Below, in pieces: positions 1 to 64,000 of a stretch of DNA of 64,000 nucleotides. Each line of letters starts with the position of its first letter. Position 1 is the first letter of the stretch. Location of the stretch: contig MU006095.1 of NCBI GenBank assembly GCA_010093705.1, positions 248,001-312,000 on the forward strand, given 5' to 3'. The translations under genes were made by a program, and so were the position numbers. This stretch comes from Patellaria atrata CBS 101060. Its lineage: Eukaryota. Under the pieces are notes generated by a model. It saw only the letters and a program-made list of their open reading frames with translations, ran no database searches and was not told the DNA's origin.

Positions 1-865
1 CGGTTTTTAACAGGACTCCAGAATCAGAACTAGTTCCAGGATTGTCCGCGATATCGGTTGTTATATCGTCCCAAGAGTCGCACAACTCTGGTCACCAGGC
101 CCTGGGCATCTCGAACTATTGATTGAAAATGTGAACCCACCATAGCTCAATTCAGTACCTTTCCTGGGAACTCGGCCACAACCTGACTTTGCAGTTGGTT
201 TCAGAGAGGACGCCTTCTCATATGAACAGTTAACCAAGATAGCGCCTGCGCTGGGGGGTCTCTCGCGCAACCAGTCATACTTTCTAGGCACGCGCACTAT
301 GCTCTTACCCTTCTTCACTGCCGAAGTAAAGTGTGGGCATACTGGGCTCAATGTAGCCGATCGACAAAACGCCCATAGCATGACCTTCTCGGTTAGGGCC
401 GTCGTCATGCTTGCTACTGCCGCCAACCGCGTAAAGTAACTGCACCGGCAGGCCATCGCCTTCTCGATATCTCACAACGAATCTGATTTTCGAATATACG
501 GACACTACCATGTTATCAACGGGGACGAGACAAAGTACTACAGTCACCTAATCGCTGGGTACAACTTGAAAATGCACTGCGGTAGACACAGGTAGGACTC
601 ATACATGTTCGTGGTGAACATTTATTATCACTTCGCCCTTGAACGTCTTAAGAGGCTTCGTTCGTACATTGATGATCTTCCAGCAGCCGCATTCGATGAG
701 CACAGTCTCCCTGGTTTGAAGGAAGAAGTCGTACCCGAACCTGAACCCATGGTAGCGGTCGGTGTCAATATGTCAGCTCTCGAACGGACCATCACCTCTG
801 TGTCTTCCAACGACGGACCTAGCGCTCCGAAGAGGCCTAGGATGGAGGATTATATGGAAACTTAG
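1..865 (+). pseudogene. DUF7924-like fungal protein, pseudogene (5' truncated by window edge)
   Basis: Manual translation gives RPQPDFAVGFREDAF, LPFFTAEVKCG, ADRQNAHSM and FSISHNESDFRIYGHY, motifs recalled for this family. In-frame stops at ~143 (TAG), ~437 (TAA) and ~593 (TAG); the frame continues into ORF 605..865. Confidence 0.75.
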
Positions 866-1008
866 GCTCTTATGCCGAACTTTTCGTTTCTATCCAAGTG
901 CGATCGTAGTGGTTCTTGCTAGTTTCGGTTATTGTATGTGCTCTGATGCTATGATTTTCAGTTTGAATTGCCCTATTCTTTTAACACGTACTATTTTCTT
1001 GGTCTAGT

Positions 1009-1148
1009 CTGTCCTTACTGAATCTTGTTCGTTGAAGTCCAGTTTGTCTTTGTCTTTTCAGTCCAGTTCACAATCTCATCGACTGTCCTTACCGAATCTT
1101 ATTGTTGGAGTTCAGTTTTTTTTTGTTTTAGTAGACTAGTTCACAATT
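1009..1148. repeat. Diverged tandem duplication, ~74 bp period
   Basis: ctgtcctta(c/t)gaatctt...agttcacaat occurs twice (~1009-1073, ~1083-1148). Confidence 0.6.
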
Positions 1149-2482
1149 GAATCAAAGCTGATTTACTACTGTCGAGGTACTTAAGGGTCTTTGTAGGCTT
1201 ATATGAAGGGCCCGATTACCGAGTGTTAGTGCCAATTTGTGAATATCAGAATGCGCCGGGCTTAAGGCAATATGCCGGTTACTGTACGAATATCAATCCA
1301 TTACTATCCAGTATACTAGACGCACATTACTATCTACTACGAGCTACGGATAGTACGAGTTACGTTAAAAGGAGCATTTCACCGTTACTCTGCAAGGTAA
1401 GCTCTTTTTGATTTCTATACACTTGAAGTATATATACAATACGAGTGGTTGAACTGTGCAATTTGTCCAGAATCTTTCCTTTCCCCTCTGTGTTCCCGGA
1501 AGCGCTATCCCTCAACGCGCACCTCTCGCACTTGTCCAGAGCCCCATACACAAGAACAATCCATCACCCTGCGTACGAACCTAAACGATCTATTTTCCAA
1601 AGTTTCCTTAAAATGTAGAATCTCCCTCCGACATGGTCAACTCGCCCATTTTGTCCTTAAGTAGATTGGGAAGAATAATAACCGTATCTCCCTAAAAATA
1701 TTAGTCTTTTGCCCTTATTTCTTGTGTTTATCTTATCTGTATATCCTGTTGTAGGATAGACTGTAGATGAAGTCCGTCGGCGAGCTTGTCTCGGGTATAT
1801 ACCACACCTCACTAGCAAAAGCATTTGAGGTATCAAGGTCAACTGAGATCCGAGCTGAACCAGACGTGAAGAGCTCCCAAAGAATGCTTGAGTATTGCTT
1901 CTCCAAGACACGGAGGCTGGCAGTCCGGCACATTGGGTGAAAAGCCGACCTCAACTTCTCTTTCCACTTTGAGGCCGTCTTAATTAAGTACACAACCCCT
2001 CAAACCCCGAACGATTACGATGATTAGATCGATCTTTTCCGAAGCGATGGTCCAATACTTGGTGGTAGAGAGACTAAAAGAGATGGCTAACCCTTCTATA
2101 CACCTTAGGCCCTTTCAATAATGGGGATACAACTAGAACTACGGCAGCTTAATAAAGAGTGTGGAACTGGCTCTTTCTAGGTTTGATTCGATGTCCTTCC
2201 CTGCGGTCCACACTAGTTGATTTTCTTACTATGCTGACATATTGGAGGTATTCTAGATAATTTTCCCTTGGTTTTACACCTGTTGGTCGTCATGAAGAGC
2301 AAATACATAGCTGTTCCTCTTCGGCCCCGAAACCACATACCCATTAGCCGCACGAATTACAGCAGAACTTATTGCTGGACCCTGAACAACCCAGAAGGTT
2401 CTCAGTAGTGAAGTACGGCAACAGTAGTGCAGAGACCTTGGTGCGCTCTTTTTTCCCTCGGTAATTCCATTATACGGGCGAA

Positions 2483-2491
2483 GCACGTTTT
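2483..2491 (+). promoter_or_regulatory. Possible Pho4/NUC-1 bHLH site (GCACGTTTT)
   Basis: CACGTT core ~480 bp upstream of the phosphate transporter ATG; short motif that could be chance. Confidence 0.3.
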
Positions 2492-2967
2492 ATCCATGCC
2501 TTTCCATGTGGTTGGAATTGTCATTGCCTTCTAATGCGAGCCTTGCGAGGCTGCTATGGCGCTGGGCGAGGCGTTTTTGTTTTCGTTATTTCGTGTCAAG
2601 GAAGCCCAAGGGCGTGGGAAAAATATGCCCTTTGAAGAACGGAATATATCGCACGGACCAATAGAAATATTATGCTCGAGCACGATTCTGCGAGACCCAT
2701 GTGTGGGGGACGAGGGCCAAGGGGGGCTTTCGGGCGTGGGGGCGCTTCCCGTCCCCGGCATCACCACTCGAGTATTGGCATTAACAACCACAGCCTTGCA
2801 GTTCGTAGTTATCAAGAAGCGTTCCCCAACCGTGCATCAATTATGATCATGTCTGTCATGAAGTTGAATCCATCAGGACCATTACGTGCAGCCGTCAACT
2901 CGTCATCGACCCTATCCAAGAGTTCCCAGAGAACTTTTCTCTGTACCCCTAATACTATTCAAAAACG

Positions 2968-4850
2968 ATGCTCAAAACATCAAAGAAGGGCAATGCTGCT
3001 TATCAAGATGTCCAAGGACTTTATACTCATGTCTTCGATCCTAACGAGCGACGGCGACTCGCTCTAGCCGAGGTTGACAAAAGTCCATTCGGATGGTATC
3101 ATGTCAGGATGATCGTAGTAACTGGCATCGGATTCTTCACCGATGCTTACAGCGTATGAATACCTTACCAGAGACCCTCAACTCCGATCATGCTGACAGT
3201 GTTGTACTAGCTGTTTGCTATAAATTTGACCACAACCATGTTCGGGATGGTCTATTGGCATACCTCAAACGGAGGCAAGATCCCTCACGATGCCGATATT
3301 GCTATCAAAGTGGCAACATCTGGCGGTACCGTCCTTGGACAAGCTCTCTTTGGCTATCTTGCCGATTATTTAGGTCGTAAGAGAATGTATGGAATCGAAT
3401 TGCTGATTATCGTCTCCGCCACTCTGGCACAGTCACTCTGTGCGCCCTCTCAAGCAATATCCTTTGTTGGCATATTGGTCTTTTGGAGAGTATTAATGGG
3501 TATCGGAGTAGGAGGAGATTATCCTCTTTCTGCTGTAATCACCTCTGAGTTTGCAAATACCAAATCGCGGGGCGGAATGGTCAGCGCGGTCTTCGCCATG
3601 CAAGGACTTGGTCAGTTCGCAGCGGCTATGCTCACCCTCGTGGTTACCGTGGCATTTCGGAATGAACTTGAGGGAGTTATCTCGACAGCAGATTGCGATT
3701 TGCAATGTCAAGTCACTGTAGACAAAATGTGGCGGATCATCCTAGGTTTTGGTGGTATTCCTGGCTGGTTCGCTCTCTACTATAGACTCACCATCCCCGA
3801 AACACCACGGTACACATTTGACGTATTACACGATATCGAAAAGGCGAGCGCAGACGCACGCAGATTCCGATCCGGTCAAAAAGGTGAAGCAAAAACTGAC
3901 GAACTCCGTCAAGCCCAAGTCCGCAAAGAGATCAAGATGACCTATAGAACTTCCAAACCAACACCCTGGGAGGCAACCAAGTATTTCTGTAAACGAAGGA
4001 ATGCGTTACGACTCTTTGGAACCGCTGGTTCATGGTTTTTTCTCGATATAGCCTTCTATGGCCTTGGTCTTAATAGCGGCTCTATTCTCACGACCATCGG
4101 CTATGCTTCGACAGAAAATGTTTATAGGATGCTTTACAACGCTTCCGTAGGCCAACTCATTCTCGTCTGTGCTGGTGCGATCCCGGGATATTGGTTGACC
4201 GTGTTCACCGTTGACAAACTCGGCCGCAAACTGATCCAGATTACCGGCTTTTGCGTTTTGACATTGATATTCGCCATTATTGGTTTCGCTTTTGACCGGT
4301 TGAGTCAAGGCGTTCTCACAGCTTTATATATATTGGCTCAGCTCTTCTTTAACTGGGGTGAAGTCTCATCTTCTCCCATGGCTAGTATAAAACTAACAAC
4401 GTCTCAGGTCCGAATGCAACTACATTTCTCATGCCGGCAGAACTATTCCCGACACGTCATCGTTGCACAGCTCACGGCTTATCCGCCGCGGCTGGCAAAC
4501 TCGGAGCGATCATAGCCCAGGTCGCATTCGCGCCTCTGGTGGACAGAGGAGGGACCGCGGAAAATCCACATCCATGGCTCAACAGAGTAATGCAGATCTT
4601 TGCACTATTTATGTTCTGTGGCATTGGGACGAGTTTGCTACTACCAGAGACAAAGAGAAAGACTTTAGAAGAACTTGCAGGAGAGGGAAAGAACGGGGAG
4701 AGTGGTGTGTTTGAGATGAGATTTGTAGAAGGCTTTTGGAGGCGCGGGGATAATGGTACTGAACGCGAAGATGATATTTCCAGAAGAGGAGAGGATGGAG
4801 GCTGGTGGTCGGGTTGGGGAAGAGTAAAGGGATGGTTGAGGTTACGGTAA
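2968..4850 (+). CDS. PHO84: High-affinity phosphate:H+ symporter (MFS); exons 2968-3153, 3211-4357, 4408-4850
   Basis: Motifs GIGFFTDAYSLF, GRKRMYG, GIGVGGDYPLSAVITSE, TIPETPRY, NWGPN, LPETK; GT-AG introns 3154-3210 and 4358-4407 restore the frame. Confidence 0.93.
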
Positions 4851-5465
4851 GATGAATTGTACAACCACTGCTATACTGACGTAGATAATATGCTCAAAAT
4901 CGTTTTATAAGAGCACGTTTTCTCAAGGCCCAGACTTCCGAAGCTTCTTCGTTTTCCCTTTTATATGAACCCCTCGTTCCCGGATCCTGGAGCTCATATC
5001 GCCAAGGTAAAGATCGTCAACCGTTTCATTTTTCAATCTATTTGATGCTGGGGTAAATGCTACCCCACATTCTGTCAAAGTAACCTTAAATTTTTCACAA
5101 ATACCGATCGTGTCAGTTCTCTGCGTCTGCCCGGAGTTTATAGTGTTTTGTGATCGACGCCGTCACGTTCGCTTTGCTCCGAACCAATCTCCACCCCGAA
5201 TCTGTATATTTCCGTAGATCCTATAACGCTATTGAAACCGTAAGAGAGAAGGGTCCAGGTACCGCCACGGATATATCTTACTTAGGTCCAGTATATTTCT
5301 TATAGTAATTGTGTGTAATGTCCTTAGCTCATTGCGAGCTCCGAAATCCCTCAATAACAACCGTAATGATTAACAGTATACATCCTCACTATTTCCACTT
5401 TCACAATCTCGGGTCATTATTAGCATTCCGTTTCCTCTTCACTCCTTCTCTGCCAAAACTCGAGA

Positions 5466-6287
5466 ATGTCCTCACTACCGTCACTCGTTTCCATAGCAAC
5501 TCTCACCTCCTTCTTCTCTCTGTCAACGCTCCTCCTCACTCTTCTCACTCCCACACTTATATCCGCACACGGCCGCATAACCACCATCACCGTCGGCACC
5601 AAAAACTACACAGGCTGGGACCCCGAATTCGCGCTCTCCCCACCCGCGCCCAAACTCGCAGCCTGGAGCGCCGAAAACCTCGGCAACATCTACGTCACGC
5701 CCTCAAACCTCACAACGCCCAACATAGCCTGCCACATGCGCGCCGTGCCCGGCGCGCTCGAGATTCCCATCACAGCCGGCGAGACTTTGCGCGTGCACTG
5801 GAACGAATGGCCCACCTCGCACGTCGGGCCCGTACTCTCGTATCTAGCACCCTGCGGGGAGGAGCCTGGGTCCTGCACGCGGACCAGCGCGGCGACGCTG
5901 GCGTGGACGAAGGTTGACGAGATGGGATGGTTGAGCGCGGATGATCCGGCTGGCATGGGATTAGGGGGAACGTGGGCGACGGACGTGTTCATCAAGGATC
6001 GGTTTAGGTGGGATATAACCGTGCCGGCAAGGCTGAGGCCGGGCGGATACGTACTGCGGCATGAGATTATCGCGCTGCATGTGGCGGATGTGAAGGATGG
6101 CGCGCAGTTTTATCCGCAGTGTGTCAATTTGAGGGTCGCGGCGAGGGATGCGGGGAGTAGTGTTGAGTTGAAGGGTGGGGTTGTGGGGAGTAGGTTGTAT
6201 CGGGTGGATGATCCGGGGGTGTTGATTGATGTGCATCATGGGGTTAGCGGATATATGATTCCGGGGCCGAAGGTATGGAGACCTTGA
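5466..6287 (+). CDS. AA9 lytic polysaccharide monooxygenase, secreted, single exon
   Basis: Signal peptide ending ISA|HG (His1 of the brace), SHVGPV, YVLRHEIIALH, AQFYPQC, YMIPGP. Confidence 0.93.
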   Translation: MSSLPSLVSIATLTSFFSLSTLLLTLLTPTLISAHGRITTITVGTKNYTGWDPEFALSPPAPKLAAWSAENLGNIYVTPSNLTTPNIACHMRAVPGALEIPITAGETLRVHWNEWPTSHVGPVLSYLAPCGEEPGSCTRTSAATLAWTKVDEMGWLSADDPAGMGLGGTWATDVFIKDRFRWDITVPARLRPGGYVLRHEIIALHVADVKDGAQFYPQCVNLRVAARDAGSSVELKGGVVGSRLYRVDDPGVLIDVHHGVSGYMIPGPKVWRP

Positions 6288-7572
6288 GGATGAGGCTGCG
6301 TGTTGATATGCGTGATGTGTGTAGAATGAGATTTTTCAACGTCCAGAGTTGAAAGAAAGATTTTGAACTGAAATGACTGTGTCCCAATGGACTTGTATCC
6401 TATTCTGTTGGTTTGGGCGCCATAATCAACGCTCGGAACCATGAAGAGTATATACTATCTCTACGCCAGCATAGCAAGTGAGATGCTCTCCGAGCACCAC
6501 CTCAACTCGCAATGGACATTGATGTTCTGGCTGTATTTGTACTTTATGGTATCATTTGCTTACTTCACTTCGAATTTACCCCTGTATAGGCAATACCGAA
6601 CCCAATTCTTTTCTTGAAAGAGGGAATGAAAAGAATAATAAAAGAATAAAAGGTAACTTTATCTGGCAGTATTAACATGATGACCTGAAAAGTGTAAAGG
6701 AAATAAATGAAAGAGAGGTTGTAAAACAATCCAAGCTATTGCCCACGCACCAACTAAGCTATACCACCAGAATAAGAGTCATCTTAACCGACGTTGCATA
6801 TATAGACTGGTCTTTAGTTGAAACGCTTGCCTGGGTTTTACGAATTTCACGTTGCAGGTGACTTATGCCAAGGCAGGACAGTATGGTGAGTGATATCTTC
6901 AATGACACTTTCCTTTCAGAACACTTCTCATTCTCTTCAAGATTACTTGATTATATTTACGGTAACGGTTAAATACCATATTTTACTCGGGGTGGAAAGA
7001 AAATGACAAGTTCAGACCTGTTAAAGCTGTTCAGGGTCGTTACATCATCTCGGATGTCAATGCATACTGATAATATAGTTCATATGTTACACAATTACTA
7101 CTTGGGAGAAATGATGGAAAAGTCCTCTAAGAATGATGTGACAGTCGATAAACATCAACTAGAGCTGTTCTACAGGTACGACATGAGATGTAGAAAGGGA
7201 AGCCGTGTTATTTGAACGGTATGAAAAGGGTATCTACATAGATAGAGAAAACTTTACTTCTTATAATGTAGTCTGATTGAAGATTTCTCTAAATGATGTT
7301 TCATTAAGGTTCAGAGATCCGATCGGATTGAGATCGATCTCACAAGCGCGTGGAACTAGAACTAGCGATCTGCATTCCTCCATCACCACACCTCATCCTT
7401 AGAGTCATGACGCACATCCCATCCTCAAATAGTCTTAAGGTGGTTGACAGAACAAAGAATCAAGATTCCAAAAGAATCAGTCGCCGTCATGTCCAGAATG
7501 GCGCTTCAAAGAGTCCTCCTGTCCCCTCGACCTGGCGGAGGATAGCTAGCTGAGAGCTCTATATTTTCCTCT

Positions 7573-9581
7573 ATGCCATCCTCCCATGACACATTACTGC
7601 CCTCAAAGATGGCAGATGGAAAAAGGAACAGAATGGGTCGCCCAAAGAAGGTTCTAGTGGTGGGAGCTGGGGCTGCAGGTGGAGTTCCTCTCCCAAAGCG
7701 TATGGCTATGGAATCTCCACTAATGACAACATAGGAATGTCCTGCGCTCACCACCTCGCCCAGCACCAAGATAGGTTTCAAGTCACTTTAATCGAGTCGA
7801 TAGATCGCTGCGGAGGCCAAGCGTTCTCGGTACCAATTGATAAGAACAGGTATGGAGCGAGCTGGCTTAATCAGGGTGTTCAAGGCGGGAGCTACATATT
7901 CCATCATACTATGACCATGTTCAATAGGCAGGGGCATACTGCGAACCCTGTAAAGTTACAGGTGAGTTTGATACTGTATATCCATCCCTATTAGCATCTC
8001 GGGTGCTGTGCGCTTGTCGTATGCATATGAGCGAAACATGAACTTGGTTGGAACTGTTCTCCATGCGTGTACACAGCAGTCCAGAGGGCCCATACAAGGG
8101 AGAGATATGCTACAAACATTCACTTGTATCTGCGGTAGCTGACATGCTCAGGTCTCATTCGGCAAAGGTGACCAATTCTGGACGAATGTCTATCCAACCA
8201 AAATGCTCGCACGCCACCAGAGTGAGATAAAGCGGTTCTACTGGATGCTCAGAATCGTACGAATGTTCGAGGTCTTCTTTGCGCTTCTCCCTATCAAATG
8301 GCTAGTGAGACTTTTCTGGTTTTCGCGGGAATTCGCCAACGTCGTTGCTCTCCCCATGGTTGCACTGTTTCTAGGTACGGGAAACTATGCACCGGATGTT
8401 CCAACTATCATGTTGGAGAGGCTTTGTACAAGCTCAACGTACGGAATGTGGTACCCACCGGATAAGGAAAGCGTGTCTACTACTATTCCACCTATGGTCG
8501 TCTTTCCTAACTTCACCCTTTTCTTTGAGGATTGGAGAAAGGACTTAGTCAAACGAGGGGTTGATGTTAGATTATCAACCGAGTTGACGGAAGTAGTAAG
8601 CCGAAATAAGAATGGAGTAGTAGTACGCACGATGCAGACGAATATAGACAATCCTTTTGACGTCGAAGAGCGCTATGATGAACTTGTCCTTTGTGTGTTG
8701 TAAGTTCTCTCACACAACCCTCCCGAGAGTTCCTCGAATGACTCCGTAACTTCCTGCATAGGGCTGACGCGGCAAACCGTCTTCTCCGCAAAACATCGTC
8801 TTTTCGTGAACGCCGCGTCCTTGGCTCCGTCAAGTTTGCGGACGACATCACCGTAACCCACAGTGACGCCAACTACATGCGCAAGCATTACGAAAATTTC
8901 TACAACCCCGACCAAGCTCTCAGTACCCTAGGCACCACAGACCATTCCTCCCGTCTCAAATTTGCAGAGCAAAACTTCAAGCCCATGTATCTCATAAAAA
9001 TGTATTCTCAAGACATCACCCGGCTGGAAATGTGCTTCGACTGTACGAACTACCAAGCTCAGTTCCCCCCTGAGATGCCATTCGACGATCATGTCTTCCA
9101 AACCATCTTTTTGAATGAGAAGGATAGGGAGTTATGGTCAATTGGAGAGATAGATGAGAGTAAAGTGATAAAGAAGGACTGGTGGCACCAACTCTGCCAC
9201 TCCTGGACGCATTATGTCTTCGTCGTTCCTTGGATCTGGCTCCTCCAAAACCACTCAAATAAGCATACACGCTTCGCCGCCGCCTGGACGCTCGTCAACG
9301 CTCACGAAACAGCTGTCATCAGCGGCATAGCTGCCGCTGTTGATCTGGGCGCAGAATATCCGAAGGATCTGGAGGGAGACAGGTTTGCGTTCATGGTGTT
9401 TAGGTTGTATTATTTGCTGTGTTATGGAAAGTGGTATCGGAGACGGTATGCGAATGAGAGGGAGCAGAATAGGTGGAATTCGGGTTCCGGTTGGGTGGGA
9501 GGAAGGTATATGGGACCGGGAGTGGAGGAGGAGGAGAGGGCGATTTGGAGGAGGGAGAGGAACGCGGGGATGAGTCTGTGA
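7573..9581 (+). CDS. FAD-dependent oxidoreductase (flavin amine oxidase-like); introns 7679-7734, 7962-8151, 8700-8761
   Basis: KKVLVVGAGAAG Rossmann motif across intron 1, CGGQAFS, WLNQGVQGGS; spliced ORFs 7737, 8203 and 8877 join. Start could be 7573, 7609 or 7633. Confidence 0.85.
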
Positions 9582-10159
9582 GGATCATTAGGTGGATGCC
9601 GTGGAGGTACAGTGGGGCTGCTTCTGGTTTGTAGGTGTCTACTAATCTAGTCAAAGAGAAGTTTTAAGCTTTTAATTGTTCCGTGTAAACTTTTATTATC
9701 TCCTACAACTTCTTCTCCGATCCCTTAGTCGAGCTTTCTTCTCTTATCATGGTTCAGCTCACAGCAGAGTGGTAACCTTCTTTTGGAAGATGATGCTACG
9801 CACGGCCTAGGTGTCTTTGATTACCTAATATACCATCGTAGCCGTAGGAAGATACTGAAGGCCTAGTCAAGCAGAATATCAGAGATAATACCTAGCATGC
9901 ACTTCGACCCTGCTTAATATTTTCGTCTGAAAGATTTTCTATATAGATATGATTTTTACGGAATAACAAGCAGACCCCCAACTCTTCCGTCTGCAAACTG
10001 TATCCCTTATTTCGTATCATCACTTCTACTAGCATAGAACTCAGTCAATATCACCAAACACCTTCAGAAAGAACCTACTAGACGAGATCGCTGCTGTTGC
10101 TCGAAGGCGAAAAGGCTACCTTTAAAGGAATCATCTCGCTGACTGGGTTCCAAAAAAGG

Positions 10160-12330
10160 TCTCTTACATTGCGAAGATTGTTGCCCAGGGAGAACATATA
10201 ATGGCCAGTTTTGATCTTTGTGGCCAATTTGCCGCTTCAAATGCCGCGTTTGCCAGGTTGATCAGCATTTAGTCACTACTTGTATGGCATTAGCTCAGGA
10301 GATTTTATGGCATTATTGAAGGTCCCACCTTCTGCGCCAACAAGAGTGCTAGCTATGGGTCTATGCTCAACTCGTCCGTTGTACGGCATTTGTGCAACTA
10401 TTCGATTATCAGATGAGGTTCCAATTGGGCCTTCAGAAACGACTCCCAAGGTAAAACCAGCTGAGGCATATGCAGGACCGGAGAGATAAACTTCTCTCCA
10501 ACGGTGTGAGAAGAAGACGGTTCCCTACAGAATTAGCCACTGCTGAAGTGAAACTCTTCCTAAACAAACGTACTCATTTGGGAGCATCACGATCCTTTTC
10601 ATTAGCACTGCCATATGGTATAATCTTGATGGCATCGGACAAAGTTTCGCTGTTCTTTGAGAAGATATTCTCGTTGAACTAGTCCCTGAAGACTGAGTTC
10701 GACGAGACCTTGATTGTATTCATCCGTTATTGTCTTCTTCCCTTCGCCCCTTTCCGTATATTAGCACCGGTAGTTGGGGTTATGTCAAGAAGCGTTTACT
10801 AGCGATAGTGAACGATGGGTCCTTCATACGGTTCTTTAGCGTATTTTGCTTTGTAGTCTTTTCTGAACTAATCGAATTTGTGATGGTAATCGTGGCACAT
10901 CGGCCAGAACGCACTCTAAGGACTATAAGCAATGACCGAAAACCGTCCAGTACCACATACTCTCGCGAGATATTCTTTCAGTGACTTTCCGCCTACTTCT
11001 ATAGGTGGGCACTACACCCATCTCTCCGCAATGCTGAATATTGTTCTTTTAGCGCTGAGGACGTTTTCAAGAATGGTAATGAACTCGTCAACCATGGTTT
11101 AATGTGTCTTATTACCGTGCGGAAAGAAGTCCGCCGGGTAAAGAATTCTCTTGGGGAAGCTTGAGACATCTTCCAGCTTCAAGGTCTGTGATGCGAGGTG
11201 ATGGAGGGAGTCGAGGCTTCGAGTAAAGAATACGATAACATCAAAAGTCCTATAAAACATATGACTATGAATTGAACACCGTAGACATTATATCAGCACT
11301 TATCTTGAGTTAGTCTGTATCCCTCTCATTGAGGTGCTGTTGAAAGTGGGCCGAAGTGAGCAAAGTCCGTTGCATGTTACTAGAGCACGGATGCTTCCTG
11401 CAGCTATTCCAGAGTGAGTTTGATATTAAAAAAATAATAAGTTGAAGGGCTTGGAAGGCTTACAGTCTCCTGGAATAAAGTAGTCAAGCCACTCATAGCC
11501 CTCAAGGGACGAAGCAGCACCACTAGAGCTGCCCAATAGACTTTTTGATACATATCCCGGCGCGGATTCGTAGGACAATGGAAGTCGATATACTGGTATG
11601 TTGGCTCACCTAAACTGGCAGATGCTGTCATCTTCGTCTTTCCTACAATAACTGCACCTTTAGAGGTCAACTTCTCAACATAGTCGGCATTAGTGGCTGC
11701 TGGTCCGTAGAGTTCGATAAAAGTTTTACTCATCATAGTACTTTGGATGCCTGCCAAGTCAAAGATATCTTTAACATCCATTCGAGCGCCTGTTAATGGG
11801 TTGTCCTCCGAGTGTTCGGAATACAGTCTACTGGGGACAGCGACATGTTTCCAGATTCCGGGTACTGACAGAGTTCAAGAGGACAAAGGTGTGAAGTTTA
11901 TAAGACGATGTATTAGAACCTTGTACTTGGGGAAGAGAACTTATGTTGGCGGGGTAAGTAGATTATCTGGTATAACTGAAATCATGAAACCATTCAGAGT
12001 ATTTTCATATAACCGCCATACTTGGTGGATGTTCGATCCGTGAAGAAAGTATGGGCCTGGGGGAAGCGTTTTGTCGGATGAGATTAGCTCAGATAACCAA
12101 ACTTGTTTGAATAACTGCGAAAACTTATGTTGCTGAACTGCTTAACCTGACGTTTGACCATCAACATTCTGAATCACGAGTCCCTCGGTAAGTTTTAGAC
12201 TGAATACATCATCGAGGGACGAGTACTCTTCCCAAAGCTGAGTAAACCCGTCAGTATCGCTGGTAGAGTGCTCCGGAGCCAGAACGGTGACCGGTTGGAT
12301 ACTTCGTTCAGAAGAAAACCCAACCACTGA
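10160..12330 (-). pseudogene. Amidase-signature family pseudogene
   Basis: VKDIFDLAG, GAVIVGKTKMT, a frameshifted GSSSGAA, AGSIRA..CNGL.SLRPT and C-terminal RVEHRPI; multiple stops and frameshifts. Ends approximate. Confidence 0.8.
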
Positions 12331-15068
12331 TCCCTAAGTGCTCTCAGTCGCAGCAAGTTTTGGGATGTCTGATAGAACTTACCACTACATATGCATGCAG
12401 AATGTAGTGTATTCCGTCGACAATCTCCGTAACAGTACCTCTCAACGCCATATTGCTCAGATTTCTGTGGGTGAGAACAGTAGGGTGTAGGTATAAAATT
12501 TTGATTCTCTCCCGGCACGACAGGACTCAGAACTTGTTCTACTGCAGCCAAGCAAATCTTCCCGTGCTCAACATTTCATAGTTCATACCCTTGTGGGGAA
12601 ATTCTACTTGTGTACTAACGGAGACACGGCAGATTTTTCAGACAAAGAAAGTACAAACGGGTGGACACAGCGTAAAATTGAGTTAACAACTAAGGCGCTG
12701 CTGCAGACGTCTTCTCAGACCCGCCCTCGTCTCAAGATGAAACTCAGAAGGAAGTACAAAGCTAGGTATTTTACCTCCCGTCACCAAGTTTGTGATCTTG
12801 AACTAATCTATGATTATTTATAAAACCGCTTTATGGCGCTTCCTATGAAGTAGCCCCCTATTGCCCCTACCCTCTTCTATTCCTAGTTTTCTAAACCTTT
12901 GTGTACATGTACTCATTTAAACCCTAAATCCATGGAGCGATCTAGTCCAACATTTAATGACTGATCCACGCCCTTCTTTGAAAGCGACTGAAGTATTGTT
13001 CCTTGATTCTATCCGTGCTGTGTGCGATGAGAATGAATTATAATAAAAGCTATGTGCGATGGCGGAAGCGAAAAGACGAAGTCGCTGTGGGATAACTCTA
13101 TAAAGTGTAATCATCAACGGCAAACTAGTCTCATGATATTGTCTGAACGAGGAAATACAAAGCCGCTCTTGAGGGCGGAGGGTAGGTTTATCTGCATGTA
13201 CATTCGAAAGGTTAGCGATTCAGACCTGTCATTGGGGTGTGCTGTCTCTACTACTCATGTTCTTTGACTGACTAACGGGTATAACTTCTCCATACCGTCA
13301 TATCTTTAAAAACGGCGATAAGATGAGTACCGATATCTCTTCTAGATACTCAACGAAAGTGTAAATCAGCCTATTCAGTTGCTTTGAAGGCACTTCGGGT
13401 GGATTCAGAAAGAAGATTTGTGGAGTTCTCTAGTGGAAAAAGCGAGATTGGCGTATACAGATCGTCGCTTGGATGTAATTGTGATATTTCCCGTATGTTT
13501 GCACCCCTAGAGCTTGGAGACGATTGCTATGCGTGATAACCTCAGCCAATGGATTGTATCAACCAATTCAGATTCCATGACAACTTGTTCCCTATAGCAT
13601 AAGCAGCGAATAGTTGAGGATTTCCAGCGATTCGATGAAAGTGGTTAGTCGCTCTTCCCTTCGTGACCAAGCTTCCGTTCTTGACCCAAGGATGAAAGAC
13701 AAGCGATAGACTTGCCTTGAGTCTCGATTGCGATTCCTCAATAGTGTCTCTTCCCATAAAAACATCTATCTTTCAACGAAATCTTTCCGAGGAGTCCATT
13801 CTACGATGTAATCCGACTGAGAATCCAAATTTCCCAGTAGTGTAATTCGCGCGTTTAACTGACGGTCAGGATCGTGGAAGGAGAATGTTGGATGTGACCG
13901 TAAATATTTCACTTACTTGACGCACCGTCTGCTTCTTCTGAAAAATAATCATATGAGCAATGAGAAGGGGTCTTGATACCGGTTTCATTTTCCCTCTGAA
14001 GGTCTGGCTGATATGCTCATTGCTGGCCACTGCGAAAGCATGAGTTTCGGACAGCTTGTACTGGACAGTGTCGCGGTTCGGGAATGACAGAGCAAAGAGA
14101 TCTCCAGGAAATCTCTCTAGGAATAAAGACGTAGGTAGTATGCTTTTGACTGTAAAGGAGGACAATATCGTATTCGGTTATCTGGCCGTTCACGAGCCAC
14201 TAGCTTCTGTAGAGAGGTCCTCGACGAGTTTTGGGATTATTGGCCTTGATCCTGCTTATGGTCTTCGAGGCCACAGTCAGTGTACGCACCTGCTTTCGAA
14301 TATCATGTTTCCGTGAACCCAGATAGATCATCCGTATCGAAGAGAGCAGATTCAACTTAGAGTTTCCTATTAACTTTCGTTAAGCTCACCCAGGTGAGGA
14401 TCCTCATGGAGCTACAATGCAGGAGTACAGAGGTTGATTACAACGAATGTTGCCCGTTTCGTACTAGAATGAAGGAAGCGGTATTCAGTTCGATGCCGAT
14501 AAACATTTTACTGCTTTTATAAGAGAAAAGGTAGATTTAGAAATTAGCTGATGGCCATGGAAGCAAGACAGAATGTAACCCAGCGGAACGTCTAAGATTA
14601 TGCGGTGACCCATCTTCAAAGGAGATTGATCCAACATTACCACTTCTGACGCGGAACTGTGCCCGTCCTTTCTTGAAAGCTACAGCTCAAGGTTGTAAGC
14701 CTTGCGACACTGTCAGTCCTTGAATTGTAGTAGATCATGCCGGTCGAAACGGAGTGTATGGCTGCCCGCTTCATCGTGGTCTATGTCTGGCTCATAGTCG
14801 AAGCAGTTGGTGTCGTTTATCCATAGATCCTAAAATGATAGGTTGACAGGACATGTGTGTATGGGACAATCATGACAGCCTAGCGTTAGTAGAGCCACTT
14901 CTCGGGCCATAGTAGTTGCTTAAAGTACCGCGAGAAAGGTGGTAAAGCACTACAAGGTGTGGAGTAAATTGTGTATGCAATGCTAAGTCGAAAATTGAAG
15001 CTGACCGATGGCATAGCATTGGCAGGGCTACCTCTTTTCTTTAGTAACGGAATCGCTCAGCAACCCAT

Positions 15069-15348
15069 TGTCACGGGTTAGACCCGATAGGTATAAGTGC
15101 CTTGGATGATCCAGCGGCTTAGCTATGCTATACTTAAATAGAACAACTTACGTTGTTCTGGCACTTTCTCTTACATTCTTTCCTTAAGTTTAAGCTCCAT
15201 GCATGATCCAGTAGCTTAGTCATGTTGTACTTTAATAGAACAGCTCACGCTGTTCTGATACTCTCTTTTACTTTCTTTCCTTAAGTTTAAGCTTCATGTA
15301 CATACAGCAATATACCTTTCAGCTCTCATCTGAGGTTGAGCCTTGACA
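15069..15348. mobile_element. Solo LTR (280 bp) with 5-bp TSD CCCAT and internal 97-bp tandem duplication
   Basis: Termini TGTCAC...TTGACA; CCCAT at 15064-15068 and 15349-15353; internal repeats start at 15106 and 15203. Confidence 0.85.
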
Positions 15349-17296
15349 CCCATGGGAAAGGTGCCGCGAACAATAGGAGGCATAGTAGATCGCGTTGAAG
15401 CTTGTGGTGTCAAAATAAGCAAAAGTGGAGTCTAGAGGCGAGTGTAGAACTATGGACCGAACCGCTGCCTGTCAAGCCCTGTGCTAGTGTTGCAATGAGT
15501 TTGGGGTTTGCTAGGAGGTGAAAGCTTGGCAGCAACGACAACAATCATGCTCGGTAGCAAAGGTAAATATAGACTGGAATTCAGCAGCCAGCGGGGGGGA
15601 AAATAAAATTCTTGCATTCATGTGGCTTTTAGAAAGAGTTCCCCAGTGAACGGTATCACGAGCAGTCCCTCTCGGGACAGCCTTGACAGCGCAGTGAGAG
15701 AGGAGCATTGCCCACCACATCAGCATAGTCTCCTCTACGACCACTGGAAAGGTAATGGGTATCGCATTCTCTGTCAGCCTGCGTCCTTCTCTTTTCTTAG
15801 ATACTGCACAACACGTCCATACCGTCCGAGCTGGTAGTAGCCTAGACAGGATGAAGAACGTAGACATCGCATAGCGACCAAGTATTAGTACAAAAATGAC
15901 GGAATTTCATTTACATACCATTCGTGTTAATCAGCGCCTTTGTGCATAACTGCTTCGTCCCGTGAATTGCAGCGTGAATTGAAGGGCAAATATGCAAGCT
16001 TGCCCACCTCTGGGGCAACATTATACCCGTCTGGTTCCGCTTACGGAGAAGAAGCACTGCTCCTGCGGCATCTTACGGTTATGCAGCGCGGTGTATGCAG
16101 GAGATTCTATTGATTGGTTTGGGTAGGATGATACTGCGGTATCTTGTTATGACTTCGAAAGGCCTCGACCTCCTAGACTTGCCCATGTACCCGGCTTGAC
16201 CCCTAAGATCTCGTGTTAAAAAGGATTCGCTTTATGGTAAATTCTATAGATAGGTTGGTAACCCATGAAGGGACCTGGGCTATAGTCGAGATACGGCTGG
16301 AAGAGAAATGTTCGTACTTAAGCATCCCCTCGCCTTACTACACTGTGCGCTATCTGGCCAGCTTGCTGGTGTTGAAGAGTTATAGCTCTGAGTGGAGCCA
16401 TCTAATCTACGTATCTGCACTACCTTGAAGTGATGACTAACCCAGTGCTGTAGGGGTCTATCAGAGTGTTGGCAGCTAGGGGAAGGCGATGGCATGACAT
16501 AGATCATAACTATGATCATAGGACTCACCGAAAGTTCTTGAAAAGGCTCCTTGTAGACTGTTACTTGCCTCGAGAGACACTCCCGTCCTTCAGCATAGAC
16601 ATTAAGTGAAGCTATGGGCTCGCAGCCCCCTATCAGAGACCCGTCAGCGAATCACCCCCTGTTGCGCGTTGGTGCAGCGGAGGGCGGTCTACCACTAGTG
16701 CGTCGAGAGGGTTGTATTCTGCCTTCGGTCGGCACACAGAAGTTTTTCTTCTCTTCGGCCACACTCACCTTTTTGATCTCTACAACCTCATCCACGTCCA
16801 CTACCCTCATCCTTTCTAACACCGCGCCATCGTTCCTGAGACTTCATTTTATCAGAGAACAATAAGACATCTTCAACTATGCTCCTCATCTACTTTTTAT
16901 TTTCTTCGTGCGTCGTTTAGGTCGGTCTTGGCATTCTGTGCGGAGATTCGGCCGGAAGTGGTAACATCTCCATCCACAACTCTCTCAACAGTAAGTCTGC
17001 GACTGCATAACTGACGTGTCGAACGTCTAAAAAGGCTGAAGTTACTCGTGAGCTCAATGCTTGCTGGTTTTTCGCCCGAATAGACTAAGTCCGAAGAGGT
17101 CAGCGTCGTGGAGGTCGCGGTGGCGTACGACCAGGTAAGTCAGTCGAACCCCATTTCTTCTTATGCACCAAGCACAATCGAAGCTAGTAATAACTTCAAC
17201 TAACCATAATCGGCATATCATGGCAAGTTCACTCATTCAAGGTGATCACCTAAAAGCAAGTGTAAGCGTCTATCTCCACTGACCCAGCCACATTAG

Positions 17297-17351
17297 TCGA
17301 TGAACGACAGGGGTAACAACTTCAACATTGATTGACACTTACTATTCTGAG
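17297..17351 (+). ncRNA. Candidate box C/D snoRNA
   Basis: Imperfect C box TCGATGA (17297) and D box CTGA (17347-17350), downstream of a GTAAGC donor; short, target not recognised. Confidence 0.3.
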
Positions 17352-18040
17352 CAGCTATGTGAGTGTCAACATTAACACCAAGTAAGTTGTTTCTCCTTTT
17401 CTCTTATCTTTTCTAACAGACGTTGTCGAAATTCACCCACCTTCGCCTTCTGTCGTGCCAGGAGACATGCACCAACCACGAGATATTCCTTTACACTCAA
17501 AGTTATTAAGACCTACCCACAACAAACTGAGGAATGATACTGACTAGCATGAGTCTTCGCAGGTAATCGCCACTAGAACCCAACTATCTTCATGCTTATA
17601 CCTTCTTCAATTGTGCTCCTCAATCACTCAACCCATTCCGTCTCCCTTGCTCTTTCACAAACCACCAACTAACCCATGGATGAACATGGGCCAGATAGTC
17701 TCGCAAGAGCATCACCGTGATTAGGATCGTCTTCGGACATCTTGTGGTCTCATCACTGAAGTCTGATCCGAGACAAATGTCGGCATCTAGAAGGATGTCA
17801 GGGCTTACAGTGACCGCTTGTCTTAAGATATAGACATGTGGTTGTATTATAAGCCTAACATACACTTCGCGACGGGTCCCAATCTTGGTAAGTTAACTGG
17901 TAAGTTAGATTCACTCCTTCACCATTCGAAACATCTGATCAACTACTCCTTTGTGATTTGATTTTGAAACAGAAGGTCACCGAGGCCTTAGGAACTACAC
18001 TCCTAAGCCGACTAGTGAAGACGTGCTCTTTCCACCGTCC

Positions 18041-18175
18041 TCTCCTGTGTCCCACGGCAAGGGAACCGCAAGGGGCCCACCGAATTCTGGGGATGACCGA
18101 GAACAAAACCCTTAATTCTTGAGAAGCACATTCATGAGATCAAAGATGTGCATCTGAACATACAAGGGGACACAC
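18041..18175 (+). ncRNA. Candidate box H/ACA snoRNA
   Basis: Hairpin (tctc..gtccc/gggat..gaga), H box ACAAAA (18103-08), hairpin ccctt..gcacat/atgtgc..aaggg, ACA at 18170-72. Confidence 0.55.
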
Positions 18176-18493
18176 TACTTCAGGGCTGTTGACTCAACAG
18201 AAACTAGCATCCTGCGTCACCACCCACCGCTTGATGTCTTATACAGACCCAAGAGAAATTGGTCAATGCTTGAGCCGATCCTTTTTGGCATGAGCCATTA
18301 GCCAATCCAATATACGTAGGCAGTGAGGCTCGTTCGCATTTGACCCTGTCAATGCAGCTATTGGATACAAGCCATTATACCGAATGGTCATATTTGGCAA
18401 CATCGTAACATTTCGAATTATTGGTCTCCCATTTCCCTCTATTCTTTCCTTTGTAAACTGGTTTATAAAGTGAAGGCTAACAGTCGATAGGGT

Positions 18494-18574
18494 GGGCGAC
18501 GAAATCCGACTCTGCACCTCCAAGTGGTGTCGCCTGGTTACTGGTCTGATTTCCCCAGACTTGCCAACACAGAG
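18494..18574 (+). ncRNA. HDV-like self-cleaving ribozyme fold (near canonical)
   Basis: P1 GGGCGAC/GUCGCCU with G1-U wobble; P2 CUCUG/CAGAG; P3 ACC/GGU; L3 UCCAAGU; P1.1 CC/GG (18536-37); P4 GUCUG/CAGAC; J4/2 GCCAA with putative catalytic C18564. Confidence 0.7.
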
Positions 18575-18772
18575 AGGTCCGAGAGTAGCAATATCGGCGT
18601 GGGCATCGTAAGACACGGAACACCTGTTCTCCCATCAGGTATATCCTCATCGAACCCTTCGCCATTACACGTAAACATTCCCCCTGCACAATCTTTACTT
18701 AGTTAACCACAAGCTCTTAGATGTCGACACACGTATTACCGTTCAATGACCGACACTCTCTTTGATACTGCC

Positions 18773-20396
18773 GGCCAGAGCGAGATTGGACTTATACTCA
18801 AGTGATGAGTTTTTCTTGTTAGGCCAAAACCAAAAGCGTGTCACTACCGTCCCATGGTCAGGAACTTATGTCTTCAATACATTTGCTTCTATTTGTGACA
18901 TGCGACATCTCCAACTCTTTACGGAATAATCGTCAATGAAACGTGGAAATACTGGCGATTTAGTCTACCTAGCACATCCTCCTTTTCAACTGCGTAATTC
19001 TTGCTTGTCTCAGGTAACCTCTTATATCAGCCGGCGATCGGCCACGGCAAGGTTGAGGCTCATATTCCAGTGATAAGTCTTCCTTGTTAGGCCAAAATCA
19101 AAAGCGAGTCACCACCAGACAGGAACTTATGTCTTCAATACATTTGCTTCCATTTGTGACTTGCGACATCTCTGTCTCTTCGTCATTGCGCTGTGGAACC
19201 TTGCTAAGTGGAACATGGGATATAAGAGCCTGATTACTGACTTTTTCTTTTTAGGTCTCTGTCAGCCACGACACGACTGGGACTCATACTTCAAGTGATG
19301 AGTCTTCCTTGTTAGGCCAAAATCAAAAGCGTGTCACTACCGTCCCAGGGTCAGGAACTTATGTCTGCCATACATTTGCGCCTATTTGTGACACGCGACA
19401 TCTTTATCTCTTAGAATATGATTATTAGCGTTTTCTTTCATGTGTTGTCAACCACAACGAGGTAGGAGCTCATACACAAAGTGATGAGCTCTCCTTGTTA
19501 GGCTAAGATCAAAAGCGAGCCAAAGTCAGGAATTTATGTCTCTCCATATGTTTGTTCCATTTCTGACTATCGCGACATGTTTTATTCGAGGGCAGTGGGG
19601 CGCAAGAGGGGGAACTCCAGCAATGCTCAACACCTCAACGTGGTGCTGGAGTCTAGTAACCTTCTGAAGGTGAAGCTAAGATTGAGCCGGCAAGGATAAG
19701 GCGGAGCTTATACTTAAAGTGATAAGTTCTCCTTCTTATGCCGAGCCCAAAAGCCAGTCAAAGTCAGGAACTTATGTCTCCCATACATCTGTTCTATTTG
19801 TGACACGCGACATTGGTAATAAGGGCCGTGGGGCGCAAGAGAAGGAACTCTAGCGATGCTCAACATCTAAACGTGGTGCTGAAGACTAGTAGTCTTCTTT
19901 TGGAGGGGAAGCTAAGATTGAGCTGGTTACAAACAAGTAAGAACCCATCCTCAAAATGATGGACTCAGCTTGTTAGGCCAAATATCAAAAGCGAGCAGAG
20001 TTATAGAGCTTATGTCTCCCGTACATTTGCCTCTTTTAATGACTTACGACATCCATTTAGTATGTTTCGGAACTGTCATCTACAGGGTACCAGCGGAGCT
20101 CAACACCTCAACGTGATGCTGGAGTCTAGTAGCTTTCTTCTGGCGGTGAAGCAAAGATTGAGCTGACCATGATAAGATAGGAGCTCAATGCCTAAAGTGG
20201 ACGATTTCTTCTTATTAGGCCTAGAAAAATAGCGTGTGGGAGTTGAGCTTTTTTCGGTAGGACTCCCGTATCGCATGGCCTGTTCGAGGACAACCATATG
20301 TTTTTCCATGCATATGGACCATTTTTGGATAGGGGCTTCTGGCTTTACAAAGCCGTGCGAGCGGCTCCATCGTAAGGACGAAACACGCCGACATCC
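18773..20396 (+). ncRNA. Tandem array of seven H/ACA-like RNA units (18773-18910, 19040-19171, 19264-19403, 19450-19580, 19685-19815, 19921-20054, 20165-20396)
   Basis: Repeated hairpin - ANANNA - hairpin - cgACAnnn layout with compensatory changes; shared cores cttgttaggcc, caaaagcg, ggaacttatgtc, cgacat. The H box is degenerate in unit 5. Confidence 0.7.
19615..20163 (+). repeat. Three degenerate HDV-like folds (19615-19687, 19848-19923, 20088-20163) alternating with H/ACA-like units
   Basis: P2 GCUCAA/UUGAGC, P3 A(C/U)C/G(G/A)U, L3 U(C/A)AACGU, P1 CUCCAGC/GCUGGAG (best copy), J4/2 GC(U/A)AA; G1 and P1.1 GG are missing. Confidence 0.55.
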
Positions 20397-23300
20397 TTTG
20401 TTAGTCATGAGACGGTCATCCATGGAATCCAGAGGTATCGTATCAGACAACATATGAGCCGACGAGCGTAAACTAGAGAAATTTCCCTCGTTTAATCATG
20501 ATAGAAAGAGAGTGATAAGCCGGGAGTACGTTCTCAAAAGATTTGTCCTTTTCAGGACTCGGAATACCCAAACTTTGCAGATCGTTATCCTGGAACCGGG
20601 GTTCCCAGCCGCTCTTTCCTCACTGTTGTTCCACCAGAGCTGTTCAAGCCGAATGCGATCAAAGTCTTGATGCTAACTTTGATTTTGTGTATTAGGGTTT
20701 CTGATATGATGTATCAATCGGACCGAAATCGATGAGAGATTCCACCGCGGATTGACGATCTAGTAAGACAAAGGTAATGATTTAATGATACGCTTGCTGA
20801 CGGCTGATAGACTTGACCATTTCTGTCTTGGTGTAACCGGACCTGGGTTGACAGCTTGATTTAGATAGGTACAATGTTGGTGTGCTCTTTGTAGTGGACT
20901 GAGACTTGAACTGTTGGTGGATTACAATTGCGGTTTGGGGTTATTGGTCGGCTTATTGTGTCGTACTCGGGGCTCGATGGCTTATTTGTATGTAGTGTAA
21001 TGACGCAGCGAAATAATTGAAGTTGACTGGGTTCTGAGGGGCATGCCAGCCACCTTCTTGTCCACGCCGATTGAAGACCTCTTTAGAGTTTGGATGCCTA
21101 AAGTCACGCCGTCTTTATGTTGACATCTTTAACCTCATAAGCCTTATAACATGCTGATGGTACTGATCCCACATGGCCTCGCCAAGATGAAGATGTTTAG
21201 CTAGGAAAAGCCTTGCATTGAACAGAGAAAAATAGCGGAGAACTTTTCCCTATCTGGACTAATGAAGATTTAGAGTGCGAGCGAGTGGAGGCTTAGTGTG
21301 CTATTGGGCGACGGTCTTCATCCAGTTGATGGCCTTGAAATGTCGACTGTAAGTCATCCTTGTCCTTTTCTCTTAATGTTTCAGCTGGATCATATTTATA
21401 GTGACTATTGACCGATTTTCAGAAATGCGAGGTCTAATTCTTTAATATATCAGCCAGAAAAGAGCGTAAACGTGGTTGTGGATATCATGCGCTGCTTAAG
21501 AGCGTAGTTCCCGTGAGAGTAGGAGTTTCACAGGCGTGAATTTTGTTGTGAGGAGCCGAGCGGAGATGAGATGATCTGCCGGAAAGAATATCTATTGACA
21601 ATTTCCAACATAGGATATCAATCCCGGACGGCCCTAAGATAAGATGTCTCGGTAGAATGTACTTTCAACCTCCGGTCCGCAAGAGCTATCCTAGACTAAA
21701 ATGCAAGGTGTCTGGGTTAGACTCATTACGGATGGTGGATATTATTGATATCCATCACACCGCAGGACAACGTCCGAGTTCGCCAACTTCGGTTGAAGGA
21801 AGCGTAGACAAGAATTCTTTCCGAGTTCGATGAATCACCCATCGTGAGAAGCCTGGTGGAGAGAGACCCTCTCTTAATCTCAGCGGCCTCATTCGAATTT
21901 GAAGAGAAATAAAACTCAATCGTATAAAAGAAGGGCTCGTAATGTCGAGGGTTTCAGGGCCAAAAATGATTTTGTAAATCCATAGGGAAAGGAATACAGG
22001 GGAGTGAATCCGGCCTATCTTGCGGACCAAAAGGTTTTTGGAATCTCATTGTCAACCACAATGCAATGTAAAGGCAGCTTGGACTTTTGGTACGGTCGGT
22101 TGCTTAAGTAGTGTCCCCGTCTATGATAATTGTTAAATCGTAATGAACTGAGGGATGAGGTCGAAATAGCCAGTCGAGTTAAGAATGATAGCATGGATCT
22201 AAGCGAAGTGTGGCTGTCAGCTTTCGTCCCACTATGGCCTAGCTGATGCTAAGGTAAAGACCGAACACCAATCATCGCACTACTCGAAACGAACCGTGAT
22301 GCAGGAGATCAACCCATGAATGCTCGAAAGCAAAGAAAGGACTGTTACGGGTTCGGTTTGGTCGCCTTGAGCGGCATACATTGGCTGAGATACGTGCCAC
22401 TCCGTCAAGGTTCCTCTGTCTATAGAATGTAAATATTGTTGTGTGGGGCATCATCACCTTCACAACGAATCGCCTGCTTTGAGTCCTCTCATACCAGGAA
22501 ATACGTGTGTGATGTTGGATGAAGCATTTACTGGATATTCGCCGCGAAAGGCGTCCCAAACCGTATCGAAAACCAGTCCATTTCTGGTAGAATCTTCATG
22601 CAGCGACAGCAAGGACAGCTAAATGGATAATTAGAATGTTACTTATACCCTGTTATTGTAGTGAGAGACTCAAAAAATGGTGAAGGAGAGAAGAAAAGTA
22701 AGGGTGTGGTTAGTACGATCGGAAGCATGAATTTGCAAGCACAAGTAGTGCTTCCCTCAACGTGTCGTGCACACGAGAATGATTATAATTACCCCCGGAG
22801 CCTCATCATTATGGAGTAATCCTTGTTTAACGACCCCAGTGTAGAATGATTCTAGCATTGCGTTGTGCGCGGATCAAGTGGCGAAGGGTGGTTCTGATGG
22901 AAGACCGGGCCGAACTTGGGAGCAACAACCAAGCCAAGAAGATATAAAGGCTAGCGCGCACCTCTCGACAAGTACAACACGCTTATTGGGACGTAGATCC
23001 ATTAGATCATGAGGTAACAGTTTTGATTCTACTCATCACGATATGAACCCGCTCGAATATCGACTACAGCAAGACCTCTGGATCTATTGATGCACATCTC
23101 AGTGCACGCAAGCCGGAAAAGCGTATTTAATCCGCTAGTATCGCGACCTCTAACTCACTATTGTATTTTATTCATTCCTAAAAGAACCCGTAGAAGTAGT
23201 GATTGTGGAAATTGGCCTGATCGGCGCGTGTCCCTCGCTAATGTAGTTCCCATCCGCATTGTGAACGAACAACTCGCTACCGTATACCGTGAGATAGAGT

Positions 23301-26300
23301 CTACTGTAGCTGTAGATGCCGGAAGTGTCCGAAGCAAAGTCGGACCACTTCTTAGAAGTGAGCAGCAATGAAGCTGCGAGTGCAATATACCGGTCTTCCT
23401 TTTGATTGACTATGAGTTAGTATATCTGCATGGTTAGTTCACTCGCCGAGAATATGCATCTCGTCCAAATTTTGCTTAAAAACCACAAGGAACGCCCATA
23501 TCTATACACAGTGAAGCCGCTTTCTAGGCTCTATTGTATATATCGGTAATATAGGTAGATTCGTACAGGTAGCCAGCTTAGTGCGGTTTCAGTGGAGAGC
23601 CTCAGCGGATCGCGTTAGGCGGCATAGAGATTGTAGAGAGCTCTTCTTAACCAGTAAAGACTGGCGACTCCAAGAGATTGGCCCTGCTGGTAAGATGGTC
23701 CAATAAGCAGTGCAGAGTAAAGATGTAATTTGACCTAAGCAGAATGCAAGAGGTGTACGAACATACCTGATATTACCATAAATTCCTTTTGAATTGATTT
23801 TGAGAAATTAGGGACGAGTCATTGCAATATAAAGAGATTTCTGAAATACCGCATATTGCATAGGGTTTTCGTAGGCCCTCGGAGGAGACCCGTTTGCTGA
23901 GGAAGTCGCACAATGCCCCTCGGCCCGAAATCTCTCTTTCCCCCAACCATCCAAAACTCGGACAACTTACTACTAATCAAAATACTTTCTTGATCAACGC
24001 TTCGCCTATTCATAATCATAACTCCAAGAAATCTCTTTTGCTTCGCTCGAACGCTCAACTTCTTCAATTTCTTCTTCCCGTTGTCAGTATCACACGTCAT
24101 CAATCTTTTTTCTCGCTGCTCTCTGATATGCCTCCCGCCGCCCGTCAACAGCCGGAACGTGGAGATCTGCATCATGCTTCCCCTCAAGGTCATAATTATG
24201 ATCTTAATCTTCAATCTCGTCCCATATCTCTTCGCTCGCCTTAGGGAGCTCCTTGCAACAGCGCCACAGCAGTGAGCGCAGCGATACCCGGCCCAACAGC
24301 GGCATTATTCGCTCGCTGCTCGTCTCTTTCTCCTTTTCTGGTCCTTCTGCACCTCCTGTGCGTGACTGTCCTGGTAAGCTCTTGCTTTGCTCGCTCCGTT
24401 TTGTTTTCACATGCGTTTATAACTATTCTTCTAGCCGCACCGTATGTATCATCACCTTGAGGCTCACTACCAAGCTCTTTTCATCCCGGCTCTTGGATCT
24501 CCTGGCAACTAGCCCGCAAGCGAACCGTATGTGGGTAATCTTGAATATGATGGGTTATACTGAGAGCTGACGGCTATACAAAGAAATCCTATCGAAACCC
24601 TAGACAATAGCACAATGGGAGTGAGGCAATAATCACACCCGGCAACTGTTCCGTCTGAACAGTCCTAGGGTATCTAGGAGTGTCTAGAAATGCGTACACG
24701 TAGTCAAACACCTTAATAAATACCTTCTGAGCTTTGGGAAATCCAAATGACTTACTTTTGCACGGCCGTGATACATTGTAGACTGCTCAGGGGATGATTT
24801 GCTCACCTTTCCATATCCATACCCCATTTGTAAACTGCTTTCTTGCATTTCTAGTAATGAATTAAGTAACCTACCTTTATCGTAATCCATAATTTGCCCT
24901 TGATAGATGATTTTGAGACTAGACGGTACGCCAGAAGGGCCAGATTTTCGCGCGCATCCCTTGCGGGGTTCTTCCCTTGTTGATATTTGTCCTACATTTT
25001 TCAACTCACATTAGCGAACCAACAACCTCATAACAACTCCAGGCTCCTTTTATCATCTAAAGCCATCATTTTCCCTTTAATTATACCAGAGTACTTCAGA
25101 AATGCAGTTCTCTGATTCCTCTCTCTATCCACGACTAGATCAGCCGTGATGCTGCTATCCTAGCTTTTCCGGTGAACCAACACGCACCGGCATTTGACAT
25201 GAGCCACTACTGTGAGGATCTGTCCGTACCTATTGGTGGACAGTACATATAATGAAAGTTGGTATATTCCGAAGATCAGAGCAATTGTCGCAGTTATCTA
25301 TGCTCCAGCTATGGCGTTCCCGGCATAGGTACCAATATACAACATCAATCGACTTAAGCCACTACTAGACAATTCACATCAGTGACCCGGATCTGCCAGT
25401 GGGAAGTTCCACCATCCTGTCTTCGGCACAGGGCTCTCTCTTAGCGACACTAGTGGTTTGACACTGATTGGTAATCACACAGCAACTCTTCCGACGAGTA
25501 CGTGATGGATGCAACTCCGAGAGACACCGAGTCCGAGTCGGCAGACCGGATCCTATTCAATTACCTTCTCTGAGAGCACTTCTGCGAAAAAAAAAACAGG
25601 TAGTCTGTATAGCAAATCATCACAGATAGATTTGCGTTGTAACTACTTCACAAAGAATTGAGGGTTTCCCTCCTGATTCCCATGTTGCGAACACCTTAGC
25701 ATGGGATGGACCGAGAAGTGAAAGCTGGCCAAAGGAATAGCGAACCTTTCGGCGAGAGAAAGCTGAACGAGGGTTGCTCGTGAGCCCTAAGTTATCTTGC
25801 CAAGTGGAAATCGACATGGTTCACGATGATGAAAATTTGGTTGAACTGAGGAAGAACGACATACGGTTACGGAGCGGGTATGGTTCTCACGTTTCGAACA
25901 CCAAGGATATGATTTTCCTGGTTTGTTCCACATGCACCCAAAAGTCAAAGCGGTAGGAAAGACAAGTGAGCTTTGCGACAAGGGAAGGCCCAACAAGGGT
26001 CGCTCGCTCTCAGTCATCCTCGTAAGGTGCTACGGGATGGACGCAAAAGTCAAAGCCGTACGGAGGACCGGTGAATCCTCCAAGGTGGTACATCGAAGCA
26101 TTGTAATGGGCAAGGCCCAATCGACCTGAGCTGAAGAGGAAACGTAGGAAAGATACAATTTGGTTCAATCCAGGCGTAGAACCGTTGCTCCATGCATCTC
26201 CGAGTAGCCCCAAAAGTCGGTCCGTGATGATTAAAAGAGCTGGAAACAAAGACGTTGAAGGAAGATGGACGGTCCGAGAGCCAAAGGGGGATACTTGGAC

Positions 26301-28333
26301 ATTATTCGAGGCAAGGGATGGTCTGTCTCAGTCGACAAAAAGGATGCGGGGCACTGCACACGAGAATTGTGCAGATATCATCGTTTCATCTGTATCAGTA
26401 GAGCCGATGCAGTCAACAATGGAAATCGACAGATGGTATTTCGACGATAGCAGTCCAATGAAGCCATCACTTTCTCCCTTCCCGGGAAGCAACACTTTGC
26501 TTCGTGGGATAGGACGCTCAACTCTGTCATTATTTAATCTTCTCTATCGTCTGCAGGAACAAAGCGTCATGTACTGTAAGGTCCACTTCATCATAGGTTG
26601 CGGAGAGACCGTGCAGTCGCATTTGTACAGACGCTGTGAATACCCTCATGAGAGCAGCACACACGCCCCGATATTCTCAGGATCACACTGGGTGGAATAT
26701 TTTGCGCAGTGGAAATATTCTCTCTCCAATGGACCGTTTATCACTCAATTCAGGAGGGGAAAGACATTACACGAATCCGCTCTTTATCAAGACGAGAATT
26801 TGGAAATGGACATGAATTCCTTCTTCTTTTTCCTTTAACGAAGTTAAGGTGCGGATACGTATGCGCGACGAACTTATTGAGCGGTCGATCCTGGGGACCG
26901 CTACCCTACTACGGGGCTCGCTACCCTCCGGCTCAGATATCGGTAAATTCATATTGGTAGACTCCCAAAATGGCCTAAAGGGAATAAACTAGCCAGGGTT
27001 CATGTCCAAAGGATAAAATGGTGGATCAAGTGTCCTGGCATTATAGGATGCAAAGTCTTGGAGGCGTAACATGGGACACCTTCGTGATAACGTGACTCTA
27101 TTAAAGTAATAGGAGCACTAACCCGCTTCAACTGATGAAGGTTGATGAGAGTTTCTTGAGGAGAGAGAATATATTGGGATGCGTTGCAAGTATCGTCTGT
27201 AGATTGATATTGCCATCTATCAAGTTCCCTCAAGTTTTGCTAGAGCCCTAGGACGGCATGAACGGAATCATCCCGAGGACCAAACACCTGGCGGTTTCGG
27301 CCCGACTCTAGGGTTGGTTCGGCAGAACGTAAATTTGGATGGGGTTGTCGCTCGCGCAGAGTCATGTATTGTGCCGAAATAGGATAAAAGCATAAGAGGG
27401 TTACAGAATCCCGCATAGGTTCCAGTGTGTTGAGGGCTTTACCCAGCCCAGAGGTCCCGATTGACTACTCCGGGCATCAATCATCTCAGTCTTCAGCTCG
27501 ATTACTCCGATATAAGTATTATAGCAATATTGAATCGAGGTTCTTTGTACAACTCTAAGAAAGAAAATGAGCAAGGGCCTGTTGCTTCTGATTCCGATTC
27601 TAACGCCGGTTCCAACGTTGGACCAGGTAATCTCACAGTCTAAATTTTTGGTCCGGATCATACTGACTGGGAACAATTCATCGGACGGGGCACCTAGATT
27701 AATAGCGGGATGAGAACGAGAATCCAAGGAGACCGGTATTAGCATGGGCTCCACTCCAGGTTCCAAAACGAGAGACGGTAAGAGAAATGAGTTGCCAATC
27801 ATCGATTGGTGATATTATGGGATTCGCAGTGTTGTTGAAACTGGCTCGTCCCGAGATAGTTACCGTTTGAGTAGCTAAAAAATCCTCACAGGAAGTCCGG
27901 CTTTAGAAATGTCTTTTGAGTGAGGTGTGAGCAAGTGATCACAACATTTTATTGCAGATAGAATATTTATCTACGGGTACCACCGATTCATGATCGTCTA
28001 AGAGACTGTCAGTGATTTTGTCCGGTTTTTGGAAGAAAGAGAATACAACGTACTGTAGAAGAGCTGGCATAGGACCCGATATGACATCTATATCAGCAAA
28101 TACACAGAAAACCGAGGTGTCTAGTATTCGTGCAATGACAGGAATTAGGACTTCAATGGGAAGTGGTTGTCCTTTTGAAAAGAGAGAAGTCCCAAAGAAA
28201 ACAGGATAGATTAGAATGAGCTAGGGAGTAGAGATTCGAAATGGTGTTAGACTCGATGAAAAATTGCAGATATTCATAACTTCCGTCCCGGAGTATACCT
28301 TGGTGCTCTCGGCTTACCGATGGTGTAAAGCAT

Positions 28334-29742
28334 TCATCCCGAGGCCTCGGGAGGTTGTCCTGGGGATGTAATGCCACCCTCCCAATTCCCGCCTACCCTA
28401 GACCATTGTGCTGTCCCCAAGGTTGTTGACCGAAGTACTGTTGCGGAGAATTTGTTGAGCTTTTTGCAGCTAGCTGAGAGTGACTTCATATCATCGGCTG
28501 AGGGAAGCACCATTTGGAGAGTTGGAGCTTGACGTCTTGGATTGGACATCTGTGTGGGCAGTCAGCAATCAATGGCCGTATACGCCTAAGAAGGCACGTG
28601 GAGAGTCCTTGGATCTCCTGGGGAATGTCCGAATCTCAAGAATTCGAATGTAACTTAGTACACAAGGGTATCCCAGGGCAGTCAAAAAGACGACAGCCCG
28701 CTAACATACCCCCATAGAGAAGCTTATCCGACCAAGATGTGTTTGCATGAAATAGGATGAACATGACCAAACTTACGGCCATAAAAAAATCCAGGCTTGG
28801 ATTTCCAACGATCTCGACCTGCTCCAGTTCTTGACAGACGGCAAGAGCGTCTAACAACGATTTCTTGCATTCCTCCGTCGGTTCCAGGTAGATAGTTGCG
28901 TTAAGTAAGAGCAACCCCTTATGTTTACTAACTATGGTCCGCAACTGCTCCACTCCAAGTGTATACAAAGTTGTATTCAAGACCTTCAGATTCTTAGGCG
29001 CAGTGACATCGGCGGTCAACGCCTCAACCAGGGACGGTGCCAGAGTCTTATTCAACACATTTACACCTTGTTTCCCTCCTGGTCTCTCTTCTCCGTTCTC
29101 TGTGAGGTTCGAGGGATCGTCGGGATCGTTCGTTACGTCAGGAGGCGATATGTTCAATACGCAGGAAATCATGCCAGGCGCGATAAGGGACGGCAATTCC
29201 GACGCAGGGATCCGAGCCAGAAACTCCTCATCCTCATGTCGGAAGGTATAGTTTACCTCCAGAAACATGAGCCCCTTCTCTCTGCCTGCCAGCAGCTTGC
29301 CAATCGCTTCGAAAAAGTGTGGTCGCGAGAATACGTCGAGGAGGTGCAACGCTCGTAGTTGTTCGGCATTTTCGAAGAACCGCACTGCATCTTTCTGGGA
29401 TTCCGCGGTGATACCTGCGAATAATTGGCTGTAAAGCACAAGCGACTTGATGTTTGGCAATTGTTGGCTCAGAGCGTTTAGAAACCCAGGCGGATAGCCA
29501 AGTGAGAAAAGCTCTAAAGTCAGCGACTCTATGCTTGGGGGAAGCTGTGGTATCGTCACAAAGTTCTTCAACAGGCTCGAATACTCATCTAGTTTTATGT
29601 CCGAAGTCAGAGTAAGAGCTTTGAGGCCTGTTGCTTCGGGAGGGAATGTGGGAAGAGTGAATGTCTGAAGAGGTATCTGTGCACCTTTTGCCAGGGCAGG
29701 ATTTACTGGTTTTTCGACTGCTGTGTCCGGGAGTGTCGCCAT
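28334..29742 (-). CDS. Fungal hypothetical protein, LRR/RNI-like leucine periodicity; intron 28550-28776
   Basis: 368-aa ORF with a GTAAGT donor after FFMA; branch GCTGAC and CAG acceptor join it in phase 0 to ORF 28334..28549. Confidence 0.8.
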
Positions 29743-32700
29743 GGTATCGCAAGAGGACTATTTGCGTTGAATGGAATGATGCCCTGGACAATCAGAAGCT
29801 CAGACATAGATTCCATCCTGCTGTCCTTCGCTGTAACGATACCTGCTCGCTGACTGATCAGCGGAAGCTGCACCCACAACCGAATCGTGCGGAGAACCTT
29901 GTGTTGCGAAGAAGCTTTGTGACACAGTCGGCTCATGTTGAAGACCTTCTTTGAAGTGTGTATGCTCTTTCTGAATCCAGTGTATCAACAAGATATAGAA
30001 AATATGTTAGATGCGATGACGTTGATAAAAATTGTTCGCGATGATAGATTGATCTTCTCCGTCTAAAATGGGGCTAGTTGGCATGAACAAGAGCCAAGGG
30101 GTATAAATTCCTGAACCACGGACGGTATTCAGATTGAGTCACTGGAACAGCTACTATTCGAATGTAACGACATTATCTTCAAGCATTCTTATACGAGAAA
30201 CCGACCAGGTCAATCGCAAACCTCTACGGAATCTTGCAATGGGGAGCCTCTAGTGCTAGCCGCACATTTCCGGACAACCTTAACTCTCTCCCATCTACTA
30301 GTCACCAGTATACATTGTCTGCAAAGGCCGAACTACACGACAAACATAGGGCTAGGGTACTATAGAACAAACATTATGCAAAGTTTCTAGCTGGAAACAA
30401 AGGGTGTAAGCGGACGTTATACCGCGCCCTCATCATCCTGGTGATGCTGTAGTCCCAATCACTCAATCCTCACTCCATCCCCCTTAGCCCTCTGCGCCTT
30501 GTCCTACTCAACCACATATGAATAGAACTTGTATCCTTTCCTGCTATGGTGTCAAACACCGGGATTGCTTAACATTTTCGAGCTGCCCGGGGAGGACTCC
30601 GGTGCTCGCTATATACTTTGAAGCCCCTTAGAACAGTGGTTTAATGTGACGGGTGTATTTTTGTTGTTGTGCTCCGAAATACGCCATTTTCTGAACCCCG
30701 AACCCCATCGTATGCTTCGAATGGGAATAACCTCTAAAAGTCTTTAGTTAGGTACCGTTGTAGAGGCCTAGAACCTGGTGCGGTTGCCAGCGCCTATAGT
30801 TTAGTAAATGGAGTCCTTAACCAAGCATCTACTGTTATCCAGCTCCATTTATAGTGTTGATGTATACGAGGGAAGGGTGCACCGGTGGCACAGCAATCGA
30901 AGAATTGTTGAAGGGAGGTGAGAAAGCGACGACGCAGTAGATAATACGAGAGAGGTTCGTAGGAGAGCGTTGTAGGGGTGGAATAGTCTACACAGTAAGC
31001 AATTCCTATTCTTACATTCTTAGCGTAAGCGAACATGGTATACTTACTTCTCTGTGTAGTGGACTAGCTGAGAAACTAAATCGTCTCTGTTCCAGCAAAC
31101 CCTAACCTTGCGCCGACTCCGCGAAAATGTGAGAGACTCCGAACACAGAGGATCATCTAGGATAAATGTATCTTTAAACTCCTTTCGAGCTGCAGCCATG
31201 GCATGTTTGGGCTAGGTTTCCGCCAACGATATTGGTGTCAAGATTTCTAGGGAGGTAGTACTGAAGTCGACTTCTAGGGAGTGTTCAGTGCAGGAACCTA
31301 ATGGGTAAGGGCCATGTCAACAACAAACGATCCTGACAGACTCTTACACCTTCCCGTCGGTGCATCGGGGTGTTGATTGCTGAAAGTGAGGGTGCGTTAA
31401 AAGGGGAGGTCCGCTAAAGGGAAAGAGTGTAAGTTGCGTCCTCTACTTGCCAATGGACTGCTCTATTGAACAGCAGACGGACTGTCATCTAGTTAAACCT
31501 CCTGAGACGGACTCTAGGATGGCCTTCTGTCAACTGTGCGGCTGCTAATACCAGATATAACAACAAGAACGATCGGCTTGCGGAGTGAATAGTGGTTCCG
31601 TTGGGAGGGTAACCAGAACGACGCTGAGTGTCAGTCGTGACAAATGCCGATATACCTTTCCTCACCTAGGAGCACCTAAAGGCAATGGTGAGGTGTAGAT
31701 AAGTCGTGAGTACCTATAGAGCCTATTCCAGGCTATACATTCAATTCTACTTCAGGTTCCTACTGTCTATTTCTTACAAATGTGCTTTGTTGTAATGCTA
31801 CTAAGTCCCCGAGCTTGCTCTGTCTCTCTTCGCTATCCTATCAGTAGCCCCCCGAGCTCAATAGAGTTAAAAACTCCGTTCGTCGTTGTGACTTACAGAA
31901 CCAGCTAGCTCGCCTTGCATTACCTGCCCTTCGCTTCAGTCAATAAAATCCTTCTCTTGATGTCCTCTTCTACTCTCCTCTTCTTCCAAACAATTCTTCA
32001 TTTTTACCAGCAAAACCATTGTGAGTTATACCGACCTCCTCTCCAGCATTTATACATCAGCATAGGAATTGCCCGAGCTCCATGATGAGCATGTTTGAGG
32101 ATTTCAGTCCACGTTGCCCATTTCAAACCGTTCCCGACAACACCTTCGGCGCATTTTTCAAGCACACTACCCTCATCAGACAATGGGATCAAATGCACCC
32201 TTACCTGTTTCTTGATGCATGTCAACTCACGGGGGCATCTTCATGCATCTATGCACATGTTGTGGACAAACCTACGTTGACCGACCCTTCATCTGTGCAA
32301 GTTCAGCAAACGTCATCCAATCTAATCTTAAGTCTCCCTCCGACATAAATACTCTTCCTCCTCGTCCTGATCTCTTTCTTTCCCTTTCCTTCATACAAAA
32401 CCGGTCCAAGATACCTGATGCTGTCGTTACACCACTGACTTGAATGTCGTTTAGGGACTTGTCTTGTAATATGTTGGCTTCTTGCTAATTGTTACATTTA
32501 TTTATTGGGTGCTGAGATCTCCTCATTTATCCACAGAGATTGCAAGCGTGCTGGGGCCATGTTACAAGTTCGTCCACTTCCCCATCAAGTGATGATTAAA
32601 ATCATCGCCTGAGATATTGCTGTCTCTCAGCGTCCCTTGCTTGCATTTATTAGAGCATCATTGCCACCATCATATTTTGCTTGACGATTCCTCTCGTCAT

Positions 32701-32819
32701 TCTCATTACATTTAAACACATCTTTGTCAAGCTGATTCTGGCCCCTAGACGTCTGTTTAATGATGTTTTCCATCGTAGGTGGATAATATGTTTTACTAGT
32801 AAGTGTTGCACCTTGTCTC

Positions 32820-33090
32820 AGAAAATGACGTGGTATTGAAGAAACCTTGCCAGCCTCTAATGGAAGCGAGTTCACTTCGAACCGCTGATATTTTACAATT
32901 CACTTCATCAAAGCCTACAGAACCGCCGTCTGTTTCATCGTAATACTTTTTGCAGATAGCATTCTCAAAAAAGGAGACCAATGGGACGGTCAGAGTCTGA
33001 TTTCAGAACTCTAGGAGGAAGAATGCGAGAATAGAGCAGAGCGCCGGGTTCGATATCTGGAGCATCGCTGCCGCTCTGTACTTTGTCAAA
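32820..33090 (-). pseudogene. N-terminal fragment of an MFS transporter (SLC46-like)
   Basis: PLVSFFENAICKKYY...DEVNCKISAVRSELASIRGW preceded by an in-frame stop; no downstream TM helices found. Confidence 0.6.
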
Positions 33091-33766
33091 GTGGAAGCAC
33101 AGGGGGGTTCCTCTCTTTCAGCTTCCAACGACAGCTGAGAAGATGGAGTCATGAATATTACTATCATGGAATCAGTAACGGACAAGCGGGACGGGAAGAA
33201 GGATGTTAACGGTACCTTAGACTAAAGGTGAATTTAGGTCAAGATGGTGAATTCTATCGCAGAACGAGCGTTGAGCAACGGTAGCATAGAGTTTTCGTTC
33301 TTCTGACCCAAAGATAGGATACGTTAGTATTGAAATGGATGTACTGAACAGGGTATCAAAATTTCACGAGATGGTCTTCAATATGCGAATATCTCTGATT
33401 TTCAAGAGTTCCTTTGTAGTTTTACTTTCACGCTAGAACCAACACTGGATCTAAGGTCGTACAGTATAGTACTGCACAGTAGTCAGTACCCGACAGTACG
33501 GAGGTAACCCACTAAGAAACCTGTCAACAACATAATGAAAACATCCATCCAGAAATTGATACACATTTCTGTCATTCGCACAAGCAGATATACCAAAATA
33601 AAGGGCTACGCGATACAATATAATCTTCTTCACAACCACCATTTCATTTCGTTTCGATTTCCCAACTGTCCCCCAGCATAGGTATAAAGCTCTAAAGCCA
33701 CCAAATACAATAAAAACACTCTTATCCAACCCCCCCACCCCCTCCTGTTCTACAGTACACAACCCC

Positions 33767-35343
33767 CTAAGCAACCCCCTTACTCTCCCTCTCCAAATGC
33801 CGTTCCAAACTCCCAAACAAATCCTCCCCATCCGCAAACTCCTCCTTCTCCCCCCCTTTCCCCTCCTCTTTCCCCTTCTCTCCCTGCACATCACCCAGCG
33901 TCGGGATCTTATTGAGCGAGTTCTGCCGACTGTGCGACACGAGCGGGACATCTGGACTCGAGGAGGCGGAGCGGGATATCGGATCCGGCGGGGAAGTGAG
34001 TTTAGTCGGTGACGCAGGCGTTGAAGGCGGGGGTATGAGTACTGTTGTTTCCGCGGCGGTAGGCTCAGGCAGGGGCCGTGGTGCCGTGGTGGACGAAACC
34101 GCGGACGTAGGTTCAGGATCAGCTGAAACAGGGGCTTGTTCCGTGCCTGCGATGGTAGGAGGACCAGGCGTGACATCCATAGACTCCTCTTTCACCACCT
34201 CAGCAGCTTTGCGTTCCGGAGACGGTGGTTGTGGCGTCTTGGACTGGGTGCGGGAATCCGGAGTGGGTGAAAGTTCTCCCTCCTCGCGGTCTTCGTCATC
34301 GTCGCCGTCATCCCCTTCCTCGCCTTCCTCGACCTCCTCCTCGTCTTCTTCGCCTTCTTGCGCGTCGGGCATGGGTGTGTCGGCTTCCGTGGCCGGGGTA
34401 ACTCCCTCGGTGGCGTTTTCCTGCTTCACGGTCTGCGAGCCAAGTGGATCTTCTGATTTGATATCTTCATCGAGAGCTGGGGGTGCGGTGGTGCCGTCCT
34501 GAAACATGACCTTCTTCCTCCCACGTCCGGGACCCTTTTTGGGCTTTCTGCGTGGGGGTGGGGGTCTCCGACGCGGTGGGGTAGGTTGTAACAAATCGCT
34601 CGCAACGACGACACCATCTGCATTCACCACGCCAACGCCTTCAACAACGGTTCCGGGAGCGGCGGGCGCGGGTGCAGGTATGGTGGCATCCTCCTCCACG
34701 ACTTCACCCTCCACCGTTTGACCTTCCGGAACGAGGACTTCGTAGATCGCAACATTGCCATCCGCATCTGCTTTCCTGACTTTAGTTTTGCGCATGGGAC
34801 CACTTGCCGCTATTGCTGTTGAGATGACCGCAGAAGCGTGAAGGGATGGTAACCCCTTCCTCCTCTTCGCCAAGAACTCCGGTTCCGGCTCCTCCTGATG
34901 CTTGGAAACCTGCGCCCATTTCCGAGCAACGAACCCCTTTTGCGTTTCCTTGATCTCTTCGTCTTCGTCCAGATTCTCTTTTTCGTCATCAATTGGCGGG
35001 GTGGGCGGCTTGTAGAGCCGTCCTGCTCTCGCAGCACGGAGTAATTGCTGGCTCATCTCAGGTAGAAGATGCGAATCCCGTGGCATAGGTAATTCCGGCC
35101 AAGCATTCTTGCTCGCTGGGGACTTTTCCTCAGGAGGAGCGCCGAAGGTCGTCTCTTTGTTGCGCCACTGACGGATTGGTAATCCTTCCATTACATCATG
35201 GTCGACTTGGGCCCTTCCTGAGCGGTTCGCTCGGCTGCTGGAGATAGTCTGTACGTAAGGCGTAAGCATTCCAAATATGACTCTTCTGAATCGCACTCGC
35301 CCGTTCCTCCAATAACGAAAAATATCATACTCACGGGCGCCAT
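33767..35343 (-). CDS. Fungal low-complexity hypothetical protein; exon 1 ATG-GCG-CCC, intron 35249-35334
   Basis: DHDVMEGLPIRQW, WPELPMPRDSHLL, RRRPPPPRRKPKKGPGRGRKK, DLFGSLERHL; the phase-0 intron gives MAP-TISSSRANR. An in-frame upstream ORF reaches 36240. Confidence 0.8.
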
Positions 35344-37648
35344 TCCCCCCTTAAAAGACCCTGAATGGTTCCTCTTTAACTCGACACCTTCAAACACTCT
35401 ATTCCCCTGTGATGCAAACCCAGCCCTATCCACAAAACCCCTGGTAGCTGGGTTCTCAAAGTCGAACGGAAAACCAGTCTTGATATCATAAATCCTCACA
35501 AACGGATTGAGATTCTCGTAGTAATCGTCCTTATCGCGGATAGACTGAACGAACTCTTCTCTCGCAGCTTGTAACTTAGGATTAAACGCAAGCGGAACCC
35601 GACCGGGGAAGAAGATGCTGCGGGGCGCGAAATGCCGAGCCGAGAGCAGTTGGGATGGAAAGGGGCACGCGCTCGGGTGTTGGGAGGGTACGGGTTGAGA
35701 TGGTTGTGGATAGAGCAGATGGAGAGCCTGACGTTGCTGCTCCTCGCGAACCAGTATATTCAAAGCCTCGTGAGCCTGCTGTCGTATATACTCGTGCGGT
35801 ACTCCTTGTAACGCTCTCAAATCGAATGGAGGACGTTGTTGTTGTGTCGGCAGGGGTTGAGACGGAAACGTTTGCCTTGTTTGCATCTGTTGCCAAGGCT
35901 GCAATTGGCGCACATCGCTTGTTCGACTGCGGAAATCCGTCTCAATGGATTGTAACTGTGGCTGAAGCGGCTGCTGCGGCTGATACGGTAGGCGAAAACC
36001 TGTGTGCATCATTTGTAGTTCCGCTTGACGAGGTCCTGTCTGCATTGGGTGCATAACTGGCATTCGGACAGCTCGCTCCTCCTGCGCGCGTCGAAGTTGC
36101 GCATACACCATGGCCTGATTCTCGTGCGTGCCGAGAGCAAGATCGTATTTCGGAATCGGCATACCGGAATAGGTGGGCGGCACAGGCGGATAGCCCGGTA
36201 GCAGGCTAGATGGGTTCAGTAACGGTTCATTGAGATCCATGGTGCGTTTGTTGGCTGTAGATGGAGGATTTGGAAGGGAAGATTGGGTAAGATGTTTTTC
36301 TCAAGTGTTTTGAGTGTTGATTTAAGGTGTAAGAGTCAAGGACGCGGGTAGGAGAAGTCAGTCACGAGGTGGGTGGAAGCTGCTTGTGAAGGTGGTGAAG
36401 GCAACCACGGATTTGTGACTATCTAAGGTAGTGAAATGTGCGGGTCTACTTTATGAATTCTTTCTTTCCCGTGGAAAAGAGGGTAAACCCAACTGTCACG
36501 GTAGAAGTAGTGGCAGGACGTAGCGAGTATAGCCATTATGGCCGTGAAGCACCCAATGAATAAGGTAGCTCTCTCGATTATGGTATGTTACAGGAACGGT
36601 GGAAGATATGTCCCAGACTCCATTATGCAGACAATTCCAAAGTTAAATCATTATACAAGGATAATACATGGCCTCCCAATGCACTCAATCCCATCTGTTG
36701 AGGTATACAATTAGTACATGTCACAATTGTTCTCGTACGACCTGATTCGCAGTCATCAATTGAAGACTCACCCTTGATCTTTCTGCCGTATGATGCCTCC
36801 CTCGTCTCCTTTCTGTTTCCCTGATTCACCACCCTCGACTACTAATCTATCCAGCTGGTAGAATTGGCTTATGACCGTTTGCCTCTACGGAGTCCCGTCA
36901 GTGTCCCAGTCGCAGCGGAAGAACGGCACATGTCAACCAACCTTAAGTACTTGCAGCTCTTTCAATCCCTTTTGTATAAGATCCTGTATTGTCCTCTCCC
37001 CCGTCTCATTCTTATGTTCCCGGAATGCATCTCTCGTCCGTCTCTTAGCGTATTCTCTGAAGTTGTAGGCGGCGAATTGTTTAGATTGTCGGAGCAGTGA
37101 CCGGTACTATCAAATGAATTAGCAATGTGCAATCGAATCTCTACCATGGGCCTGGAGCTGACGACTGTTTAAGAATTTCTGGAATTGAGAGCGCGGATCT
37201 GCGGCGTGGGTGATTCGATAGTGCTCTGGAGCTTAAAGAACGTACCAAGGACCGCGCTTGAAGCGCTTTATCACCGGTGGCCGCGGCCATTATCTACAAA
37301 GAAATAAGGAATAGGATAATTTGTTGAGGGGAAAGTGGGATCTAATGTTTGAGAATGAGGCGCGCAACGGTACGCTTGCGATTGTCTTTGAAAAGTTATG
37401 TCACCAATAGATCTGAGCCGAGAGTCGGCGTTAATGCATGAGGTTCGTCTTGGGTTCTCCGCGCAATATCCGCATACCGATACATAGAACTATTGTCGGA
37501 AAAGGTTTCATTCTAGATAATAATATATGATGCACGAGATGCAGCTGTTTAAAATGTTGATACAAAAGTAGGTGATGGAAACGCAAACCCAAATCTGTAG
37601 ATGGTATCCCAGGGAACGCCGCCAAATGCTATACCTGATACATTCCAC

Positions 37649-39282
37649 CTATGCTTGATCCTTATACTTTTGATGGATTTGCCTTATCTGCTCTTCCACA
37701 TTGAGATGCTGCATCTGCTGTAGTCTTGCAGCATCTTTAGTCTCTGGCGCACCATCATAACTCGTTGCGGCCTTCTTCCTCCGCGCCGCCTCTTCTTCAG
37801 AGATTGGTTGACCTGTAACACCGTCAAACACGTCACTACGCTGGCTTGCGAGCCGTTTGAGATTATTCGCGACATCTTGTGTTGAAAGATTCGTAGTAGC
37901 AAAGCGTGAGTCTGCTTTAGCTTTCTGCTCTTTCCACCTAGGGTCGAGCATTTCAACTAGAGGGCACTGATTAGTAAAGGTTGTAAACGGAGTGCTAGGA
38001 CAAGATATGACATACTCCTCATGTGATTCTCCAACTCATCGTACGGCACTTGTTGTTTACAATTTGGACAGAGAGCCATCGCCGCGCTCTGTCTCTTCGC
38101 CTGAGCACGAGGAACATAATCGTTCCTGATGCGCATTGGACCCGTAGTAACCTTTGCAGCGGCTTGTGCCAGTTGTGCCCGTTCTCGTGCTTCTGTTCTT
38201 TCCCGAATCTTCTCCTCCTCTTCTGTCTCCTGTACGGGTTGCGGGAGTGGAGGTGTGTAAGTAGTTGGGGGTGCAGGAAGTGGTATCTGAGGGAAAGAGA
38301 CGGATTGTGACGGCTGGGGTAGCTGCACAGGAGCAGCTGGCATTTGGTATGACATATCCTCATATTCGGGCATGGCCTCCTCAATACGCCTACTCGAGGG
38401 TTGCAGGGACATCATCGCCTTCTGCTCTAGCGAAGCAGATTGTAAATCATTGAGGGATGGTGGAGGAGGTAGATCCGACTGTTCATCTGCTTCCGTAAAC
38501 AGAACTGTTTCTACTACCACGAAGTCATGCCAGTCAATCTGCGCGTATGCGATCTTCTCTGCTTCTTCGGCCTCCTCTTTCTTCTGTTTCTGTTGCTCCA
38601 CCCATTGGACGTATTCAGCCCTCTCTTTTGCTCTACCAAGCAAATGATACTTGTCCTGAGCGTTCCGTTGTAATTCTGCTATCCGTACTTTCTCTGCTTT
38701 ACCCCCATCAACAGATCCACCCGTCAACAACTCAGTATACTGGTCCACCAGCCGGCTGAAGAATTGGTAGAGACTGTGTTGCGGTCGTAGAAAGTCGAAT
38801 TGATAATTGCCGGTTTCTCGCTGCGATAACGCGGTCATGAATGAGCGACCGTTTTTCGCGACGAACATAGCGGTTAATTTGACGACTTCCAAGTCTTGCG
38901 CGCTGATGTTGGGCATCCTGGCAGAGAAATGGAACTGAGTAGGCTCAGGTGGACCCTCATATTTTTCTGGTTCTTTAACAGCACCGCCTTCTCCCACTCG
39001 ACCTGCTGATACATCCGTACCCCGTCCCTCCTTGATTTCGTGGAGTCGCCATTCGTAAAACCCATTGTAGGCATCTTCGGGTATAAGGAACGAGAATTTA
39101 GGGTTGCTTGCTTCCTTCTCACGGATACGTGATTCAAAAACCGATCCGTTGCGTACGACGTATCCTGCGGTCTTCTCTATGACTGTTCTGATATCTTTAG
39201 GAGGTAAGACTACACCCGGAGGCGGTTTGCCTACTTGATCAAAAGAGGTCATCGATGGAGCCTCTGTGGCTGCTGGAGCCAT
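37649..39282 (-). CDS. PRP21: Splicing factor 3A subunit 1; intron 37957-38015
   Basis: Two SURP domains (IEKTAGYVVRNG, VKLTAMFVAKNG), YAQIDWHDFVVVET, HMRIEMLDPRWKEQ after splicing. Confidence 0.95.
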
Positions 39283-39706
39283 TTTGGGTAGAACTGCCTG
39301 CTACAGGAGCGTGTGCACTTTTTCGCTGTGGTAAGGAATGAAAATTGTTTCGCCTTGTTCACGATGCGCTACGGAAAGATAACTTTTTAGGATTACAGTT
39401 GAGTACCGCAGACGTAGATGAGAGTCTTGGCACCATAAAGTAGTTCTACGCGATCTCTAACTTATCCTTATCTGGTGGAAGGAACCTTTGTCACGCATAC
39501 AAATCTCAACAAATCAAGGGGACATTTATTAAATATTAAAGTTTATCATTCAAGGACTTCAATCGAAGTATAATCAATTTTACATTAAACTTAATCAAGG
39601 GTATAAGTTTGTCAAACCACTAATGCAACTCCTCAAAGCGCCTAAGGGAACCTCCCTATCCCAATAAGATGCACAGTGAAAACAAGAATTGAGACCCAGA
39701 CACATT

Positions 39707-40980
39707 CTACTCCTCATTCCAGATGACCATGTTAGGGAGAGTATCAGTCTTCATGGAAGCCAATGCGCCCTTGATGCTGCCGCAGGCGATCTCGCGCTCG
39801 AGGATGACGACACGGGCATTAGCTTGGAGAGCGACGGCAACGCGATCACCCTTCTTGTTGATGGAGAAGTGGCGAGGGTTCTCACCACCAGCTGGAACAT
39901 TCTGGAAGAAAGTCAAAGATCCGTCGTCTTTAGGCATGAAGGTGGAAAGCGAGTCGGAAACGATCAGGGTCGAGTTGGTAGGGTCGGGATTCTGGATACG
40001 CCAGATGCCGTCCAAGCGGTTAGCAACGACGATGAACTTGTTATCGGGCTGTGAGAATTGTTAGTTATAGTCATAGTTGAGGGGATGAGGTGGAATAAAC
40101 TTACAGAAAGTTGAATTTCAGATGCAGCAGCGGTCTTGGGAGTTGGATCAGGGCCGAAAGTGCTAATGACACCCTTCTTTTCAAACTTCATACCACCGTC
40201 TACGTATGTAACGGCAAAGCTGGTGATAGTGTTCTTAAGTTCAGAGACGACGAAGTAGAAAAGTTTGCTAGTGGGCGTATAGGTCTTATCGGGCGACCAG
40301 AAGATACCATGGCGAGGACCAGTGTTGCGATCAAGAGTGACAGAGCCATTGCTCCTGAAATGGTTGTTTGCATCCATTCCAAACCAACGGATCTTATCAG
40401 CACCAAAGTCAACAACGACCAGAAATTGACCAGTGGGATCGGTGATAACTTGATGGGCACGAGTAACGTTTTGGCGTCCAGCAGTCTCTCCAGTTGGCGC
40501 GGTTGGGTTGTCCATCGTGAGGGTGACATTCTCAAGGAGCTTAAGGTCACCGTCAGCGCTGTTGAGGGTGAAAGTGGTGATGGAGCCGCTCAAATTGGCG
40601 GCAGGGGCGCCACCGAAGTTAGAAACAGCAACAGCCTTGCCTTTGCCGAAGATGTGAGAGGTAACGCCGGAAAGGTTGTTCGTTGCGTTCTTCAACTTGG
40701 TCATCTCACCAGCCGCGCCGACCTTGTATGAGGTAATTGCGCCCATGGGTGTGCTCCAAGCTTCATCGATACAGAGAAGTGTCTTGGACTGGGGGTCCAA
40801 CTCGAGCCATGAAGGGCTACCACCGCAGTCGCGGACCTTCTTCAGCTCGGTGAGCTCAAGCCTTCCAGCAGTCTCCTCCAGGGAAAGGCTGGTGACAGAG
40901 CCGTTATATGTCGACAAGATAAGTTGAGCAGCCGTAGAGCTTCCTGCCAAAGCAAGAATGGGGAAAAGTGTGAAGCGCAT
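39707..40980 (-). CDS. Secreted lactonase-family 7-bladed beta-propeller (6-phosphogluconolactonase/carboxymuconate cyclase-like); intron 40049-40104
   Basis: Signal peptide MRFTLFPILALAG; PSWL, HQVITDPTG, VDFGAD, GPRHG, ENPRHFSIN. Confidence 0.88.
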
Positions 40981-43053
40981 GGTTGTAAAGAGTTGGTGGA
41001 TGTTGGTATGTTTAGATTCGAGGGTGGTCAATATTCGAAGAGCGTTTATCGAAGGAATCTGGATCTACACAGGGAGTAGATTGATTAAGAGTTCAGGAGA
41101 TTTGATGAGAAAGCTCGTTGATCCAGCAAAGAGAGAACAAACTAACAAAGAATGGTTCGATAATTTTGGTCACCTCGAATAAAGAACGAAGTTTAACAAT
41201 GATGATAAAGAGAACAAATCACGATAACATTGTTCTCCACAACAACAAAGAAACAATCACAGGAAGTCAGATGTTCGCTAAAATCACAGAAATAGGTGAA
41301 GAAATATACAGCAACTACATGTGCGTTAAAGGTGAGTTAAGTATAACGGTTTTGACTCTCCCTACCTACTACTCGTCATGTCACCAGCTGTACTCCGTAC
41401 TAAAGCGCAAATCATGAGGGCAGAAAGAGGCCATGATCGGCACTGCCATTCCTAAACTGTGAAACCTATAATTGCCAACTACCTGGTCCAGTCATAAGGA
41501 AGTTCAGGGAGCCGGCGTGACGATGAAAAGGCCATGAGTGCAGTCAGGAGGCGAGACAGTTTCATCGTGGTGTGCTAAAAATGCTATGCTCGAGTCCTGT
41601 TGGGCAAATGCTGACAGAGCTCGGATCACAGCCATCCTCCTCAAAAAGAACTTCGCTCCACCAGAGCCACTCCACTCCAACATCTTCACAGGCAACCAGC
41701 CGCACGCCTTACTAACTCTGTTTTTGTACCTACATTGTACATGTTGCTGTAGAACTATTACTCATGCTGTGCGCTGCTAAATCTAAGAATGTCCTTCGCT
41801 GATTTACCAAGCACGTCGCACAACCGCAAAAGGCTGGAACAAACTGCGAGGCTGAGTTTCAGGATATGAAATGTCTGTCTTTATCCACCACTCCCCAGTC
41901 TAGAGATGTCGTATTCGGAATCAATGAGTTCAAACAGATCGCATCGTGGGCTAACGACAAAAATTCATGCGCTTCGTAGAGACTGCTATACTAATTCTAG
42001 GGTAAGATTCTGCAAGAGGTAACAATAACTCATTGCTATATCCCCGCTGTCATCCCCTGACCGCTTGGCACAAGACTTGTATCATCGAAGCGTTTACATC
42101 ATTATTCACTTTAGGGATACTTTTAGGGGCGATTTGTAAGAGAGAACAAACCGAGTCCGTCCCCTTTTTCTGTCTCCAGATACGTCCAGTATCAGCATAC
42201 GAGGGTCCAACAGCGTATATTGTTAACCCGCCATCTTAACAATGTATCCACCATCTAGACTATTTGCAGGCCTCGTCAGTCAGTCGAGATGTCTAATCGA
42301 TCCTTAAACCAAGATCCGATGTCCAAATCATTGACAAGTTGCAATCTCAACCGACTATACAATGAAAGCGTAAGGGACCAGTGACCCAATACAGTTCCCT
42401 AAGAGTGCTATTCTTGGGATGGAATCTTCTTGACACTGATGTTAAGATATAAGAGTATCGTTGCGGTAAATTTTCAGATGAATGTGCAAACGAAGGAGTA
42501 TTTTGACACTTTTCATCTTCAAACTGATCTAGTTATGGTATGATATCAACCTATCTCATTCTCACTTTATCAGCACTTTCTCAATGATTTATATCAAGGC
42601 AAACGACTAGATCTACCTCACCTATCCATTTGTTGGGATGATGGTGCGAAGTTACCATTTAGGGGGTTCAGCTCTATTGGATTTCCGCAAGACTTCAGTC
42701 TTGATCTTCCTCATATCAATTATATTACCTTCAAGAGATTTTGTATGCGTTGATCGAAATCACTAGGTCGAGTGGTATCATTTTGATTCATCTTTATCTA
42801 TTCGAGGCACTCCCTATAACAATGACGATGAACCCTACCAACTGGTAGTTCTACACCTTTTCTGTCTCGGTCACCGACTTACGAACACAACCTTTATCGA
42901 CAGTTTGCTCTCCACTATGCAAATTCCATGTGAACTCCGCGATTAGAGCGGAATTAGTTTCTTTCCGTTTAGTCCCAGCTGATATCTGGCCATCCACCAT
43001 AAATGGGCGTTAGATCATCATAAAACCATATTTGTTCCTTTAACCCACAAATC

Positions 43054-43626
43054 ATGGACCGAAGGCGAGAACCGAAGACCTTTTGGGACCAATGCTGTGC
43101 ATTTTGCAAGCCAGAGAAACCACTGACACCACTACAGGAATGGAAGCATGAGCTTCTATGCAAACACAAGGGTACCGACAATGAATGGAAAATGAGATGG
43201 ACCGTCAACAGGATTTTATCGAAACTTCCCCAGGATAGACATAGCGAAGACTGTTGGCTTCACCCTAATCCCCCAAGTCCAAAAGCGGGAAGAATTGCTC
43301 TCTACTTCAGGTGGCGGTTGACCGTGAACTTCGGTATAATCGCTTTGTTTCTTGAGGGGTGATTATCTAAGAGACAACTCAAGGGTAACATCATGGAAAG
43401 CTGGCATTTGAGTCATGTGTGCGGCAATTGGACATGCTGTAACCCGGGACATTTCACTGTTGAATCCGGTACAACCAACCAATCGCGGAAAAGGTGCATG
43501 GCAAATAGAGACAAGTACTGTGACCACTATCCACATTGTATGAAAAAGAAGAAGCGACCCACCAGTTCCCTGATGCCTGCCACAGAATCACTGCCGCCCC
43601 ACTCCACCCAGCAGTCAAGAAAGTGA
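43054..43626 (+). pseudogene. His-Cys box (I-PpoI-like zinc-binding loop) nuclease-domain gene with in-frame TGA at 43360-62
   Basis: DCW...WHLSHVCGNWTCCNPGHFTVESGTTNQSRKRC...CDHYPHC; ORFs 43054 and 43393 share one frame. Confidence 0.75.
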
Positions 43627-45517
43627 CTGGTGAATTATTTTATCACTTCTCACGGAGCATGGTCATCCACATCGAGTGGAGAAGGTTACCAGAGTTTTCA
43701 GCACCATACCATTTCCTTTGGCCATTCTGATACCTTGACCGGCGGTCCAGGTACAGTACATTCCCGCTACGTCACTACGGCACTTTCATCATTCCATCTT
43801 CTCTCCATTTCAGTCGAATATACTTACCATTTACCACACACATATCTCGGATTCTCCGACACAGTTGGAATATCTTTCTTTCGATATATCAGTTACGAAG
43901 TGTTTGGAGGATGGTAACGCGGAACAATTTTAGAGAGCGTTTCACACTTTTGGGGAATTACGGGCGTCTGGGGGTTTTCAATCACATTACTAGGCTGTCA
44001 GAATGACAAACATGCGGATATGAAGCTCGCAGAATTGACTCCATTACCTATAATTACAGTAGTTCTACCTTGATGAACTGTTAACCAATTGTAACGTGCA
44101 TTAGCTCGTGGGCGATTGCAACCCTTGGCAGATTCATCTCGACTTCACTTCATCTTTCTTTTCCTCAGCACTCTTCCCATCTAATCAAGAGAGCTGAAAA
44201 CCCTGCGACACCGACAATCAGTAAATGCCAACTCCAACAAAAACAGTGCGGAGATGTACAGTACAATCCCTAGAGGACACAGAGTTCCCCCACTTGTAGC
44301 GGGAACAAGGGTGTCGTCGCCCTAAGATTTCATGTCTACCATACGATATATTCCTCCTCCATCTCCCATTGGGCTCTTTTATTTATTATTACTCCAAAGT
44401 TCACTCAAATTTCGAGTCTATGGTTCATCTTGTTAGATGGGTGCTCCGTCAATTCTTTCCCTTGTTAAGTCACAGCGCGTAGCTTCTGATCACTATGCGC
44501 TTGTCGTACAGTACAATTATGAGACATCTACCTTAAGTACAAACTCGGAATAGACGTCCATGAGTTTTCCACTTGTTTCATTCACCTAGAGTAAAGATAT
44601 AGGTCTTGTGGGTGTGATTTTTACTTCATTGCGCGAATAAGAAAGAGATATTCAATCTTTTCCACTTGGATGATCGAATTCGGAAGTTTATTTGGTGCAA
44701 CCTAAGTGACATTCAACAAAATTCTCAACAATTCTCGTAGGGTAAGGTATCCATAAGGTAGGATATATAAGCTATTCCAAAGCCATCACCCATCACCCAT
44801 CACCCATCACGCGTCCCGCATCATCGATCATCTCCGCAAACTTCGGTTGTAGTCTTACAACTTTCATTATGTAGTTAGCCAGTTTTATCCCATCTAAAGC
44901 ATAGTAATACTTTCATTAAGGTGTGGCGATAGACTGATGAATTCCGGTTCTTTGGAATTGATTATTTATTACGTCTTATTGGAGATTTCGACCATGGTAA
45001 TGGAGTCAAATGGAGGGTTGATCCTACCTTAACTGGACGACCTCTTCCACCATAAGAGCTATGAGCGCTACCGAGATAGGAAAGCGACGATAGATACTTG
45101 CTTTAGCTCTCAAGCTAACCTGAAGGTACCTTAAAGGTCCTAGGCTGGCGACGATGTAATAAAAGGCGGACTGGCTGTTCTATAAACTGATGCACCGACA
45201 TTTCTTAACCTAAATTCTTCTTCTCTCCCTTGCCTTTCTTACCCTCTAAAGCTCCTTCCTCGTGCTTTTCGTGGGCGCGACTTTGATGTTTGTCACTTTT
45301 TACTTCACAACTCTGTAGCTTCAGCTTCGGTTGTCCTTGTGACAGCAACCTTGGCTCATTTCCAACTTCTGCCTACCTGAATTTTGCGCTCGTCATTCTT
45401 CTAAAAACAACTCTCTCGCCGACAAACTGTCGAGACTGCTTATCCAGACATTCCCTCGAACCTCAAAACCTCGGTCACGCTGGCTAACACAAACCGTCAA
45501 CGGACCCGACGAGGTCA

Positions 45518-48010
45518 GTGAACGCTCATTTATTATCTTCTTCTTCTTCTTCTTCTTCTTCATTATCATCACCTCCAAGTCCTGACAATTCGGCTTCTCT
45601 AGGTCGTGGTCGAGGGACGGCTCCTCAATCAACATTCTATCAACGCCTCCCTATCGGAACTCCTACTTTCGGGGATTCCAGTGCCTTCTCTCACATCAAG
45701 GTTGTCAGTAAAGAAAGTCTGATTACCGATGGTTGTTATCAAGACGAAGAGATCCCCACCTTTCGCTCAATATCTTACTCGCTAACCCAAAAGCCCGCAC
45801 GATCAACTTCAACCACGGTCAACCCAACAGATCAAAGTGCCAACCAAGCCACACCAAAATCAAATCAATCTTTTGCTCAATTGGTTCGAGCAGCAGCTAC
45901 AGCTGAAAGTCAAGAAGCGGAAGACGTGACATCCAACCCCAGTTCCGCTACAGCGCCCGGTATGGTCAAGCTCAAACCCAGTCGTAACAAAGGAGCTAGC
46001 AAATGGAAACCTTTGGATCCCAGCGAATGGCACACAAATCGCCCCGAGACACCATCCGATGTTTCTGAATACCCTGAAAATACTCAACCCGCTGTTTTCT
46101 ACGCAGATAATTATCGACAACGCGGTCTGAAAATTCTATCTAGACCTGAGAGCGTTGTTCAGTCAAGTCGAGCGAGCTCACCTAACGGTCGATCTAATCT
46201 TCAGACCCTTCAAATTCCGGGAAACAATCTTGTTCCAAATGAATGTCAAATCACTAGAGTCTTCGGCAAGGAACTTCCCACCCCAAGGTACCTGGAGTTT
46301 AATTCAACATTGCACGTCACGGACGGCACAGTCCAATGTGTCAGACATCCTAACAATGACGTCTCAGCTCATCAGTGGTCTACAGGGGAGTCTCGTTGGG
46401 TAAATATAGGACAATACTCAAATGCGCGCAAGAGGATTGAAGGACAGATGGCGTCGGAGAGACTCTGGGATGAGACAACTAAAGAATTTTCTCAACAGCA
46501 TACACTGGAGTATTTTCGAGCTCTCTCGGAGCAACGTGAGGAAGAATTCAAGGTTGGACGAGTAAAACCATCGATTCGTCCACTTCTTACTCAGATTAAC
46601 CGAACTATCGCTGAAGCTCAGCTAAACCGCAGCAAGCTTAACACTTCCGCTTCGCAAAACCAGCGTACACCAGCGATATCTGAGCACACAATGAGCTTTC
46701 CCTCCAGTATGTTCTACCGCCCTGATTCCGGCATGCAAACTATGGAAGATCCTTTTGTGGATGCGTCAAAGCCATCTACCACCCTTAAGAATGGAGAACC
46801 CACCTTTGAACAGAATGCTGGAAATTCGGGCTACAGATTCCGCGTTCCCCCCAGCATGACACCACAGCCATTCAGTATTTCCTCTCGCACAGAAAGTGCC
46901 GACACTAAATTCATCTTTGCCGAACAGGAACGTTGTCGCATCCAACAGACCCTCTGGCCTGAACAACGTCAGCAGGTGCTTTCAGATATCCATGTCGGTG
47001 AAGATGCAGCTAGCGTTATTCATCGTGGACCAGTCATCTCGGCTCCTACTGAAGCAATTGCCACCCCTGATCTAGTCAAAGTACCCGCTACACGTGAATT
47101 TCTCATGGACTACATTATGAAGAATGGAGATACAACAACCGCTCTTTCTATGTCCACAGGACCTGCAAGGACTGTCTTGAACGATCCCGTTCGCCTTGCG
47201 ACTAGACCTCTTGCTGTCGCTCCACCGGTGACAAGCGAACCGACGTATCAGAATAACCAAATGATATCCCCGATTATGCGTCCTCCACCAGGACTTCCTA
47301 CCGCGCAATCATCCCCTCTGTCGCGAGTTACCCTTCTCGACAGCGTCCCCGAACCGGAATCGAGTTTTCGAGAACGCCAACGCCGCGCTCTAGAAGATGC
47401 CACATTAGATAAACATTTGAATGAAGAAGAGGAAGGTAAATGGGGCTTTCCTCCATGCAGAGATTTTCCCGGTCCTCCCACGCGCCAGAACTTCAACGGG
47501 CCCTTCTTTACTGATGTCGCTCGCAAGCCTAGGGAATTAGGTCCATGGCCAATCTTTCTCAAACCTATGCAAAGCCGCGAGAAACAAGTCTGGTGGAACT
47601 CCGGTAAACAACGTGCTCGTCAATCTGCTGCTATCGACGCCCTCAATGTCCCTGCGCCACCTGGCTTCCAATCTCATCCTGTCGACCAGGTGACCAACCA
47701 TCTCCTAATCGGTGTCTATGACAATCTCGCGTCTTATGTGAAAGGTATCCCAGAAGATCGCAAAGAGCAGCCGTTTGCAAAGTATAAGCAAAGCGCGGAC
47801 TGGTGTATTGATCAAACCTATGAGGCCAGCAAGAGTTTCCTCGGAGAAGATTGGGGTAAGGCACCGAATAGAATAGGAAGAGATCCGAGGTACAGGCCTA
47901 TGATGCATAATCCGAGGGATACTTTATTTGAGATGCCAGAGACGTCACACGAGATGCTTGAGAGGGGAAGGACTACTGATCGTCGTTTCAGGACATATCC
48001 GATCGGGTGA
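45518..48010 (+). CDS. Large fungal hypothetical protein (~830 aa open frame; true start unresolved, an upstream exon is possible)
   Basis: 2.5-kb ORF with ordered-looking blocks (HPNNDVSAHQWS..WVNIG; WCID..SFLGEDWG.AP.RIGRDPRY); branch-like GCTAAC at 45483. Confidence 0.75.
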   Translation: MNAHLLSSSSSSSSSLSSPPSPDNSASLGRGRGTAPQSTFYQRLPIGTPTFGDSSAFSHIKVVSKESLITDGCYQDEEIPTFRSISYSLTQKPARSTSTTVNPTDQSANQATPKSNQSFAQLVRAAATAESQEAEDVTSNPSSATAPGMVKLKPSRNKGASKWKPLDPSEWHTNRPETPSDVSEYPENTQPAVFYADNYRQRGLKILSRPESVVQSSRASSPNGRSNLQTLQIPGNNLVPNECQITRVFGKELPTPRYLEFNSTLHVTDGTVQCVRHPNNDVSAHQWSTGESRWVNIGQYSNARKRIEGQMASERLWDETTKEFSQQHTLEYFRALSEQREEEFKVGRVKPSIRPLLTQINRTIAEAQLNRSKLNTSASQNQRTPAISEHTMSFPSSMFYRPDSGMQTMEDPFVDASKPSTTLKNGEPTFEQNAGNSGYRFRVPPSMTPQPFSISSRTESADTKFIFAEQERCRIQQTLWPEQRQQVLSDIHVGEDAASVIHRGPVISAPTEAIATPDLVKVPATREFLMDYIMKNGDTTTALSMSTGPARTVLNDPVRLATRPLAVAPPVTSEPTYQNNQMISPIMRPPPGLPTAQSSPLSRVTLLDSVPEPESSFRERQRRALEDATLDKHLNEEEEGKWGFPPCRDFPGPPTRQNFNGPFFTDVARKPRELGPWPIFLKPMQSREKQVWWNSGKQRARQSAAIDALNVPAPPGFQSHPVDQVTNHLLIGVYDNLASYVKGIPEDRKEQPFAKYKQSADWCIDQTYEASKSFLGEDWGKAPNRIGRDPRYRPMMHNPRDTLFEMPETSHEMLERGRTTDRRFRTYPIG

Positions 48011-48924
48011 TGGAGGGTGAAAGGATCTGGACATCAACTTATCTTATAGAAGAAGAACTTTGCTATCATGACGTCCCAGCGTTGGGGTTGGAGGGAATAT
48101 TGGAGGGTACTATGACATCCTGGTCACCGGGGTGGAGGAAATTTTATGCTATTAATCACTATGATATCTCAGTCGCTGAGGTAGAGGGGCTAATACGGTG
48201 CATAATTAGGGTATGCTATCCTATCTTCAGGAGTCGCTAAAGAGAGTGAAAGATAGGGAATAGCTAGGGAAATGAAATCCCATGGTAGTGAGATATCGGC
48301 GCTCCCTTTCACTTTCATATGTTCCGAGGTTTCCATCATACACTCTTTCCATGCTTTGGTCTTGTAATCATAACCCCTCCTTTTCTTTCATATGTATTGC
48401 AATGTTTGATGGATTTGGGGAAGTAAAAGGAGAGAAGCAAGTTTGTCGATTGACATCCTACCGATTTAATCCGGTTAGGAGTATCGGTTGGAAGCGGAAC
48501 GCGATGTACTGTCTTTCGTAGGTAGAAATCATCGGTACATGAATTAGAATCATGTTTCGATGATATGCTGAGAAGCAAGACTTTGGAGTATTAAGTGATA
48601 TTTATTCTAACTGATAGCAAGTCATTATTCTTGTTAGTATGCTGACATGGTTATATATCGAACATCATCATCACACGTGCTGGATATAAATTCAAAAAGC
48701 GGAAGTGGATGTTGGCATGTCGGAGGTCAGCGTTGGATTGGCCGACGTCAAAAATTCCCCGCCAAGAGATTTCTTTTCCCGCTTGCCAAAATTTCTTGAG
48801 CGTAATCGAACGAGTATTGCGGTTTTGTTACAACAATCCGAAATCTTCGCCAGAACACGAGAAAGCTAGAATTTCACTTATAGGAAAGGGAATCAAGGGT
48901 TTGGCTACATTCTAGGTATTCAAG

Positions 48925-50810
48925 ATGAGTGAAGAGGAGAGTCCGCGGGTTGCGATTGGGATTTCCTTTGGGAATTCATATAGCTCAATCGCGCATACGA
49001 CGCCGGTATGTTGGATAATGCCTGATAAGTTTTGGATTTGAAACTCTTGGACTGACTAGCTTCCAGGAAGGAAAAGCTGAGGTCATTGCTAATGAGGAGG
49101 GAGGTTAGTTACTATATTCCACCTCTCACAGTTACTACATAAGGATTCGCTCACACTTTAACCCTAGATCGTCAGATCCCTTCTATACTCTCATACGTTG
49201 AAGGCGAGGAGTTTCAAGGCACGCAAGCCAAAGCTCAACTCGTTCGCAATTCTAAAAACACAGTTGCGTATTTCAGAGATTTCATAGGGCAGAAGTATGT
49301 TCCCATCTCCCCCTCATATCCCACCTACCACCATATATATACTCATATCTTCTCTCCTAGCTTCAAATCAATAGATCCTACCCCCTGTCACCAATCTGCC
49401 CACCCAATCGAGCACGAAAACACAATAGCCTTCAAGATCAAAGACACGGAAGCGGAAGAGGAAAATATCGTATCAATCTCTGAGATCACCACAAGACATA
49501 TAAAGAAGCTCGTAGCCTCCGCCTCCGACTTTCTCGGAAAGCCAGTCACCGCCGCCGTCGTCACCGTACCCACCAACTTCTCCGACGTCCAAAAACATGC
49601 GTTGAAGCAAGCGGCCGAGGCCGCGGGTGTCGAGATCCTGCAGTTCATCGCGGAACCCGTAGCCGCAGTGCTAGCTTACGACGCCAGATCCACGGCAGAG
49701 ATCAAAGACAAAGTGATAGTCGTCGCGGACCTGGGAGGCACAAGATCCGACGTCGCAGTCATAGCCTCCAGAGGCGGCATGTACAGCATCCTAGCCACAG
49801 CGCACGACTACGACTTCTCCGGCTCGCACCTCGACACCGTCCTCGTCGACCACTTCGCCAAAGAGTTCCTCAAAAAGCACAAATCAGCCTCCGACCCCCG
49901 CCTCAACGCGCGCAGTCTCGCAAAGCTCAAACTCGAAAGCGAAGCAGTCAAGAAAGCCCTCTCCCTGGGCGCCTCAGCGAACTTCAGCGTCGAAAGTCTA
50001 AGCGACGGCCTCGATTTCACCGCCACGGTTAATAGGTCCCGCTACGATCTCCTCGCCTCCAAAGTCTTCGCCGGCTTCACCCGTCTCGTCCTCGGCGCCG
50101 TCGGGAAGGCGGACCTCGACCCTCTCGACATCGCCGAAATCGTCCTCGCGGGCGGCACATCACATACCCCCAAAATCGCAACCGCGCTGCAAAACGCCTT
50201 TCCCGAATCCACTTCCGTCCTCGCCCCCGCGACTAGCGTCACCGCGCTCAATCCCTCCGAACTCGCGGCTAGAGGCGCGGCTATCCAGGCCAGTCTCGTC
50301 GCGGAGTTCGAGACTGAGGATGTCGAGCAGAGTACCCACCCCGTTGTGACGGTGACGCCGCATCTGGCGACCGCGATCGGGGTCCTGTGTCTCTCGTCCA
50401 ACGAGTCGCAGGCTCGCTTCTCGCTTCTCGTCGATCGCGCCACTCCTGTGCCGGTGCGGAGGACTAAGGTTTTCCCGACGCCGAGGGAGGGCGGGGATGT
50501 CCTTGTCCGGCTCGTTGAGGCGGTCGCTGAAATCAAAATCACTGCGCCGGCCCCTAGGACCAAAAATCGAGATGAACAAGATGTGGATGGGGAGGAGGAG
50601 AGCGAGAGTGAGGAGAGTGAGGAGGAAGAGGAACACAGGGAGTTGGTCTGGAGACCTACGAAGACGATCGCCGAGGCCGCGGTGAGGGGCGTTAAGAAGG
50701 GGGGCAGGGTCGAGGTGCAGGTTAATGTGGGCGCGGGGTTGGAGTGTAGTTTGTTGGTTCGAGAGGTGGGCGGAAAGGGGGGTGTTAGGGGGGAGGTTAG
50801 GGGGAGGTAG
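48925..50810 (+). CDS. SSZ1: Atypical Hsp70 of the ribosome-associated complex; introns 49006-49066, ~49104-49168, ~49295-49360
   Basis: IGISFGNSYSSIA, VIANEEGDRQIP, VADLGGTRSD, ELAARGAAIQASL; truncated substrate-binding domain. Confidence 0.92.
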
Positions 50811-51638
50811 GTGGATTGGAGAGGGGATTTGTGGGTAGAGTTAGGGGGGAGAGAGGGGTGGGGACTGAGGGAATTTGTTGGGGGAAAGGGACGGTGCATA
50901 GATTATTAGATAAGAGGTCTACAGGAACGAGCTACGGAAAATGATTGACACGAAGTGAAACGATCTTTTTTTTTTTTTCTTTTTTTTTTTCCTTGATGTT
51001 TCGTAGGTTTCTTGACGAGACCCAGGGGAACAGTGAACCAGTACCTTAAACGATTGCTCAAAAGAACGGGAAACAATTGAGACGGTTTTCGTCAACGCGT
51101 TCATTGCTTATTGATGTCGATATCGACGTGGTATCATAGTTCTAGCGGGGGGTGAAACCAGTGAATCACCTCAGTGAACCCAGTATAGTATAGTATAGTA
51201 TAGTACTAGAACTCAGTACTAGTACGAGCAAAGCACGACGAAAGAAGCTACCGAGAAAACCTCCCACAAAAAAAAAATTTAAAAAAAATTTCGGGAAACG
51301 AATACGGTGGGTGGAGGGAGGGGGGGAGGGTAAATGTAGGACCAGAGACTTTCCATTGTCAACATTCTATTTTATGAGGTTTGTTGCATAGCGTGCTCTG
51401 GTGTGCGGAGGTGCTTTCTGAGAGTCTAGATATTGTTCTACATCTTTTCTCTCCCTCACTTGCGCTTACAGAACCCTCCCAAACCCCACCCATCAACCTC
51501 AGCTCCCTCGCTCCCCCACCCCCTGAGACGTAAACCATCTCTCGGTACACCCAAGGCGCAGAAACCAAGGCAGTGTCTCTCATCCATACCCCCTCCTATC
51601 CCATCCCCCCCCCCCAAAGGGCAAAAAACCAAACCCAC

Positions 51639-53549
51639 CTATGGCACAACCCTCCCCGGATCCCTAGGAAACAGACTCGCCAGCCTAACATTCGGCAGTC
51701 CCAACCAAAGCATAACCACCCTTTCTAACCCCAGCCCCGCACCCGCATGCGGCGGACACCCATAGCCAAAGCCCTGGACATAGTCTCTCACGCCCTCACC
51801 GTCGGGGTTCACGGGCGGGTCTTTCGCGAGCATCTGTGCGCGGAGCAGGGAGGGGGAGTGGATGCGTTGGGCGCCGGAGCAGATTTCTTGGCCGCGCATG
51901 AAGAGGTCGTAGGAGTTTGAGTATTGTGGGGTGGGGAAGGTGGCGGAGGATTGGGGGGTTTGATTTTCGGGGAGGGAAGAGGAGGTTTGATTTTGGGAGG
52001 AGGGCATGGTGTAAAAGGGGCGGATGGCGAGGGGGAATTGGTCGAGGATGTAGAAGTCCGAGTCGTATTTTTCGAGCACGAGGCGGCCGAGGTGTTTTTC
52101 TTGGGGTGTGCTTGGTTGTTGTCAGATATGCTGCGGAGAATTGGGGTCGGATGAGGGGTGGATATAGACGATGCATGTGTGATAAAGGGGATACATACCT
52201 CAAATCGTCGAAATCGCCAATTTCCTCCCCAGCTTCCCTGAGCATAGAAATACCCTCCTTAAACGTGATCCTTGGTACCTTTCCCTTCTCCGGCAGCTTG
52301 AACTCCTCGACTTTGTAACTCTGCCGTACGATCTCCGTCTCCTCTTTATACCTTGTCTTGAGCCCGTCGAAGATGAAGAGCATCATCTCCTCTATCACAT
52401 CCAGGACCTCGTGATAGTGTTCCTCGAACGCCATTTCCAGATCGAGGCCGGAGAACTCGGTCAAGTGGCGCGCCGTATTGCTGTTTTCCGCCCTGAAGAC
52501 CGGACCGATCTCGTACACCCGCTCGAAGCCGGCCGCGATGAGCATCTGTTTCGGCAGCTGCGGAGATTGCGCGAGGAAGGCCTTTTTCTCAAAATAGTCG
52601 ACGCGGAAAACGTTTGCACCACCTTCGGATGCCGCGCCCATGAGTTTGGGCGTCTGCGTCATGATGAAGCCGCGCGCGTTGAGGAATTCCTGGAAGAGCT
52701 GGGTGACCCCGTGTTTAATGCGGAAAATGGCTCTATTCTGTCTCGCTCTCAGATCCAGAACGCGGTTATTGAGCCTCGTATTCAAGCCCACGAATGGCCT
52801 CTCGCCCTCGGCAGCCTGGGGTTCCTCTTCCTTACCCTCCGCAGGGAGTGGGCGTTCCGCATCCTCGATCTGCAGTGGGAGCATACTGTCGGCCCTGGAG
52901 ATGATATGCAACTCCACGACATGAACCTCAACATCCTTAATACTCGCGCTCTTAACCTCCTCTTGAGTCTTGACCAACAACCCTTTAACCAACACCACAC
53001 TCTCCACCGGCACCGCCGCCGCGAACTTGACCATCTTCCTGCTGATCTTCTCGCCCTCCGCTACAACCGCCTGTACGCTATCCGTTCCCTGTCTGAAGTT
53101 CAGAAACGCGAGCTTCGCGCCCTGCTGTCTCGCATTTATGACTTGTGCCCTGAACGATACAGGTCCCGACAGCTTACCCTCCGACGCCTCTTTCGCGGCT
53201 CGTCCTAGATTCACTCGATTGTCTCCCGTAGGCTTGAAGTCAGGGCCACCGATGAGGGGAAGTTCGCCGTAGAAACCGACCGATACATCTTCGCCAGCGG
53301 CAGCTTCTTGCTGTGCCTTTTGCGCGGCTTCCTTTGCTTTCGCCGCAGCTTTCTTCGCTGCCTGTGATAGGAATTGAGTTAGAAGATGTGGTTTGAAAGG
53401 AATTTGGGAGTTACTGCTGTGAGTACCTTCTCCGCTTCCTTCTGTGCCTTCTTCAAGGCATTCTTGGAGGGGCCGGCTTCTCCTTCTTTCGGACGTTCGG
53501 CGAGGGGTTTATCGGAGCTAAGATCTGTTTGAGGAGTTTCTGAAGCCAT
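51639..53549 (-). CDS. DPS1: Cytoplasmic aspartyl-tRNA synthetase; introns 53364-53426, 52111-52198
   Basis: [58 protein letters not shown]. Confidence 0.95.
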
Positions 53550-54219
53550 TTCTATAAAGATTGTCGTGTGCGGTTTGGGAAGCAATGGTGTTTGTAACTT
53601 TTCAAAGGTGAGGTTGTGGTGGGGTGGAATAATTTATATGGTGGGGTTGCACTTGGACCATCGACATGAATCATAGGGTTGAGTCATGGCGTTTTCTGAA
53701 AGCCTATGATAAAAATTGATTTAGTTCACAGTAATATTTCCCATGGATAGACAACTTAGTACTATTCTTTGCTCTAGATGTAAGGACAATGTGAGGGCGG
53801 AGAGGAACCAGTACTTTTAACGTTTTAATCCAACTCTTCCTATATAAAATTGATCTTTGGCCAACGGAGTATCGACTCCTGAACTTAAAAACTAGAACGT
53901 GAACGAAGGGTTTGAATGTTGAAAAGGGGTAGAGATAGAGGACAACAGAAAGGGTCAAAATTCAACTAAGACGAAAAAGCGTATATTCTTACACCAAACG
54001 ATGGTACCTATGCCACTCCAACCACCGTCACAGCGCCTAATAAGCACGAAACAGAAAATATGAAAGAAAAAAAATGCTCCAATCAATGAGGCATAGAAAC
54101 ACCCAAGCTCCAACCAAAACGACGTGAATGACACGGAGATGTACAAATATCCTACCCATCCCACCCAACTCCATACAACAGATGGTGGTATTGTTTACAC
54201 TTCTCCTATTCCAAACTCA

Positions 54220-57200
54220 CTATACCCATCCCATCGAATTCCTCCCCGCTGGACTCCTTCCACTCCTCTGCCCTTGAACAACCGGACTCCTGCGTCCATG
54301 ATTCACCTTCCCGAGCGCCGCTCTAGCCTCCACACTTACTGGATCCTGCCTTGGTGTTCCAGGCGGTGATAATGTGCGAGTGGGAGTGGGCGATTGCCCT
54401 GGCAACTCTGTCTGCGGTTGTGACGTCGGACCACCCCTACTCGCTCCATCCCCACCTCCCACCGCTCCCGCTGTTCCTCTCCCACTGATTTCGTTAGGGT
54501 TACTTTTGACGCTTCCCTCATCATCCTCAATATCCAATCTCCTTCTCCAAGTCGCCATACTCTCCCCAAACTCTGCCGTCGTCGGAGTTCTCTCAAACTC
54601 AAAGCGGTCACTGAGTCTATACTGTCTGTTTGTTGTTTCCCAGTGGGAGCGAAGTTGGTCTAGTTCCGAGGCGAGAGAATCCAGTGCCATGCTATTTCTC
54701 GTGTCTACCTCATTAATTGCGTTCTTATCGTTTGATTCGTCGTCTGGGTTGATAGAGGGGCTAAGGGAGTACAACGACTCCCCTCCCACGCTGTCAGAGG
54801 TATTGGTACGGCGGTGTCCAAGAGGCGGGTGTAGGGTACTGGGATTGGAGTTGGGGTTGAGGGTGTGTCCATTTGAGCGACGGTGGGATTGACGCCGATA
54901 ATTGTCGACGCTTGATTCGAATTGATCGAGGAACATCTGGACTCTGGTCTCAGCGTCGTGGACGCGTTCTTCGAGGGCCGCGTTTTCGTGTCTGAGAGCA
55001 TCAAGTTCCGTTCGGGATTGGTGCTGCTGCTGTTCGAACTGCTGGGATTGGTTGAGGAGGTTGTCTCGGTCTTGGGTCGCGGTCTTGAGTTCGGTTCGAA
55101 GTTGATTGATTTGTGCTTCGAGGCGTTCAACCCTCTCAACGTAGGCCTTGAGATTCGCTTCTGCACCCTCAACAGCTCTGCGCAGACTCTCTCTTTCTTG
55201 CTCCCAATCCGACGGCGCATTGGCAGCCTGTCTCGCTTGCTGTAAGTCCCTCTCCAACTCACCATTTGTATGCTTATATTTCTGGAGCTCCTGCTTCATC
55301 TTACTCAGCATCTTCTCAGTGCCCCTAAGATACTTCACCGCAGCCTGATTATCATTATCTAAGGCAGTAAGTTTCTCCTCCCATTCCCTGTTGACCTCGT
55401 GTTCTCTGTTCTCAAATGTGGTGCGCATTTCGTCGTGGGCTCTGATGCTGGCGTTGAGCTGCTCTTCCAGTTCCTTGATCCGATTGAACTCGGGGGTATC
55501 GAAGCGGGAATTTGGACTATCATTACCGTTTCCTCGCGAACGGCCGCCGGTTGCACTCATACTTCTTTCTTCGAGTAGTTCTTTGAGTGTCTTCAACTGC
55601 ACTTCCAATGCATTACTCTCAAGATGGCTTCGCTCGTACTGCTGTTGTAGCTCACTCTTCTCGGTGAGGAGAGCTTGATAATCCTTACTGGCAGCTTGCA
55701 ACTGCTTGCGAATCGACAAACTCTCTCTACTCGCCTGTTCCTGATAAGCTTCTAGCCCAGCAATACGTTCTTCAGCGCGACGTAGTTTCTCAGATGCTTT
55801 GTCTGCGGCATCTTGGTTCTGGCGAACCATGGCGTTGGCGGCTTCTACTTGCTGCTGGAGAATCGTGACGCGTTCGTCTGTTGCTTGGATATCGTCTTCA
55901 TCATTCTCGACATGTACACCTAGACCGGAGAGGACGGCTTCACGGTGAGCTCTGGCTTCAGCTGCATTCTTCTCTGCCAGATCTTCAGCATCTCGAAGCC
56001 GTCTCGCTGTCGCCTCGAGTTCCGATGTTCTCTGCTCATGTTCCGCTTTCAACTGTGCCAACTTCTGCTCGAACGAGCTTCTTAGACTCCGCTCCTCATC
56101 CAGTTTTCGTTCAAGTAGAGACGCTTTATCCGACGAAGCAGTAACCGCTTCACGAAGAGATATCAGCACGGTGGTATGAGTCTTCGCATCTACCAGTGCC
56201 TTCGAAAGCTTCGTAGAAAGATCATTCTTATCCACAGTGAGCAACTTCGAGGAAGCCTTCGCATCAGCACTATTTGCCGCCTCTTCACGAGCTACCCTCT
56301 GAGCTTCATGCAGCTCAGCCCTCAACCGTTCAACTTCGGACCCGTTCTCTTGCCTGTACGATTCCAGCTCCGAAACACGCTTTTGTGCCTCTTCCGCCGT
56401 TTCTTCAGCTAGCTGTCTCGCTTGTTTATGTGATTCGAGTTCCCTCACTAGGGCATCGTTTTTGGCTGAAAGTGAAGTTTGCGCTGTGAGAGCCGCAGCT
56501 AACCGTCTGCTCATATCGTTCGAGCGTTCGAGATCCGGTGTGCCCATACCGCCGCGTTCATTTTCCGGCTGTGGTGTACCAGCTTGACTCCCACCGAGAG
56601 CGGCAAGTTTCGCTTTTGCGTAGACAGCCTCGTTAATGGCAGCATCCCTCTGTTTTTCAATCTCAGCCACTTTATTCGCAGAAGCCACCGCTTGAGACTC
56701 AATTGAACTTTGCATATTGGCAAGTTCGGACCTCATTTTCAGCAAAGCTTCTAGTAGGGGCCGATCATCCTCTTCGAAGACTTCGGAGAAACGTTGGTCT
56801 GGAACGGGAGAGTTGTTGGTGCTTTGCTGATGGCCGGATTTTCGTGCTATTGCGAGCTCAGAAGCATACCAGGCATTTTTACTTCGTAGAGTTTCCAACT
56901 CTTTCAATAGCAAATCATGTTGCTGACCTAGCGCGGGGGAAGAACCAACTCCACTGTCCACGGGCATATTGGAATCACCGCGGGTTGCGCCCAGTGGTCC
57001 ATCTACTGATGGTCTAGGAGTTCCACGTTCGATGCTGTCCAGTGAATTCTGCTGCCGTGTAGATCTGGAATCATTCCGGGAGGGAGCGGTTTGAGCACTT
57101 TCCGCGACGGATCTAACTGTATCCATGGATTGTTTCGGAACTGCAGAACGATTCACGTCAGCATAATTCATTTGCCGTGAATCACTTGAGTTCTGCGTTC

Positions 57201-57603
57201 GCAACGATGGACTATTTCGTAGATTATTTTCCTGCTGTACCGACTGGATCTGACCGGAGTTTGGGGAGTTATTGTCGCGTTCGAATGAAGCGTTTCGACT
57301 CGTATCAATCGCAGGACCAACCCCTCGTTCATTCTTAGTAGGAGTCTTACTTCGCGGTCCAAAGTTACCCTGAGCCGCACCATTGGACCTGGGTTGCGGT
57401 GCTTGTTGTTGAGGAGGGGGTCCTGAAGGCGCCTGACCAGCCGCAACCCGAGGAAGCCTGGAACTCAAAGGTCCAACTTCCGGTGCTCGACCTGCTAATG
57501 GTCCACCTACACTCTCTCTTGCCATTAACTTGCCTTGAGGGATGCCACTTCGTTCACCGCTCCCCTTTCGAGGTGGTGGTCCTCTGGCAGCATCTGCTGC
57601 AAT

Positions 57604-57634
<31 letters not shown>

Positions 57635-59162
57635 GCTGCCGTAGGCGGGTCCGTTGTAGGATACCTGATCTTAGAAGTATCTAGGACGTACGCGAAACCA
57701 AGTTCGCCCGGATCACGTGGGGTAGAGCTTGGTTCACCAGCGAGAACCACGATGTACTTTCCGTACGATGTCATGCTATGTCCGGAACGAGGTGATGGTG
57801 ATAGGCCCATATTTTGGAACATGTACCAGCGCCTTGATGGGATTTTGAAAGCAGCGAGGTCTCCTAGGTCGTTTCCTTCCTTGGTTCGGCCACCAAATAC
57901 ATACATCGTGTCACCGACAATTGCAGCTGCATGACCTTCTCGTGCAAATGGAATGTATCCTATGCAATCAAGGTCTTCCCACTTGTTAGTTCGGGGGTCA
58001 TAAGTCCATACATCATTAAACCAGTTTACGCCATCGGTTCCACCGAACCTGGGAAAATTATCAGATGTGTAAACTGCCATACCGGATTACGAAACTTACA
58101 GATAAATCCTATCATTCCATGTTACGATTGAATGATTTGTCCTAGCAGGTGGAACCTTTTCCTTTGTATAACCTTCTCTACTATTAGGAATTAATACTTC
58201 CCATCTATTACTGGGTGTTTGGAGGGCATTAAGATCAAAAGCTATCAAATCATTATAAAAATCTCTTTCTACCTGACCTCCAAAAATGTAGATTTTGGAA
58301 CCTAGGATGTTAAGAGTGTGACCATAACGACCGGATGGTCTTGGCCCTGCCGGCAAAGCTCTTGACCATTGCTTCGTAGCTGCGAAACGGTTAGTATATT
58401 GAAAAGACAAAACAATTAAATATCTTACAGGTATTCAATAGATATAGTGTATCATCCAAAACATCACCATCATCAACTTTTGTATCGCCTCCAAATACTA
58501 TGAAGGCGTTTCCGACTAGTAGACTTGCATGGCCTACGCGAGGTCCTGGTCCTTCAGATGTTGTCGCTACTTGATAACAGGACATGCTCCCCGCAGTAGA
58601 CTCAACCATCCATAGATCACCTTTGACCGTAGATCCATTGATTAAGCCACCCATCATATATATAGAGCCATCCTTGGAGGCGACAGCATTAACAGCAGCG
58701 CCATATCGAGGAAATGGGCTAACAGGTGAGGTGAAGTTAAGTCGAAGCTGCGCCCATGGGTATGGTGAATCTGCAGGACCTCTCGCAGGACCACCATTTC
58801 GGCCATTCTGCTGGAGCCATAGTCAGTGGTCTTGATTCTTCGTCGCGTTTTGAGATTTCTTATAGAAGAATCTCAAGTTTTAAACTTACCTGCAATTCCG
58901 AATCTGCCCTTCCTCGCAAGCCTTTTGTTGGGTCGGGACTTGCAGTGCCTAACGCACCTTGTAACGAGTTCAAAGAATTGTTCACGCTGCTACCCGGTGT
59001 CGGGGTTTGATTGGGAGCAGGACTCGATACGGCATCTCCTCGTCCGGCAAATCCATTCACGGTAGGTATTTGAGATGTATGTCCATGTGCGGAGGAGAGA
59101 TCTCGTGAAGCAGCAGGTAGCGCGGAGTGCTGATGTTTTTTAGATTTGAACAAAAACGACAT
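54220..59162 (-). CDS. KEL1: Kelch-repeat/coiled-coil cell polarity protein (Tea1/Kel1 family); introns ~58818-58888, ~58380-58428, ~58051-58097
   Basis: Kelch repeats (PFPRYG, PGPRVGHA, PSGRYGH, PPARTNH, AREGHAA, PSPRSGH), poly-Q, long coiled coil, LASELDQLRSHWE. Confidence 0.9.
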
Positions 59163-61626
59163 GGCGACAAAGCGCCTGAACGGTGGTCAGGACGGATTTC
59201 TCAAAGGTAAAGATCGTTCATCCGGTGAAAATCAAAGATGGAAAATCGTAGAAACGGCGAAGGTCGTATGTGAGACCCGAAAAGTGTTGTGGAATGGTAT
59301 GAGGCGCACGGGGGTCGGGGCGTGTGGGTGACGGGTCGATCTGGCTCGCGACCATTGACGAGGAAGAAGATGCCAGGAAGGTTGAGACCGGTTGTAGGAA
59401 GAGGACCGGTAATGCGCAAAGGTTTGTATGGAGATCCAAAAGTTTCTGGTGGTTTTGGTGTGGAGTTTGTGATACACTGGATTTCAGGAATTGTGGTGTT
59501 GAATAATCGGGGCTTGAATTTAGGGATTAGGGAGACTCGCGGGTTGTTTGAGGATTTCGGGCAGGGATCAAGCAGCTGCAGGAGAGCAGATCACTGGAAC
59601 CAACTCACCACGGAATGATGGGAACCTTTGACACTGCAGTTTTGGTACTTTACAAGTACGCATAAGTTTACATTAATATGTTGAATTCAAACCTTACGGA
59701 TTGCTGGGCAGCGGCGACTGCTGACTTGAGATGTGGCTTTAAACCCAGTTTATATGGGATGGAAGCTCAAGAATGACTTTCTATTAACGTTGACGAAGTG
59801 GATATATCTTGAATCGTCTCCTCTATGACTATATCATTCCTGTATTGCTATCATCCTCATTACTCATCTCTATACACTGCCGTCTTCAGAATCTCTTTTC
59901 TTTCTTTCTTGACTTTTTCAGGTTTCCCCTGATATTTTATTTTTGCTTGAATTTCCCAGTCGACGGATAGAAATCTGCGGCTAGCGATTGGCATTGAATG
60001 ATTCGCTATATTCTATGCATTGACCCCTTAGTCCACCCCCAGGTTTCCATTTCCGGCTTTTGCTGGAATTAAAACTACACCCACCTTTCTATATATCTAT
60101 GTATCTATAGAATAGATTGAAAGGATCCATTCGTCTCAGCTCTCTGCACCTCCACTTGTATTCACCCCTCATGCATCAATTGTACCCGCACCGACAAGGA
60201 TGTGGCTCACTTTGCTGGGAACCACTGGGGCCAGAATACAAATACACCTTCTGTCCCACCACAGTAGGCTCCTGCAAGCATGGGAGTTTGTATATTAGGT
60301 GAAAGAGATATACAATATCATTCTATTCCGTGAATAGCTAAAGTCTATATGAGACTATCATGAGCCCATAAGAGAGATATTATGGTTGTGTGATCCGTAC
60401 TGTACTCAAGTCCTTCCATGTCAAAAGTCCCCGCACCTCACGCAGCCTGACTGCATTCAGTGCTTTGTCACCCTCTACATGTCCACGGCGTTAGGAGACA
60501 TTTATCTTCGAATCCATTATAGGGAGTATCTTTCAATCCACTCGTGCGTCCATCTTCGTATCCTTTGTCTTTATTTGAACCTAGACTGTCCTTGTTGTTG
60601 GATTGTCACCGAAGGACGTGAGCCGAATCACAGCATCCAGTAACTTGAAGGACGAAGGACAGAGCAAACAGTTCTTTGTCATCTAATAAACTATAGCGAG
60701 ATGGAATCATACGCTCTGGAATCCACTCATACCTTTTATCTGGTACGAATGAAGTTGCACTCAAGGGGACACTTCGTCTCATCACAGGTGCTATTAGACA
60801 TGCTCTCATCCCACGTTGACAATACACCTCACCAACCCTTTTTACAGCGTTTGCCACGACGTACATCTATCGTTTGTACGGTATCACCGGTGACGAATCC
60901 CACTCCTCATCTCATTGCATCTGCTCTTTATAAAAGCGATGGGAAAATACTCCTTTGAGTCAATATAGGGTTAGGAGGCTGCTCTATGAAGCTTCACTTC
61001 TATTAATACGTATACTTCATAGAAACCGGAAAACCCCCTCATCCAGGTTGTCCGTATTCTTCCGCATTGAGATTCCGTAGGCGTATCTTCTATAGAACTC
61101 CAAGGACAGCTTTTAAATAGCTCGGGTTTACGAGGTTAAGGTAGTGTAGTGAGAAGGTTGGAAAAAGGCTTAAGGCCAAGGCCTGGTCGAAATATTTGTT
61201 GCTACGCAAAACGAGTCGATGATTTCAAATGCTGATAACTAAGTACCAAAATTTTTTATAAAAAGATTTTGGTATCGTTAGAAAGAGCGTATCGTAATCA
61301 GCTATCAGAAGTCTTTCAATATTATTCTCGAGACCTGCGTTGTATTGAAATAAAGTTAAACTCAATCAATCTTTTTTTGTTTTTGGTAATTGCGGCAAGC
61401 AATTTTTCGGGTAGGCCTAGGCTTTCATATTCTGTGAGGATCACGTGCGGGGCTAAACTTCACCGGCGTTCAGTTGTTTACCCCTTGCACTACGCTAGGA
61501 TATAGCTCACCTATATGCTATTAAAAGTTCAGCGTATTATTAGCCTAAATATAATTATTATTATTATTATAAATTTATAAAGGGTTATTATTTAAAAAAT
61601 TAATATTTACTTTTTAATTTAATATA

Positions 61627-63030
61627 TATTACGGCTATAAGTTGTAGGAATATACAGTCGACGAGTGAGGGGTGTGACGACGTGTCACGATGCTGATTCC
61701 GTATTTCCTATGCTGAGTGTTTGGTTTGTTTGCAAGAGATCTTTGCCGGGTCGGACGCGGAAAAGATCTCTGAGCGCTGATTAGTTAAACGGAAGACAGT
61801 CGGGCCGAGGCTTGGCAAGGCGGGACTGTTATGTGCGGGTATTCGGCCCACGATATTATTGTTCCTTAACTTAATCTCCACACTTAGTAGTTAGTAATGG
61901 AGATAGTTAAAATACGATTACTACAGCTATACTACATTGTCACAAGGGGAAGAAAGGAGGACCACTCGGGAGAACTGCGGGTGACACTGGCGATCAGGGT
62001 CACGTGACTTGGACGTTTGGACGCGTTGGTCGTATGGTCGCAAGTGGAACGACCGAACGACTAGGACGACTAAGCGACTAGGAGAATGGACGTTTAAACG
62101 CGTTAGTCGTACGGTCGTAAGTAAAACGACCGAACGACTAAAACGACCAAACGACCACCAAGTTAAACTATAGAGAAAGAAGAATATTTAAGGACGGTCT
62201 TTCCCTTATATATCTAGATTCTTCGTAGTTACTCTTACCATTAATCTTACCCATAGATTTGGATGTTACGGTTTTAAACTTGACTTCACTTGTCACGCTG
62301 TTTCTATACAGTACGTCTTGTCTCATTATAAGCATTACCCGAAGTTAAGGAGTTAGCAAGTTATATCGTCAACTTGAAGTGCCTTTGTTATACGTATCCT
62401 ATCACTTTGCCAAACCTACCCTAGTGGTTAACCACGTTAAGTGAGAAGCTAGGCGCGTTTCTAGACTTATCCTATTCTATCTCGATAAGTTGTTACAACG
62501 GGAGTCTATACTTATCGAGACGGAACAGGATAAACCTAGAAACGCGCCTGGCTTCTCACTTAACGTGGTCAACCACTAGGGTAGGTTTGGCAAAGTGATA
62601 GGATACGTATAACAAAGGCACTTCAAGTTGACGATTCAACTTGCTGACTCCTTGACTTCAGGTAATGCTCACAATGAGACAAGACGTACTGTATGGAAAC
62701 AGCGTAACAAGTGAAGTTAAGTTCAAAACCGTAACATCCAAATCTATGGGTAAGATTGATGTAAGAATAACCACGAAGAATCTAAATACATGAGGGAAAG
62801 ACCGTCCTTAAATATTTCTATCCTCCATAGTTCAATTTAGTCGTTTCGTACTTTTGGACGTGGTGGACGTTCTGGACGTAACATCCTTTTTGCGTCCACT
62901 GCGTCCGCTGCGTCCGCTGCGTCCACATCACGTGACCCTGACACTGCTATTTTTCCGTAGTTGTGCCGTGTGGTCCTCCTCTCTCCCCCACTTGCCAACT
63001 ACATGCTTCCTACGATCTGTGGCCGTAACA
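61627..63030. mobile_element. Two related solo-LTR-like elements in inverted, abutting orientation (61627-62490 interrupted/truncated; 62491-63030 complete)
   Basis: Right copy has TGTTAC...GTAACA termini; 62160-62490 is a near-perfect reverse complement of 62510-62838, and similarity extends outward. Confidence 0.8.
61673..61944. mobile_element. Nested solo LTR (272 bp) with 5-bp TSD AGGGG
   Basis: TGTGAC...GTCACA; AGGGG at 61668-72 and 61945-49. Confidence 0.85.
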
Positions 63031-63618
63031 CTTAACTATAGAGTAGCTATTATAGATATTTATACTCCCTAGCATAATATATTCAGTTACACCTAACCTA
63101 TTAGTATAAAGTGCTTAGTAACCGTTATAAGTAAAATAAAAATTTCTTATAATATATTATTAAAATTTTTAAAATGGATTAAATTCAATTATAAATTATT
63201 ATTAATAATAATTAGCAAAATTTTGAAGGTAAAAGAAAAATAATTGAAAATACTTTTTAAATATATTTTTAGTAACTTTAACGTACATAGTAAAGTCATA
63301 TATTTAGTTTCAGCAATACGCCGAACTTTTAGCACCGCGCTACTCCGGGTGGCTTGTCATCACCGGGTGGAGCTCCACAGTGGAAGTGAAGCTTCTTTGA
63401 CCGACTATCAGCTACATCACGTTTTGTACATTTCTGTCTTATGTATCACTGAATCACACCAACACTCGAGGTCACACAAATATTGCCCACTCACTCTACC
63501 TACAAACGATCTCATCACCTTCACCTTCGCCCTACAAACTACAACCCAACACCTCGAACTGCAACATGGATTCTAACCTAATATCTTAATAAGGTGAGTA
63601 TCAAGATCCGAAGCTAAC

Positions 63619-63981
63619 ATGGCACCCTCAATGTCAAAACAGAAAGGCCCGCAACCTAAATTAAGCCCGTTGGAAACTGATGGAGAAGCTTCCGCCGTAA
63701 TCACCTACTCACGCCCTCCATCCGCCGGTACTACCCTGCGACCTCAATCTGCGGTGAAGGGTGAAGTTCTGCCTGACAGGACGAGGCCAAACACTTCGAC
63801 CTCGAGACCGGAGGGACGTCCGCAACTATCACGCGCAAAAACAGACGTAGGACCTCGTCGCGAGGACGTAAAGCAAGATGCGGAAGAGGAAGTCAAACAG
63901 AATGGCGACGACGAGTGGAAGATTCGTCATGGGTTTGAGAATCAGCTCTTATCGGAAGAGTACAATAATCTGTTGAATTCC
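63619..63981 (+). CDS. KOG1: First coding exon of probable TORC1 subunit Raptor (gene continues beyond window)
   Basis: W.IRHGFENQ..SEEY..LLNS followed by GTAAGT resembles, from memory, the N-terminus of Pezizomycotina Raptor; diagnostic domains lie outside the window. Confidence 0.65.
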
Positions 63982-64000
63982 GTAAGTCATTGGCAATCTG

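Follow-up and report, generated by a model that had tools for sequence, protein, structure and literature searches.

What would an HDV-like ribozyme do three nucleotides behind a putative 3' splice site in a fungal genome, and does it belong to a larger arrangement? The candidate, referred to here as R1, is a near-canonical HDV-like fold at positions 18494-18574 of the forward strand of the window (the whole stretch of 64,000 nt from Patellaria atrata CBS 101060 that was analysed). Although HDV-like ribozymes are widespread, we know of almost none outside retrotransposons and delta agents with an assigned cellular job. The best explanation of the locus overall, to which we give a probability of about one half, is that R1 may be a genuine fungal-lineage self-cleaving ribozyme that heads a ribozyme-punctuated precursor.

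Architecture of the ribozyme candidate

Reading of the sequence and a scripted parse located all helices of an HDV-like double pseudoknot in R1, in the order P1-P2-P3-P3'-P1'-P1.1-P4-P4'-J4/2-P2' that a nested double pseudoknot requires. P1 was formed by GGGCGAC (18494-18500) and GTCGCCT (18529-18535), with 7/7 positions paired, and its first pair, at the predicted cut site, was G18494·U18535, a purine-pyrimidine pair as in the general HDV-like class. J1/2 (GAAATCCGA, 18501-18509) led into P2, in which CTCTG (18510-18514) was paired over all five positions with CAGAG (18570-18574). The fully paired P3 of three base pairs, ACC (18516-18518) with GGT (18526-18528), enclosed the L3 loop TCCAAGT (18519-18525), and the CC of this loop (18520-18521) was located opposite the GG at 18536-18537 to form P1.1. 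P4 was a plain hairpin of 6 bp (18543-18548 and 18556-18561), one of them G·U. The J4/2 cytosine of HDV-like ribozymes is catalytic, and the J4/2 of R1 was GCCAACA (18563-18569), with C18564 as the candidate catalytic cytosine in a C-N-A-A sequence.

The five helices, the G1-U wobble, the CC/GG P1.1, and the GCCAA J4/2 described in the first-pass annotation were all located by the parse, and its coordinates around the predicted cut at 18493/18494 were correct (GCTAAC at 18476-18481, TAG at 18488-18490, GGT at 18491-18493, and G1 at 18494). Two features departed from the classical HDV consensus, the J1/4 spacer of 5 nt and an extra C between P2 and P3. This residue, C18515, interrupts the zero-length P2-P3 connection demanded by earlier structure descriptors. 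In the proposed reaction, the R1 transcript would fold into the nested double pseudoknot and, with C18564 and a bound divalent ion taking part in catalysis, would break its backbone at U18493/G18494. The short upstream piece would then carry a 2',3'-cyclic phosphate, and all RNA downstream would begin with a 5'-OH.

Model support and metagenomic relatives of R1

The HDV descriptor, which is biased in favour of R1 because it was composed after R1 had been seen, matched the window once on the forward strand (R1) and not at all on the reverse strand. When any P1 was allowed, it gave 0.059 matches per sequence in 188 sequences of 128 kb each simulated with a first-order Markov model, and with G1·U included, none of the 188 contained a match. 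For the looser form of the descriptor, a few chance matches would be expected across a genome of tens of Mb. A relaxed descriptor without the L3 and P1.1 constraints returned dozens of matches, on the forward and reverse strands alike, and was dropped as uninformative. The Rfam model drz-agam-1 (RF01787) aligned over its full length (1-82 of 82) to positions 18494-18577, starting exactly at the predicted G1. The score was 22.7 bits with an E value of 0.38 (about 6-12 kb searched with 4227 families), compared with a gathering score of 37; taken as a single family, the match would have an E value of roughly 1e-4. No Rfam match at the gathering level was found in the entire window. The nested minimum-free-energy fold of R1 was ordinary (z = -0.57, with 50 of 200 shuffles equal or better), and the fold energies across R1 and the three downstream folds described below, R2-R4, were likewise unremarkable (z from -0.72 to +1.01). 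The case for R1 therefore rests on its architecture, not on its stability.

The helices of R1-R4 and of their metagenome relatives were compared by explicit parse. The metagenome scan for R1-type ribozymes gave at least 120 loci, and all counts given here are among the matches listed. One GC-rich protein-coding stretch (...TSKWWKEERHGVF...), presumably bacterial LigD, made up 104 of the 120, and there were 16 further loci among the matches listed. Four loci (L039, L065, L082, and L097) were rejected as relatives of R1, having no P2 and resembling chance matches. The C-ACC-TCCAAGT-GGT core of R1 recurred in metagenome ribozymes whose helices differed from those of R1 but were fully paired. L028, for example, kept the core, while its P1 and P2 were wholly different yet perfectly paired. 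A P3/L3 core identical to that of R1 was also present in the ribozymes L014 and L059, and the ORF after L059 showed a weak match to RVT_1 (E = 4.3e-5, 23.8 bits, under the cut-off of 29.6).

The ribozyme L103, located on a soil metagenome contig of 1178 nt, was aligned with R1 without gaps across 81 nt. Two pairs of P1 were altered on both sides with the pairing kept, J1/2 was identical at 6/9 positions, and P4 was identical at 6/25 positions and still formed a hairpin. L103 had imperfections of its own, a C-A mismatch in P1 and a P2 with 4/5 positions paired. These comparisons point to L103 as a probable homologue of R1 with compensatory changes in P1. A GCTAAC(N)TAGGG block was found just upstream of the L103 ribozyme too, with the sequence farther upstream not conserved, and no similarity to the window was found in the sequence downstream of it. 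The HDV-like identity of R1 is well supported in silico by the complete architecture, the start of drz-agam-1 at G1, the recurrent core, and the compensatory changes in the probable homologue.

Downstream ribozyme candidates and putative small-RNA units

Together with R1, three downstream folds formed a group of four HDV-like folds on one strand within 1.7 kb. R2 (19615-19687) is a candidate ribozyme of the fungal variant class defined in PMC5640933, in which all helices were perfect. Its P1 was CTCCAGC/GCTGGAG, with C-G at the cut site, and its P2 was GCTCAA/TTGAGC, followed by the extra C. The base of P4 contained loop E (AGTA..GAA), and J4/2 was GCTAAGA with C19676. The Rfam model HDV-F-prausnitzii gave R2 18.3 bits, compared with a gathering score of 44. 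R3 (19848-19923) and R4 (20088-20163) are candidates of the same class as R2. P1 of R3 contained one C-A mismatch and one U·G, and its P3 was ATC/GGT; R4 had U·G at the cut site and one mismatch each in P1 and P3, and may be decayed. The helix mismatches of R3, R4, and L103 imply that some copies may be decaying rather than conserved. The motif TAGTA-N-GAAGCNAA matched three times against 0.23 expected, and none of 100 shuffles reached three; TAGTA...GAA immediately before GCNAA also matched three times in the window, each time in R2-R4. The P3/L3 core matched six times against 1.48 expected (0/100 shuffles reached six), with R1-R4 accounting for four of the six. R2-R4 sit in a 238-nt module that was recently duplicated in tandem and recurs every 233/240 nt; this duplication suffices to explain the number of their copies.

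The first-pass annotation had suggested that R1 and the three downstream folds belonged to one variant family, and the parse agreed that an extra C before P3 and a 7-nt GCNAANN J4/2 are common to R1 and the folds at 19615, 19848, and 20088. The suspected family had already been described (Li & Breaker 2017, BMC Genomics 18:785, PMC5640933), with 230 representatives of the fungal HDV variant from 26 fungal species. These typically have C-G at the cut site, a P4 partly replaced by loop E, and an extra nucleotide, mostly C, between P2 and P3. The same study states the purine-pyrimidine rule for the first P1 pair and demonstrates self-cleavage for Penicillium chrysogenum and Aspergillus niger variants carrying the extra C, and it notes that the P2-P3 insertion violates earlier search criteria although such RNAs cleave. 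The gene associations of the class are described there as "widely variable", with no biological role and no link to snoRNAs given. The earlier grouping was right in that it corresponds to this class, but R1 carried one of the three class traits. The extra C was present in 4/4 ribozymes (R1, R2, R3, and R4), while the pair at the cut site was C-G in R2 and R3, U·G in R4, and G·U in R1, and loop E occurred in P4 of R2-R4 with a plain hairpin in its place in R1. R2 showed all three traits, R3 and R4 showed them with mismatches, and R1 was canonical apart from the extra C. R1 thus resembled the fungal variants in its extra C, ACC/GGT P3, U...GU frame of L3, and 7-nt J4/2, and differed from them in its G·U at the cut site, full CC/GG P1.1, and P4 hairpin without loop E, whereas R2-R4 shared with them the extra C as well as loop E (AGUA/GAA), located at the P4 base. 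Because it combines the extra C with G·U, a full P1.1, and no loop E, R1 bridges the classical consensus and the fungal variant.

The ribozymes were accompanied by seven paralogous units, U1-U7, which the first-pass annotation had missed, all on the forward strand and each of about 120 nt (U7 longer), with the arrangement hairpin-hinge-hairpin-ACA. The order of the co-oriented array was R1, then U1-U2-U3-U4-R2-U5-R3-U6-R4-U7. In U1 (18786-18910), the hinge CTTGTTAGGCCAAAACCAAAAGCG contained the H-box-like AAACCA and was followed by a 3' hairpin with an internal loop and by ACA at 18905-18907. The ACA was located at 19166-19168 in U2 (19048-19171), 19398-19400 in U3 (19277-19403), 19575-19577 in U4 (19458-19580), 19810-19812 in U5 (19699-19815), and 20049-20051 in U6 (19934-20054). 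U7 (20172-20396) was a divergent, longer copy that kept the hinge CTTATTAGGCCTAGAAAAATAGCG and had a CGACAT end with ACA at 20391-20393. Hexamers of the ANANNA type were found in 6/7 hinges, the exception being U5, where none was clean, and ACA stood straight after the 3' hairpin in 7/7 units. The consensus fold of six units by RNAalifold contained two hairpins and 27 pairs, seven of them with double-sided changes, and the single-sequence folds agreed. In box H/ACA snoRNAs, a pseudouridylation pocket complementary to rRNA or snRNA is located some 14-16 nt from the box. By counting, the distance between ACA and the top of the internal loop in the 3' hairpin was about 15 nt in U1 and 17 nt in U4; no pseudouridylation pocket was found in the 5' hairpin of the units. 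Rfam gave no match at E <= 10 in 19030-19600 and no match for the units in 17000-23000. Their architecture suggests that U1-U7 are box H/ACA snoRNA-like. A box C/D reading, with GTGATGAG as the C box, was rejected, for this sequence forms the 3' side of a hairpin, and in U2 and U5 it is replaced by GTGATAAG while the opposite strand changes with it.

The spacing of the ribozymes relative to the units was regular. From the ACA of the preceding unit to the next cut site there were 37, 35, and 36 nt for R2, R3, and R4, and these ribozymes ended about 11-15 nt before the following unit. The spacer from R1 to U1 was unstructured (z = +1.62), and no ribozymes were found between U1 and U4. Stop-to-stop ORFs of at least 150 aa were absent between 11874 and 23819, and none of 40 ORFs (at least 60 aa) tested from 12.2-24.3 kb had a Pfam match at E <= 0.01. 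Both scans agree with the first-pass annotation that no retrotransposon ORF is located 3' of R1. Two sequencing runs of one sample covered the locus at even depth (about 318 and 426) without joints or ends, and are therefore taken as genomic DNA. In these runs, the 31-mers from the ribozyme-unit modules reached only about twice the flanking depth, so that the element is not present in multiple copies at other genomic sites.

Proposed precursor processing and competing readings

The region upstream of R1 may be read in two ways. GCTAAC...TAG (18476-18490) resembles a branch point and 3' splice site that ends 3 nt before the predicted cut, and the block before L103 is suggestive in this respect, so that a 3' splice site may be located at 18490. 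A promoter reading fits the same region equally well, with two adjacent CCAAT motifs (18302-18311) that look promoter-like by motif match, and a pyrimidine-rich tract ending in TATAAA (18426-18469, TATAAA at 18464-18469). The latter could be a CT-box with a TATA box, 25-30 nt ahead of the predicted R1 cut, or the polypyrimidine tract of an intron.

From the architecture and arrangement of R1-R4 and U1-U7, we infer catalysis, co-transcription, snoRNA identity, and trimming in the following scheme. The entire 1.9-kb stretch would be transcribed by RNA polymerase II as a single precursor. R1 would sever it from the capped leader, plus any upstream exon or intron. R2-R4 would cut between units, 35-37 nt past each preceding one, and exonucleases would trim the pieces to the RNP-protected units. 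Polycistronic and capped snoRNA precursors in yeast are released by RNase III (Rnt1), for which the ribozymes would stand in. As in yeast, exonucleases would enter at endonucleolytic cuts made between the units and past the cap, and the bound snoRNP would set the mature ends. Unlike in yeast, the RNA itself would be the endonuclease and would leave 5'-OH and 2',3'-cyclic phosphate ends, as Las1 cuts in ITS2 likewise do. A 5'-OH end is no direct substrate for 5'-3' exonucleases, and an extra kinase step must therefore be assumed. Moreover, no ribozymes intervene between U1 and U4, so ribozyme cleavage cannot account for the release of units throughout the array. A ribozyme-punctuated snoRNA operon, with HDV-like ribozymes as built-in endonucleases of an H/ACA-type precursor in place of RNase III, and with R1 close behind the transcription start or a promoter-proximal intron to remove cap and leader, is possible but clearly less likely than not.

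An active R1 could instead have the upstream transcript as its partner. It would be located 3 nt into the exon after a real intron (GCTAAC, TAG at 18488-18490) and would either form the unpolyadenylated end of a spliced non-coding transcript or be in kinetic competition with splicing, the array being incidental or separately transcribed. A ribozyme tied in this way to a cellular transcript, at an intron or splice site and not in a mobile element, would resemble the mammalian CPEB3 ribozyme, an HDV-like ribozyme deep in an intron of a protein-coding gene, except that R1 would sit 3 nt past a putative acceptor in a non-coding context. Fungal-type intron signals (GTAAGT...CTAAC..AG) occurred on the forward strand from about 16.99 to 17.97 kb, and GCTAAC...TAGGG was conserved before the L103 homologue where the sequence farther upstream was not. 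Donor-like GTGAGG at 18323 and GTAAGC in L103 each preceded TAG by about 170 nt, but a GT[AG]AG pentamer is expected about 0.4 times by chance within 200 nt. The CCAAT motifs, CT tract, and TATAAA before the cut can be read as a promoter, and three further ribozymes on the same strand, interleaved with units, would be left unexplained. We regard this alternative as unlikely, though as the strongest of those considered here. Descent of R1 from the 5' ribozyme of a non-LTR retrotransposon, as a remnant or in domesticated form that may still cleave but has no present role at this locus, would account for the P3/L3 core that is identical in L014 and L059, the latter with its weak RVT_1 ORF. R1 resembled drz-Agam-1 and the 5' ribozymes of non-LTR elements in fold and cut position, and its primary sequence strongly resembled drz-agam-1 in P1, J1/2 (AAAUCC), P3/L3, and P1', but it differed in scoring below the Rfam gathering level, in the extra C, and in the lack of a following retrotransposon ORF. 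A reverse transcriptase or other domain was found in 0/40 ORFs from 12.2-24.3 kb, with no ORF of at least 150 aa for 12 kb. Non-LTR insertions are usually 5'-truncated, and a lone 5' end would therefore be an unusual relic. The helices of R1 were also all intact, and R1 was co-oriented with the array and R2-R4, which makes such an origin improbable.

The modules R2-U5, R3-U6, and R4-U7 invite comparison with a retrozyme-like repeat, whose monomers of about 238 nt would be circularised by tRNA ligase, with R1 as a diverged outlier. The modules followed one another head to tail every 233/240 nt, each with its own ribozyme, and the 5'-OH and cyclic-phosphate ends left by such ribozymes suit RNA ligases. 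The 31-mer depth of about twice the flanks, however, speaks against an element that is multi-copy elsewhere, U1-U4 lacked ribozymes, and the units were snoRNA-like rather than mobile-element-like, with no target-site or LTR-like features; among the readings considered, this one is the least probable. It is scarcely more probable that R1 is a chance or inactive look-alike that satisfies the descriptor without cleaving. The Rfam score of 22.7 against a gathering score of 37, a fold energy no better than that of shuffles, the post hoc descriptor, and the deviation of the extra C and the 5-nt J1/4 spacer from the classical consensus are all compatible with it. Against it stand the absence of a G1·U match in 188 simulated 128-kb sequences, the extra C tolerated by experimentally active fungal ribozymes (PMC5640933), the core kept with different paired helices in L103 and L028, and the proximity of R1 to three ribozymes, R2-R4, whose class is validated.

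The precursor headed by R1 remains the explanation that we prefer, and its context appears to be new. As far as the accessible parts of the sources go, ribozymes that head and interleave H/ACA-like units appear not to be in print. In this alternation the locus differs from the account in PMC5640933, taken apart from the class alignments of its 230 representatives, and the accessible part of the fungal snoRNAome paper PMC5824354 contained no occurrence of the word "ribozyme". Our literature searches found no precedent for self-cleaving RNAs that free small nucleolar RNAs. If the ribozymes were inactive or unrelated to the units, the finding would come down to a further example of a ribozyme class already described. 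As a natural intermediate, R1 helps to define which deviations matter for catalysis, and the locus offers a concrete, testable hypothesis of function for the 230 fungal variants left without one in 2017. If the operon reading is true, cellular HDV-like ribozymes would have a housekeeping role outside retrotransposons, and the array would be a natural counterpart to engineered ribozyme-flanked guide-RNA arrays. It would also be the first case known to us of self-cleaving RNAs releasing snoRNAs, and part of the fungal ribozyme census would be explained.

Architecture of the R1 element

Sequence reading and a script parse of the forward strand revealed an 81-nt element, R1, which begins at G18494 and ends at 18574. 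The same strand read GCTAAC at 18476-18481, TAG at 18488-18490, and GGT at 18491-18493. P1 was formed by GGGCGAC and GTCGCCT, with all seven positions paired and G.U as the first pair, and was joined through J1/2 (GAAATCCGA) to P2 (CTCTG/CAGAG, 5/5 paired). A single extra C at 18515 preceded P3 (ACC/GGT), and the loop L3 (TCCAAGT) provided the CC of P1.1, opposite the GG directly 3' of the second P1 strand. The fold was completed by a 6-bp P4 hairpin and J4/2 (GCCAACA), with C18564 standing where the catalytic cytosine is expected. L3 also had both partners of the reverse wobble of the HDV structure, U as its first nucleotide and G as its sixth. The first-pass annotation had described these helices, the G1.U pair, the CC/GG P1.1, and the GCCAA J4/2 behind a putative 3' splice site; the sequence at 18476-18574 matched this layout exactly, and the observation is confirmed.

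An HDV descriptor, drawn up after R1 had been seen, had a single match in the 64-kb window, on the forward strand, and none on the reverse strand. In 188 simulated sequences of 128 kb each, the descriptor allowing any P1 gave 0.059 matches per sequence, and that requiring G1.U matched none (0/188). As an independent check, the Rfam search at gathering thresholds returned no match in the window. When positions 17000-23000 were searched by E-value, drz-agam-1 was the best of seven matches (18494-18577), and it spanned the full model with its first position at the predicted G1 of R1. Its score of 22.7 bits fell below the gathering value of 37; the E-value of 0.38 applied to 4227 families and would be roughly 1e-4 for that family taken alone. 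The nested minimum-free-energy fold of R1 retained P1 and P4, but it was no more stable than shuffled sequences (z -0.57; 50 of 200 shuffles at least as stable), so the case for R1 is architectural rather than thermodynamic. R1 is predicted with good confidence to cleave itself in vitro.

Fungal variants and relatives in metagenome contigs

Repeat analysis showed three copies of a downstream element, spaced by 233 and 240 nt, on the forward strand: R2 (19615-19687), R3 (19848-19923), and R4 (20088-20163). The Rfam search of 17000-23000 gave a second weak match here, to HDV-F-prausnitzii (19615-19689, 18.3 bits, E 6.2). In the parse, P1 opened with U.G in R4 and with C-G in the other two, and all three had, like R1, the extra C before P3. 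TAGTA...GAA stood immediately 5' of GCNAAGA in R2-R4; three occurrences of the TAGTA...GAA-GCNAA motif were counted across the window, where 0.23 would be expected, and none of 100 shuffles attained three. Excerpts of Li & Breaker 2017 (PMC5640933) describe fungal "HDV ribozyme variants" with 230 representatives in 26 species, including hosts in Ajellomyces, Arthroderma, Aspergillus, and Penicillium. Three traits define the class there: the cut-site pair is C-G, a loop E replaces part of P4, and P2 and P3 are separated by an added nucleotide, C in most cases. Constructs from P. chrysogenum and A. niger were cleaved at the base of P1, and the extra-C/loop-E RNAs left 2',3'-cyclic phosphate and 5'-OH ends (PMC5640933). 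R2 matched this class perfectly, R3 had one P1 mismatch, and R4 had one mismatch in P1 and one in P3. What R1 had in common with this class was limited to the extra C and a J4/2 of 7 nt; the G.U pair, full P1.1, and plain P4 of R1 were those of the classical HDV consensus, which places R1 between the two forms. The single variant family suggested in the first-pass annotation is therefore real, but since the traits of R2-R4 are those that define the class in the excerpted paper, it has already been published, and R1 fits it only in part. R2-R4 are ordinary members of the published class, and R1 is an additional ribozyme of known type.

Metagenome contigs were scanned with the pattern CACCTCCAAGTGGTG-N6-GG-N20-50-GCNAA, which gave at least 120 loci; among the matches listed, 104 belonged to one GC-rich coding stretch and 16 did not. 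In these 104 of the 120 listed, the 15-nt ribozyme core CACCTCCAAGTGGTG doubled as coding sequence for a conserved peptide from bacteria (…TSKWWKEERHGVF…DYNQNAKD), presumably LigD. Such coding matches swamped the scan, which calls for caution in pattern-based ribozyme searches. Four of the 16 other loci were chance-like. A flawless HDV-like fold was found in L028 (1588-1675, reverse strand), and L073 (1-95, forward strand) was of the same type with its 5' end missing from the contig. The extra C and L3 (TCCAAGT) of both were identical to those of R1; the L028 helices P1 (GGGGACC/GGTCTCC) and P2 (TGAATG/CATTCA) were unrelated to those of R1, and both contigs had a long GC-rich P4 and J4/2 GCTAACG. 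Two further groups of HDV-like folds carried the R1 core. In L014 and L059, P2 was paired, J1/2 was long (about 65 nt), and P4 differed through a compensatory exchange, with A-U in place of G-C; the L059 ribozyme lay upstream of an ORF whose reverse-transcriptase match was weak (E 4.3e-5) and below the cut-off. The other, an AT-rich group with a very short P4 region, had a paired P2 of 7 bp (L050, L110, L112) or 5-6 bp (L019). L071, L087, and L094 kept the core and resembled this group, with no convincing P2. The ORF downstream of L094 looked like a LINE C-terminus by eye and had no Pfam match.

L103, the apparent homologue of R1, aligned with it without gaps over all 81 nt, and 29 of the 60 positions not forced by the pattern were identical. 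Identity was 6/9 in J1/2 and 9/10 in P2; P4 was identical at only 6/25 positions, with the hairpin still formed. In P1, two pairs were altered on both sides yet remained paired, one had become G.U, and one a C-A mismatch. The conserved block opened with GCTAACA, some 18 nt upstream of the cut, and ran to the end of P2, and no likeness between L103 and the window was found outside it.

The U1-U7 array and its surroundings

Seven paralogous units, U1-U7, followed R1 on the forward strand (18786-20396), each of about 120 nt with U7 longer. The order was R1, a 211-nt spacer, U1, U2, U3, U4, R2, U5, R3, U6, R4, and U7; the distance from the ACA of the unit before was 37 nt for R2, 35 nt for R3, and 36 nt for R4, and about 11-15 nt separated the ends of these ribozymes from the next hairpin. 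Each unit opened with a 5' hairpin of 9-10 bp without a pocket. The hinge, CTTGTTAGGCCAAAATCAAAAGCG, was conserved and included an ANANNA-type hexamer in 6/7 units; the 3' hairpin contained a large internal loop and was followed immediately by ACA in all seven. RNAalifold of six units predicted two hairpins with 27 pairs in all, and compensatory changes were seen at 7 of these pairs. The C-box-like GTGATGAG on the 3' strand of the 5' hairpin was rejected as a C box; in U2 and U5 it read GTGATAAG, in step with a change on the opposite strand, and is therefore helix. The layout is that of box H/ACA RNAs, an identity offered as a hypothesis because the units matched no Rfam family and lacked the 5' pocket; they may have arisen by tandem amplification within a new H/ACA-type snoRNA family. 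The depth of repeat-derived 31-mers in the DNA runs was no more than about double that of adjacent sequence, so the modules represent local duplication rather than a dispersed family. A purine-rich leader, GAGGGC.GTGGGGCGCAAGAG..GGAA, was conserved ahead of the R2 and R3 cut sites, downstream of the preceding ACA (19588-19614 and 19821-19847, forward strand), and absent before R4; it could pair alternatively with P1.

The window is eukaryotic nuclear DNA, with fungal-type intron signals and ORFs matching PRP21, Hsp70, class II tRNA synthetase, Kelch repeats, and an MFS transporter. The remark in the first-pass annotation that no retrotransposon ORF follows R1 held: the 12-kb stretch 11874-23819, of normal GC content, contained no ORF of at least 150 aa, and none of 40 shorter ORFs matched Pfam. 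At about 16.99-17.97 kb on the forward strand, several GTAAGT...CTAAC..AG intron-like signals accompanied short exons broken by stops, and the stretch upstream of R1 may be a non-coding, snoRNA-host-like gene. Weak box C/D-like Rfam matches (DdR1, E 2.4; SNORD15/SNOR75, E 1.9-8; far below gathering) lay on the opposite strand (17312-17375 and 17730-17761, reverse).

The sequence directly before R1 could be an intron end, with the 3' splice site used at 18490; a pyrimidine tract followed by GCTAAC and TAG, a GTGAGG 168 nt upstream, and a GTAAGC about 170 nt upstream of the TAG in L103 would fit this reading, and we consider a used splice site there somewhat improbable. A promoter is the other reading: CCAAT occurs twice at 18302-18311, a CT tract follows, and TATAAA (18464-18469) lies 25-30 nt upstream of the predicted cut. 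That L103 retains GCTAAC...TAGGG speaks for a functional element adjoining the ribozyme and would fit either reading. Acceptor-like and donor-like signals also abutted without an exon between them on the forward strand at 19006-19018 (…TGTCTCAG|GTAACC…) and 19230-19260 (…TTACTGAC-T-rich-TTTAG|GTCTCT…), flanking U1-U3, which could reflect recursive-type splicing or one unit per intron.

A possible route of array processing

The 1.9-kb array would be transcribed as a single Pol II precursor, from which R1, cutting between U18493 and G18494, would remove the capped leader. The cuts of R2-R4 would fall behind U4, U5, and U6, and exonucleases would trim the pieces down to the RNP-bound units. A 5' kinase would be needed because ribozyme-type ends resemble those of Las1 cuts. 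The proposed cuts parallel the cleavage of yeast snoRNA precursors by RNase III. No ribozymes were found among U1-U4, where the spacers carried splice-like signals instead; the array would therefore be released by mixed means, which weakens the ribozyme-processing model.

No publication in the literature searched, the alignments of PMC5640933 lying outside that search, connected HDV-like ribozymes with snoRNA arrays: 'HDV-like ribozyme' with 'box H ACA' returned no papers, 'HDV ribozyme variants' in fungi only the 2017 paper, and 'ribozyme' did not occur in the excerpted text of a fungal snoRNAome paper. The R1-R4 locus might already be among those alignments. We give a probability of about 0.5 to the combined reading, in which R1 would be an active ribozyme and would take part in the processing of a small-RNA array.

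Follow-up and report, generated by a model that had tools for sequence, protein, structure and literature searches.

Seven copies of a two-hairpin RNA unit (the A units) and four folds of the HDV ribozyme family are interleaved on one strand of gene-poor DNA in Patellaria atrata CBS 101060 (contig MU006095.1), at positions 18494-20396 (+) of the window, by which we mean the whole stretch of 64,000 nucleotides that was analysed. The elements follow one another in the order H0-A1-A2-A3-A4-H1-A5-H2-A6-H3-A7. We propose, with a probability of roughly 45%, that this array is a lineage-specific, single-copy, non-coding polycistronic small-RNA locus, read from the + strand and cut by its own ribozymes; we infer its transcription, its cleavage in vivo and the fate of its products. 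On this view, repeated duplication would have given rise to the seven A units and carried self-cleaving ribozymes of the HDV family along with them. Below, R1 denotes the covariance model of the A unit, R2 a covariance model trained on H1 and nine metagenome ribozymes, and z the folding z score on the strand given.

H0: 18494..18577, + strand, conventional-type HDV-like fold; predicted cut 18493/18494.
H0-A1 interval: 18578..18767, + strand, without recognised element; z -0.17; no R1 or R2 match.
A1 two-hairpin unit: 18768..18915, + strand; ANANNA 18827-18832, ACA 18905-18907; R1 135 bits; z -2.83 (+), +0.95 (-).
A2 two-hairpin unit: 19035..19176, + strand; ANANNA 19095-19100, ACA 19166-19168; R1 134.7 bits; z -2.78 (+), -0.55 (-).
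A3 two-hairpin unit: 19259..19408, + strand; ANANNA 19320-19325, ACA 19398-19400; R1 134.6 bits; z -1.93 (+), -0.66 (-).
A4 two-hairpin unit: 19445..19585, + strand; ANANNA 19506-19511, ACA 19575-19577; R1 130.2 bits; z -3.55 (+), -3.15 (-).
A4-H1 trailer, 34 nt: 19581..19614, + strand, from ACA+3 of A4 to the H1 cut site; 76% identity to the H2 trailer.
H1: 19615..19687, + strand, fungal-variant HDV ribozyme, predicted to be intact; predicted cut 19614/19615; J4/2 cytosine 19676.
A5 two-hairpin unit: 19684..19820, + strand; without ANANNA, ACA 19810-19812; R1 136.5 bits; z -3.09 (+), -1.19 (-).
H2: 19848..19923, + strand, fungal-variant HDV copy with lesions; R2 53.2 bits.
A6 two-hairpin unit: 19920..20059, + strand; ANANNA 19982-19987, ACA 20049-20051; R1 116.8 bits; z -1.60 (+), -0.58 (-).
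H3: 20088..20164, + strand, fungal-variant HDV copy with lesions; R2 44.1 bits.
A7 unit: 20160..20396, + strand, degenerate upper 5' stem and expanded 3' hairpin; ANANNA 20223-20228, ACA 20391-20393.

The order, strand and spacing of these elements had been described in an earlier note made from the sequence, and are borne out both by our reading of the sequence and by the two covariance models; the four HDV-family folds are real, all on the + strand and at the places given in that note. The same note saw a module of ribozyme plus A unit as the duplicated element of the distal half, where we find repeat periods of 233 and 240 nt, and placed the 3' strand of P2 against or across the first hairpin of the following unit. 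This is the arrangement at H1, whose P2 3' strand (TTGAGC, 19682-19687) is followed directly by the first stem of A5, with the A-unit model beginning inside it at 19684. Tandem Repeats Finder returned no rows over the array, because its copies are just 66-88% alike.

Each A unit is some 135-150 nt long. Its two hairpins are irregular, and both the single-stranded hinge and the CGACAU tail are conserved; the 5' hairpin has an interrupted stem of 22-25 bp and a loop of approximately 10 nt. R1 matches the window at these seven places only, and CGACAT occurs exactly seven times in 18401-20500, once per unit. The hinge and the tail are the invariant single-stranded parts; 88.6% of cells are paired, with 23 G.U cells against 11 A/C cells. 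Covariation on the aligned copies, a check proposed in the earlier note, supports this structure: double changes that keep the pair occur at 10 of 37 pairs, compared with 4.6 ± 1.3 in shuffles (0/500 reach 10) and 0-3 in slid controls, the six paralogues in which the changes were counted being those from which the structure had been derived. Furthermore, the folding z is better on the + than on the - strand in all six of the units A1-A6. The divergent A7 is recognised by R1 over 20160-20322 (33.1 bits, E 1.3e-4); it keeps the hinge and the CGACAT tail, and a GCGTGT/ACACGC stem closes the expansion of its 3' hairpin. Taken together, the A units appear to be real, a genuine structured RNA encoded on the + strand. 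Two other identities were considered for them and rejected. The conserved GUGAUGA of the 5' hairpin invites a C/D-box reading and lies inside a stem-loop, with no terminal stem and no consistent D box; as for Pol III units, a run of at least four T follows A4 only.

The H/ACA-like outline attributed to the A units in the earlier note is present. They share the succession hairpin-hinge-hairpin-tail, with ANANNA in six of seven units (A5 being the exception), one nucleotide past the 5' stem, and ACA in all seven, one nucleotide past the 3' stem. The step from this outline to H/ACA guide RNAs is not supported. The A units have no open pseudouridylation pockets, since what was taken for the 5' pocket forms a helix that covaries: its two strands pair with one another (alignment columns 14-20 with 51-57), and this helix 1 is 86% paired, with three double changes, across six units. 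In A7 the same helix can be formed in a different spelling. In A4-A6 the 3' hairpin shows a one-sided bulge of 4-5 nt and no two-sided loop, and the extra 5' strand of A1 forms a small hairpin of its own. An open two-sided pocket, one of our tests for H/ACA membership, was not found in the A units. Rfam, a comparison that the earlier note had also proposed, gives nothing over the 64 kb at gathering scores; its four matches at E ≤10 in 18000-21000 include HDV-family leads below threshold (drz-agam-1 and HDV-F-prausnitzii), and none of the four is an H/ACA family. Thus the first reading of the locus, as a genuine cluster of H/ACA pseudouridylation guide snoRNAs released by self-cleavage, would account for the outline, the two motifs and the unit size of 135-150 nt, and is nonetheless very unlikely in view of the paired 5' strands, the one-sided 3' bulges and the Rfam result. 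The ribozyme folds, the duplicated module and the H/ACA outline of that interpretation are retained here; the guide identity is not.

Judged by their predicted structure, therefore, the A units are not conventional pseudouridylation guides; having the H/ACA outline, they may assemble with proteins of that kind. They resemble H/ACA snoRNAs in outline, ANANNA, ACA and size, and the arrangement of the array is polycistronic, like that of known fungal snoRNA clusters, but they differ in the lack of open two-sided pockets and of an Rfam H/ACA match, and have no known target. Known fungal snoRNA clusters are released by RNase III, exonucleases or splicing, and to our knowledge have not been described as ribozyme-released. 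Clusters of C/D snoRNAs have been described in Aspergillus fumigatus (PMC2377427).

The interrupted 22-25-bp stem and roughly 10-nt loop of the 5' hairpin would also suit a tandem hairpin precursor of Dicer-dependent small RNAs (milRNA or siRNA) that the ribozymes trim, and Rfam places a weak mir-31_2 match at 19688-19743. We consider such a precursor highly improbable. The match, at 20 bits, is far under its gathering score of 97, and the combination of covarying stems with conserved loop, hinge and tail is what RNP-forming RNAs typically show, rather than siRNA precursors.

The distal ribozymes can be placed more exactly. A variant class of fungal HDV ribozymes has been published, with 230 representatives in 26 species and 'widely variable gene associations', and is characterised by a C-G pair at the cleavage site, an extra nucleotide (mostly C) between P2 and P3, and a loop E in P4 (Li & Breaker 2017, BMC Genomics 18:785, PMC5640933). 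Cleavage in vitro was shown there for variants from two species, and the paper assigns the class no biological role. H1 has all seven P1 pairs, the first of them C-G, a P2 of 6 bp, the extra C, three of three P3 pairs and an AGTA/GAA loop E, and is predicted to form the complete nested double pseudoknot; its Rfam score against HDV-F-prausnitzii (RF02682) is 18.3 bits. The extra C is found in H1, H2, H3 and also H0, and loop E (AGTA ... GAA with flanking pairs, in place of part of P4, judged by sequence only) in H1-H3, whereas the C-G pair at the cleavage site is kept in H1 and H2 and has become U.G in H3. R2 scores H1, which belongs to its training set, at 79 bits, and it recovers H2 (53.2 bits, E 1e-11) and H3 (44.1 bits, E 3e-9), both outside that set; apart from these three, no score across the 64 kb exceeds 11.3 bits.

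H2 and H3 share the traits of the published variants but carry lesions. In H2 there are one mismatch and one wobble in P1 and a G/G as the first pair of P4, and position 2 of L3 is A, against C in H1 and in all nine metagenome ribozymes. In H3, P1 contains one mismatch besides its opening U.G, a C/A mismatch interrupts P3, and J4/2 has changed from U to A. The nested double pseudoknot is accordingly only partly kept in H2 (one P1 mismatch) and H3 (one mismatch each in P1 and P3). The predicted folds place H1-H3 among the published fungal HDV variants; of the three, H1 alone is intact. The earlier label 'HDV-like' was correct as to family and too loose as to class.

H0 is of a different kind, and is the sole Rfam lead of the conventional HDV-like type in the window. 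Every part of the nested double pseudoknot can form in H0, P4 being plain: P1 has seven of seven pairs including G1.U, P1.1 is CC/GG, P3 is ACC/GGT and P2 consists of 5 bp plus 2 bp. Against drz-agam-1 (RF01787) it scores 22.7 bits (E 0.19 for 3 kb), short of the gathering score of 37, and it reaches no Rfam HDV-family gathering threshold. The term 'canonical' used in the earlier note therefore fits the fold that H0 can adopt, and fits poorly with its standing as the weakest of the four by database score. With the conventional ribozymes (drz-agam-1, HDV-F-prausnitzii) H0 shares the G1.U pair, the GG/CC P1.1 and the plain P4; it differs from them in being sub-threshold and in having the extra C before P3 and the J4/2 cytosine (18564) with 5-nt spacing to P2 of the fungal variants, and its cleavage is only predicted. 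It is also the fourth-best R2 match, at 11.3 bits. A strict descriptor (G1.U, L3 beginning with UC), written after H0 had been seen, finds one match in the window, H0 itself, where 20 shuffles average 0.2; a descriptor of the helices only is unspecific, with 24 matches in the window against 26.6 in shuffles. Just some 25 nt before the H0 cut site there is a TATA-like TATAAAG, and transcription could consequently start within H0.

Within the three distal modules, identity is 78-83% in the ribozyme segment, compared with 62-69% in the 5' hairpin and 52-76% in the trailer, a difference that is significant for some comparisons only (p 0.009-0.44). That the ribozyme is the best-kept segment suggests that the ribozymes were under constraint after the module was duplicated. 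This bears on whether the array is a decaying relic, in which a ribozyme-bearing module was once duplicated in tandem and the copies now drift, unexpressed or functionless. The helix-breaking changes in H2 and H3, the degenerate upper stem and large insertion of A7, the missing ANANNA of A5 and the position of the array within approximately 13 kb without a Pfam-recognisable ORF would all be expected of such a relic. We nevertheless regard it as unlikely: compensatory changes keep both hairpins paired even though the copies are only 66-88% alike, the hinge and tail are invariant, the ribozyme segments have diverged less than their neighbours, and folding is strand-asymmetric in 6/6 units. Compensatory changes, invariant motifs, ribozyme conservation and strand asymmetry show past selection on the RNA, which does not in itself prove present function.

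The variant ribozymes have relatives elsewhere. Metagenomes were searched with a pattern derived from H1 and H2, in which the 5' strand of P1, P2, and the 5' strand of P3 with the start of L3 were left free; it matched 14 loci with nine distinct sequences, in all of which loop E is present by construction, being part of the pattern. A perfect 7-bp P1 starting with C is found in 14/14 loci, in three different spellings, and an uninterrupted P2 of 6-8 bp in 13/14, in several spellings. The pattern had no match in the viral collection and none in 185,579 prokaryote genomes. R1 found no A-like unit anywhere in the loci of the nine distinct metagenome ribozymes, so the ribozyme class is not generally accompanied by A units; over the rest of the window and the 14 metagenome loci together its single extra match scored 8.9 bits (E 7.6). 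One metagenome locus, L001, has five mini-hairpins beside its variant ribozyme. Another, L002, holds local tandem repeats, with a 93-nt unit present 3.2 times and a 13-nt unit 7.7 times; 1.46 kb downstream of its ribozyme, on the same strand, lies a further ribozyme copy, which is degenerate. The 93-nt repeats, which lie upstream of the ribozyme, were considered as decayed ribozymes and rejected, the downstream copy being the only extra match of R2.

The genomic setting is that of a single locus. Two public runs contain this stretch, both of DNA and both from one sample of one study; in one of them depth is 320-359 over the array contigs and 313-318 over the flanks, a comparison that sees only copies at least 95% alike. 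With array and flanks at equal depth, the array has no dispersed copies of ≥95% identity, and at this level the repeats are not the dispersed transposon fragments that the earlier note had listed among the outcomes refuting its reading. Among 29 ORFs of at least 70 aa in 9.6-26.1 kb, 27 have no Pfam family (E ≤0.01); the other two are an amidase fragment and one weak match, neither lies within 12.6-26 kb, and the array sits inside this stretch of about 13 kb. Pfam recognises no family in the - strand ORFs that overlap H0 and A7, and over approximately 8 kb to either side of the array it recognises neither a reverse transcriptase nor any other transposon domain. Regarding a host intron, no 5' splice-site motif was found in 18001-18494.

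A selfish origin was weighed against this setting. Non-LTR retrozymes and hammerhead satellites of animals are tandem repeats of 150-300 bp, each with a self-cleaving ribozyme, that are transcribed and cut to monomers (de la Pena et al. 2020, PMC7761336). A retrozyme- or satellite-like element in Patellaria would consist of the 233-240-nt repeat of ribozyme, unit and trailer; its transcripts would cleave themselves to monomers, with a 5'-OH at one end and a 2',3'-cyclic phosphate at the other, that a tRNA ligase might join into circles. Unit length and tandem ribozyme layout match those of the non-LTR retrozymes (PMC7761336), and the variant ribozymes of L001 and L002 also adjoin local tandem repeats, with the second ribozyme copy of L002 on the same strand. 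However, a variant ribozyme precedes only three of the seven units and is intact in one of those three, depth is single-copy with no dispersed copies at ≥95% identity, transposon domains are absent from the flanks as described above, the monomer folds with a z of -1.76, a modest gain over shuffles and not a rod, and invariant single-stranded hinge and tail motifs would be unexpected in such elements. Retrozymes and hammerhead satellites, as that source presents them, are hammerhead-based, multi-copy and dispersed, with ribozymes intact in most units, whereas the array is HDV-type, occupies a single locus and has no variant ribozyme before four of its seven units. We judge this origin decidedly unlikely.

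Returning to the self-cleaved small-RNA locus, its proposed operation begins with one long + strand transcript, from which a cut at H0 would remove the 5' leader. H1 would then cut between units, as would H2 and H3 as far as they still work. We expect H1 to be active and H0 probably so, with H2 and H3 weak or inactive. The upstream unit would keep a trailer of 32-34 nt with a 2',3'-cyclic phosphate end, which could be trimmed back to the protected tail, and the downstream unit would have a 5'-OH at its start, followed by a compact ribozyme fold that abuts its first hairpin. Counting against such a locus, only one of the three variant ribozymes is intact, no ribozyme lies between the units from A1 to A4, and H0 is sub-threshold. 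It is conceivable, if doubtful, that the array is a chromosomal eukaryotic small-RNA operon punctuated by ribozymes, in which HDV-family ribozymes replace RNase III or splicing between H/ACA-shaped RNAs and stay on the downstream units as 5'-OH pseudoknot caps, creating a new class of chimeric RNAs of ~200-240 nt in which a ribozyme is joined to two hairpins.

A parallel lies in gut phages, where HDV-like theta ribozymes occur beside tRNAs in arrays and have been proposed to take over from protein enzymes in processing the tRNA ends (Kienbeck et al. 2024, PMC10879173). Like these, the Patellaria array sets HDV-family ribozymes beside small structured RNAs. Theta ribozymes, as portrayed in that source, have phage hosts, a minimal HDV build and a cleavage site directly at the tRNA; the array is eukaryotic, its ribozymes are of full size with loop E, and a trailer of 32-34 nt precedes the cut while the spacing to the downstream unit is zero. 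The main text of PMC5640933 does not contain the word 'tandem' and describes neither arrays nor a downstream two-hairpin unit, both of which are present here, and a search of the literature returned no paper linking HDV-like ribozymes to snoRNA-like arrays. The remark in the earlier note that it knew of no described arrangement of this kind thus agrees with the literature searched, with the qualification that the ribozyme class itself is published and cleaves in vitro (PMC5640933).

The locus gives the fungal HDV variants, to which the paper assigns no role, a concrete context: a single strand on which four ribozyme folds are interspersed among copies of a covarying small RNA. Should the RNAs exist, the array would provide the first instance we could find, on a eukaryotic chromosome, of self-cleaving ribozymes punctuating a small-RNA array, a parallel to the phage theta ribozymes beside tRNAs, and the A units would form a new fungal RNA family with the H/ACA outline and without guide pockets. 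Even a silent locus would illustrate clearly how modules bearing ribozymes duplicate in tandem and decay.

Finally, the proximal half was searched for traces of further ribozymes. Using nhmmer with a profile of H1-H3 and with H0, no ribozyme relic was found at E ≤10 in the spacers of A1-A4 or in the H0-A1 interval. As A1-A4 are without a ribozyme or relic between them, self-cleavage cannot be required for the release of every unit. R2 has a single match there, of 9 bits (E 5), spanning 19432-19516 where A4 begins. Two short local similarities were also observed, both too weak for use: 18604-18623 resembles the A7 tail (z 3.4), and 19228-19239 resembles H0 (z 3.5).

Read directly from positions 18200-20700, the array runs on the plus strand as H0-A1-A2-A3-A4-H1-A5-H2-A6-H3-A7, the same element order that the earlier note had given:

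18494-18577, + strand: H0, HDV-family ribozyme fold
18768-20396, + strand: A1-A7, tandem two-hairpin units, A7 with an expanded 3' hairpin
19615-19687, + strand: H1, HDV-family ribozyme fold
19848-19923, + strand: H2, HDV-family ribozyme fold
20088-20164, + strand: H3, HDV-family ribozyme fold

A repeat finder detects the ribozyme-like element three times in the distal part, at intervals of 233 and 240 nt, in agreement with the distal ribozyme-plus-unit module of about 235-240 bp proposed from the sequence, and the unit segments six or seven times. Tandem Repeats Finder reports no repeat over the array because the copies are merely 66-88% alike. A covariance model built from A1-A6 (R1) matches those six units at 117-137 bits in the 64-kb window and A7 at 33 bits (E 1.3e-4), with no match beyond A1-A7, and the seven occurrences of CGACAT in 18401-20500 fall one to each unit tail. 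The 3' strand of P2 in each variant ribozyme passes into the first stem of the next unit with no spacer, bearing out the abutment described earlier, and the cut site lies 34 nt past the previous unit's ACA+3 for H1, 32 nt for H2 and 33 nt for H3. The A1-A4 spacers measure 119, 82 and 36 nt and hold no detectable ribozyme relic; the 190-nt H0-A1 interval folds no better than shuffles (z -0.17).

The reading we favour, at a little under even odds (roughly 45%), is that of a polycistronic locus that encodes a lineage-specific RNA of two hairpins and is cut by HDV-family ribozymes of its own. The array's anatomy, the family membership of the folds and the covariation are shown; we infer that the array is transcribed and cleaved in vivo, and what becomes of the products: H0 would remove a capped leader, and H1, together with H2 and H3 if these are still active, would separate the units. 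The upstream product would keep a short trailer (the stretch between its ACA+3 and the next cut site) and end in a cyclic phosphate, while the downstream product would begin with a 5'-OH ribozyme fold stacked on its unit.

The ribozyme class of H1-H3 is already known. The Rfam scan proposed in the earlier note found nothing in the window that reached a gathering score, but did return sub-threshold HDV-family matches over H0 and H1, the latter to HDV-F-prausnitzii (19615-19689, 18.3 bits, gathering score 44, at E <=10). Li & Breaker (2017, PMC5640933) report 230 HDV ribozyme variants from 26 species of fungi. These depart from the general consensus by having C-G as the cleavage-site pair, loop E in place of part of P4 and, separating P2 from P3, an additional nucleotide that is mostly C; for variants from two species, cleavage was demonstrated at the P1 base. 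All three traits are also present in H1, in which every helix is complete.

A metagenome scan with a pattern drawn from H1 and H2, fixing part of L3/P3', the loop-E strands and J4/2, yielded 14 loci with nine distinct ribozyme sequences; the same pattern had no matches in a viral collection or a prokaryote genome collection. P1 is a perfect 7 bp with C as first base in all 14 loci, in three spellings, and P2 is an uninterrupted 6-8 bp in 13, in several spellings, the remaining locus (L002) having one mismatch adjoining P3 and then six pairs. The extra C and the ACC/GGT P3 are likewise found in 14 of 14. Since the 5' strand of P1, P2 and C-ACC-TC lay outside the pattern, this complementarity and invariance are real evidence for the fold. 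A covariance model trained on H1 and the nine distinct metagenome ribozymes (R2) gives H1, itself in the training set, 79 bits, and outside that set scores H2 at 53.2 and H3 at 44.1 bits; the next-best match in the window is H0, at 11.3 bits.

H2 and H3 are both damaged. H2 has one mismatch and one wobble in P1, a G/G first pair in P4, and an A at L3 position 2 in place of the C shared by H1 and the nine metagenome sequences. H3 opens with a U.G pair, has one mismatch in P1, carries a C/A mismatch in its 3-bp P3 and has U changed to A in J4/2; the search pattern fixed P3' and J4/2, so the metagenome set cannot show invariance there and the lesion claim for these two positions is limited to the broken P3 pair. 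A decaying relic, which such lesions would favour, is on balance unlikely. In comparisons of the three distal modules the ribozyme is conserved best, at 78-83% identity; the 5' hairpin reaches 62-69%, the 3' hairpin 71% (A5-A6) and the trailer 52-76%. Fisher tests give p from 0.009 to 0.44 by pair, a weak to moderate sign that constraint on the ribozymes persisted after duplication.

At the head of the array, H0 matches drz-agam-1 in Rfam over 18494-18577 at 22.7 bits (gathering score 37; E 0.19 in a 3-kb search, 1.1 in 18 kb). Its sequence reads as a 7/7 P1 with G1.U, a CC/GG P1.1, an ACC/GGT P3, a P2 of 5 bp plus 2 bp and a plain hairpin for P4. An extra C before P3, and a J4/2 cytosine five nucleotides before P2' at a spacing equal to that of the variants, are common to H0 and the fungal class. 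A descriptor of the helices only is unspecific: it has 24 starts in the window, where 20 shuffles average 26.6. With G1.U and an L3 starting 'UC' added, a refinement written after H0 was seen, its sole match is H0, where shuffled windows average 0.2. That H0 heads the array and shares its strand strengthens the case, and H0 is probably a working ribozyme. Within 18463-18492, a TATA-like TATAAAG lies ~25 nt upstream of the H0 cut site, and a branch-point-like GCTAAC (18476-18481) followed by a TAG ending at 18490 also precedes H0. The transcript's 5' end could come either from a promoter or from splicing at a 3' site; 18001-18494 contains no motif for a 5' splice site.

RNAalifold folds A1-A6 into two hairpins with a joining hinge, followed by a tail, and the units covary. 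Both sides change with the pair kept in 10 of 37 pairs, against 4.6 +/- 1.3 in shuffles (0 of 500 as high), and 88.6% of 220 cells are paired against 84.8 +/- 1.0, figures flattered by a structure derived from the same six paralogues; with partners slid by 1-3 columns, 0-3 double-change pairs are left. The plus strand gives the lower folding z in all six units (-2.83, -2.78, -1.93, -3.55, -3.09 and -1.60, against +0.95, -0.55, -0.66, -3.15, -1.19 and -0.58 on the minus strand), and G.U cells outnumber A/C cells by 23 to 11, further strand evidence. The hinge CAAAAGC and tail CGACAT, both single-stranded, are invariant in A1-A6, as are two further loop or stem stretches. A hairpin small-RNA precursor is the least probable reading we weighed.

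The earlier description of these units as H/ACA-like holds for their shape. They share with H/ACA RNAs a hairpin-hinge-hairpin-tail outline and size, with ANANNA one nucleotide past the 5' stem in six of seven (A5 lacks it) and ACA one nucleotide past the 3' stem in all seven. It fails, however, at the pocket. The supposed 5' pocket strands pair with each other (columns 14-20 with 51-57) in spellings that differ between copies, and A7 allows this helix too, in a further spelling, so that the 5' hairpin is a long interrupted helix with no pocket. The 3' hairpin of A4-A6 has just a one-sided bulge of 4-5 nt, the extra 5' strand in that of A1 forms a small hairpin of its own, and no H/ACA family is among the four Rfam matches at E <=10. 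The units are therefore H/ACA-shaped but lack the pocket that defines guide RNAs, and true H/ACA guides are improbable; the units may still bind H/ACA proteins.

Two public runs, both DNA and of one sample from one study, contain the stretch. Array contig depth in one of them, X1, is 320-359 against 313-318 in the flanks, and the array is therefore single copy at an identity of 95% or more, which at that identity speaks against the dispersed transposon fragments that the earlier note had listed among its refuting conditions. No reverse transcriptase or transposase is close to the array. A tandem repeat of retrozyme type, yielding monomeric or circular RNAs on the model of the animal hammerhead repeats (PMC7761336), is unlikely, a little less probable than a relic and a little more so than H/ACA guides. 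Long frames in the window encode eukaryotic families (Surp/PRP21, Hsp70, sugar transporter, class II tRNA synthetase, kelch), which with the ribozyme class point to a filamentous fungus as the probable source, and ~13 kb around the array (12.6-26 kb) has no Pfam-recognisable ORF. Among 29 ORFs of at least 70 aa in 9.6-26.1 kb compared with Pfam, 27 have no family, the exceptions being an amidase fragment (11407-11874, minus strand) and one weak match. A short dispersed repeat, SINE- or MITE-like in look, occupies 15065-15350; its depth in X1 is 26752 against ~317 in the flanks, roughly 80 copies per genome, with many contig breaks at 15065-15073 and 15348-15350, and it holds two 97-nt tandem copies (15088-15281) that are 78% alike. 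Three copies of a 38-nt repeat (25706-26074; 66-79% alike, spaced by 226 and 105 nt) directly precede the ORF at 26107-26838.

Tandem ribozyme repeats are known in animals and plants. The literature available to us, part of it as excerpts, contained no paper linking HDV-like ribozymes with snoRNA-like or other small-RNA arrays on a eukaryotic chromosome, in keeping with the earlier remark that no described arrangement of the kind was known, but the ribozyme class itself is published; in the main text of Li & Breaker the word 'tandem' is absent, and arrays are possible among the 230 aligned examples (PMC5640933). Phage theta ribozymes already provide ribozymes adjoining small structured RNA arrays (PMC10879173).

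Searched on both strands with R1, the 14 metagenome loci contain no A-like unit; the downstream flank there is at least 290 nt for seven of the nine distinct ribozymes. The ribozyme-plus-A pairing is therefore a trait of this lineage and no general feature of the ribozyme class. Several metagenome variants adjoin other local repeats. In L002 (minus strand) a 93-nt unit repeated 3.2 times and a 13-nt unit repeated 7.7 times lie just upstream of the intact ribozyme, and a second, degenerate one (1025-1106, 29 bits) lies 1.46 kb downstream on the same strand. In both L002 and the related L014, tandem units of ~93-113 nt, composed of small hairpins, lie before the intact ribozyme and end in GACAT, as in the A-unit tail, possibly by chance. 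Five small tandem hairpins in L001 (1140-1276) stand directly upstream of an intact fungal-variant ribozyme (1277-1350); their 3-4-bp stems covary, and all five have an identical purine-rich loop of 7 nt. L004-L013, ten of the 14 matches with five distinct sequences, come from contigs of 27-41% G+C, one of them 160 kb, so the loop-E variant also occurs in an AT-rich lineage, presumably eukaryotic; these ribozymes all have a long P4, and an A-rich run precedes each.

Follow-up and report, generated by a model that had tools for sequence, protein, structure and literature searches.

Here we describe a tandem array in which a small two-hairpin RNA is repeated seven times, always on the + strand, in a gene-poor stretch of the filamentous ascomycete Patellaria atrata (Table 1; the window is the whole stretch of DNA analysed, 64,000 nucleotides in length). 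An earlier note on this DNA had described six tandem + strand units at 18773-20054, and these were found where it had placed them, together with a seventh, divergent unit. Unit boundaries were set from the base of hairpin 1 to ACA+3, and the conserved extent runs from the hairpin 1 base to one base past ACA. Ribozymes of the HDV type, which lie in and before the array and change what the locus is, had not appeared in the earlier note.

Table 1. Units and ribozymes of the array, in order along the window; scores are in bits against the covariance model of units 1-6.
Feature	Position	Strand	Score	Description
R0, candidate HDV-like ribozyme of canonical type	18494..18577	+		Predicted cleavage between 18493 and 18494
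Unit 1 (u1)	18773..18910	+	136.1	Two hairpins, hinge AAACCA, CGACAU
Unit 2 (u2)	19040..19171	+	140.6	Hinge AAAUCA
Unit 3 (u3)	19264..19403	+	136.5	Hinge AAAUCA
Unit 4 (u4)	19450..19580	+	128.9	Hinge AGAUCA; hairpin 2 loop with short 5' side
R1, intact fungal variant HDV ribozyme	19615..19687	+		Predicted cleavage between 19614 and 19615
Unit 5 (u5)	19689..19815	+	133.7	Hinge AGCCCA, not ANANNA
R2, damaged ribozyme copy	19848..19923	+		C-A mismatch in P1, altered base before AGUA
Unit 6 (u6)	19925..20054	+	115.2	Hinge AUAUCA; most divergent among units 1-6
R3, damaged ribozyme copy	20088..20163	+		A-A mismatch in P1, C-A mismatch in P3, GCAAAGA replacing GCUAAGA
Unit 7 (u7), divergent	~20166-20396	+		Degenerate hairpin 1, hinge AGAAAA, then CGACAU

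When folded singly with RNAfold, each of units 1-6 forms a hairpin, an A-rich hinge and a second hairpin, followed by CGACAU. This terminal motif (CGACAT in DNA), with which the earlier note had every unit ending, is invariant in all six and is present in unit 7 as well. The stems quoted in that note were all located, namely GCGTGTCAC/GTGACACGC in unit 3, GCGAGTCAC/GTGACTTGC in unit 2, as well as the upper stem of hairpin 1 in its three versions. The invariant element of the hinge in units 1-6 is CAAAAGC, which is not the H box. All six score 115-141 bits against their own covariance model. In unit 7, hairpin 2 is enlarged to ~170 nt on a basal stem GCGUGU/ACACGC, and the covariance model of the other units matches its 5' part at 20162-20288 (31.1 bits, E 1.8e-4). 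A coding reading of the units was rejected as unlikely, as every + strand frame through a unit hits a stop; length differences between units that are not multiples of three speak further against it. Two additional candidates were discarded: a degenerate unit between R0 and unit 1 (z at most 0.9), and a two-hairpin element upstream of R0 at 18305-18405, with an AUACAA hinge and ACA, the second hairpin of which is too short.

All 15 pairs of units 1-6 are alike, with identities of 0.69-0.88 and z of 10-47. As the earlier note had stated, the spacers between units 1 and 4 are unrelated while the units are conserved: spacers 1/2, 2/3 and 3/4 show no similarity to anything (z at most 2.2, below 2.3), and the units beside these unalignable stretches remain 80-88% identical. 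Spacers 4/5, 5/6 and 6/7 are mutually related (z 15-30) and each holds one ribozyme copy, so that units 4-7 have a regular period of 233-240 nt with one ribozyme per monomer. The array is absent from the TRF output because its unrelated spacers break the period.

The RNAalifold consensus of units 1-6 has 37 pairs, 10 of them with changes on both sides, which bears out the compensatory changes reported earlier; these are concentrated in hairpin 1 (8 of the 10), with only 2 in hairpin 2. Across the six-row alignment 88.7% of the 222 cells pair, against 37.5-45.5% when the partners are slid by 1-3 columns, a control that, unlike shuffling, preserves the relatedness of the rows. The observed values were reached by none of 500 shuffles for four of the five measures and by 143 of 500 for the fifth, further standard pair types, and these shuffle controls overstate significance because all rows are paralogues from one locus. 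The alignment contains 23 G-U cells against 11 A-C cells, and the + strand is therefore favoured. Since the units are conserved while three of the spacers are unalignable, and since the changes are compensatory or preserve pairing through G-U, the alignment supports the earlier suggestion of selection on RNA structure, in the form of a structured + strand RNA.

The array might instead be a decaying, functionless tandem duplication, its similarity due to copying in the recent past or to gene conversion and its paired changes to chance. The paralogy of all rows, with the overstated shuffle significance that follows from it, would suit such an origin, as would the equal conservation of paired and unpaired columns (0.72 vs 0.74). 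So would the failure to find a relative outside this genome: a gapped pattern of the three most conserved blocks hit 0 metagenome contigs, and the unit covariance model gave no match in five metagenome loci (L001-L005) that carry related ribozymes. Against it, no similarity is left among three of the spacers although their units have kept theirs, the boxes are invariant, and the slid-partner controls yield 0-3 pairs with changes on both sides vs the 10 observed; we regard mere decay as very improbable.

The resemblance of the units to box H/ACA snoRNAs, around 50 families of which are surveyed for the fungi in "The fungal snoRNAome" (PMC5824354), is one of layout. The units share with that class the hairpin-hinge-hairpin-tail order, an ANANNA-type hinge in all but unit 5, an ACA directly after hairpin 2, a loop-to-ACA distance of 14-16 nt and a size of ~130 nt, and orphan members of the class are known (PMC5824354). 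ACA lies one base past hairpin 2 in all seven units, and the distance from the upper-stem base of hairpin 2 to ACA was counted on the alignment. The earlier note had all hinges as ANANNA, and this stands for units 1, 2, 3, 4 and 6 (five of six), and for unit 7, and fails for unit 5. Unlike the fungal box H/ACA snoRNAs (PMC5824354), the units have no open guide pocket in hairpin 1 and a doubtful one in hairpin 2. The would-be pocket of hairpin 1 is shut by a 7-bp helix on CCUUGUU in units 1, 2, 4, 5 and 6, leaving this hairpin a closed rod in 5/6 units. In units 4-6 an alternative GUCA/UGAC pairing can close the internal loop of hairpin 2, and in units 1 and 3 the 5' side of this loop makes a small hairpin of its own. 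The pockets thus look atypical, as the earlier note had seen, and agree with its caveat that the RNAs might be orphan or non-pseudouridylating. A further departure from the surveyed families is the occurrence of seven tandem paralogues of one family, a pattern not met in the consulted text of PMC5824354, where the word "tandem" occurs 0 times.

Searches for homology and targets were negative within their scope. Rfam 15 gave 0 matches at gathering scores across the 64 kb, and none of its snoRNA families matched 18000-21000 up to E 10, so that, again unlike the fungal box H/ACA snoRNAs, the units have shown neither homology to a described H/ACA family nor a target. The rRNA target set consisted of 62 contaminant rDNA contigs from other eukaryotes in prokaryote assemblies, fetched by the ITS4 primer; it spans 18S, 5.8S and approximately the first 2.2 kb of 25S. 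In this partial set no rRNA target was found. The strict pattern AAAU-U-N-UGAC matched once, on the rRNA-sense strand of one contig (L042), in the intergenic spacer before 18S; this placement rests on an orientation reading and lies outside mature rRNA, and the match was treated as noise. The wobble version gave only weak, unconvincing matches in the 62 contigs. The complement of AGGAACUUA occurred once in the partial rDNA set, where it falls within a variable stretch of 25S from a single eukaryote, and was likewise treated as noise. Additionally, a box C/D assignment, prompted by GUGAUGA in hairpin 1, was rejected, as UGAUGA lies in the apical stem and reads UGAUAA in units 2 and 5, and CUGA occurs near the 3' end in unit 4 only, which is not the C/D layout.

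The H/ACA identity proposed in the earlier note therefore has partial support, as a resemblance only: box layout and a spacing of 14-16 nt fit the class, hairpin 1 is closed, the hairpin 2 loop can close, the unit 5 hinge departs from ANANNA, and neither an Rfam family nor an rRNA target in the partial rDNA set was found. Because neither hairpin gives a clean open pocket, the units are probably orphan H/ACA-type particles that would not guide pseudouridylation in the usual way. Quite unlikely, in our judgement, is that they belong to another class of structured noncoding RNA that mimics the H/ACA layout, for instance small-RNA precursors in the form of rod-like hairpins, or RNAs that bind proteins. 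Such a class would account for the nearly continuous, pocket-less stem of ~24 bp in hairpin 1, for the folding of unit 4 hairpin 2 as a 10-bp AGUCAGGAAU/AUUUCUGACU stem, for the position of the most conserved stretch, CAGGAACUUAUGUCU, within a stem-loop and not in a guide position, and for the negative Rfam and partial rDNA searches. It would leave unexplained the invariant ACA one base past hairpin 2, the ANANNA of five of the six hinges, and a spacing and exact conserved extent that are what an H/ACA particle would protect.

The ribozymes of the spacers are best described from R1, which retains every helix and core base of its family. Its helices are P1 (CUCCAGC/GCUGGAG), P2 (GCUCAA/UUGAGC) and, after an extra C, P3 (ACC/GGU), and its core includes AGUA...GAA and GCUAAGA; by analogy with C75 of HDV, its J4/2 cytosine would be C19676. 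Searched over 18000-21000, it matches the Rfam family HDV-F-prausnitzii at 18.3 bits (E 3.1). Its predicted cut lies 37 nt past the unit 4 ACA and its 3' end 1 nt before the hairpin 1 base of unit 5; R2 and R3 begin 35 nt past the unit 5 ACA and 36 nt past the unit 6 ACA, respectively. In an alignment of nine rows, comprising R1-R3 and six metagenomic copies, the P4 sequences AGUA (5' side) and GAA (3' side) are invariant, and we take them in R1-R3 to be the loop E signature. The extra C between P2 and P3 (alignment column 24) is likewise found in 9/9 copies, and the pair at the cleavage site is C-G in 8/9 (C19615-G19651 in R1, C-G in R2, U-G in R3). The 20 pairs of P1-P4 have 95.5% of 177 cells paired, against 30.5-44.9% in slid controls, and both sides have changed in 11 of them. 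A one-column alignment offset accounts for part of the P2 signal in R1-R3, and the pairs hold with or without it. R2 and R3 contribute every unpaired cell of P1 and P3, and most of those in P2 and P4 belong to metagenomic rows. By this covariation, a nested double pseudoknot of P1, P2, P3 and P4 is maintained.

Fungal variant HDV ribozymes, as described by Li and Breaker in 2017 (PMC5640933), are defined by a C-G pair at the cleavage site, by loop E standing in for part of P4 and by one additional base, in most cases C, that separates P2 from P3; all three features are present in R1. R1 and R2 share the cleavage-site C-G pair with this class, and R1-R3 all share its P4 AGUA/GAA, extra C and double-pseudoknot helices (PMC5640933). 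By their sequence, R1-R3 thus belong to a ribozyme class for which cleavage in vitro has been proven, in that paper solely with the members from P. chrysogenum and A. niger. The class is known there from Eurotiomycete genera such as Aspergillus, Penicillium, Ajellomyces and Arthroderma, and this locus or a similar one may be among the 230 examples listed. The consulted text of PMC5640933 speaks of "widely variable gene associations" and does not give a biological role; unlike the class as described there, the ribozymes here alternate with H/ACA-like units in a tandem array. Our full-text literature search returned no paper tying fungal variant HDV ribozymes to snoRNA-like genes or repeated small RNAs.

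Upstream of the array, 198 nt before unit 1 and on the same strand, lies R0, the best Rfam match in the region. It matches drz-agam-1 at 22.7 bits, below the gathering score of 37, with an E of 0.19 on 3 kb and 4.1 on 64 kb. By eye, all canonical elements of an HDV-like ribozyme can be read in it: a 7-bp P1 (GGGCGAC/GUCGCCU) with a G-U first pair, P1.1 (GG with CC), P2 (CUCUG/CAGAG), P3 (ACC/GGU), L3 (UCCAAGU), P4 (GGUCUG/CAGACU) and J4/2 (CCAACA), including the C in J4/2. Our first HDV descriptor missed R0 and matched six other places (five distinct sites); the second has R0 as its sole match in the window, and Markov surrogates give 0.6 matches per window, a result that is not significant alone and is weak support, since this descriptor was tuned after R0 had been seen.

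Copies of the spacer ribozyme are not confined to the array. The element at 19604-19687 recurs at further places in DNA contigs of the same organism, with unrelated flanks, and similarity between these copies stops exactly at the last base of P2. A pattern derived from R1 found five metagenome loci with six ribozymes, and directly upstream of three of the six (in L002, the first copy in L003, and L005, where L002 and L005 are related loci) stands a tandem array of small hairpin units. Though not H/ACA-like, these arrays hint that the association of this ribozyme with repeated small RNAs is a recurrent one. Pairs of ribozymes on the same strand, 1.25-1.35 kb apart, were seen in one record among the other contigs of this genome and in L003. 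A retrotransposon context was rejected, as none of the ribozymes, whether in the window or in L001-L005, is followed by a long reading frame.

The dispersal of the ribozyme raises the prospect that the units are a real H/ACA-like cluster processed by ordinary nucleases, and the ribozymes passengers: a dispersed element that inserted once into a spacer and was copied by 238-nt tandem duplication, with R0 unrelated or a chance match. The absence of ribozymes among units 1-4, the single origin of R1-R3 evident in their related spacers, the decay of R2 and R3, the variable gene associations of the family (PMC5640933) and the statistical weakness of R0 would all accord with this. We nevertheless think it unlikely, although it has to be given some weight, as R1 is intact throughout, two different HDV-type elements flank the array on the same strand within 1.2 kb, and half of the six metagenomic ribozymes have hairpin arrays directly upstream.

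A different reading of the same monomers would make units 4-7 a self-cleaving, satellite-like repeat, whose 238-nt monomers (ribozyme, two-hairpin domain and trailer) would be excised by ribozyme cuts on either side and maybe circularised, as in retrozymes and ribozyme-bearing satellite transcripts. Ends of the kind left by such cleavage can be joined by a tRNA-type ligase. Consistent with this are the regular period with its one ribozyme per monomer, the fusion of each ribozyme to the following unit, the same-strand pairs elsewhere, and the cleavage products stated for the class (PMC5640933). We consider it improbable, however, since there are only three monomers, two of them with damaged ribozymes, units 1-3 have none, and no reverse-transcriptase or other mobile-element frames lie near any copy in the window or in L001-L005.

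The explanation we favour, as a serious possibility that stops short of being probable, is a polycistronic array of orphan H/ACA-like RNAs cut by its own HDV-type ribozymes. Transcription, a single precursor, binding of H/ACA proteins, cleavage in this fungus and whatever part it might play in maturation are inferred under it. The seven ~130-nt paralogous RNA genes would most likely be transcribed as one precursor, because the spacers (44-118 nt) are too short for separate promoters. A cut by R0, 279 nt before unit 1, would remove a 5' leader; R1 would separate units from each other 35-37 nt past the preceding ACA, and R2 and R3 would act likewise, less well or not at all. Each cleavage would end the upstream fragment in a 2',3'-cyclic phosphate and give the fragment of ribozyme and unit a 5'-OH, after which exonucleases might trim to the ends protected by protein, or the ribozyme might be retained as a structured 5' end. 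Features of the layout count against this scheme, as do the defects of R2 and R3, the weakness of R0, the doubts over an H/ACA identity and the unlike arrays beside the metagenomic ribozymes. There is no ribozyme between units 1-4, and therefore ribozymes cannot be required for the release of a unit; R1-R3 descend from one 238-nt duplication and thus represent one association, not three; and each ribozyme adjoins the following unit and not the preceding ACA, an arrangement that is easier to reconcile with 5' definition, or with simple co-duplication, than with 3' release.

Clusters of snoRNAs in Ascomycota are cut by RNase III (Rnt1), a protein endonuclease. As in the polycistronic snR72-78 type cluster of Ascomycota discussed in PMC5824354, several snoRNA-like units follow one another here on the same strand, and their short spacers imply a common precursor; unlike in those clusters, which join different C/D families, the units are paralogous and the cutting would be done partly by RNA instead of by such an enzyme. 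A second parallel is with the theta ribozymes, minimal HDV-like ribozymes found beside phage tRNAs and proposed to act in the end processing of the adjoining tRNAs (PMC10879173), since here too an HDV-type ribozyme stands by small structured RNA genes. The array differs from the phage case (PMC10879173) in its eukaryotic setting and in its fungal variant ribozyme, which borders the 5' side of the following unit and not the 3' end of the one before. As a speculation that we rate as doubtful, the fungal variant HDV ribozyme could be a dedicated processing module for tandem small structured RNAs, an RNA-only substitute for RNase III. The mature product of this locus would be chimeric, with the cleaved ribozyme as a cap-less, exonuclease-resistant 5' end and the H/ACA-like domain as a 3' stabiliser as in vertebrate telomerase RNA, and the hairpin units upstream of ribozymes in unrelated metagenomic fungal loci would follow the same principle.

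If the ribozymes are passengers and the units lineage-specific orphans, the array is a modest addition to catalogues of fungal noncoding RNA. Regardless of the ribozymes, a seven-copy, pocket-less H/ACA-like family would enlarge the small set of non-guide H/ACA RNAs. The locus also gives the fungal variant HDV ribozyme a concrete setting, in which one intact and two damaged copies alternate with H/ACA-like units, and to which a second HDV-type candidate at the head of the array adds. Furthermore, if cleavage shapes the unit RNAs, the locus would exemplify, in a eukaryote, the maturation of a noncoding RNA cluster driven by ribozymes.

Reading of 18300-20600 together with a repeat search bore out the six related tandem units (u1-u6) that an earlier note had proposed, from the sequence, to be H/ACA-like paralogues with compensatory base changes. 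Aligned with MAFFT, the six have a mean column identity of 75% and share without variation CAAAAGC at the hinge, UUAUGUCU in hairpin 2, UGAC and the terminal CGACAU, an ending that had been recognized earlier and that is also kept in a divergent seventh unit. Each unit folded alone yields two hairpins. Under the RNAalifold consensus, 88.7% of 222 cells are paired and 10 of 37 pairs are changed on both sides, against 37.5-45.5% and 0-3 pairs in controls with the 3' partners slid by 1-3 columns. None of 500 shuffles matched the observed percent paired, both-side-changed pairs or cells, or covariation score, and 143 of 500 reached the observed value for further pair types. Most of the covariation signal resides in the upper stem of hairpin 1 (5/9 pairs compensatory, 94% paired), with one compensatory pair in each of the two helices of hairpin 2. 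These figures show maintained pairing and do not constitute a formal test, because the aligned rows are all paralogues from a single locus.

Similarity extends to every one of the 15 unit pairs (identity 0.69-0.88; z versus shuffles 10-47), whereas spacers 1/2, 2/3 and 3/4 resemble neither one another nor later spacers (z ≤2.2), so that the reported conservation of units beside unrelated spacers holds. In the unit alignment there are more G-U than A-C cells (23 vs 11), pointing to the + strand as the likelier RNA strand. A covariance model of u1-u6 scores those six at 115-141 bits and finds only one further copy in the window, in unit 7, the second hairpin of which is enlarged to ~170 nt. The original observation is confirmed and extended.

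Coordinates and sequence elements of the features (positions in the window unless a metagenome locus, L001-L005, is named)
Feature	Position	Description
97-nt repeat	15088-15281	two tandem copies, 78% identity; AUGAUCC and GAACAAC/GUUGUUC hairpin; CUGAU in second copy
Two-hairpin element	18305-18405	small; AUACAA hinge; ACA one base past hairpin 2; ~90 nt upstream of R0
drz-agam-1 match	18494-18577	22.7 bits, E 0.19
R0, candidate ribozyme	18494-18574	
R0 P1		GGGCGAC/GUCGCCU, first pair G-U
R0 P1.1		GG after P1 with CC of L3
R0 P2		CUCUG/CAGAG
R0 P3 and L3		ACC/GGU around UCCAAGU
R0 P4		GGUCUG/CAGACU
R0 J4/2		CCAACA
u1-u6	18773-20054	+ strand
HDV-F-prausnitzii match	19615-19689	spacer 4/5; 18.3 bits, E 3.1
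R1	19615-19687	P1 CUCCAGC/GCUGGAG; P2 GCUCAA/UUGAGC; P3 ACC/GGU
R1 extra C	19631	
R1 loop E-type element	19655-19658; 19672-19674	AGUA opposite GAA
R1 GCUAAGA		precedes 3' strand of P2
R2 3' end	19923	
R3 3' end	20163	
Extra covariance-model copy	20162-20288	31.1 bits, E 1.8e-4
Unit 7 CGACAU	20389-20394	hinge kept; basal stem GCGUGU/ACACGC kept
38-nt motif	25706-26074	three copies, 66-79% identity, spacings 226 and 105 nt
L001 hairpin row	1140-1276	UGAAGAA loops, period 22 nt, directly upstream of ribozyme
L002 repeat (oriented)	1998-2482	93 nt x 3.2 upstream of ribozyme; further unit ends at cleavage site
L003 repeats	782-1131	~110 nt, directly upstream of first ribozyme
L003 ribozymes (oriented)	1132-1202; 2485-2553	variant HDV, same strand
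L005 repeat	2266-2482	112 nt x 2, directly upstream of ribozyme; locus related to L002

The units follow the order hairpin-hinge-hairpin-ACA, with the ACA one base past hairpin 2 in all seven and 14-16 nt between the base of the hairpin 2 upper stem and the ACA. In the six-unit alignment the conserved extent runs from the base of hairpin 1 to one base past the ACA, which is what an H/ACA particle would protect. The hinge pattern ANANNA, claimed for all units, is found in five of the six and in unit 7, but unit 5 reads AGCCCA. The folds agree with the suspicion of atypical pockets. Hairpin 1 of u1, u2, u4, u5 and u6 is an almost unbroken ~24-bp stem, and its conserved 3' strand, CCUUGUU, is paired with a variable 5' strand (mostly A-U to G-U changes) and therefore leaves no pocket. 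In hairpin 2, a loop-closing GUCA/UGAC pairing, read by eye from the alignment, is possible in 5/6 units and is preserved in u6 via changes on both sides; u1 and u3 form a small hairpin of their own from the 5' side of the loop, and the minimum-energy fold of u4 has a 10-bp stem, AGUCAGGAAU/AUUUCUGACU, instead of the loop.

Rfam gave no match at gathering scores over the full 64 kb; over 3 kb (18000-21000), none of its snoRNA families matched at E up to 10. Exact matches to the ITS4 primer were present in at least 62 contigs (L006-L067) of prokaryote genome assemblies, which therefore carry eukaryotic rDNA contamination. A target pattern deduced from the loop of hairpin 2 (AAAU, then two free bases, then UGAC) was searched in these 62 contigs, which cover 18S, 5.8S and about the first 2.2 kb of 25S of other eukaryotes. 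It revealed no rRNA target: it matched strictly just once, in one contig's rDNA spacer and outside mature rRNA, and wobble matches were unconvincing. The H/ACA reading of the note finds partial support: in layout the units resemble H/ACA RNAs and may work like them, and 'H/ACA-like' denotes this resemblance.

The note had not noticed that the array also contains HDV-type ribozymes. These account for two of four weak matches in a permissive Rfam scan of 18000-21000, and the ribozyme sequence in spacer 4/5 (R1) is repeated in spacers 5/6 (R2) and 6/7 (R3). Li and Breaker (BMC Genomics 2017, PMC5640933) report 230 variant HDV ribozymes from 26 fungal species; the genera considered from Table S1 are all Eurotiomycetes. 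Three traits set their variant apart: a C-G pair where cleavage occurs, a loop E element within P4, and one additional base separating P2 from P3. All three are present in R1. A pattern derived from R1 recovered six ribozymes in five metagenome loci. In a nine-row ribozyme alignment, the 20 pairs of four helices are 95.5% paired and 11/20 are changed on both sides, compared with 30.5-44.9% and 1-3 pairs in slid controls; where P1 and P3 have unpaired cells, these belong to R2 and R3, and most of those in P2 and P4 belong to metagenomic copies. In R2, P1 contains a C-A mismatch and the base before AGUA is altered; R3 combines mismatches in P1 (A-A) and P3 (C-A) with GCAAAGA instead of GCUAAGA.

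Furthermore, the element at 19604-19687 occurs at other sites in this organism's DNA contigs (from a single sample, runs X1 and X2), with flanks that are not present in the window. Similarity begins at 19604, 19611, 19625 or 19627 and stops precisely where P2 ends, at 19687; a P1 5' strand or P4 tip supplied by the flank is still able to pair, for example CAGUCA...UGAUUG where R1 has its P4 tip. On the strength of the helix covariation and of these pairing replacements in dispersed copies, R1-R3 belong, as judged from sequence, to a genuine ribozyme family that is dispersed and under structural constraint.

Upstream of unit 1, R0 reads directly as containing all the elements expected of a canonical HDV-like ribozyme; it additionally has the extra C before P3 and lacks loop E. 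It scores less than the Rfam threshold of 37, with E 4.1 over the full window, and an HDV descriptor, tuned after R0 had been seen, matches only R0 in the window yet finds 0.6 matches per Markov surrogate. R0 is a candidate HDV-like ribozyme, and its credibility comes from where it lies: 198 nt upstream of unit 1, on the strand of the array.

In the metagenomic fungal contigs L001, L002, L003 and L005, hairpin arrays run right up to the point of cleavage by a variant HDV ribozyme; none was found upstream of the ribozyme at L004 or of the second L003 ribozyme. The repeated units are not H/ACA-like, and several carry repeated AGACAU motifs. With six ribozymes on five contigs, this hints that the variant class tends to adjoin repeated small RNAs. 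Same-strand ribozyme pairs 1.25-1.35 kb apart occur in L003 and in another contig of the window's genome; such a pair would cut out an RNA of ~1.3 kb with ligatable ends.

The window is eukaryotic and fungal, and its long reading frames include those of an AA9 lytic polysaccharide monooxygenase (E 1.5e-55), a PRP21-like splicing factor, a class II tRNA synthetase and a kelch protein. Across ~12-26 kb, stop-free frames do not exceed 161 codons (examined at that resolution: 14-25 kb), which places the array in a gene-poor stretch; it sits in the middle of these ~14 kb of an otherwise gene-dense window. The 97-nt repeat might represent two small RNA genes. The two-hairpin element was dropped as an H/ACA-like candidate, its second hairpin being merely 28 nt.

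Cleavage is predicted to occur 37, 35 and 36 nt past the ACA of units 4, 5 and 6, and the ribozyme 3' ends are separated from the base of the next hairpin 1 by 1 nt (R1, R2) or ~2 nt (R3), so that each late spacer is a ~35-nt trailer and a ribozyme fused to the following unit. The 233-240 nt period of these repeats shows that R1-R3 go back to one duplication, and the short spacers argue for a single precursor carrying the whole array. R0 would cut away the capped leader, and R1, perhaps also R2 and R3, would split the units from one another. After every cut the upstream unit would retain a trailer with a cyclic-phosphate end, and the downstream unit would begin with a 5'-OH ribozyme. Las1 generates like ends in ITS2 processing, which a kinase and exonucleases complete; by analogy, exonuclease trimming would be plausible here. 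Alternatively, the compact ribozyme might be kept as the 5' end of a ~205-nt RNA. Units 1-4 are without ribozymes, so cleavage is not essential for unit release, and a serious rival is that the ribozymes are passengers in the array.

Our full-text searches brought up no article connecting fungal HDV variants with snoRNA-like genes or repeats, the Li and Breaker alignments lying outside this comparison. Fungi come up once in a 2019 review of ribozyme biology, in connection with Penelope-like elements, and snoRNAs not at all. In the portion of 'The fungal snoRNAome' (PMC5824354) considered, the word 'tandem' does not occur and the polycistronic clusters discussed are C/D families. Judged from sequence, the most fitting description of the locus is a ribozyme-punctuated array of orphan H/ACA-like RNAs, with cleavage predicted; it is a new arrangement of known parts.
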